Shown here piece after piece: positions 1 to 24,704 of a DNA stretch of 24,704 nucleotides (position 1 is its first letter; every line of letters begins with the position of its first letter). The stretch comes from Gammaproteobacteria bacterium. GTDB lineage: Bacteria; Pseudomonadota; Gammaproteobacteria; UBA9339. A program made the translations under genes and the position numbers. The stretch lies in the NCBI GenBank assembly GCA_018814965.1, contig JAHIYS010000124.1, positions 1 to 24,704 of the forward strand. The letters are read 5' to 3'. The notes under the pieces were generated by a model. The model ran no database searches. It was not told the origin of the DNA and worked only from the letters and a program-made list of their open reading frames with translations.

Positions 1-148
1 CAACCGACGGATTACATGACATCTCACCGATGGTATCAATATTATGGGTAAGAAGAAGGGTTTTAGCGCCCATGCGAGCACAAGCATGAGCAGCCTCAAT
101 TCCAGCGTGCCCACCACCAATCACTATAATGTCGAAATTATTTTGCAA
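1..148 (-). CDS. mnmG: tRNA uridine-5-carboxymethylaminomethyl(34) synthesis enzyme MnmG/GidA, N-terminal 49 aa (runs off window start)
   Basis: Manual translation from TTG at 148: [49 protein letters not shown]. This has the FAD-binding GGGHAG and MSCNP signatures of MnmG. It is not in the ORF track. Confidence 0.95.
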
Positions 149-363
149 AATATTACCCTGAAAACCCAAACAACCATGCTACCAAACTGGACAAAAAGAG
201 CATAACACTAGTTATTAGTATCAACAAAAAATTTATCGAAATGAAGCCAGCTGGAGTTTTTTATGACGTAAGCAATAGAAACAAAATTAATGGAAACACC
301 CTCATGCGAACAATTTCAACAACTAGCAAATCGTTTTCTTGAAGCAACTAGCTATAAGAAGAA

Positions 364-603
364 TCATACCCCCTGCTCCAACAAGAGGCCTCTATACCCA
401 TTTGGTGTGGTTTTTGACTTCTGCTGGATGCTTCTTGACTCGCTTGGCATAACATCTCGCATACAATCCTCATCTTTAGGAAATAACCTCATTAAAGAAA
501 ACCAATCAGCAGAATTGTTACCAATGTTTCGACCGAGATCCTTTAAGGTTAGACCTAAAGAGATTTTAAATCGCCAATTCAGTTTCTTATAGTACAATCT
601 CAA
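364..603 (-). CDS. Possible small hypothetical protein (79 aa); competes with overlapping + strand ORF 290..592
   Basis: Open frame only, TTG start, no recognisable motif; may be non-coding. Confidence 0.2.
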   Translation of the reverse strand: MRLYYKKLNWRFKISLGLTLKDLGRNIGNNSADWFSLMRLFPKDEDCMRDVMPSESRSIQQKSKTTPNGYRGLLLEQGV

Positions 604-644
604 AATAACGAAGAGCGCAATATGTGGCGGTCTTATACAGCTAA

Positions 645-673
645 TTGCACCTATCAGATAATTTGTGTATAAT
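645..673 (+). promoter_or_regulatory. Putative sigma70 promoter for icmW-orf-icmX
   Basis: TTGCAC (645-650), 17-nt spacer, TATAAT (668-673), about 100 nt upstream of the icmW ATG. Confidence 0.6.
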
Positions 674-773
674 TTTTATATCTAAAAGGTATTAGCGTTA
701 CAGGGATTAAGCACCAAATCAATTTGCTCTAGAGATGGTACTTAGAAATATATTTTATTAAAACAGGAAAGTT

Positions 774-1217
774 ATGCCGGATCTTAGCAATAAAAGTTCT
801 CACGAATTTTGGCACAAATATCCAGAGCCTTCGATTTATAAAATACTGTCCTTCATGGAAGGAGTTGAAAACTGGACTCTAGATGGTGATCCTGAGTTAG
901 AAAAGATCATAAATGAACTTGGCACCACTCTTGATAATATCGGCAATATAGATCTTCAAGAGGAAGATGATTTTATTAAGATATCATCTTATATCAAAAT
1001 GGGGCGGGCTTTAAGATTACTGCAATCAATGGATGCAGCCCATCCTGGTGCAGCATCAAAAATACTAACTCATGCTGAAGCTAGCGCAAAAAATACCGAA
1101 AACACATCTGAGCTATTTCTACGACGCAATATAGTATTTGAACGTTTACGCTTGCTTGGTAGAATTTTTTCTGAAAATCGTTTAACCACTATATTACAAA
1201 TCTTGGGGGATAAATAA
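774..1217 (+). CDS. icmW: Dot/Icm T4BSS adaptor/chaperone IcmW
   Basis: MPDLS...FW start, FMEGVENWTLDGDPELE, GRALRLLQSMDAAHPGAASKIL and FLRRNIVFERLRLLGRIFS closely follow Legionella/Coxiella IcmW. Confidence 0.95.
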   Translation: MPDLSNKSSHEFWHKYPEPSIYKILSFMEGVENWTLDGDPELEKIINELGTTLDNIGNIDLQEEDDFIKISSYIKMGRALRLLQSMDAAHPGAASKILTHAEASAKNTENTSELFLRRNIVFERLRLLGRIFSENRLTTILQILGDK

Positions 1218-1219
1218 AA

Positions 1220-1678
1220 ATGCATAACATAACAAAAATAACCCTACTGACTCTTTTTATCCCGACAGTAACATTTGCCGTAACTTGCGCACCAACCGAC
1301 ACCATATGCAGAACCAAACAAAATCAATTCCTGCTAATCAAAAATACTGGAATAAAGCCCACAGAGGTTGCCAAAGCATCTACAACCACTGAAACATCAG
1401 ATGACCAAAAAAACGCGTCTAAACAATCAACCGATCGGCAGCCATTTAAAATACCATTTCCACCATTTGCTTCTAAGCCAATGACAACTTCAAACAATAA
1501 CACTGACCAAGATACTAATAACGAAGCCCCAAAACCTCAAGCAGGATCAACAACATTAAATATATTCGCCCCAACTACTGACGCCTCAAACTCAACCACA
1601 AACAAACCTAATCAAACAGATCAAAAGCAGGAACCAGCTTCTACATCTATACAACCAACAGGAATGCAATATCGTTAA
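1220..1678 (+). CDS. Secreted/periplasmic low-complexity hypothetical protein between icmW and icmX (positional equivalent of Coxiella CBU1651)
   Basis: Sec-type signal (MHNITKITLLTLFIPTVTFA), Cys pair near the mature N-terminus, T/S/N/Q/P-rich remainder. Starts 2 nt after the icmW stop and ends 23 nt before icmX. Confidence 0.75.
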   Translation: MHNITKITLLTLFIPTVTFAVTCAPTDTICRTKQNQFLLIKNTGIKPTEVAKASTTTETSDDQKNASKQSTDRQPFKIPFPPFASKPMTTSNNNTDQDTNNEAPKPQAGSTTLNIFAPTTDASNSTTNKPNQTDQKQEPASTSIQPTGMQYR

Positions 1679-1701
1679 TTAAAATAATCAAAGGAAAGCT
1701 T

Positions 1702-3045
1702 ATGAAAACAAATTTCAAATTTAAAATACTATGGGTTTTTACAGGATTAATGTTGTCATACACCCCAACACTTTTAGCACAAGATCCTACGGATGTTGTA
1801 GGCGCTATAACCGCGATGAAAAAAGAAGTTATTAAAGCTTTAAATAACACTACTCAAACTAGCATAGTAGATCAACTAAAAGCGATTAACATCCAAATGA
1901 CTACTTTATTTGATGACACATTCAAAGGTACATTTAATCCCAGCACAGGGAAAATGGAAGAAGTTGGAACTATCGACGACAAAATTACCTTATATGCTCA
2001 AAATTTTTACTCATTGTATAGCACAAAGGATTTTTCTAGCATGAATTTTATGGAAAAAAGCGACGAAAATGAGGAAGCACTACAAAAGCTACAAGCACAG
2101 ATACTCGGATATAACCTCCAACAAAGCATATCAACAAAAATTAATGATGGGAAAGCCCTTCTAGCAGAACCGATTGAAAATGGGAGCAACAATATTGATC
2201 GCGCTTCTTTAGGACTAAATCCCGATCCAGAAAAAGATAAAAGCACCTCTCCTTATGGTAGCTTAAACAGCAACTCTCCAATCGAAAGCAACGCTCCTAA
2301 TATTGAAAGTTTAATCGGTCCAGATAAATATACAGATCAAAAAATGCAGAATAAAGCAAAACTATTCATAAGCTACATTCTCCAAGCAGTACCAGCATCA
2401 AAAAACATTAGCATTCCAAGCAAAGCAGAAGCTGTAAACAACAAAGTTACCATACAACTACCATACGCAAGCCAGGATCTTCCATATACAAGCATAGAGA
2501 TATCAACAAAGGCAAGCTCGTCAGGAAGCGGGAGTGACTTAGATAATATGGAGAAATTTTTAAAGAGAAATCCTCTCTTTCAAGAATTTAAAGCAAAAAT
2601 GCGAGCAAATAACATTTTGCGCTCCCTTTATCTTCAAGGGCTAATAAGCTCATATCAAGCAAGAACTATTGATTTTGACAAAAAAGATGATAAGAGTTTA
2701 GTAGAAAGAGAAAGAGAAGCTGCAATTGCTGGCCTTGATAAACAATATTATGAGGATCTAAAGAAAATGACTGTGGCTGATGTCAATCTTGAAATTTTAT
2801 ACTCAATTAAAACTCTAAATTATTTCCTATGGAAACTCCATCAAGATAATGAGCTAAATGCGCTAGTAATAGGAGCCAGCGGCATGAGGCTAACTGCAGC
2901 AGATATGCAAGAAGAGATGCAATATCTAAAACCAATTGGCGCTCTAATTGCAAATAGGTGCTGGGATTTAGAAAGCGATGCTACCGATGAACGCAAACAA
3001 GCTTGCTCCAATCCGGCTATGGCAGCTTATATGCCAAAACAGTAA
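1702..3045 (+). CDS. icmX: Dot/Icm T4BSS periplasmic protein IcmX
   Basis: 447 aa with a signal peptide (…PTLLA|QDP). Contains NAPNIESLIGPDKY (cf. LNxxSLIxP motif) and a helical C-terminus like IcmX/TraW. Same operon as icmW. The call leans partly on synteny. Confidence 0.75.
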   Translation: MKTNFKFKILWVFTGLMLSYTPTLLAQDPTDVVGAITAMKKEVIKALNNTTQTSIVDQLKAINIQMTTLFDDTFKGTFNPSTGKMEEVGTIDDKITLYAQNFYSLYSTKDFSSMNFMEKSDENEEALQKLQAQILGYNLQQSISTKINDGKALLAEPIENGSNNIDRASLGLNPDPEKDKSTSPYGSLNSNSPIESNAPNIESLIGPDKYTDQKMQNKAKLFISYILQAVPASKNISIPSKAEAVNNKVTIQLPYASQDLPYTSIEISTKASSSGSGSDLDNMEKFLKRNPLFQEFKAKMRANNILRSLYLQGLISSYQARTIDFDKKDDKSLVEREREAAIAGLDKQYYEDLKKMTVADVNLEILYSIKTLNYFLWKLHQDNELNALVIGASGMRLTAADMQEEMQYLKPIGALIANRCWDLESDATDERKQACSNPAMAAYMPKQ

Positions 3046-3106
3046 GCATAGGGACAACTACAATCCTTATGGTTGTCTTACACGATTTGACATAGTTCAA
3101 TGTTTT

Positions 3107-3135
3107 CTGGGCCCCGTTCTTCAACGGGGCGACAG
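3107..3135 (-). repeat. REP-like palindrome CTGTC-GCCCCGTT-GAAG-AACGGGGC-CCAG
   Basis: Perfect 8-bp stem 3111-3118/3123-3130 with GTC…CCAG flanks on the minus strand, in the convergent icmX/hldE intergenic region. Confidence 0.6.
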
Positions 3136-3361
3136 AGTTCAATAAATATCACTATACGAAAGTTGTTGTCCCGTTGTTTGGCATAACTTAATGTTTGTCG
3201 TCTGGTAACTAACACCTATCGTCGAGCGACTTTATCGCGGAATCCGAAATGTTGTTTTAATCACAGCTGATCTAATTAGAATTTTTTTACTATTTTCCTC
3301 AGGTCCTGAGTTTTTCAACGAGCAGGCAAAATACTATAGCTGTCATCCAACACCCAACATA

Positions 3362-4783
3362 TTAATCTTTAATTCTATCCAACATCAATGTTGTAGAAAA
3401 ACCATCTTCAAAAGGGATAATTACTACCTCATTACCCTGACTTAAAACATGATCGGATCCAGCAATTTCATGCACCTTATAATCACCACCCTTAACCAAA
3501 ATATCAGGATTAATTAATTTGATTAAGCGCTCTGGAGTATCTTCAGAAAAGAGAGCTACCCAATCCACAGAACCCAAAGCAGCTAAAACTAACATACGAT
3601 CTTGTACTTTATTAATCGGTCTTTTAGGACCTTTTAAGCGGGATACTGAAGCATCATCATTTACAATTACAATCAATCTTTGACCAAGAGCTTTTGCTTT
3701 TTCTAAATAGATCACGTGACCAGAATGTAAAATATCAAAACATCCATTGGTAACAACAATTTTTTCACCATGTGCTCGCGCATCTTTAACCTGCTGCAAC
3801 AAATGTTCTTCATCCACAACACCTGCCCATGGATTTTGCTGATGTTGCATTGCGCGTCTTAATTCAGAAATTGAAATTGTTGATGTACCCAACTTCTTCA
3901 CCACTTCACCCGCTGCAATATTAGCAATGAGCATGGCATCATGCAACTCTTCACCAGCAGCCATCGCTGCTCCTAAAGCAGCGATAACAGTATCACCAGC
4001 TCCAGTTACATCATAAACCTCACGCGCTTTTGTTGGTAAATGGATAACTGGCTTATCTTTACAAACCAAGCTCATGCCATGAGCACCACGAGTAATTAAA
4101 ATTGCTTCAAAATTATATTGTTGCAATAACTGCCTCGCTTTAGATTCAATTTCAGCCTCATCACGGCAATGACCAACTACAGCTTCAAATTCTGCCATAT
4201 TTGGCTTAATTACTGTAGCTCCCCGATAAATACTAAAATCTTTGCTTTTGGGATCTACTAAAACAGGCTTCTGCATTTTGCGTGCAAGCTCAATTAATTT
4301 TGTACTATGCTGTAATGTCCCCTTACCATAATCGGATAGAATTACTAAATTGCTATCAGTTAACCGAGTAATATATGCGTTAAAAAATGATTCATCTCCC
4401 CAATCACCAAAATGTTTTTCAAAATCCAAACGGATCAATTGCTGGCTTTGACCAATCACACGCAATTTACAAATAGTAGTGGCATCTGGAACCCGCACTA
4501 AACAATGCGCTATTCCTTCATGATCAAGACCTTTTTCAATAGTTTCTGCAACATGGTCATTCCCAACCAAACCTAAAAGACTGGCCTTACCACCAAGTGC
4601 ATTAATGTTAAAAGCAACATTACCGGCACCACCCACGCGCTCTTCAATATTCTGTACATGCACCACGGGTATAGGAGCTTCAGGAGAGATACGGGATACA
4701 TCTCCTCGCCAATATCTATCAAGCATCACATCCCCAACCACAAGAACTTTAGCTTTTTCAAACGCTGGGATTTTTATTTTCAT
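3362..4783 (-). CDS. hldE: Bifunctional ADP-heptose synthase HldE (heptose-7-P kinase + heptose-1-P adenylyltransferase)
   Basis: GDVMLDRYW, SRISPEAP, SDYGKG, DVTGAGDTV (PfkB kinase); NGCFDILHSGH (HxGH) and KGGDY (cytidylyltransferase-like). Confidence 0.97.
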   Translation of the reverse strand: MKIKIPAFEKAKVLVVGDVMLDRYWRGDVSRISPEAPIPVVHVQNIEERVGGAGNVAFNINALGGKASLLGLVGNDHVAETIEKGLDHEGIAHCLVRVPDATTICKLRVIGQSQQLIRLDFEKHFGDWGDESFFNAYITRLTDSNLVILSDYGKGTLQHSTKLIELARKMQKPVLVDPKSKDFSIYRGATVIKPNMAEFEAVVGHCRDEAEIESKARQLLQQYNFEAILITRGAHGMSLVCKDKPVIHLPTKAREVYDVTGAGDTVIAALGAAMAAGEELHDAMLIANIAAGEVVKKLGTSTISISELRRAMQHQQNPWAGVVDEEHLLQQVKDARAHGEKIVVTNGCFDILHSGHVIYLEKAKALGQRLIVIVNDDASVSRLKGPKRPINKVQDRMLVLAALGSVDWVALFSEDTPERLIKLINPDILVKGGDYKVHEIAGSDHVLSQGNEVVIIPFEDGFSTTLMLDRIKD

Positions 4784-4831
4784 ATGATCTAATTTTTTTA
4801 TTTATCATTTAAATTCATTAGGAACGTATAC

Positions 4832-5323
4832 TTAGGATATTTTACGCTCATGATTCAATAACCACATTTTAATTTTAAGAGTAGTTTGGCCAGTTTTACC
4901 ACAATAACCACCCAAACCTGAAGCTGCAACCACACGATGACAAGGTATAATAATTGGCACAGGATTTCGGCGACAAGCATTACCGATAACCCTAGGGCTA
5001 GTCTTAATAATTTTTGCCAACTCCCCGTAAGTTATAGTTGCACCAACTGGAATTGTTCGCAACAACCTCCAGATTTTTTGTTGTAGCACCGTGCCACTAA
5101 GATTTATTGTTAAATTAAATTTCGAATTTGGATCGCAAAAATATTTTTTTATTTTAGATATAATACGTTTTGCTGCAAGACTGTTAGGAGGAATCAAAGG
5201 TATACTAGGGGACAAAAAATCAATTCGCGCAATTTTCTTGTCGACAATCACTACACCCAACTTACCTAGAATGCTATTTATCACACTGTCGTACTTAAGC
5301 TGCTTCTTCTTGTACAACCTCAT
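4832..5323 (-). CDS. ogt: Methylated-DNA-[protein]-cysteine S-methyltransferase
   Basis: [40 protein letters not shown] and active-site PCHRV. Likely start is ATG 5323, overlapping the rplS 3' end by 29 nt; the ORF-track start 5410 lies deep inside rplS. Confidence 0.9.
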
Positions 5324-5678
5324 CCTTTCGTACCATTTTTTCACGAATTCTAGCCTTACGACCAGATAGTTCACGGAGATGATATAGCTTTGCTTTACGC
5401 ACATCACCACGACGCTTAAGAGTGATGCTTTCGATTTGTGGGCTATAGGTTTGAAAAACTCTTTCTACACCTTCATCATGAGATATTTTACGAACAGTAA
5501 AAGATGAGTTAATTCCACGATTCTTTTTTGCAATAACAACCCCTTCATATGCTTGAAGACGTTCACGCTCCCCTTCTTTAATTTTTAGCTTAACGACTAC
5601 TGTATCCCCGATGGAAAATTTTGTAATCGTCTTATCTTTTATTTGCTCGTTTTCAAGCTGTTGAATTATATGCTGCAT
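5295..5678 (-). CDS. rplS: 50S ribosomal protein L19
   Basis: [37 protein letters not shown] and [21 protein letters not shown] before ATG 5678. Confidence 0.97.
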
Positions 5679-5688
5679 GTACACTACC

Positions 5689-6429
5689 TCAAAATGATGT
5701 TTGATCTTTAATAAATTCATTTAATAACATTCTATCTGCTGCTGTCAACTCGATTTTTGCTAATAATTCAGGTCTTTTGAGCCAAGTGCGCCCAAGAGCC
5801 TGTTTTTTCCTAAAATGGTCTATTTCAGCATGGTTACCACTCAACAATACCGCTGGAACTTTATACCCTTCTATCTCCTCAGGCCGCGTATAATGAGGAT
5901 AATCAAGCAATCCACCAACAAAAGAGTCCTGCTCTACAGAACCCGCATCCCCAACCACTCCTGGCAACTGTCTTGTAACCGCATCAATAATAACCATTGA
6001 CGCCAATTCACCACCACTTAAAACATAATCACCAATCGATACCTCTATTCCAGGCTCAATTTTCATTAAGCGCTCATCAATCCCTTCATAACGACCAGAC
6101 ACCAAAATTAGTCGTTTCTTGGTAGTTAGATCCATAACTAAATCATGGTCTAATAACTTACCTTGGGGCGTTAAATAAACCACCAGAGTCTCAGCGCCAT
6201 CATCTTTACGAGCAGCTTGGATTGCTGCTTGCAAAGGAGGAACCATCATCACCATTCCTGGGCCACCACCATAAGGACTATCATCAATCTTATGGTAATT
6301 ATCTTTAGTATAATCTCTTGGATTCCAACAATTCAGGCTAATTAGATCGTTCTCTTTTGCACGCCCAACAACACCGTAATCTATAGCAGCAAACATTTCT
6401 GGAAACAGCGTGACTATATCAAATCGCAT
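5689..6429 (-). CDS. trmD: tRNA (guanine-N1)-methyltransferase TrmD
   Basis: [46 protein letters not shown] and [10 protein letters not shown]. Start ATG 6429. Confidence 0.97.
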
Positions 6430-6475
6430 ACTATCAACCCCAATCATTCTGCCATTTCAAATTCAAAGCTTAAAA

Positions 6476-6988
6476 TTATAAAAAATCCTCGCCCCAATCT
6501 ACATGGATAGACTTATTAGGCAAATCAACATTAACAATAACACTTGAAACATATGGAATTAGACGCTTACTATCACCCATAACAACTAAAACATCATTTG
6601 ATCCGGTCGCCAGTAGGCTCTGTACCACCCCTAACTTCACACCGTCTGTATTAATAACCTCCAGACCAATAAGATCGTCCCAATAATATTCGTCATTTGA
6701 TAACTTAGGTAATTGTTCCCGCAAAATATTAATATCAATATTAGTGAAACTAGATACCTCTTCTGGCGAATTACAACTAGCCAACTTTACGATAATACTA
6801 CCAACACGGCTTTTACTTGACTCAAAATAGAGCTCTTCCCACTGATCATTTTTTCGAATTAACCACGGTTGGAAATCAAGAATATTTTCTCTGGGGGTCG
6901 TAAAAGATATGATTTTAATCCATCCCAAAACACCGAAGGCCCTACCAAAGCGCCCCACCATTACAGGAGATGAAACAGAAGATGTCAT
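6476..6988 (-). CDS. rimM: 16S rRNA processing protein RimM
   Basis: VGRFGRAFGVLGWIKI, DEYYWDDLIGLEV, LATGSNDVLVV and RLIPY; canonical position in the operon. Confidence 0.95.
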   Translation of the reverse strand: MTSSVSSPVMVGRFGRAFGVLGWIKIISFTTPRENILDFQPWLIRKNDQWEELYFESSKSRVGSIIVKLASCNSPEEVSSFTNIDINILREQLPKLSNDEYYWDDLIGLEVINTDGVKLGVVQSLLATGSNDVLVVMGDSKRLIPYVSSVIVNVDLPNKSIHVDWGEDFL

Positions 6989-6991
6989 AAA

Positions 6992-7408
6992 TTACTTAGA
7001 TTCTGCAGCCACTTCGGCTTCAGGTTCAGCTACTTCTTCTTTAACTTCAGCAGCTTTTTCAGCCTCTTCTAGCTTAGCTTTAGCTTCTTCTAGTTTAACC
7101 TTAGCTTCCTCTTTCTTCTTAGCTTTATGGGCTTGTTCCTTCACTTCTCTTTTTTCAAGAATCTCTGGTTTATCAAGTTCGCGTAATAAATTTTTCACTC
7201 GATCTGATGGTTGCGCACCTTGGCCAATCCAATGAGTTACACGTTCCTTATCAAGCTCGAGCCTCTTTTCACCGCCAACGGCAATAGGATTAAAATAACC
7301 CAAATGCTCGATATATTTACCATCACGAGCTGCACGACGATCAGCAACCACAACCTTATAAAACGGTCTTTTTTTACTGCCACCACGAGATAAACGTATT
7401 ACTACCAT
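6992..7408 (-). CDS. rpsP: 30S ribosomal protein S16 with long E/K/A-rich C-terminal extension
   Basis: [41 protein letters not shown]…[12 protein letters not shown] followed by about 55 charged residues. Confidence 0.97.
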
Positions 7409-7507
7409 ATTGATGCCTATAGCCTCTTATTAAATTGTTCTGTCCCCACATAAAAATTTATCCTATCAAAAACAGGAACCGCAGGGAATATATCCATTAG
7501 GGGTGCG

Positions 7508-7536
7508 ATTGTACGTGAAAAAAATGTATTTGAAAA
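7508..7536 (-). promoter_or_regulatory. Putative sigma70 promoter of the rpsP operon
   Basis: Minus strand TTTTCA (7536-7531), 17-nt spacer, TACAAT (7513-7508), 100 nt upstream of rpsP. Confidence 0.45.
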
Positions 7537-7548
7537 GAGCAATAATAA

Positions 7549-7582
7549 ATTAAAAACCCTTTGAATTCAAAGGGTTTTTAAT
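7549..7582. terminator. 34-bp perfect palindrome with bidirectional intrinsic-terminator geometry
   Basis: ATTAAAAACCCTTTGAA|TTCAAAGGGTTTTTAAT is exactly self-complementary, with A5/T5 tracts on both sides. Confidence 0.5.
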
Positions 7583-7688
7583 AAAAATGGAATTTATTAA
7601 ATTTATATTGGCATTTTATACCATCATGCCATAATCACCCAGGGAACTTAATGTTTTGCCCAAAGATCGAATATAAGGATTTACAATC

Positions 7689-9116
7689 ATGACAAAAACA
7701 ATGCTACGAGTCATTTTCTTTTTTTTACTCTCTCTTACAGCGCAAACCGCCACCTCGAGCAACCCAGCCCTAATTCAAGGAAAAATTAACAACGCATTGA
7801 AAAAATACAACCCTAACATCAATGCTGGAATAGTTGTCAGATCCATCACACAAGATAAAATTCTTTATCAAAAAAATCCCCATCAATTATTCCTACCAGC
7901 GAGCACCTTAAAAATATTGTCATCAATTGCAGCTCTTTCTTTTTTAGGCGTAGATTATCGCTTCCAAACCAAGATTTTGACAAAAAACATTGACGTCGAC
8001 CATGGGATCATAAACAACGATCTTTATATATATTTTGATGGCGATCCATCTTTGACTAAAAAAGATATTGATAATATTGTAATGAAACTCGCCGATATGG
8101 GATTAAAAACAATTAACGGGAATATTTATATTGATGACACTGTTTTTGATAATTCTCTTTTAGCTGACGGTTGGTTATGGGGGGATCTTAATTATTGTGG
8201 TTCTGCTCCTATTGGCGCCATAATTATTGATAAAAATTGCTTCGGATTGAAATTAATCGCACAAAAATCTGAACAGCCAGCAATTCTTGCTAACAATATA
8301 AATTATGTATCCGTAGTCAACAGTGTAATCTCAAAAAATCCTGGGCCAGATAGCAAAGGATGCTCTCTCAAACTACAAGCTTCTGGCAATAACAACTACC
8401 ATGTATCTGGTTGCTTAAAAACCCACAGTAAGCCACAATATATTTTTACAACTATCCGCAATACCCGCTTATATGCTAAAAATCTGCTACTTGAACAGTT
8501 ACAAGCTAATGATATTAAATTAACCGGGGCCATTGAATTAAAAAAAATACCACAAAATGAACCCCTCACTATTTTAGTTGAGCATCAATCATCACCTTTA
8601 TCAGATCTAACTAAAATTTCTCTAAAACAATCTGACAATACTTTTGCCGACGCTATTTACAAAAAACTCGGGGCTTCATTTTTCAATAAGCAATCCTCTT
8701 GGCAAAGCAGCGCCAAAGCGGTGAAAACAATCTTAGAATCAAAAACCAGAAAATCATTCAATCAAATGTATATGGAGGATGGATCAGGTTTATCACGTTA
8801 TAATCTAATAACACCAACACTATTGGTAACAGCATTAGACTTTGCTTACCGTGATGAAACAATTAAACGAAGCTTTATAAATTCGTTGTCATTTACAGGA
8901 ATAAACGGCACTTTAAAAAATCGGATGCCAAATTTAAAGCATCGTCTCTATGCTAAAACCGGCAATATGGCAAATTCTTCATCACTAGCTGGATACATCA
9001 AAACCAAAAACCAAGAGATCATAGCATTTGCAATTATCATAAATTCATTTTTGGACAGCCCTAAGAAATATCACAAACTTCAAGATGAGATTTGTAATGT
9101 TTTAGCAAATAGCTAG
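7689..9116 (+). CDS. dacB: D-alanyl-D-alanine carboxypeptidase/endopeptidase (PBP4, peptidase S13)
   Basis: Signal peptide; PASTLK (SxxK), SDN (SxN) and AKTG (KTG) motifs; DGDPSL, WLWGD and DGSGLSRYN. Confidence 0.95.
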   Translation: MTKTMLRVIFFFLLSLTAQTATSSNPALIQGKINNALKKYNPNINAGIVVRSITQDKILYQKNPHQLFLPASTLKILSSIAALSFLGVDYRFQTKILTKNIDVDHGIINNDLYIYFDGDPSLTKKDIDNIVMKLADMGLKTINGNIYIDDTVFDNSLLADGWLWGDLNYCGSAPIGAIIIDKNCFGLKLIAQKSEQPAILANNINYVSVVNSVISKNPGPDSKGCSLKLQASGNNNYHVSGCLKTHSKPQYIFTTIRNTRLYAKNLLLEQLQANDIKLTGAIELKKIPQNEPLTILVEHQSSPLSDLTKISLKQSDNTFADAIYKKLGASFFNKQSSWQSSAKAVKTILESKTRKSFNQMYMEDGSGLSRYNLITPTLLVTALDFAYRDETIKRSFINSLSFTGINGTLKNRMPNLKHRLYAKTGNMANSSSLAGYIKTKNQEIIAFAIIINSFLDSPKKYHKLQDEICNVLANS

Positions 9117-9127
9117 GATATAAAATT

Positions 9128-9202
9128 GGGGTATAGTCTCAACAATTAACAATATTGCTAATACTTAATGATACCTAGTCTCAACAGTTAACATATTGCT
9201 AA
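9128..9202 (+). repeat. Two degenerate tandem copies related to the transposase-flanking 25-bp repeat
   Basis: 9128-9152 GGGGTATAGTCTCAACAATTAACAA matches GGGGTCAAGTCTCAACAACCGACAA at 20/25. TAGTCTCAACA(A/G)TTAACA(A)TATTGCTAA occurs at 9134-9161 and 9176-9202. Confidence 0.65.
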
Positions 9203-9310
9203 GTTTTAATAATTCCGGAACTATCTCAATCACTGTCGTCCCGTTTTCAACGAAGCCAATAATTATTAATTATCGATACTTAATGGGCCTGTCGCAATCT
9301 GAAAGTATTT

Positions 9311-9342
9311 GTCATTCCCGCATGCTTTTGGCGGGAATCCAG
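9311..9342 (+). repeat. REP-like palindrome GTC-ATTCCCGC-N9-GCGGGAAT-CCAG
   Basis: Perfect 8-bp stem 9314-9321/9331-9338, abutting the stop codon of the GIY-YIG fragment. Confidence 0.75.
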
Positions 9343-9606
9343 TCAAAATAATAATTCATACAAATCCTCCCATTCAGAGTTATGTTGCTCTATCAGCCTC
9401 AACTTCCAAAGTCGATACCATCTTTTTATAGCTTTTTCTCTAGCAATAGCTGCATTGATGTTATTAAACTACTCTATGTAAACAAGCTTATCTAACGCAT
9501 ATTTTTTGGTAAACCCGTCCATCGATTTTTGTTTGTGCTCATACACGCGACGAACTAAATTATTGGTAACACCTGTATACAACGTACCATTGCTTTTAGA
9601 ACAAAG
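9343..9606 (-). pseudogene. Truncated small GIY-YIG nuclease pseudogene
   Basis: Manual translation LCSKSNGTLYTGVTNNLVRRVYEHKQKSMDGFTKKYALDKLVYIE*FNNINAAIAREKAIKRWYRLWKLRLIEQHNSEWEDLYELLF. It has the YTGVT..L.RR..EH and AIAREK signatures, an in-frame TAG at 9469-9471, and its N-terminal GIY strand is cut off by the element end. Confidence 0.85.
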
Positions 9607-9627
9607 ATTGCGACGGTCCCTTAATAC

Positions 9628-10425
9628 CTAGACCTGTGGCGTATCTAATTTTCTTTCCTGCTCATCTTCAGATTCAGCGAGAGCGTCGCCGGACTGCAAT
9701 TCTGGTTCTTTATGTTTAACAAAAGTTAGGTCGATCTGAGGAGCATTTTTAAAACCATTTTCATTTTTGGTATAATCAATAAAACTATTAATATCTGCGA
9801 AGATAGTGGTTTTTGCTACAAAGGCTTTTGTATCAGTATAGATAATTCTTCCTGATAGATTAACTACAGAAGCGGTATGCCCATTTTTGGTTATGATCAT
9901 ACCGGTATTTTCTTTTATATTATCACGTAGAACTTGCTCAAAATCTATAAGATAACCAGCTTCTTTTTCTTCTGATGTGCTATAGATTTTTGCAGCGAAA
10001 CCCTCAAGTTTTTCTAATGCCAATAGCTGTAATAACTCTTTGCCGATAAGATCATCTACCGCCGCCTTAGAAAATAGGCCAATCTTTTTTGCTGAATCGC
10101 TTTTAGCTAGCAGCCCTTTATCAGCCACACCATTTTTAACCGCATCTTCAACTACATTAACCAAAGCCGTACGGATTTCGTTTTCTTTATTATTATAGGC
10201 ATCTGCATCACTAATTTTTAGCATGTTAGATATTTTGATCATTTCCTCTGATTCACTTAACAAGGCGAATGTGACATGCTCAGAGATAAACGTACATGCT
10301 TCAAGTGCTTTAAAACCAAAGCTCATCACGTTGCCTTGCGAGATTATATTAAAAACCATTGTCTTAGCTGTGGGATTTTGATTTGAACTTGGATTTTGCT
10401 TTCTATTCCAAAAATGATCCATCAT
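9628..10425 (-). CDS. Hypothetical protein, candidate Dot/Icm effector
   Basis: 265-aa ORF with a strong GGAGG RBS, no signal peptide and an acidic C-terminus (LAESEDEQERKLDTPQV). Confidence 0.75.
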   Translation of the reverse strand: MMDHFWNRKQNPSSNQNPTAKTMVFNIISQGNVMSFGFKALEACTFISEHVTFALLSESEEMIKISNMLKISDADAYNNKENEIRTALVNVVEDAVKNGVADKGLLAKSDSAKKIGLFSKAAVDDLIGKELLQLLALEKLEGFAAKIYSTSEEKEAGYLIDFEQVLRDNIKENTGMIITKNGHTASVVNLSGRIIYTDTKAFVAKTTIFADINSFIDYTKNENGFKNAPQIDLTFVKHKEPELQSGDALAESEDEQERKLDTPQV

Positions 10426-10451
10426 AAAACACCTCCATATGTATATTTAGT

Positions 10452-10730
10452 ATGGTGAGCTTATTAACGCCTGAAGAAAGAAGTAACGAAGGCGATGAAA
10501 CATCTATTATTACTAGCACAGTTGTAACAGATACTAGACAGGAACCGTTAAATGCTGCAAACAATAATCAAGGGGATGCTGGAGAAGATGGTGAAATGGG
10601 CAACAGTAATTCGACACGGTCTTGGTTGGGCAGTCTCATAAGACGGATACGCGCTTTTTATACTGATGGCGCTAGATTTTATGGGACCTTCAGTGACCTC
10701 ATGGCTGAAAACCACGCTTCGCACTATTAA
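10452..10730 (+). CDS. Hypothetical protein (92 aa), acidic/low-complexity N-terminus
   Basis: Open frame in otherwise unoccupied space; no clear RBS and no motif. Confidence 0.35.
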   Translation: MVSLLTPEERSNEGDETSIITSTVVTDTRQEPLNAANNNQGDAGEDGEMGNSNSTRSWLGSLIRRIRAFYTDGARFYGTFSDLMAENHASHY

Positions 10731-10770
10731 AGATTTTGGATAATATTAATAACTGAAGCAGTCCTTGCAA

Positions 10771-10818
10771 TTCCTCTGGCCCTGTTGAAAATTCAGAGCC
10801 AGAGGAAAATAGTAAAAA
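10771..10818. repeat. Palindromic element (10-bp stem TTCCTCTGGC/GCCAGAGGAA) with a partial inverted copy at 3284-3319
   Basis: Stem 10771-10780/10798-10807. Revcomp of 10784-10818 shares an exact 17-mer TTTTTACTATTTTCCTC plus further similarity with 3284-3319. Confidence 0.55.
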
Positions 10819-10894
10819 GGTTCCAATTAGATAAACTATGTTTAAAAAAACATTCTGGGCCCAGCGGCAAAGATCTCATGAGGACAAACAAAAA

Positions 10895-11479
10895 CTAAGA
10901 CCTAGTCCCTTTGAATTCTGATATTGCAGACGCAAAATCACCTGCAACTAATTTAGGAATAGTCATCACAGCATGATCAATCGCATCAAGAATTTGTCCA
11001 AGATTAGACTTACTAGGTTTAGATAATACATAATCACTGAAGCCATCTTTAGACTTTGCTTTACCAATACCGATCCGTATCCGCCAAAAATCGTTAGTGC
11101 CTAATTGATCAATAATATTCTGTACCCCATTATGACCATTAGCACCGCCATCTTTTTTTAAACGAATATCTCCAGGGGAAAAATCTAACTCATCGTGAAC
11201 TACTAAAATTGAACTGCTTGGAATTTTATAAAACTTTGCCACTCTACCAACAGCATCACCGCTTAAATTCATAAATGTTTCTGGCAAAAGCAACCTACAT
11301 TTATGGTCAGCGATCTTTATTTCGCTAACAAATCCTCTAAACTTTGATTCCAACCTGAAATCACCATGATATTTTTCGGCCAAAGATTTAACTAACCAGA
11401 ACCCAACATTATGCCTGGTATTCTCATACTGCGGGCCTGGATTACCCAGACCCACAATCAATTTAATTCCTTCTTCCAA
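10895..11479 (-). CDS. pth: Peptidyl-tRNA hydrolase
   Basis: LIVGLGNPG..Y..TRHNVGF, PETFMNLSG, VVHDELD, GGANGHNG and RIRIGIG. Confidence 0.97.
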   Translation of the reverse strand: MEEGIKLIVGLGNPGPQYENTRHNVGFWLVKSLAEKYHGDFRLESKFRGFVSEIKIADHKCRLLLPETFMNLSGDAVGRVAKFYKIPSSSILVVHDELDFSPGDIRLKKDGGANGHNGVQNIIDQLGTNDFWRIRIGIGKAKSKDGFSDYVLSKPSKSNLGQILDAIDHAVMTIPKLVAGDFASAISEFKGTRS

Positions 11480-11491
11480 AGATCAGCCTTT

Positions 11492-12181
11492 TTATTTTTT
11501 ACCTTTATCCTCAGCACCCTCTTTATCTGCTGCTCCCTCTTCTGCAGCAGGTTTACCAGCAACAGGGACCTCAGCGGCAACTGGAGCGGCTGTATCTTCA
11601 ACCGCTACCCGTGGGATATAAGCTGTTGCTATAGGTTTATCCTCGCCATGAGCAAGCGCAACAATTTCAACTTCTTTTGGTAATTTTAAATCTGACAAAT
11701 GAATGGTTTGGTTAAGAACAATTTGTGAAAGATCGACTTCAACCACTTCTGGTAAATATTTAGGCAAACAACGCACTTCAATATTTGACATCAAATGTGA
11801 AATTAATGCACCAGAAAGCTTAACCCCTGGAGAGTTAGCTTCACCAGAAAAGCGCAATGGAACACGCATTGCAATCGTTTCTGCATCACTAATACGCTGT
11901 AAATCTAAATGCAAAATTCTTGGTTTAAAAGGATGACGCTGAAGATCTCTTAAAATAACTTGCTCTTTTTTGCCATCGATATCTAAATCTAGAATTTTGG
12001 TATAAAAAGAGTCGTGCACCAATAATTTCAATAACGCATTATGCTCAATTATAATCATTGCTGGCTCTGTGCCAGCACCATAAACGATTCCTGGAACTTT
12101 ATCAGCATGACGTAGGCGGCGGCTCGCACCTTTGCCCTGATCGCCACGTAAAGTAGCATTGATAGTAAAAGTCTGTTTCAT
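11492..12181 (-). CDS. rplY: 50S ribosomal protein L25/CTC (long form)
   Basis: GKGASRRLR...KVPGIVYG, LQRHPFK..ILHLDLQR and C-terminal CTC domain (CLPKYLPE..EVD). Start ATG 12181. Confidence 0.96.
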   Translation of the reverse strand: MKQTFTINATLRGDQGKGASRRLRHADKVPGIVYGAGTEPAMIIIEHNALLKLLVHDSFYTKILDLDIDGKKEQVILRDLQRHPFKPRILHLDLQRISDAETIAMRVPLRFSGEANSPGVKLSGALISHLMSNIEVRCLPKYLPEVVEVDLSQIVLNQTIHLSDLKLPKEVEIVALAHGEDKPIATAYIPRVAVEDTAAPVAAEVPVAGKPAAEEGAADKEGAEDKGKK

Positions 12182-12207
12182 TTTAATCTCCGAAGTTATA
12201 TACAAAA

Positions 12208-12229
12208 CCAATCTCGCGACCAAGATTGG
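12208..12229 (-). promoter_or_regulatory. Hairpin in rplY 5' leader (putative L25 autoregulatory leader)
   Basis: Minus strand CCAATCT-TGGTCGCG-AGATTGG: 7-bp stem carrying GGUCGC, 27 nt upstream of the ATG. A similar GGUCGC hairpin is recalled from gammaproteobacterial rplY leaders. Confidence 0.4.
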
Positions 12230-12572
12230 CCAAATTTTTAAAGAGAGGGGATTCTACACTGATTATCGGCCTAAATCTAGCAATTGCGACCAAACGACTT
12301 TAGTTTGGAAAAATCGGGTTATCATCTCAACCCATTAAAAACAAATAAGTTTTCACAAAATCTCTGGAGATCTACCATAAGGTTATAAACAAAAAATGAA
12401 ACCAAAGAGCCTCTATCTAGCTTTAGTCACACTGGATATTTTACAATTAACAACCTGCATTGCTTATTATTTCTATGATTTCAGCGCCGTCCTATTAATT
12501 AAGAAAGTTAGGAGTCGCCTAAAAAATATCCTCTTACCCATAAACCCAAACATGGCGTTAACAATATTATAT

Positions 12573-12806
12573 TTAAAAAGAAAATGAATCTCCATCACCC
12601 CATGCTTCTTCCTCCATCGCAGCAAGAGCACTTTCTTTTAATTTCTGCCACCTATCTTCTTCACCCTGCCTGGGAAATAAATAAAAAACAATACCTAGCA
12701 CAGCTACAGCCAAAAAACCAAGCACAAAAGGGCTATCATCAACACCAGATCCTATAACATGATCTATGTCTGCTTGGCTTAGTTCTGTTATTGAGCTTAA
12801 ACTCAT
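12573..12806 (-). CDS. Small protein A: double-glycine-type leader (…ELSQADIDHVIGS) plus one TM helix
   Basis: Leader has L-12, D-8, I-7, V-4 and GS; hydrophobic FVLGFLAVAVLGIVFYLF; acidic tail. Confidence 0.7.
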   Translation of the reverse strand: MSLSSITELSQADIDHVIGSGVDDSPFVLGFLAVAVLGIVFYLFPRQGEEDRWQKLKESALAAMEEEAWGDGDSFSF

Positions 12807-12879
12807 ATCTCTATCTAACTTCCCAAAATAAAAAATTCTATTACCAACACCTTCTTAGTTGCTTTGGTTTATATTAACT

Positions 12880-13149
12880 TTAACTACGCGCACTAGATGA
12901 TTTACGACTATCATTGCCTTGTTTATGCGCATCCAACTCTTTCTTCTGCTCCATAACAATTGAAATTAAACCAATGGTTGCTATAAGAATCATTATTCCA
13001 AAACCAACAGCCGCCCTAACCGGATCATTTTTGAGCTTATCATCATCTTGATCATCGACCTCTTTCCAAGCCATTTCACGGCGACTAAAACCCCCGCTGA
13101 TACAATTAATATCAACTTGCTCAAGCTCTATTATTGAATTCATACTCAT
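12880..13149 (-). CDS. Small protein B: double-glycine-type leader (MSMNSIIELEQVDINCISGG) plus one TM helix
   Basis: Leader has L-12, D-8, I-7, I-4 and GG; TM AAVGFGIMILIATIGLISIVM; GGAGA RBS before ATG 13149. Confidence 0.75.
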   Translation of the reverse strand: MSMNSIIELEQVDINCISGGFSRREMAWKEVDDQDDDKLKNDPVRAAVGFGIMILIATIGLISIVMEQKKELDAHKQGNDSRKSSSARS

Positions 13150-13437
13150 ATCATATCTCCCAATCAATTATTATCACTATAATATATTGTAACAAAACGG
13201 CATCATGAAACATTAAAATAAAATTAAATGCCTAATATAAAGCGGTTGCGATCTAAAAACCCCTGATACCTTCTCTGGATTCTGAGACAAAGACCACATA
13301 AAGATAATTCTTGAACCACGTTAAACCACCAGGTATAAAACATACAAAACAACAACTGTTGATGATTTTGCAACCAAACTTCGTAGTAACCGCCCCGCCC
13401 TATATCAGAAAAGACAATATTTATTCACCTTTACAGG

Positions 13438-13686
13438 TTAATCTCTTTTTTTATTTTCATATTTCTTAATAAAATAAGGGCAACAAATGGTAGCTATAGT
13501 AAATAATGTAAAACCAATAACACAACCAGAAATGAATACTACAATATTACGCTTATTTTCTGACACTAAAGTTAAAAAATCAGGATTAACAACATCCTCA
13601 TGATTACCCGCATGAGCACCTTGTTTGCCTCCACTAACCCAAACCCAATCCGTTAGAGAGATCTCTTTAATGGAATTTAATTTCAT
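13438..13686 (-). CDS. Small protein C: double-glycine-type leader (MKLNSIKEISLTDWVWVSGG) plus one TM helix
   Basis: Leader has I-12, D-8, W-7, V-4 and GG; TM IVVFISGCVIGFTLFTIATICCPYF; GGGGAG RBS. Confidence 0.75.
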   Translation of the reverse strand: MKLNSIKEISLTDWVWVSGGKQGAHAGNHEDVVNPDFLTLVSENKRNIVVFISGCVIGFTLFTIATICCPYFIKKYENKKRD

Positions 13687-13779
13687 TCATTTACTCCCCC
13701 AATTTATTGATATATCTATTTACCTAACCAATCCCGATCAAAAATCTTATTTAAAACCAAGTGATAAATATTGTCAGTC

Positions 13780-14076
13780 TCAAATAGAAGAGCTTCGACC
13801 TCTATAAGGACTCTCTTTCAAACAATACTCTGGGAAAGCATAAGCAAAGGGATATTGATACTTTTGCATACCAACATCTACTGTAGAAATCTTATTTTCT
13901 CCAAACATCCTTCTTACTGACGCAACTATAAAAATCGCACCAACTGCTCCGGCAACAAAACTACTTATCCTAGGATGCTCATCATGAAACTGCAAAAACT
14001 TAACCAACACTTCAGCAGCCTTATCCTGAAAACTAATTTCATTTTGATTTATAACTCTTATTGAACCTCTATTCAT
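13780..14076 (-). CDS. Small protein D: related N-terminus (MNRGSIRVINQNEI) without GG, one hydrophobic helix
   Basis: Shares the MxxxSIxxIxxxEI pattern with A-C; hydrophobic ISSFVAGAVGAIFIVASV; GGGG RBS. Confidence 0.65.
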   Translation of the reverse strand: MNRGSIRVINQNEISFQDKAAEVLVKFLQFHDEHPRISSFVAGAVGAIFIVASVRRMFGENKISTVDVGMQKYQYPFAYAFPEYCLKESPYRGRSSSI

Positions 14077-14388
14077 AAATATACCCCAAAATTTTAATTA
14101 CCTAACAAGTGATTTTTACAACGACATAACCAACCATACAATAAATACATCCAACATAATAGCACACACGAACCACACGAACACTTCTCTTACCGCCAAC
14201 AGCATAACATATATCTCATCATCCAGTTTTGATCGCAAAATTTAATATTATAAATTATTTATCAATTGACTGAGCAACTTTAAAATATTAAAAAGAGTAA
14301 CGAGCTAAGCATTAACCAATAACTTTTAATTACTTCCAAAAAATCATAAGCCCTTAATTTATTCAACAGCTCCGCAATTCCACAAAAA

Positions 14389-15885
14389 TCACTTTCCTCT
14401 ACGATAACTAATAGCCTCTTGTATATGACGATCTTTAATACCCTTTTCGGCATCAAGATCAGCAATTGTGCGCGATATTTTTATAATCCTATGATAAGAA
14501 CGGGTAGAAAGCTTAAACTTATCTACCACTCCCTCTAAAAATTCTTGATCTTTTGCTGTGATAAAACAAAATCTTTCCATTTCTTTATTTGTAAGTTCTG
14601 AATTAATTTTCCCTTGCCGAGAAATAGCATACTCACGCGCCTTGATAACTCTTACCCTTATCTGCTGGCTAGTTTCGCTATTTGTCGAACAAGATAAAAT
14701 ATTTTTTGGCAATGAGGGCACCGTAAGCCAAAGATCAATTCGATCTAAAAATGGTCCAGAAACACGGGCGCGATAACGTTTAATTTGATCCAAAGTGCAG
14801 TTGCAAATTGATCGATTATCACCAAAATATCCACATGGACAAGGGTTCATCGCCACCACCAGTTGAAATTTAGCAGGGAATCTTGCTTGATGAGCAGCGC
14901 GTGATATAGTTACATGTTTCGATTCAAGCGGTTCTCGTAATGCCTCTAAAACGTTTCGGTTAAACTCAAGTAGCTCGTCTAAAAATAGCACTCCATTATG
15001 AGCTAGAGAAATCTCTCCTGGACGAGGAGGACTAGAACCACCAACTAAAGCTACACTTGAAGCTGTATGATGCGGCGCTCGAAAAGGACGAACTTGCCAA
15101 AACCGCAAATGATCTTTTTTGCCACAAATTGAATAGATCGTTGCAGTTTCTAAAGCCTCATCATCATTCATCTCAGGCAAAATTGTAATCAGACGATTAG
15201 CTAACATTGTTTTACCAACCCCTGGCGGACCAACCATAAATAAACTGTGCCCACCAGCCGCCGCTATCTCTAACGCACGCTTAGCGTAATTTTGGCCATA
15301 AACATCACTAATATCCAAACCATTTATTGGAGCCTTTTCAGATAACGGCATCTTATATGGATGAAAAACTTTAGAACCAACCAGATATCTACATACATCA
15401 AGCAAATGCCCTAATGCAAAAATTTCAATTCCAGATACCAACCCAGCTTCATATGCGCTTTCTTTAGATAAAATTAAAATACGCTCCGCTTTTTTAGTTG
15501 CTAAAGCAAGTGGTAAAGCACCGCTAAAAGGACGCAACTTACCATCAAGCGCAAGTTCACCCGCAAATTCATATTGTGAAACATCTTCTATTTCGATCTG
15601 TTTTGAAGCAATTAAAATTCCGAGCGCAATTGGTAGATCAAAACGCCCCCCCTCTTTTTTGGGCAGATCAGCTGGCGCAAGATTAATTGTTATTCGCCGC
15701 GCTGGAAATTCGAAACCTGAATTAATCAAAGCACTTCGCACCCGGTCTTTGCTTTCTTTAATCGCAGTTTCTGGCAAACCAACCATCGAAAGAGATGGAA
15801 GCCCTGGAGAAAGATGCACTTCAATAGTAACTGGTGGCGCTTCGATACCAAAACTTGCTCGACTGTTAATAATAGCTAGAGTCAT
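14389..15885 (-). CDS. comM: ComM/YifB Mg-chelatase-like AAA+ ATPase
   Basis: N-terminal Lon-like domain (VGLPETAIKESKDRVRSA, NLAPADLPK.GGRFDLPIA), Walker A GPPGVGKT, SLAHNGVLFLDE, AMNPCPCG and GPFLDRID. Intact. Confidence 0.95.
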   Translation of the reverse strand: MTLAIINSRASFGIEAPPVTIEVHLSPGLPSLSMVGLPETAIKESKDRVRSALINSGFEFPARRITINLAPADLPKKEGGRFDLPIALGILIASKQIEIEDVSQYEFAGELALDGKLRPFSGALPLALATKKAERILILSKESAYEAGLVSGIEIFALGHLLDVCRYLVGSKVFHPYKMPLSEKAPINGLDISDVYGQNYAKRALEIAAAGGHSLFMVGPPGVGKTMLANRLITILPEMNDDEALETATIYSICGKKDHLRFWQVRPFRAPHHTASSVALVGGSSPPRPGEISLAHNGVLFLDELLEFNRNVLEALREPLESKHVTISRAAHQARFPAKFQLVVAMNPCPCGYFGDNRSICNCTLDQIKRYRARVSGPFLDRIDLWLTVPSLPKNILSCSTNSETSQQIRVRVIKAREYAISRQGKINSELTNKEMERFCFITAKDQEFLEGVVDKFKLSTRSYHRIIKISRTIADLDAEKGIKDRHIQEAISYRRGK

Positions 15886-16009
15886 AAGCTATGAAGCATA
15901 GTCACTTTTTATCAATACCTCACTACCGGTCTTTTCCCTCAAAGAGGGTCAAGCCAACCATGTGCGTTGTCAAGCTGTGCAAGGAACTTAACTGTGTAGA
16001 GCTTAAGGG

Positions 16010-16077
16010 TTAAGGGGTCAAGTCTCAACAACCGACAACGAAATTAAGGGGTCAAGTCTCAACAACCGACAACGAAA
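16010..16077 (+). repeat. Perfect 34-bp tandem direct repeat (2 copies) containing the left 25-bp IR
   Basis: TTAAGGGGTCAAGTCTCAACAACCGACAACGAAA at 16010-16043 and 16044-16077. Confidence 0.95.
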
Positions 16078-17165
16078 ATAATTCAAGAACAAACAGATAC
16101 GACTTGATAATATAGCTATTAATACGGTATTTATCAAACCTTCTCTTTCTGCCATCATAGCATTATTGTGTCTAGGCCTCTACGAATACTATATCCAAAC
16201 GCTTGGTATCACGTAATGAATCGTGGCACCTCTCGCGTGATTGTATTCCACGATGATGATGACTATAAAAAGTTTTCAAATCTTCTATTACAAATACATC
16301 GCCGATATCGCTTTGAAATTCACGCATATTGTTTGATGCCCAATCATTACCACATTTTGACATGTACTCCATTAGCCAATTTAAGTCGGGGAATGCGACA
16401 TCTGGATGGATTATATACTCAATATTACAATAGAAAGTATAAAAAAGATGGGGCTTTGTTTCGTGGCCGCTATAAATCAATTTTAGTAGATGCAGAAAAT
16501 TATCTATTACGCCTCAGTCGTTACATACACTTAAACCCATTTAAAGCAGGATTAGTTAAACACCCAGCGAAATACCTTTGGTCTAGTTACCAATTTTACA
16601 GCAAAAATATTATGCCACCTGATTGGCTCTATACGAAAGAAACACTCTCTCGTTTTGGCACAAAACAACAAAAAAACAAATACTCATTATTTGTTATGGA
16701 AAAAACCGACAATGAACTAGAAAGTTTCTACCGCAGAACCAAATTATTACCAATATTAGGATCCGATATATTTCGTAATCAAATCAGCGAAACATATATA
16801 ACAAAACATAACCACTCAAAAGAGATTTCTGATCATAAAAATACCTATATCCCACCAACTCTTCTATATATATGCAAAACGGTTTCAAAATATTATCATG
16901 TTTCTCCAGAATCATTAAAAATAGCAGATCGCATGAAGGGTAATCTGCCAAGAACAATTGCTATCTATTTTGCGGCTGAACTGTCCTGCAAAAAATTCAA
17001 AATCATTGCTGATTTTTTTCAGAACACAAGCAATAAAGGTGTTTCGCAGGTCATTTATCGGATTAACAAACTTAAAACTAGCATCCCTTCTCTAGCTAAC
17101 GATATAAAAAACCTTTACAAACTGATTCAATCTATCCCCTTTGTCGGTTGTTGAGACTTGACCCC
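16014..17165. mobile_element. RAYT-like element bounded by perfect 25-bp inverted repeats
   Basis: GGGGTCAAGTCTCAACAACCGACAA at 16014-16038 and 16048-16072; exact reverse complement at 17141-17165. It encloses only the transposase gene. Confidence 0.85.
16168..17154 (+). CDS. REP-associated-type Y1 (HUH) tyrosine transposase with C-terminal DnaA domain IV-like HTH
   Basis: MSRPLRILYPNAWYHVMNRG, AYCLMPNHYHIL (HUH), LFRGRYKS, LSRYIHLNP and YLWSSY. The C-terminus ICKTVSKYYHVS…PRTIAIY…IADFF resembles DnaA domain IV. GTG start. Confidence 0.9.
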   Translation: MSRPLRILYPNAWYHVMNRGTSRVIVFHDDDDYKKFSNLLLQIHRRYRFEIHAYCLMPNHYHILTCTPLANLSRGMRHLDGLYTQYYNRKYKKDGALFRGRYKSILVDAENYLLRLSRYIHLNPFKAGLVKHPAKYLWSSYQFYSKNIMPPDWLYTKETLSRFGTKQQKNKYSLFVMEKTDNELESFYRRTKLLPILGSDIFRNQISETYITKHNHSKEISDHKNTYIPPTLLYICKTVSKYYHVSPESLKIADRMKGNLPRTIAIYFAAELSCKKFKIIADFFQNTSNKGVSQVIYRINKLKTSIPSLANDIKNLYKLIQSIPFVGC

Positions 17166-17179
17166 ATTACTGATAAAAT
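17151..17179 (+). promoter_or_regulatory. Putative hybrid sigma70 promoter for the amylase gene (-35 inside the right IR)
   Basis: TTGAGA (17151-17156), 17-nt spacer, TAAAAT (17174-17179) preceded by TGA (extended -10). The ATG at 17187 lies 8 nt past the -10. Confidence 0.5.
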
Positions 17180-17186
17180 ACCCACT

Positions 17187-19133
17187 ATGGATCTTTTAGA
17201 GAAATTGACTGCACCTATTTTTAATGACTTTACGCAAGTTGAATTAGATTATCTTCTAAAATCAGCCCAAAAAACAGTGTATGAAAAAGGTTCGGTTTTA
17301 ATTTACGAAGGGGAGATTGGCCATGAGTTTTATCTGATCCTCGAAGGCAAAGTTGATGTTAGCAAAGAAAGTAGCGCTCAGGAAGAAACTATTCCTCTAG
17401 CAACTCTAGGCGTTGGTAGTGTTCTTGGAGAAATCAGCATCATAACCAACAACCCCCGCTCAGCTACAGTTACAGCTATAGAAAAAACCACTGCTTTAGT
17501 AATCAATATTGAAAAAATAAAGCAAGACCCGGATGCGCAATCAATTTATAAAAAATTAATTCAAAATCTTGGCATCGAGCTATCGAAAAAACTAATTTAT
17601 TTTGAAGACAAGTTAATAAAATATGACGCTAAAAATCATGACCAATTCGAAACAACCGAAGATATATCATCCCTAGCTCCAAACTCTATTCTCACTCTTT
17701 TAGGATGGAAATGGTCCGACATAATGCATGAAGCACCATTTCTAGCTGAACATGGATATGACGCCATCAAAATATCTCCCCCTCAAGAATTTATAGTAAA
17801 AAATGGCGATCCTTGGTGGAGCATCTATCAGCCAGTAAGCTATCATTTAAGTAATTTTTATGGCACTGAAGAAGAGTTCATAAAGATGGTAGATTTTTGC
17901 CATGGCTATAACCTAAAAATCTATGCTGATTTAATCTTAAATCACATGGCAGAGTTCATACCAGAAGAACCAACACATGTTGGCACTAACAACACCTCTT
18001 TTACAAAATATCATTATGGACCACTAAATAACGATAATGATTATTATGAGTATGACGATTTCTATCACTTTGCTCACCAAGGAAATAAACAAATCTCCAA
18101 TGAAGATTATTGCAAACTAGAAGGGGTATGGCATTTGGAGCATTATGATTTGCTCAATTTACCTAAAATAAACCTAAAAAATCAACATGCAGCAACCGTT
18201 CTCCGCAAATATGTTAAATATCTTTTATCATTAGGAGTCGATGGCTTTAGAATTGATGCAGCCAAGCATTTAAGCATTAAAGCAGTTGAAAAAATACTCG
18301 CCGGATTAAGAACCCTTGACGGCTTAAGACCATTTATTTACCAGGAATATTACACCGGTGCCCCGATGGGCATCGACGTCTATAGTTTTATGGAAAAGTA
18401 TTTTAAAGTTGGCTATGTTACTGCCTTTAAATATGGCGACTTCCTAGCTGATGCAATTAGAAATCAAAATAACGATTTACAAAAACTAGTGGAATATTCT
18501 TTTGGAAGCTCCTGGATCCACTATCCAGAAAATCGTGCAGTAGTTGTAATTGATAATCATGATACTGAAAGAATGATGTCTAATATGCTAAATTATAAGT
18601 GCACCCAAAATAATGCTTACGTTTTAGCTTATACTTTCATGCTATCTTGGCCGTTTGGGGTTCCTAAAATAATGTCAAGCTTTCACTTTACAAATCATGA
18701 CGATCCTATTCCTAACACATCGGTATGGCAAAACGGACGATGCACTTGCTTTGATGCTAATTCACCTTGGGTAGCTCAACATCGCTGGAACGCTATTGCA
18801 AACATGGTTTTATTTCACAACAGAACCCAAAATGCCCCTGGGACATCACATCTTTGGGCCAACGGCAATCAAGTCGCGTTCTCTAGGGTTTATCAAAAAC
18901 CTAAAAAATATGTGGCTTCAGTTGGATTCGTAGTTATTAATGATACCGATAAACCACTAAACCATCGCTTTGAAACCGGCCTTCCAGATGGGAAATATTA
19001 TGACCTAATAAAGAGCCGATTGGCATCAGGAAAAATGATAGGCCCAACAATAACCGTAGAAAACTATGGGTTTGCAACTATAGAAGTTCCACCTTTTGAT
19101 GCGATAGCAATACTAATCGATTTTATACAGTAA
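17187..19133 (+). CDS. Cyclic-nucleotide-binding domain fused to GH13 alpha-amylase
   Basis: N-terminal CNBD: EGEIGHEFYLILEGKV…LATLGVGSVLGEISIITNNPRSATVTA. Amylase: GWKWSDI, PWWSIYQPVSY, LNHMA, GFRIDAAKH, IYQEY, IDNHD, MSSF, QHRW and a C-domain. ATG 17187 is preferred over TTG 17148, which lies inside the IR. Confidence 0.9.
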   Translation: MDLLEKLTAPIFNDFTQVELDYLLKSAQKTVYEKGSVLIYEGEIGHEFYLILEGKVDVSKESSAQEETIPLATLGVGSVLGEISIITNNPRSATVTAIEKTTALVINIEKIKQDPDAQSIYKKLIQNLGIELSKKLIYFEDKLIKYDAKNHDQFETTEDISSLAPNSILTLLGWKWSDIMHEAPFLAEHGYDAIKISPPQEFIVKNGDPWWSIYQPVSYHLSNFYGTEEEFIKMVDFCHGYNLKIYADLILNHMAEFIPEEPTHVGTNNTSFTKYHYGPLNNDNDYYEYDDFYHFAHQGNKQISNEDYCKLEGVWHLEHYDLLNLPKINLKNQHAATVLRKYVKYLLSLGVDGFRIDAAKHLSIKAVEKILAGLRTLDGLRPFIYQEYYTGAPMGIDVYSFMEKYFKVGYVTAFKYGDFLADAIRNQNNDLQKLVEYSFGSSWIHYPENRAVVVIDNHDTERMMSNMLNYKCTQNNAYVLAYTFMLSWPFGVPKIMSSFHFTNHDDPIPNTSVWQNGRCTCFDANSPWVAQHRWNAIANMVLFHNRTQNAPGTSHLWANGNQVAFSRVYQKPKKYVASVGFVVINDTDKPLNHRFETGLPDGKYYDLIKSRLASGKMIGPTITVENYGFATIEVPPFDAIAILIDFIQ

Positions 19134-19582
19134 AACTTTTGCTTTTTTATTATCTTTAGGAGAAGAAGCACATCCGCGTTTCATCTAGAGCCAAAACAAA
19201 GAACCATCAACAGCCCTGTTACAACATAAAAACCTCATACTCTGGATCATACGATAAAACCATAACCTTATGCCCCTAACAAATCGCATCCACACCATTA
19301 ATTAAAATGGTTAATAAATAATCATAAAATCACCATTTTTACCATTATCTGGTAATTCTTTCAAAAATCTCAAACAAATAATGTCTAAAAGACGCATAAC
19401 TAATATATTTTATAGAGACCTATTTAAAAAGCAATCCGGGATATTTGCGTATTATTTCCCGTAAATCCACCTTTAAAGATATCATAAAAAATGATAACAT
19501 ACTCACCATAAACAAGGAGCTATAAGCTTAAAACAACTATTCATTTTTATAGCCCTCATTCAGGATCTAAACGTGAATTATA

Positions 19583-19601
19583 TTCTACTTAATAAGTAGA
19601 A
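19583..19601. promoter_or_regulatory. Perfect 9-1-9 palindrome directly upstream of the LuxR gene RBS (candidate operator)
   Basis: TTCTACTTA-A-TAAGTAGAA, immediately followed by AAGGAG (19602-19607). Confidence 0.4.
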
Positions 19602-19610
19602 AAGGAGCGC

Positions 19611-20300
19611 ATGGTTCTAGGTAAAAAATTTTTTGCCTTCTCTCAGCCTATAGAAAATTTCTTTAAATTTGGAGATAAACTCCATTTTGCCTGGAAAGAT
19701 CTCAACAGCGCATTTTTGGGATGCAGTGATTTTTTAGGTGAGGAATCCGGCTTAACCCCCTCAAACTTGATTGGACTCACCGATAGAGATCTAATTTGGG
19801 GATCGCGCGCTGATCAATATCGTAAAGATGAAGAGATGGTTCTGAATTCAAGATCTACTCGCTTCATCTATGAACCCCTAAAAACAGTAGAAGGCGAAGT
19901 ATCTTTGATCACCTTTAAAACCCCTTTGATTAGCTCATCAGGATTAATAGAGGGAATTTTTGCGGTTGCTTTTGCACTAGAAAAAAACTCTCTACTTGAA
20001 GTAACAAAATTAATAAACTATCTTGGTATATTAACCCCTGACAAAATGTTATCCCATCTGTCAGATCAAACTATCACAAAACATTTATCAAAACGGGAAC
20101 AAGAGTGTTTGTTCTATCTAACCCAAGGAAAGGGCATTAAAGAAATTGCTAAATTACTAACCCTCTCCCCAAGAACTATCGAAACACATATTGATAACAT
20201 AAAATCAAAACTGCACTGCCATTCAAGATCAAGTTTGATTAGCAAGGTTATGGATCCTCGATATAGCTATGAAAAAATAGATTCATCAACCGAATCTTAG
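19611..20300 (+). CDS. PAS_4-domain LuxR-family transcriptional regulator
   Basis: N-terminal PAS-like AWKDLNSAFLGC…LIGLTDRDLIW…FKTPL; C-terminal HTH LSKREQECLFYLTQGKGIKEIAKLLTLSPRTIETHIDNIKSKL; AAGGAG RBS. Confidence 0.9.
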   Translation: MVLGKKFFAFSQPIENFFKFGDKLHFAWKDLNSAFLGCSDFLGEESGLTPSNLIGLTDRDLIWGSRADQYRKDEEMVLNSRSTRFIYEPLKTVEGEVSLITFKTPLISSSGLIEGIFAVAFALEKNSLLEVTKLINYLGILTPDKMLSHLSDQTITKHLSKREQECLFYLTQGKGIKEIAKLLTLSPRTIETHIDNIKSKLHCHSRSSLISKVMDPRYSYEKIDSSTES

Positions 20301-20367
20301 AAGTCCTCTAGTAAACCCAAGAATCTATCCCTAAAAATTTTATCAGCATACATAACCAAAAACTTAG

Positions 20368-21603
20368 CTACTTAACAGCTGTAAACAAACCCAAGTTAGT
20401 CAAAATAGGAAATACGGTAAGCGCAAAACCAAAAATTATTATAACTGCAAATGATGCTTTACCAAATATCACATGATATGAGGTTGGTTGATTTAATTCT
20501 GGATTTTTACGTAACCGATAAACCATGATTGGAGGCAAAATTAGAAATAAAATAGCCACGAACACCCCTGAATAACTAAAAGATTTTAAAAAGTTATCTG
20601 GATACAATATGTTAATTAATAATGGCGGGAAAAAAGTTAAACAAGCAGTTTGTAAACGACCAAACCTTGTATTAGGCCGCTTAAAACCATCCGCTAAAAA
20701 GTCAAAAATCCCAAGAGAAACCCCTAAAAATGCGGTTGTCATTGAAATATTAGTAAACCCATGGATACAGTATTTCACCCATCTGTTATTAACTATGGTT
20801 ACCAGAGCCCTAGTAAACTTACCAAGACTACCACCTATTGCAGCAAAACCATTTTCCCCTTCTAAAGGTATCATACTCAAAGTTGGGGCAAGCCATAATA
20901 AATAAACAACCAAACATATTGTGGTGGCAGTAATAATAATCCATTTAATAACTCGCGGTTTATGACCCACATACATTCTTATGCTTGGAATAACAAAATG
21001 ATAACTAAAAAGACAAAGAAGAATCGGCAACGCAACTAAAACATGGCTGACTTGAGATATTTCAGGACGGGTAAATATCTTACTAGGATCAATATAAACT
21101 GAGATCAATGCCAAAGTAGTGATTAGCAAAATCCCCTTAACGCTGATCAAACCACGATTCATAAAATCGGTAGCTTTAGTACTCCAAAAAACCACACTGC
21201 CCATAATACCAGTAAATAATACGGTGATAAGCCATCTCGGCATCTGCGTTATAGAGGCTGACTGCAAAATACTAAAGATAAGATCAGGACCACCAGAAAC
21301 ATATGCAGTCAAAGTTGCATATAGCATTAATAGATAAGAAACCCAAGTGACTGTTCTACCAAAAGGGCCCAGAGTTCGTTCAGCCATAGAGTTAAAACTA
21401 CATGCATTCTTTGGCAACATTAAACTTGCTTCGGCCACCAATAATCCACTAATAGTCAACAAAGCCCATAAAATCAGTATAACTATTATTGTAGTAGTAA
21501 AACCTGCCTCTGCGCTTATCATAGGCGTAGCAAGCACTCCAACTCCAATTGCGCTACCCACTATCATCATTACACAACCAAAAAACTTACCAACAGTCAC
21601 CAT
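20368..21603 (-). CDS. Aromatic amino acid permease (HAAAP family, TyrP/Mtr-like)
   Basis: GCVMMIVGSAIGVGVLATP, multi-TM topology, FSYHFVIPS, TTAFLGVSLGIFDFLADGF and TFFPPL; substrate not resolvable. Confidence 0.9.
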   Translation of the reverse strand: MVTVGKFFGCVMMIVGSAIGVGVLATPMISAEAGFTTTIIVILILWALLTISGLLVAEASLMLPKNACSFNSMAERTLGPFGRTVTWVSYLLMLYATLTAYVSGGPDLIFSILQSASITQMPRWLITVLFTGIMGSVVFWSTKATDFMNRGLISVKGILLITTLALISVYIDPSKIFTRPEISQVSHVLVALPILLCLFSYHFVIPSIRMYVGHKPRVIKWIIITATTICLVVYLLWLAPTLSMIPLEGENGFAAIGGSLGKFTRALVTIVNNRWVKYCIHGFTNISMTTAFLGVSLGIFDFLADGFKRPNTRFGRLQTACLTFFPPLLINILYPDNFLKSFSYSGVFVAILFLILPPIMVYRLRKNPELNQPTSYHVIFGKASFAVIIIFGFALTVFPILTNLGLFTAVK

Positions 21604-21854
21604 AAAATCGCTCCCAAATAAAACACAAATGCAGCTTTACTTCAGATTATCCATTGGCATCCGTTGCTAATTAAAATGTAATACTTATATTAAGTTCCTT
21701 ATAATCCCAGCTCTTTTTGGGCACATATTGCCTAAATTAAAACCAATAAAAAAGCTGGCCTTTGAGAATAAAGCACCAAAATTATCCTACATTATACTCT
21801 GATACAATAAAATTTATACCGTAAAAAACCCTGTATTAAAGTAACCCGAAAGTA

Positions 21855-24563
21855 TTAATGCGCTTCATCCCAATTATCCCCAACACCGATACCAACAACT
21901 ATTGGCACTTTAAGTTCCACTACCGTCTCCATCAGATTTTTAACCGCTTCCAAGACATAATCCACATATTTATCCTCAACCTCAAAAACCAATTCGTCAT
22001 GTACCTGCATGATCATATCAATTTTAAAATCACATTTTTGTACAAAATGGTCTATTTTTATCATAGCCATTTTTATAATATCGGCTGCACTTCCCTGAAT
22101 CGGAGCATTGATTGCAACCCGCTGGGCCCCCTGACGTCTTGCGAAATTTTTTGCTTTGATCTCTGGGATATACAATCTACGCCCAAAAATCGACTCAACA
22201 AAACCATTATCATGCGCAAATTTTTTCATTTGCTCCATATACTCTTTCATTCCTGGATAACGATCAAAATAAAGCTCAATATATTTTTGGGCATCATAAC
22301 GGGACATACCGATACGCTTTGCTAAACCAAAAGCCGACATCCCATAAATCAAACCAAAATTAATGGTCTTAGCATCACGACGTTGCGTATCTGTAACTTT
22401 TTCTGGATCAACTCCAAAAATCTCCGCAGCAACCATTCGATGCACATCATCCCCTTGCCAAAAAGCCTTAAATAGATTTTTATCTTGAGAAAGATGGGCC
22501 ATGATCCGTAATTCAATCTGAGAATAATCTGCAGAAATTATCTTACAACCAGGAGGAGCAATAAAAGCTTGACGCACCCTGCGCCCCTCTTCGGTACGAA
22601 TTGGAATATTTTGTAAATTTGGATTCGTAGAAGATAGCCTACCAGTAGTTGTAACTGCTTGGTTATAAGAAGTATGTACACGCCCAGTTTTATGGTTAAT
22701 CTGCTTTGGCAGCGCATCAGTATAGGTAGACTTTAGTTTGTTCAGACCACGATATTCCAAAATTATCTTTGGTAAAGAATATTCAAGCGCTAATTCCTGC
22801 AAAACAGGTTCAGCAGTTGAAGGCTGGCCAGTAGGAGTTTTCTGCAAAATAGGTAGCTTTAATTTATCATATAAAATTTCTTGCAACTGCAGCGGAGAAT
22901 TAATATTAAATTCCGCCTCAGCATCTTTATAAATCTGAGACTCTAAATCTTGTAATTTTGTTTTAAGCTCGAAGCTGTAGTTATTTAAAAATTTTTCATC
23001 AACACATACACCATGACGCTCCATTTTTGACAAAACCTCAACCAATGGCATCTCTATCTCTTTAAAAACTTTTTCTTCTGATTTGTTTTTCTCAATCTGG
23101 GGCCAAAGCACTGTATGCAATTGCAAAACCAAATCGGAATCAAGGGCTGCATAGGGGGCGGCTAACTCAAGATTTAGCTGCTCAAATGGAATTTGTTTTG
23201 CCCCCTTACCAACAAGATCTTCATAAGTCGTTATGGTTTTACCAAGATATCTTAGAACCAAGGATCTTTTGTCATGCTGATTGCTTGAACTATTTAAAAT
23301 ATATGATTCAAGCATAGTATCATAACCAAGCCCACAAACCTCGATCCCATAATTTGCCAAAATGCCAATATCATATTTAAGATTCTGCCCCAATTTAATT
23401 TTTTTAGGGTCAGTAAAAATTGGCCGCAATTTTTGCAATACCTGATCACGATTAAGCTGAGATGGGGCTCCATCATAAGCATGAGCAAACGGGATATAAA
23501 TAGCCTCACCAATCTCGAGCGCAAAAGAGATCCCAACAATTTCCGCCTGCATAACATCTAAACCTGTAGTTTCGGTATCAAAAGCAAAACTTGTCGCTTG
23601 CTGGATTTTTTTCAGCCATGGCTCCAGATCCTCTTCGGTTAAAATTAGATGGCATTTACTTTCACTTATAGCTGGCTTAGAGCTTTCTTGAGAAGTATTT
23701 TTATCACTCCCTAAATCAGCCAACCAACTTTTGAATTCTAAATGAGTAAATAATTCGATTAGTTTTTGGGTATCCGGGGCTTTAGAAATCAACTCATCAG
23801 AGCTCTGCTCTAACTTCAGCTCATCTTTGATAGTAACAAGTTCTTTTACCAAAGGTAGCCGTCCCAAACTGCCTCGTAAATTCTCTCCAACCTTCCCCTT
23901 GATCTCATCTTGATGTGCAATAATGTTTTCTAGGGTGCCATATTCATCTAGCCACTTTACGGCGGTCTTTGGACCCACGCCATTAACACCCAAGATGTTA
24001 TCCGATGAATCACCAACCAATGTTAAATAATCAGTAATCTGCTCTGGACTAACACCAAATTTACTTTTAACCCCTTTGGCATCCATAGTAGTATTAGTCA
24101 TAGTATTCACTAGACTGACATGAGGCCCAACCAACTGCGCCATATCCTTATCCCCTGTCGAAATCAAGGTGGAAATCCCTTTCTTAGCAGCCTCTTGGGC
24201 TAAAGTTCCTATAACATCATCAGCCTCTACCCCATCAACAATTAAAAGTGGCAGTCCCATGGCGGTTATGACCTCATGGAGCGGCTTAATTTGGATCTTT
24301 AAATCATCCTCCATTGGGGGTCTAGTGGCTTTATACTCAGGATACATATCGTGACGAAAGTTTTTGCCCTTAGCATCAAATACCACTGCGACATAATCAG
24401 GCTTATACTCGCCCAAAATCTTCTTGATCATATTGATCACCCCATAAACAGCCCCCGTCGGCTCACCTTTTGAGGTAATCAATGGTGGCAAAGCATGAAA
24501 GGCACGGTAGAGATAAGAGGAGCCATCTATTAAAACTAAAAGTTTATTTTCGTTCAATGTCAT
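21855..24563 (-). CDS. polA: DNA polymerase I
   Basis: 5'-3' exonuclease (LIDGSSYLYRAFHA, EADDVIG, GDKD), 3'-5' exonuclease (FDTETTGL) and polymerase motifs (SADYSQIELR, AKTINFGLIYG, QVHDELV). Confidence 0.98.
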   Translation of the reverse strand: MTLNENKLLVLIDGSSYLYRAFHALPPLITSKGEPTGAVYGVINMIKKILGEYKPDYVAVVFDAKGKNFRHDMYPEYKATRPPMEDDLKIQIKPLHEVITAMGLPLLIVDGVEADDVIGTLAQEAAKKGISTLISTGDKDMAQLVGPHVSLVNTMTNTTMDAKGVKSKFGVSPEQITDYLTLVGDSSDNILGVNGVGPKTAVKWLDEYGTLENIIAHQDEIKGKVGENLRGSLGRLPLVKELVTIKDELKLEQSSDELISKAPDTQKLIELFTHLEFKSWLADLGSDKNTSQESSKPAISESKCHLILTEEDLEPWLKKIQQATSFAFDTETTGLDVMQAEIVGISFALEIGEAIYIPFAHAYDGAPSQLNRDQVLQKLRPIFTDPKKIKLGQNLKYDIGILANYGIEVCGLGYDTMLESYILNSSSNQHDKRSLVLRYLGKTITTYEDLVGKGAKQIPFEQLNLELAAPYAALDSDLVLQLHTVLWPQIEKNKSEEKVFKEIEMPLVEVLSKMERHGVCVDEKFLNNYSFELKTKLQDLESQIYKDAEAEFNINSPLQLQEILYDKLKLPILQKTPTGQPSTAEPVLQELALEYSLPKIILEYRGLNKLKSTYTDALPKQINHKTGRVHTSYNQAVTTTGRLSSTNPNLQNIPIRTEEGRRVRQAFIAPPGCKIISADYSQIELRIMAHLSQDKNLFKAFWQGDDVHRMVAAEIFGVDPEKVTDTQRRDAKTINFGLIYGMSAFGLAKRIGMSRYDAQKYIELYFDRYPGMKEYMEQMKKFAHDNGFVESIFGRRLYIPEIKAKNFARRQGAQRVAINAPIQGSAADIIKMAMIKIDHFVQKCDFKIDMIMQVHDELVFEVEDKYVDYVLEAVKNLMETVVELKVPIVVGIGVGDNWDEAH

Positions 24564-24704
24564 AATTATTCAATTTTTAGGATTATTGGTATATTTCTTT
24601 AAAAAGAAACCATAAGCAATTTTTTATTTTGTTCTATTTCATTTTATTTCATTTCAAATCATCGCTGAAATTTAGTATCATCTAATCTAGAATATAAAAT
24701 TAAC

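Follow-up and report, generated by a model that had tools for sequence, protein, structure and literature searches.

The rplY-comM interval

Four open reading frames of 77, 89, 82 and 98 amino acids, here called A, B, C and D, lie on the minus strand between the rplY and comM genes (Table 1). They are part of a 24.7-kb window, meaning the whole stretch of 24,704 nucleotides that was analysed. An initial annotation had described four co-oriented ORFs of 77-98 amino acids between these two genes; the coordinates were confirmed and the N-termini quoted there are exact. The start of peptide B was placed at the ATG; starting at an upstream TTG would give 95 amino acids.

Table 1. Features in and around the rplY-comM interval, with positions in the window
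Feature	Position	Strand	Remarks
IcmW, type IVB (Dot/Icm) component	774..1217	+	NF038222, 167 bits against a cut-off of 100; lineage context only
rplY (L25/TL5)	11492..12223	-	conserved left flank of the variable interval
Terminator-like hairpin, then T-run	12315..12334	-	downstream of A, upstream of rplY; consensus scan only
Peptide A precursor	12573..12806	-	77 aa; 57-aa acidic core, TM helix N-proximal (PFVLGFLAVAVLGIVFYLF)
Peptide A leader	codons 12747-12806	-	MSLSSITELSQADIDHVIGS, G-S site
A, G-rich Shine-Dalgarno-like tract GGGAAG	12819..12824	-	12 nt before ATG
Peptide B precursor	12880..13149	-	89 aa from ATG; leader MSMNSIIELEQVDINCISGG
B Shine-Dalgarno GGGAGA	13156..13161	-	6 nt before ATG
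Peptide C precursor	13438..13686	-	82 aa; leader MKLNSIKEISLTDWVWVSGG
C Shine-Dalgarno GGGGGAG	13694..13700	-	7 nt before ATG
Protein D	13780..14076	-	98 aa; leader-derived N-terminus (MNRGSIRVINQNEISF); one TM helix (RISSFVAGAVGAIFIVASV)
D Shine-Dalgarno-like GGGG	14084..14087	-	7 nt before ATG
comM-type Mg-chelatase-like ATPase	14389..15885	-	conserved right flank

The codon usage of all four is that of genes. The log-odds scores of A, B, C and D are 0.43, 0.44, 0.36 and 0.27, compared with 0.29 +/- 0.09 for long genes and -0.01 +/- 0.15 for spurious ORFs, and such scores are equalled by 0.2-1.9% of spurious ORFs. The remaining small ORFs of the interval have non-coding codon usage. A-C are called as genes in three independent assemblies. 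The TTGGG-containing tract that had been reported ahead of each start is present in all four, with Shine-Dalgarno spacing in B, C and D (6-7 nt); that of A lies farther away. The array sequence is invariant across four metagenome runs and, having no SNPs, is unusable for dN/dS. A promoter scan of the array performed no better than on shuffled sequences, and neither tRNA genes nor flanking mobile-element repeats were found at the array. It is possible that the hairpin in Table 1 marks the end of array transcription. A LuxR-family regulator is encoded 5.5 kb from the array. When comM was used as a query against genome contigs it matched only relatives, at <=60% identity.

Leader and cleavage site

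A, B and C share a double-glycine leader in exact register, as the initial annotation had stated. Position -12 is L, L and I respectively, -8 is D in all three, -7 is I, I and W, and -4 is V, I and V, followed by GS, GG and GG at the cleavage site. GG, GA and GS are all accepted as cleavage sites in class II microcins (PMC12219008). A-C thus fit the pattern of a double-glycine signal of 15-20 amino acids, and protein D does not.

The likeness is confined to the 5' ends of the genes. The first 45 nt of A-D are 51-67% identical and the remainder 27-34%, and a 44-nt direct-repeat family (D1) spans the 5' ends of A, B and D. Over this initial 45-nt stretch D is 60-64% identical to A and B, and the protein gives a weak leader match, INQNEISF. 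Because QDKA replaces the expected VxGG, D has no cleavage site. The earlier suggestion that D may have lost its site is consistent with this, since the 5' half of the leader is kept at the DNA level. D is either a degenerate member of the family or a membrane protein that is retained and possibly immunity-like. It is leaderless with a single TM helix, and is the sole candidate for an immunity gene in the interval, but nothing ties it to immunity.

Core peptides

Each of A-D has one strongly hydrophobic 19-mer with a Kyte-Doolittle mean of 1.9-2.6 and charged flanks, which bears out the single hydrophobic helix described for each protein. The 69-residue core of B consists of a charged N-segment, the TM helix (VGFGIMILIATIGLISIVM) and a basic polar tail. 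That of C, with 62 residues, has a polar N-segment, the helix (IVVFISGCVIGFTLFTIAT) and a basic tail. The helix is flanked more basically on its C-terminal than on its N-terminal side in B, C and D.

Database comparison leaves all four cores as orphans. In word-indexed searches of 5.8e9 proteins, A, B and D each retrieved themselves and nothing else, and neither Pfam nor NCBIfam had a meaningful match to A-D. Compared by BLAST and phmmer with all frames of their own genome, A-D matched nothing outside the leader. An exhaustive HMMER search with C returned C itself and four long repetitive proteins; these were rejected as homologues because their scores are repeat-inflated sums of 13-20-bit matches, with a pairwise E of 0.04. 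The comparison with TIGR01847 and other bacteriocin models that had been proposed for the leaders came out negative for A-D: TIGR01847, PF10439, PF17508 (MccV), TIGR03949 and NF051486 gave no match at E up to 10.

Leader-bearing peptides across the genome

The genome (1.5 Mb, 97% complete, 251 contigs) was scanned with a leader profile and a regular expression over its small ORFs, as the initial annotation had proposed. About 40 leader-bearing peptide genes were found at about 26 loci, with the leader consensus (I/L)xELNxxE(I/V)xxVxGG. A strict form of the expression matches 26 small ORFs genome-wide; the corresponding figures are 0.9 for shuffled and 1 for reversed sequences. The 1.5-Mb genome has 12 occurrences of the leader pattern, versus 0-6 in 150 other gammaproteobacterial families, where they are mostly housekeeping motifs. 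Over 41 aligned peptides the penultimate Gly is >90% conserved, and the cores are unrelated. Some paralogues carry the identical leader type ahead of Cys-rich soluble cores that have no TM helix. Contig ends show no significant excess of such GG genes (17 against 13.4 expected, p = 0.15). The array had been viewed as a conserved-leader, variable-core cassette. The split between leader and core is confirmed, but the family extends over the whole genome and the array is just one of its loci, with no special status as a cassette.

Among the 41 peptides, sub-threshold matches recur to PF10439 (in five, best E 0.004), TIGR04149 (in four) and TIGR03949 (in three), all of which are GG-leader bacteriocin families. 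Single sub-threshold matches to MccV and to the E492 microcin occur among single ones to unrelated families. No leader of the NHLP or Nif11 type (TIGR03793, TIGR03798, PF07862) was matched in the 41. YcaO was not found in the genome assembly. A LanC search of the genome gave no match, but its control search gave none either. The single SPASM radical-SAM gene, on contig C242, sits among glycosyltransferases and not near any precursor.

The exporter

The genome was searched for a C39-peptidase ABC transporter together with an HlyD protein, the partners that the leaders had led the initial annotation to look for, and both were found. There is exactly one strong C39-peptidase ABC transporter (contig C234:2479-4617), consisting of C39 (PF03412, E 2.8e-38), ABC_membrane and ABC_tran domains. 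It aligns to PCAT1 (E 5e-91), and the catalytic Q, C, H and D residues are conserved. An HlyD-family gene (C234:4614-5726) lies upstream of the transporter gene and overlaps it, and a TolC homologue, the outer-membrane channel, is on contig C170. The only reported function of these transporters is the export of proteins with a GG signal (PMC12219008).

The exporter is unlinked to the precursor genes. The window contains no transporter, and the earlier statement that no transporter, modifying enzyme or immunity gene is recognisable there holds for the ORFs scanned. The 7.6-kb exporter contig has no credible GG peptide gene, and in nine relatives none was found at a distance of 1.5 kb or less from the exporter. 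Within the genus the exporter is 76% identical and rplY 74%; to a 0.8-Mb relative the values are 64% and 53%. The exporter is thus conserved above a ribosomal protein and is kept even in 0.8-Mb genomes. By these identities the exporter operon is conserved and vertically inherited.

Distribution among relatives

The family set consists of 22 species and 22 genomes, and the order-level set is the identical 22 genomes. Leader peptides were found in 11 of the 13 family genomes with a strong exporter match, and a true match in none of the nine genomes without such an exporter match (0/9). Because the genomes are related and partly incomplete and the DNA pattern is stringent, these counts are non-independent and lower bounds. 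Peptide B itself fits the DNA pattern used on the relatives. Matches to 'ELITTEI..GG' in two relatives are the C-terminus of ATP synthase gamma and one to 'IYPGEIFM.IGG' belongs to an ABC ATPase motif; these were discarded as false positives. The relatives' peptides keep the GG/-4/-7/-12 pattern, whose absence from homologues had been named beforehand as counting against the interpretation.

The rplY-comM interval varies among the seven relatives compared, a comparison that had also been proposed. It is 116-370 bp long in four and 0.8-2.6 kb with unrelated genes in three. On this comparison the array is a lineage-specific insertion into conserved rplY-comM synteny.

Family genomes are 0.8-2.0 Mb in size. 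IcmW, encoded in the window, is found in 19 of the 22, in agreement with the description of the lineage as Dot/Icm-bearing. Two 0.8-Mb, 100%-complete genomes retain the exporter at 64% identity and a few GG peptides with charged N-termini and single-TM cores. Exporter and peptides are both absent from seven IcmW-bearing genomes, one of them in the same genus. A literature search found no paper reporting such a system in this lineage.

Comparison with known systems

In Gram-negative bacteria, the pairing of GG-leader peptides with peptidase-containing ABC transporters is well known and reportedly pervasive (PMC12219008). The class II microcins, with the archetype MccV/CvaC and its CvaB, CvaA and TolC, were expanded by Parker et al. 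2025 (PMC12219008). They are like the present system in being Gram-negative, with precursors of <150 amino acids (all of A-D are shorter than this), a signal of ~15-20 amino acids and GG/GA/GS sites (PMC12219008). Both use a C39-peptidase ABC transporter, an HlyD-type adaptor and TolC, all three present here with the transporter intact, and in both the signal is conserved and the cores highly divergent. Unlike class II microcins, the system described here has an unlinked exporter, no recognised adjacent immunity gene and about 40 precursors per 1.5-Mb genome; it has orphan single-pass TM cores that match no MccV or microcin model, is known from sequence alone, and belongs to a small-genome Dot/Icm-bearing lineage, not to Enterobacteriaceae. 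The bacteroidetocins and other GG-leader bacteriocins of Bacteroidota are also <100 amino acids, Gram-negative and exported by a peptidase-containing ABC transporter, with a double-glycine signal (theirs of 15 amino acids) that, as here, is too divergent for enterobacterial search pipelines (PMC12219008). Bacteroidetocins differ in lying near the transporter, in their conserved disulfide-containing cores and in their demonstrated antibacterial activity (PMC12219008).

Gram-positive class II loci such as pneumococcal blp (PF10439) resemble the array in their tandem genes with a common leader and differing mature part. The blp-type leader has the same hydrophobic -4/-7/-12 and acidic -8 positions, and the five paralogues noted above match PF10439 weakly. 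These loci also carry a linked transporter, immunity genes and a pheromone with its two-component system, none of which is seen at the array, and A-D do not match PF10439. The prochlorosins of Prochlorococcus, which are lanthipeptides made by one LanM, come from many dispersed GG-leader precursors with hypervariable cores and long Nif11-type leaders, served by one transporter. They share with the present system the dozens of scattered conserved-leader, variable-core genes in a small genome with a single export and processing system; here, unlike there, the leaders are short and class II-like, and no YcaO was found. RaxX of Xanthomonas, a host-associated gammaproteobacterium, is exported with RaxB, RaxA and RaxC; it is a GG-leader peptide that leaves by a peptidase-ABC, adaptor and TolC-type route and acts on a eukaryotic host. 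It is one soluble, tyrosine-sulfated hormone mimic with linked exporter and sulfotransferase genes. The system here likewise has putative GG-leader substrates of such an exporter, but they form a large family of TM peptides.

Proposed mechanism and alternatives

The exporter, the repertoire of about 40 members and their co-occurrence support the initial interpretation of A-C as secreted peptides, and export and activity are what we infer from them. A-C are probably leader-cleaved peptides exported by the C234 transporter in the manner of class II microcins. The 20-residue leader would be recognised by the C39 domain and cut after G-G, or after G-S in A. The transporter, the HlyD-type adaptor and the TolC-like channel would then move the core of 57-69 residues out of the cell in one step. 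The array would be one of about 26 loci that together supply about 40 substrates to a single exporter, none of them encoded beside it. These loci would have arisen by duplication of the leader-bearing 5' end, with the core rapidly replaced or diverged. Once released, the cores would most likely insert into a target membrane via their one transmembrane helix, and the most probable role is antagonism of other bacteria, as for class II microcins and bacteriocins. Orphan cores with fast turnover, inserted between conserved genes, fit conflict-type evolution. Protein D would probably remain in the membrane of the producing cell, either as a relic or, possibly, in a protective role. Several observations point away from a microcin: A-D match no model, the exporter is unlinked to the peptide genes examined, no adjacent immunity gene was recognised, and the cores, which resemble ordinary single-pass membrane proteins, are unlike the Gly-rich amphipathic ones of characterised microcins. 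The lineage is also probably intracellular and its genome is reduced, which makes an antibacterial role less obvious.

By an identical route the peptides could reach a eukaryotic host, being released into the bacterium-containing vacuole and inserting into host membranes as a second, type I-secreted effector arsenal beside Dot/Icm. Such a target is unlikely but has several facts in its favour: RaxX demonstrates that a substrate of such a transporter can in principle act on a host, the lineage carries Dot/Icm and small genomes, and the exporter with a few GG peptides persists in the two complete 0.8-Mb genomes. Immunity genes were not found in the interval, the cores resemble bitopic membrane anchors, and rapid turnover suits host-interaction genes as well as bacteriocins. 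Against it, the system is accessory; seven IcmW genomes do without exporter and peptides, so it is dispensable for the lifestyle. The cores showed no eukaryote-like motifs, the source samples are groundwater and biofilm metagenomes, and characterised GG-leader peptides of such size in Gram-negatives are all antibacterial (PMC12219008). The basic C-flanks of B, C and D and the one strong helix in each protein would also suit resident bitopic proteins, and D combines gene-like codon usage with the loss of its GG site. That A-D are simply small inner-membrane proteins of the producer, with an inherited leader-like N-terminus attached or irrelevant and not for export, is nevertheless very improbable. 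The sole conserved part of A-C and about 40 paralogues is the leader with its cleavage-site Gly, which is found only where the peptidase-transporter is found. It also stands ahead of Cys-rich soluble cores and so is not a feature of membrane proteins.

GG-leader pheromones exported by such transporters exist in streptococci. The adjacent comM, with its hint of competence, and the LuxR-family regulator nearby would fit peptides of the ComC/BlpC type sensed by a two-component system, but this reading has very little to recommend it. The mature parts are 57-69 residues with a TM helix, as against 17-30 residues in soluble pheromones, and neither a histidine kinase nor a response regulator is encoded within or beside the interval. 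A set of about 40 unrelated cores is far larger than signalling would call for, and the adjacency to comM reflects conserved rplY-comM synteny with the array inserted and not a functional cluster. As for chance non-coding frames in an AT-rich intergenic region, a possibility that the lack of homologues in searches might suggest, the chance is negligible: the codon-usage scores fall among those of real genes, the ORFs have Shine-Dalgarno sites and their leader codons are conserved, A-C are called in three assemblies, and the other ORFs of the interval score as non-coding.

Significance

The best reading is a system of a known, microcin- or bacteriocin-like kind that occurs in a new lineage; its repertoire is unusually large and is not encoded beside the exporter. 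Functional work on GG-leader/peptidase-ABC systems is limited to a few families, mostly Enterobacteriaceae and Bacteroidaceae. We estimate that about 40 substrates are roughly 2-3% of the genes at such a genome size, and an antibacterial function would imply that bacteria of this kind put much into warfare with other bacteria. It is doubtful that in an entire order-level Dot/Icm lineage with reduced genomes, presumably living in protists, one peptidase-ABC exporter releases this large, fast-evolving repertoire onto the host or vacuole membrane and not onto rivals. If that were so, the peptides would be a new class of effector, and the single-pass membrane peptides and Cys-rich mini-proteins together a second effector system independent of Dot/Icm. 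For either target, the conserved leader provides a simple handle for finding tiny orphan genes that have no functional annotation.

A peptide array between rplY and comM

The 2.2 kb interval between rplY and comM holds four co-oriented minus-strand ORFs, A to D, whose N-termini match exactly those quoted in the initial annotation. In A, B and C the leader has L, L and I at -12 (-1 being its last residue), D at -8, I, I and W at -7, and V, I and V at -4, and the cleavage-site residues are G-S, G-G and G-G. D has lost the site, as suspected, and would be a relic or else a membrane protein kept in the producer. Each of the four proteins has a single strongly hydrophobic 19-mer with charged flanks (Kyte-Doolittle mean 1.9-2.6). 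The net charges of the cores, the parts following the leader, are -7 (A), 0 (B), +2 (C) and +2 (D). The "TTGGG tract" described before each gene is a G-rich ribosome-binding region, GGGAGA (B), GGGGGAG (C) and GGGG (D) lying 6-7 nt ahead of the ATG and GGGAAG 12 nt ahead of that of A.

Under a codon-usage model trained on 534 long ORFs of the same genome, the log-odds were 0.43 (A), 0.44 (B), 0.36 (C) and 0.27 (D), against 0.29 ± 0.09 for long genes and -0.01 ± 0.15 for out-of-frame ORFs embedded in them; only 0.2-1.9% of these spurious ORFs reach the scores of A-D. Seven further small ORFs in the interval resemble non-coding sequence. The first 45 nt of the genes, D included, are 51-67% identical pairwise and the remainder 27-34%, which is background. 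Independently of this comparison, a repeat finder returned a 44-nt direct-repeat family spanning the 5' ends of A, B and D. Short contigs from three independent assemblies (JGI, ENA and Logan) carry gene calls for A, B and C. The array sequence is identical across four groundwater or biofilm metagenome runs, and population variation is therefore absent from these data; a search for RNA runs returned none. As a whole, the array stands as first described.

Features and loci. G000 is the genome containing the window; other G-numbers are relatives' genomes, C-numbers contigs and L-numbers loci.
Feature	Location	Strand	Size	Remarks
IcmW	window 774-1217			
IcmW and two following ORFs	window 774-3045			
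rplY (L25/TL5)	window 11492-12223			flank of interval
A	window 12573-12806	-	77 aa	
B	window 12880-13149	-	89 aa	counted from ATG
C	window 13438-13686	-	82 aa	repeat-inflated HMMER matches to database proteins P0005, P0007, P0008
D	window 13780-14076	-	98 aa	
comM-type ATPase	window 14389-15885			flank of interval
Transporter	C234:2479-4617		712 aa	C39, ABC_membrane, ABC_tran domains
Adaptor-transporter operon	G000:C234:2479-5726			relatives' copies L002-L010
Cys-rich array	C251:312-3147			six in tandem
Cys-rich GG-leader genes	G000 C251, C17, C59, C71, C90, C96, C97, C141, C159, C223			L132, L134, L140, L141, L144, L146, L149, L155, L161, L163-L167
CTTAATA carriers	G000 C2, C25, C130, C223, C251			two genes on C2
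rplY-comM interval	four relatives, three same-genus		116-370 bp	no space for array
rplY-comM interval	one relative		815 bp	175-aa frame
rplY-comM interval	one relative		2.1 kb	628-aa protein; N-terminus resembles cyclic-nucleotide-binding domain, by reading only
rplY-comM interval	one relative		2.6 kb	682-aa protein
Recent GG paralogue pair, L173	G004:C43:37300-39700			

The exporter

A genome search for a C39-peptidase ABC transporter and an HlyD-family adaptor found both on contig C234, the transporter gene overlapping the upstream HlyD-family gene (370 aa). PF03412 has a single strong match in the genome (E 2.8e-38). The nearest solved relative of the transporter is PCAT1 (E 5e-91), and in the alignment four key residues are kept: the oxyanion Gln and the catalytic Cys (QTEVAECG), the His in HFVVL and the Asp in HDP. 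Because these residues are conserved, the C39 domain is predicted to be an active peptidase; in HlyB-type exporters the C39-like domain lacks the Cys. The transporter scores below every NCBIfam equivalog cut-off, with an NHLP-type exporter best, then HlyB, LssB and bacteriocin_ABC. A TolC-type outer-membrane protein is encoded on contig C170.

Relatives carry the adaptor-transporter operon as a stand-alone unit, with no gene for a GG peptide (a small protein with a double-glycine export leader) within 1.5 kb. It is 76% identical to that of a same-genus genome and 64% to that of a 0.8-Mb genome of another genus, for which rplY gives 74% and 53%. Since the exporter is conserved at least as well as rplY, it was vertically inherited and is no contaminant. 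Two 0.8-Mb genomes of 100% completeness retain the operon.

A genome-wide family of leader peptides

The 1.50-Mb assembly (251 contigs, 37% G+C) was scanned in all stop-to-stop frames with a strict leader regex, which gave 26 matches; residue-shuffled sequences gave 0.9 and reversed ones 1. The proposed profile scan of the small ORFs, run as a leader HMM, together with a less strict regex enlarged the credible set to about 40, spread over 26 loci and 24 contigs. The leader consensus is (I/L)xELNxxE(I/V)xxVxGG, with the penultimate Gly conserved at >90% in an alignment of 41 peptides. The cores fall into mutually unrelated groups: Cys-rich; Gly-rich or multi-helix hydrophobic; TM plus Cys; and A-C of the window. 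The likeness of A-D to the other peptides of their genome is confined to the leader. The Cys-rich mini-proteins (CxC...C..CC; 14 by a strict rule, up to 19 including variants) start with CxC, have a later C..(x)CC motif and 6-9 Cys in total, and match no Pfam or NCBIfam family.

The GTDB order consists of one family of 22 species with genomes of 0.4-2.0 Mb. IcmW is a component of the type IVB (Dot/Icm) system; its presence in the window (167 bits, cut-off 100) and in 19 of the 22 genomes agrees with the lineage having been called Dot/Icm-bearing. A strong transporter match is present in 13 genomes and absent from nine. The leader was sought in DNA as [ED]-x-x-x-x-[ED]-[IVM]-x-x-[IVM]-x-G-G (-13, -8, -7, -4, -2, -1), the -12 codon needing only T at its second base. 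Six transporter-positive genomes gave 12, 13, 12, 8, 7 and 6 matches and the remaining positives fewer, with 0-1 in backward-read controls. Matches in ATP synthase gamma and in an ABC ATPase motif, and a match containing a stop, were discarded as false positives, and locus inspection added true GG peptides in both 0.8-Mb genomes. After these corrections leader peptides were seen in 11 of 13 transporter-positive genomes and no true match in the nine negative ones, an association and not a test, the genomes being related and some incomplete. In 150 other gammaproteobacterial families, each represented by one genome, the pattern is present 0-6 times per genome, mostly in housekeeping motifs.

Turnover of the locus

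The proposed comparison of the rplY-comM interval in relatives showed that synteny is kept in the family and that the interval varies; it is an insertion hotspot. None of the relatives compared has a GG peptide there, which makes the array a lineage-specific insertion at a variable spot. Its flanks contain no tRNA and no mobile-element repeats. The 628-aa and 682-aa proteins replace the peptide genes at L113 (G019:C17) and L116 (G021:C50), in the orientation of the window. At L114 (G003:C40), in a same-genus genome without exporter and GG peptides, tblastn recovers comM as three discontinuous pieces, which suggests frameshifts or a pseudogene.

Elsewhere in relatives tandem GG-peptide arrays with hydrophobic cores are common, and one same-genus pair has the leader MHKSSITEISLAEIDNVSGG, near those of the window. 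Turnover is fast. Recent paralogue pairs of relatives have dN/dS of 0.87 and 2.48 and older ones 0.39 and 0.15 (small samples, no statistical test), and the peptide of one 0.8-Mb genome has a sister-species counterpart that is 33% identical and stop-containing. The recent pair at L173 has a nearly identical leader (dN 0.21, dS 0.085, dN/dS ~2.5), a possible sign, from a single pair without statistical test, of diversifying selection acting on the core.

Relation to known systems and possible role

In model searches A-D matched no Pfam or NCBIfam model. Among the 41 peptides, GG-leader bacteriocin families gave recurrent sub-threshold matches (PF10439 with five peptides, best E 0.004; TIGR04149 with four; TIGR03949 with three); MccV, E492 microcin, two leader models and unrelated families matched once each. 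The cores of A-D are orphans without homologues in database searches. A match of C to a 1286-aa repetitive protein (E 9e-12) was rejected as homology, its significance in exhaustive HMMER being the sum of eight weak 13-20 bit matches to the repeat ...SGGKKGGGQSEEP.... YcaO was not found in the genome, a LanC search gave no match, its control likewise failing, and the sole SPASM radical-SAM gene lies among glycosyltransferases.

With an exporter and a leader family found, the reading of A-C as leader-cleaved, transporter-exported peptides is supported, and leader cleavage with one-step export is the best-supported mechanism. The C39 domain would recognise the leader and cut after GG or GS, and the core would then leave the cell in one step through transporter, adaptor and TolC, some 40 dispersed substrates sharing one exporter. 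Parker et al. (2025; PMC12219008) give an operational definition of class II microcins: proteins of <150 aa that carry a double-glycine signal (GG, GA or GS), leave the cell through a peptidase-containing ABC transporter, an adaptor and TolC, and usually come with a membrane immunity protein. They state that these are pervasive in Gram-negatives and that such transporters have no other reported function. By analogy, antibacterial, microcin-like action is the default role, which fits the accessory, patchy distribution and rapid turnover. No immunity gene was found in the interval; this, the missing linkage of exporter and peptide genes, cores resembling bitopic membrane proteins and the persistence of the exporter in 0.8-Mb genomes are departures from the canonical picture that leave some room for a host-directed role, which we consider unlikely beside the antibacterial one. 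The system is of a known kind, in an undescribed lineage, and its repertoire is unusually large. No literature joining double-glycine with Legionellales was found, and titles and abstracts on double-glycine and Legionella, or bacteriocin and Legionellales, describe no such system.

Additional observations

Downstream of IcmW lie a 152-aa and a 447-aa ORF, both without family match; by comparison with Legionella, in gene order (icmW-icmX) and in size, the latter may be a divergent IcmX. The 7-mer CTTAATA, often CTTAATAAT, occurs in the upstream 100 nt of 7 of 39 GG genes, ~16-fold over random genomic 100-mers, a background whose composition was not matched to intergenic DNA. It is not found upstream of A-D, and an upstream region on C190 has the near-match CTTAAGA. 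CTTAATA could be a promoter or regulator site common to GG genes.

Follow-up and report, generated by a model that had tools for sequence, protein, structure and literature searches.

Cyclic AMP first came to light as the signal that sets off the breakdown of glycogen, and in the systems known to us it acts on this process through kinases or transcription factors. Direct attachment of a bacterial cyclic-nucleotide-binding domain (CNBD) to an enzyme occurs in the MtPat/Rv0998-type proteins, where an N-terminal CNBD is fused to a GNAT acetyltransferase and cAMP relieves autoinhibition. The protein described here likewise has an N-terminal CNBD joined directly to an enzyme domain, but its output is a glycoside hydrolase.

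AMA2 of Chlamydomonas reinhardtii combines an ACT domain with an alpha-amylase and is activated by glutamine, while giving no response to cyclic nucleotides (PMC11190351). Its likeness to the present protein, as predicted, lies in being an intracellular alpha-amylase with an N-terminal sensor of a small ligand and activity on a storage glucan; it differs in that the sensor is an ACT domain rather than a CNBD, the ligand an amino acid and the host a eukaryote (PMC11190351). As a further instance of a glucan hydrolase under nucleotide control, the same paper cites regulation of a Streptomyces glycogen-debranching enzyme by c-di-GMP (PMC11190351).

Known alpha-amylases with the same three-domain fold and Asp/Glu/Asp catalytic residues include AHA of Pseudoalteromonas haloplanktis (PDB 1AQH/1G94), that of Tenebrio (1JAE) and human pancreatic amylase (1HNY). 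The chloride triad of the fusion, Arg/Asn/Lys, is that of AHA, including the Lys. AHA and the animal-type enzymes are secreted, disulfide-stabilised and Ca2+-binding, whereas the fusion family as a rule has none of the four Cys pairs conserved in its nearest homologues, carries K327 and begins with a CNBD. Acidic metal-coordinating residues are also lacking in AmyY, a metal-free GH13 alpha-amylase; AmyY, however, is reported to have neutral replacements and a CBM20 module (PMC13599479), while in the fusion family a near-invariant Lys takes the place of the Asp, and disulfides and signal peptide have gone as well. Finally, LamA of Legionella pneumophila is described as being injected through Dot/Icm and causing unregulated glycogenolysis in the host (PMC8262857, PMC5910436). 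LamA/LamB and the fusion alike are amylases of Dot/Icm-bearing bacteria, the bacterium with the fusion being probably intracellular; compared by description, LamA differs in having no reported CNBD (PMC8262857, PMC5910436). The context of the fusion points to the bacterium's own glycogen.

With moderate confidence, we propose that the fusion is a cytoplasmic alpha-amylase that is gated by the bacterium's own cAMP and mobilises the bacterium's own glycogen.

Gene and Domain Architecture

The window, meaning the whole stretch of DNA that was analysed, comprises 24,704 nucleotides of a gammaproteobacterial metagenome-assembled genome (MAG; contig JAHIYS010000124.1). The features discussed are collected in Table 1. 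Two starts are available to the fusion's reading frame, TTG at 17148 and ATG at 17187, and the ATG agrees with the N-terminus and length (630–675 aa) of the homologues. Pfam places cNMP_binding at residues 31–112 (E 3.8e-18), Alpha-amylase (PF00128) at 185–363 (E 4.4e-15) and Alpha-amylase_C (PF02806) at 557–643, all three above their gathering scores. The first-pass annotation had described an in-frame union of a CNBD of about 130 aa with a complete GH13 amylase. That description is borne out by a single 648-aa reading frame with three Pfam domains, and the motifs it quoted all lie where it put them: GE…PRSAT in the CNBD, and GFRIDA (353–358), IYQE (384–387), NHD (457–459) and GVPKIMSS (491–498) in the amylase.

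The same full-length architecture is found in 62 independent 90% clusters, at 47–78% identity. At amino-acid identities of 73–78%, saturation of synonymous sites is to be expected. Within one uncultured order of Gammaproteobacteria, whose genomes are 0.4–2 Mb and Dot/Icm-bearing, 14 of the 22 species represented have an uninterrupted copy of the gene. The AlphaFold2 (AF2) model of the whole fusion has a pLDDT of 87.5 and a pTM of 0.86, with residues 155–160 of the linker falling below a pLDDT of 50; both the sequence and the length of the linker differ between family members. When the CNBD (1–160) and the amylase (161–648) were modelled as separate chains, the predicted complex scored 0.00, a value that speaks neither for nor against docking of the two parts.

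Table 1. Features of the fusion gene and its upstream neighbour, in window positions; residue numbers are those of the 648-aa protein
Feature	Position	Strand	Basis
Y1 (IS200-like) transposase with DnaA-C-like tail, upstream of the amylase	16168..17154	+	Pfam Y1_Tnp + Bac_DnaA_C
CNBD-alpha-amylase fusion gene, 648 aa + TAA stop	17187..19133	+	ORF list, translation, Pfam
CNBD, residues 1–132 (alphaA helix, beta-barrel, alphaB/alphaC helices)	17187..17582	+	PF00027; PKG I CNB match; AF2 secondary structure
Phosphate-binding cassette G81-E82...P90-R91-S92-A93-T94	17427..17468	+	Codons checked
Linker, residues 133–164	17583..17678	+	AF2: beta-hairpin 135–146, helix 148–154, low-confidence 155–160
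GH13 catalytic (beta/alpha)8 barrel + domain B, residues 165–556	17679..18854	+	PF00128; Foldseek vs P. haloplanktis alpha-amylase
K327, at Ca-binding Asp position of domain B	18165..18167	+	Asp in 50/50 nearest homologues; Lys in 58/62 of family
Chloride-site R355	18249..18251	+	Invariant in 62/62 clusters
Catalytic nucleophile D357	18255..18257	+	Aligned to Tenebrio amylase; invariant 62/62
Catalytic E387 (acid/base)	18345..18347	+	Aligned to Tenebrio amylase; invariant 62/62
Chloride-site N457	18555..18557	+	Invariant in 62/62 clusters
Catalytic D459 (transition-state stabiliser)	18561..18563	+	Aligned to Tenebrio amylase; invariant 62/62
Chloride-site K494	18666..18668	+	Invariant 62/62; aligns with Tenebrio chloride-site Arg
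Domain C, all-beta sandwich, residues 557–648	18855..19130	+	PF02806, E 3.7e-10; AF2 pLDDT 92–98 up to the C-terminus

The Amylase Part

The closest solved structures are Tenebrio alpha-amylase (E 2e-64), AHA (E 2e-61) and the human and pig pancreatic enzymes (E ~1e-56). In Foldseek comparisons the model matches AHA with a TM score of 0.92–0.93, normalised to target length, and an rmsd of 2.2–2.5 Å; scores against insect, mammalian and other animal amylases are 0.79–0.87. The (beta/alpha)8 barrel, domain B and the C-terminal beta-sandwich are all present in the AF2 model. The catalytic Asp/Glu/Asp, which belong to conserved regions II, III and IV of GH13, and the chloride-site Arg/Asn/Lys, both recognised in the first reading, do not vary across the family, and the same is true of the substrate-binding signature residues. 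Equivalents of the chloride-site residues are named in PDB entries for AHA variants K300R and K300Q and for human variants at R195, N298 and R337. By residues and fold, the amylase part is a predicted chloride-type, or “animal-type”, GH13 enzyme (CAZy GH13_15/24/32), which would be expected to hydrolyse alpha-1,4-glucan in endo fashion and to be activated by chloride.

Comparison with the 50 nearest homologues revealed that the signal peptide, four disulfide pairs and a Ca-binding Asp have been lost, an observation that is new here. All 50 begin with signal-peptide-like leaders (by eye, first 45 residues), as anticipated from the general view that bacterial relatives are Sec-exported. The fusion, in agreement with the initial description, has no such leader: its N-terminus is non-hydrophobic, with a maximum Kyte-Doolittle(15) value of 0.73 in the first 60 aa, and has a negative net charge. 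Eight Cys, forming four conserved pairs, vary little or not at all among the nearest homologues. At those positions the CNBD-amylase family now has V/I/A, F, Y/F, A, Y/F and M, and only one Cys pair survives, in 15 of the 62 members. At the Ca site, the ligands N252 and H361 are kept and the Asp is replaced by K327. The amylase can therefore be called intact, as it was at first, with respect to its catalytic and chloride residues, but not with respect to its calcium site and disulfides. Combined loss of signal peptide, disulfide pairs and Ca-binding Asp fits a cytosolic enzyme. Judging from these alignments, the amylase appears to have been remodelled to suit a compartment that is reducing and poor in calcium, and the CNBD stands in the place of its signal peptide.

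The CNBD and Its Possible Cyclic Nucleotide Supply

For the CNBD, the closest solved structure is a CNB domain of PKG I (E 6e-21), and the domain also matches NCBIfam NF058543, a mycobacterial cAMP-regulated protein acetyltransferase (E 3e-11). The cassette pattern G-E-x-x-x-x-x-x-x-x-R-[ST]-A-[TS] is satisfied by G81, E82, R91, S92, A93 and T94. Across the 62 clusters, the G is present in 61, the E in 60, the R in 45 (with K in another 11), and the A and the T in 58 each. The branches that diverge earliest, P0066 and P0067 among them, have Lys in place of the phosphate-binding Arg or lack the residue, so gating may not be universal in the family.

Potential sources of ligand are common in the order, 19 of the 22 genomes having cyclases. 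The cyclases include CHASE2-linked and dCache-linked types, which are membrane-bound sensors, and a bare protein of 209 aa. They have the Lys and Asp/Thr specificity residues that, on the established assignment for class III enzymes, are characteristic of adenylate cyclases. The window's genome encodes three adenylate-type class III cyclases, and its one other CNBD protein is a CRP-like regulator. In eleven further genomes (G001, G003, G005, G007, G008, G013, G014, G016, G017, G020 and G021) PF00027 matches nothing but the amylase, and G002 has the amylase plus one extra, sub-threshold match. These 11–12 genomes, with no CNBD protein besides the amylase, nevertheless keep 1–4 adenylate-type cyclases.

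From the cassette and the cyclases we infer that a cyclic nucleotide gates the enzyme. Another possibility is that the CNBD does not gate catalysis and instead serves in dimerisation, in localisation to glycogen or a partner, or in binding some other ligand, the amylase being essentially constitutive. Such a role would suit a domain that evolves faster than its partner (family members share 27–73% identity with the protein of the window over the CNBD, versus 53–82% for the amylase part) and whose cassette has decayed in several of the early-diverging branches. It would also suit P0070, a member nested in the family, in which the CNBD is gone and the cytosolic amylase features are kept. This alternative is nonetheless unlikely, for the canonical GE..R[ST]AT is kept in 13 of 13 order genomes checked with an intact gene, the full set G81, E82, R91, S/T92, A93 and T94 is kept in about 45 of the 62 clusters, and cyclases are retained where the amylase is the only protein with a CNBD.

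Glycogen Genes and Gene Neighbourhood

Glycogen machinery is encoded in the window's genome and consists of GlgP, a GT3 glycogen synthase-DUF3417-phosphorylase fusion, GH57, GT4/5 and GDE. In relatives, GDE, GT4/5 and GH57 form one operon. GlgP and GH57 occur in the same 17 of 22 order genomes, and the amylase tracks them: it is intact in 14 of these 17, a remnant in one and missing from two (G012 and G015), and it is absent from all five glycogen-less genomes, although these genomes are mutually related and the counts overstate their independence.

The order shares a syntenic locus, comM - amylase - tyrP, which lies outside the glycogen operon. In the window, the Y1 transposase sits between comM and the amylase; it is missing there in relatives, and at one locus (L020) the gap from comM to the amylase is only ~257 bp. 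Divergent family members are found in other surroundings. Examples are GT4/5 - GH57 - CNBD-amylase - MFS sugar transporter; GH77 - GH77 - MFS - CNBD-amylase - small CNBD protein; and CNBD-amylase - OprB porin - GH77.

Proposed Mechanism and Alternatives

Allosteric control by a cyclic nucleotide is the most likely arrangement, with cAMP coming from the bacterium's own membrane-bound sensor cyclases. CHASE2- and dCache-linked cyclases would raise cAMP on an external, possibly host-derived, cue, and cAMP bound at the CNBD would then probably free the catalytic domain from autoinhibition. Other fusions of a CNBD to an enzyme work in this way, among them the MtPat/Rv0998-type proteins. Activation by cAMP is slightly favoured over inhibition. 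The released amylase would cut glycogen internally and so provide more chain ends on which both phosphorylases and the debranching enzyme GDE could act, which would permit fast mobilisation of the stored glucan. Several findings weigh against use on the bacterium's own glycogen. The gene stands outside the glycogen operon in this order, and two glycogen-positive genomes (G012 and G015) are without the enzyme. In addition, its products would be short malto-oligosaccharides, and GH77 was sought in the order genomes and not found; nor does the window's own genome have any PF00128 (GH13) match besides the amylase.

A different role would be that of a Dot/Icm (T4BSS) effector, injected into a protist host to degrade host glycogen, with a CNBD that reads host cAMP or cGMP. 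There is precedent in LamA, an injected amylase documented to block amoebal encystation (PMC8262857). The window's genome has IcmL/DotI (E 9e-55) and a LepB_N-like protein adjoining glgP, Dot/Icm is present in every reasonably complete genome of the order, the fusion is without a Sec signal, and loss of the disulfides and Ca site suits a host cytosol equally with a bacterial cytoplasm. IcmL, however, is present in 20 of the 22 genomes irrespective of the amylase and is therefore uninformative on this point, and the distribution of the amylase follows the bacterium's own glycogen genes. The bacterium's own cyclases are kept, often with the amylase as the sole CNBD receptor. Furthermore, the protein ends with the last strand of domain C, which is ordered and hydrophobic (pLDDT ~95), and by eye the family has no conserved C-terminal tail or Glu-rich block, although internal signals are possible. 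The operons that house divergent members also contain GH57, GH77 and sugar transporters, and one member belongs to a “Chlamydiae”-labelled MAG, possibly incomplete, in which IcmL was not found. On balance, an effector role is improbable, and somewhat more so in the combined form in which a delivered enzyme is gated by host cAMP or cGMP and destroys host glycogen solely when the host's signalling is in a certain state, for example as encystation begins. The first-pass annotation had left the choice open between the bacterium's own glycogen and a T4BSS effector; genomic context backs the former, and the distribution of IcmL adds nothing to the latter.

The enzyme might also be cytoplasmic and cAMP-gated, as we propose, and yet act mainly on malto-oligosaccharide or pieces of glycogen that the bacterium takes up from its host, instead of on its own glycogen. 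The MFS sugar transporters, OprB carbohydrate porin and GH77 amylomaltases beside divergent members point in this direction, as does retention of the amylase and GlgP in genomes of 0.8 Mb. Those same 0.8-Mb genomes also keep the GDE - GT4/5 - GH57 operon, though, and a search of the order genomes for OprB, like that for GH77, found none. Short of a systematic search, no maltodextrin transporter was noticed either. Import as the principal source of substrate is improbable as well.

Implications

If own-cAMP gating of the amylase is correct, the chain from cAMP to glycogen breakdown would be collapsed into one polypeptide, and the fusion would be, as far as is known and going by the literature searched, the first case of a cyclic nucleotide gating a glycoside hydrolase directly. 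Eleven or more species-level genomes of a reduced, probably intracellular lineage have no recognisable cAMP receptor other than the fusion. The main or sole task of cAMP there may then be to release glucose from storage, plausibly when the periplasmic parts of CHASE2 or dCache cyclases sense a change of life-cycle stage. Should the enzyme prove to be delivered and host-gated, it would be the first effector gated directly by a host second messenger via a CNBD. The fusion also appears to offer a natural example of a Ca- and disulfide-dependent secreted enzyme rebuilt for the cytosol, and it could be developed into a ligand-switchable amylase.

Origin and Distribution of the Family

The CNBD-amylase family is monophyletic (99% aLRT, stem length 1.11), which indicates that the fusion arose once and has since been retained. 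In an exhaustive search of 50% representatives, the best 150 matches included no CNBD-amylase fusion of separate origin; other N-terminally extended amylases in that set carry CBM26, F5/8-type-C or X25 modules. Outside the family, 400 sampled genomes of the class gave no match at E <= 1e-90. AlphaFold DB clusters held no match to the full architecture, the best TM score by query being 0.65 and covering the amylase part only. A literature search on CNBD with GH13 or amylase found no description of such a fusion, in keeping with the earlier impression that the architecture is uncharacterised.

A chimeric assembly where the two domains meet, named at the outset as a possible refutation, or a pseudogene there, might be suspected from the fragmentation of the window's MAG (251 contigs). 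Either has a negligible probability and was ruled out: 62 clusters, drawn from numerous assemblies and sources independent of one another, show the architecture uninterrupted, 13 further species genomes carry it free of stop codons, and the locus is syntenic as comM - amylase - tyrP.

As to taxonomic labels, a homologue with 78% identity is listed by NCBI as “Coxiellaceae bacterium”.

Architecture and Family

As the first-pass annotation had proposed, a cyclic-nucleotide-binding domain (CNBD) is joined to a GH13 alpha-amylase: one open frame carries three Pfam domains (see table), and both parts match solved structures. The amylase part matches the alpha-amylases of Tenebrio (E 2e-64) and Pseudoalteromonas haloplanktis (AHA; 2e-61) and the human and pig pancreatic enzymes (about 1e-56), and the CNB domains of PKG I are the hits for the N-terminal part (6e-21). 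The motifs quoted in that annotation were each located where it had placed them. Translation from ATG 17187 yields 648 aa, in agreement with the length and N-terminus of homologues. AF2 gives a confident model (pLDDT 87.5, pTM 0.86) that superposes on AHA with a TM of 0.92–0.93. The window is the entire 24.7-kb contig C32 of a 1.50-Mb MAG (97% complete, 37% G+C).

A search of 5.8 billion proteins revealed about 68 clusters with the identical three-domain set (47–78% identity, full coverage), below which matches fall abruptly to amylases of ≤38% identity that cover only ~3/4 of the query. The 62 full-length members have a mean column identity of 63% and form a single clade in a tree of the amylase part (99% SH-aLRT), whose stem is long (1.11 changes per site). 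An artefactual origin of the fusion is rejected, since the same architecture recurs as a conserved, monophyletic family across clusters. When 1.84 billion 50%-representatives were searched exhaustively, a single full-length representative, one member without the CNBD, and fragments emerged, and none of the best 150 hits was an independent CNBD-amylase fusion; N-terminal extensions of other amylases are starch-binding or lectin-like modules. No AlphaFold DB cluster representative matched the full architecture. The CNBD part also matched two giant proteins of 3,779 and 2,659 aa (P0123 and P0243) in the representative search, each with 12–13 separate CNBD-like stretches.

The first-pass annotation did not know this architecture as characterized. 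Among 400 sampled genomes (~240 families of the class), the gene occurs in the window's own family only. The GTDB order of the window comprises 22 species genomes of 0.4–2.0 Mb, which belong to 13 genera of a single family. Fourteen carry the gene intact, counting G003, in which contig ends divide it, and it was not found in seven. In the remaining genome (G006) it has been deleted, leaving the last 44 codons at the syntenic comM/tyrP site. Beyond the order, a full-length member occurs in a Chlamydiae-labelled MAG. A 78%-identical homologue carries the NCBI label "Coxiellaceae bacterium".

A literature search found no description of a glycoside hydrolase with a fused CNBD. The closest functional analogues are AMA2 of Chlamydomonas, an ACT-amylase activated by glutamine (PMC11190351), and a Streptomyces glycogen-debranching enzyme under c-di-GMP control, as cited in that paper.

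Coordinates of the amylase gene, its domains, and related loci
Feature	Location	Strand	Remarks
CNBD-amylase open frame	window, TTG 17148 / ATG 17187 to TAA 19131–19133	+	single ORF
cNMP_binding	residues 31–112		Pfam, E 3.8e-18, above gathering threshold
Alpha-amylase	residues 185–363		Pfam, above gathering threshold
Alpha-amylase_C	residues 557–643		Pfam, above gathering threshold
Y1 transposase/DnaA-C-like gene	window 16168–17154		ends 33 nt upstream of amylase ATG
LuxR/GerE-type regulator, 229 aa	window 19611–20300	+	between amylase and tyrP; N-terminal domain unassigned
Amylase remnant	L112 (G006:C17:6500-13500) 1731–1877	-	between tyrP and comM
CNBD-patatin-like phospholipase, 606 aa	L112 3432–5252	-	another CNBD-enzyme fusion, on comM's other side
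GT3 (PF05693)-DUF3417-phosphorylase fusion	G000 C118, L015:712-4719	-	window's genome; 5′ end off contig
GT3-DUF3417-phosphorylase fusion	L115:5563-9837		full-length copy, ~1,420 aa
GDE (GDE_N+GDE_C) - GT4/5 - GH57 (- GT3/GT35 fusion) operon	L115:1004-9837 (G021); L116:807-5279 (G001)		
GT4/5 - GH57 - CNBD-amylase - MFS sugar transporter	P0066 locus		divergent lineage
GH77 - GH77 - MFS - CNBD-amylase - small CNBD protein	P0068 locus		divergent lineage
P0068 metagenome scaffold	L114:1-10403		one strand
CNBD-amylase - OprB porin - GH77	L021		Chlamydiae-labelled MAG

In relatives, a Shine-Dalgarno-like ACGGAA lies 8–12 nt before the ATG. It is absent from the window, where positions 17141–17189 hold only GATAAAATACC and then 8 nt ahead of the start codon. 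The window's amylase mRNA may be leaderless, or its expression may be altered. At the 76%-identical locus L020, tyrP directly follows the amylase gene.

Signatures of the Catalytic Domain

The absence of a signal peptide is borne out, as the N-terminus is polar, net negative, and lacks a hydrophobic stretch. Export of the relatives holds as well: inspection of the first 45 residues showed a typical signal peptide at the start of each of the 50 nearest homologues outside the family. In a joint alignment, these 50 share eight invariant or near-invariant Cys (four pairs) and an invariant calcium-site Asp in domain B. The family has V/I/A, F, Y/F, A, Y/F, and M at those Cys positions, with only one pair persisting (15/62 members), and Lys (K327) in place of the Asp in 58/62. 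Invariant throughout the 62 are the catalytic D357, E387, and D459, the chloride triad R355, N457, and K494, the remaining calcium-site residue H361, and the substrate-binding signature PWW...YQPVSY; N252 is retained in 61. Metal-free GH13 amylases that arose via replaced acidic ligands have recent precedent (PMC13599479). Judging from these residues, the protein is probably an active chloride-type endo-amylase independent of calcium and disulfides, which would suit a reducing, low-calcium compartment. One member nested in the clade (P0070) has lost the CNBD, keeps the derived cytosolic features, and lacks a signal peptide.

Glycogen Metabolism in the Order

The window's genome encodes a full GlgP, a GDE-type debranching enzyme, a GH57 enzyme adjoining a GT4/5 glycosyltransferase, and a fusion protein, at least 1,335 aa long, of a eukaryote-type GT3 glycogen synthase with DUF3417 and an alpha-glucan phosphorylase. 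This last fusion is conserved in 13/22 order genomes. In relatives, even in a 0.8-Mb genome, the GDE, GT4/5, and GH57 genes, in some cases with the GT3 fusion, form a single conserved operon, which constitutes a non-classical glycogen pathway; in the window's genome this set is split over contigs C40, C185, and C118. The CNBD-amylase, encoded outside the glycogen operon in this order, is the sole GH13 of the window's genome, where no GH13 branching or debranching enzyme was found. GH77, which could deal with short products, was not found in the order. The 17/22 genomes with GlgP are also those with GH57; they include all amylase-bearing ones and two without the CNBD-amylase, while 0/5 glycogen-less genomes have it; the genomes are related and these counts are not independent. 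Adjoining glgP in the window's genome is a gene for a 524-aa protein (C190, L016:3634-5208, minus strand) with a LepB_N-like domain (E 1e-7), a domain type of Legionella effectors.

Divergent family members lie among sugar genes. For instance, on the P0068 scaffold two GH77-containing giants (1,327 and 1,196 aa) and an MFS sugar transporter precede the CNBD-amylase, and a stand-alone 141-aa CNBD protein follows it.

Cyclic-Nucleotide Signalling

Three class III cyclases are encoded in the window's genome: a bare catalytic domain, a CHASE2-linked form, and a dCache-linked form. They carry Lys and Asp/Thr residues, presumably specifying ATP as in established class III cyclases. Cyclases occur in 19/22 order genomes. 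In eleven genomes, four of them 99–100% complete, the amylase is the sole PF00027 match, and a twelfth adds one sub-threshold match only; retained sensor cyclases need a receptor, and the amylase is the only recognizable one. The window's genome has one further CNBD protein, a CRP-like regulator. The cassette GE..R[ST]AT is kept in 13/13 order genomes with an intact gene; in the family's deepest branches, P0066 and P0067 among them, Lys replaces its Arg or the Arg is missing. G009, a genome of this order with neither amylase nor glycogen genes, puts cNMP signalling to quite another use, having five CNBD-containing frames of 140, 253, 390, 396, and 970 aa.

Site of Action and Proposed Mechanism

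The first-pass annotation had offered two settings for a gated hydrolase, the bacterium's own glycogen or a host cell reached via Dot/Icm. The glycogen genes, cyclases, and sugar operons favour the first, with the bacterial cytoplasm as the enzyme's site. Injection as an effector that degrades host glycogen is retained as an improbable alternative. It has precedent in Legionella LamA, an injected amylase that depletes host glycogen and blocks encystation (PMC8262857; PMC5910436). The window's genome encodes the Dot/Icm marker IcmL/DotI (E 9e-55), but the marker occurs in 20/22 order genomes, so that this near-universal system has no discriminating value. Moreover, in the model the chain appears to stop at the final strand of domain C, which is ordered and hydrophobic, and a conserved tail is lacking; IcmL was not found in the Chlamydiae-labelled MAG (completeness unknown) that carries a family member.

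For action on the cell's own glycogen, the CHASE2 and dCache cyclases would respond to periplasmic cues, and the resulting rise in cAMP would load the cassette, with E82 contacting the ribose and R91 the phosphate. The alphaB/alphaC helices (residues 108–132) and the hairpin-helix linker (133–154) would then shift and release the catalytic domain, or, less likely, block it. Endo-cleavage would give the phosphorylases and GDE more non-reducing ends to work on. Which way the switch turns is guessed from other CNBD-enzyme fusions, among them the mycobacterial cAMP-dependent acetyltransferase; the CNBD of the window's protein matches the NCBIfam model of that enzyme.
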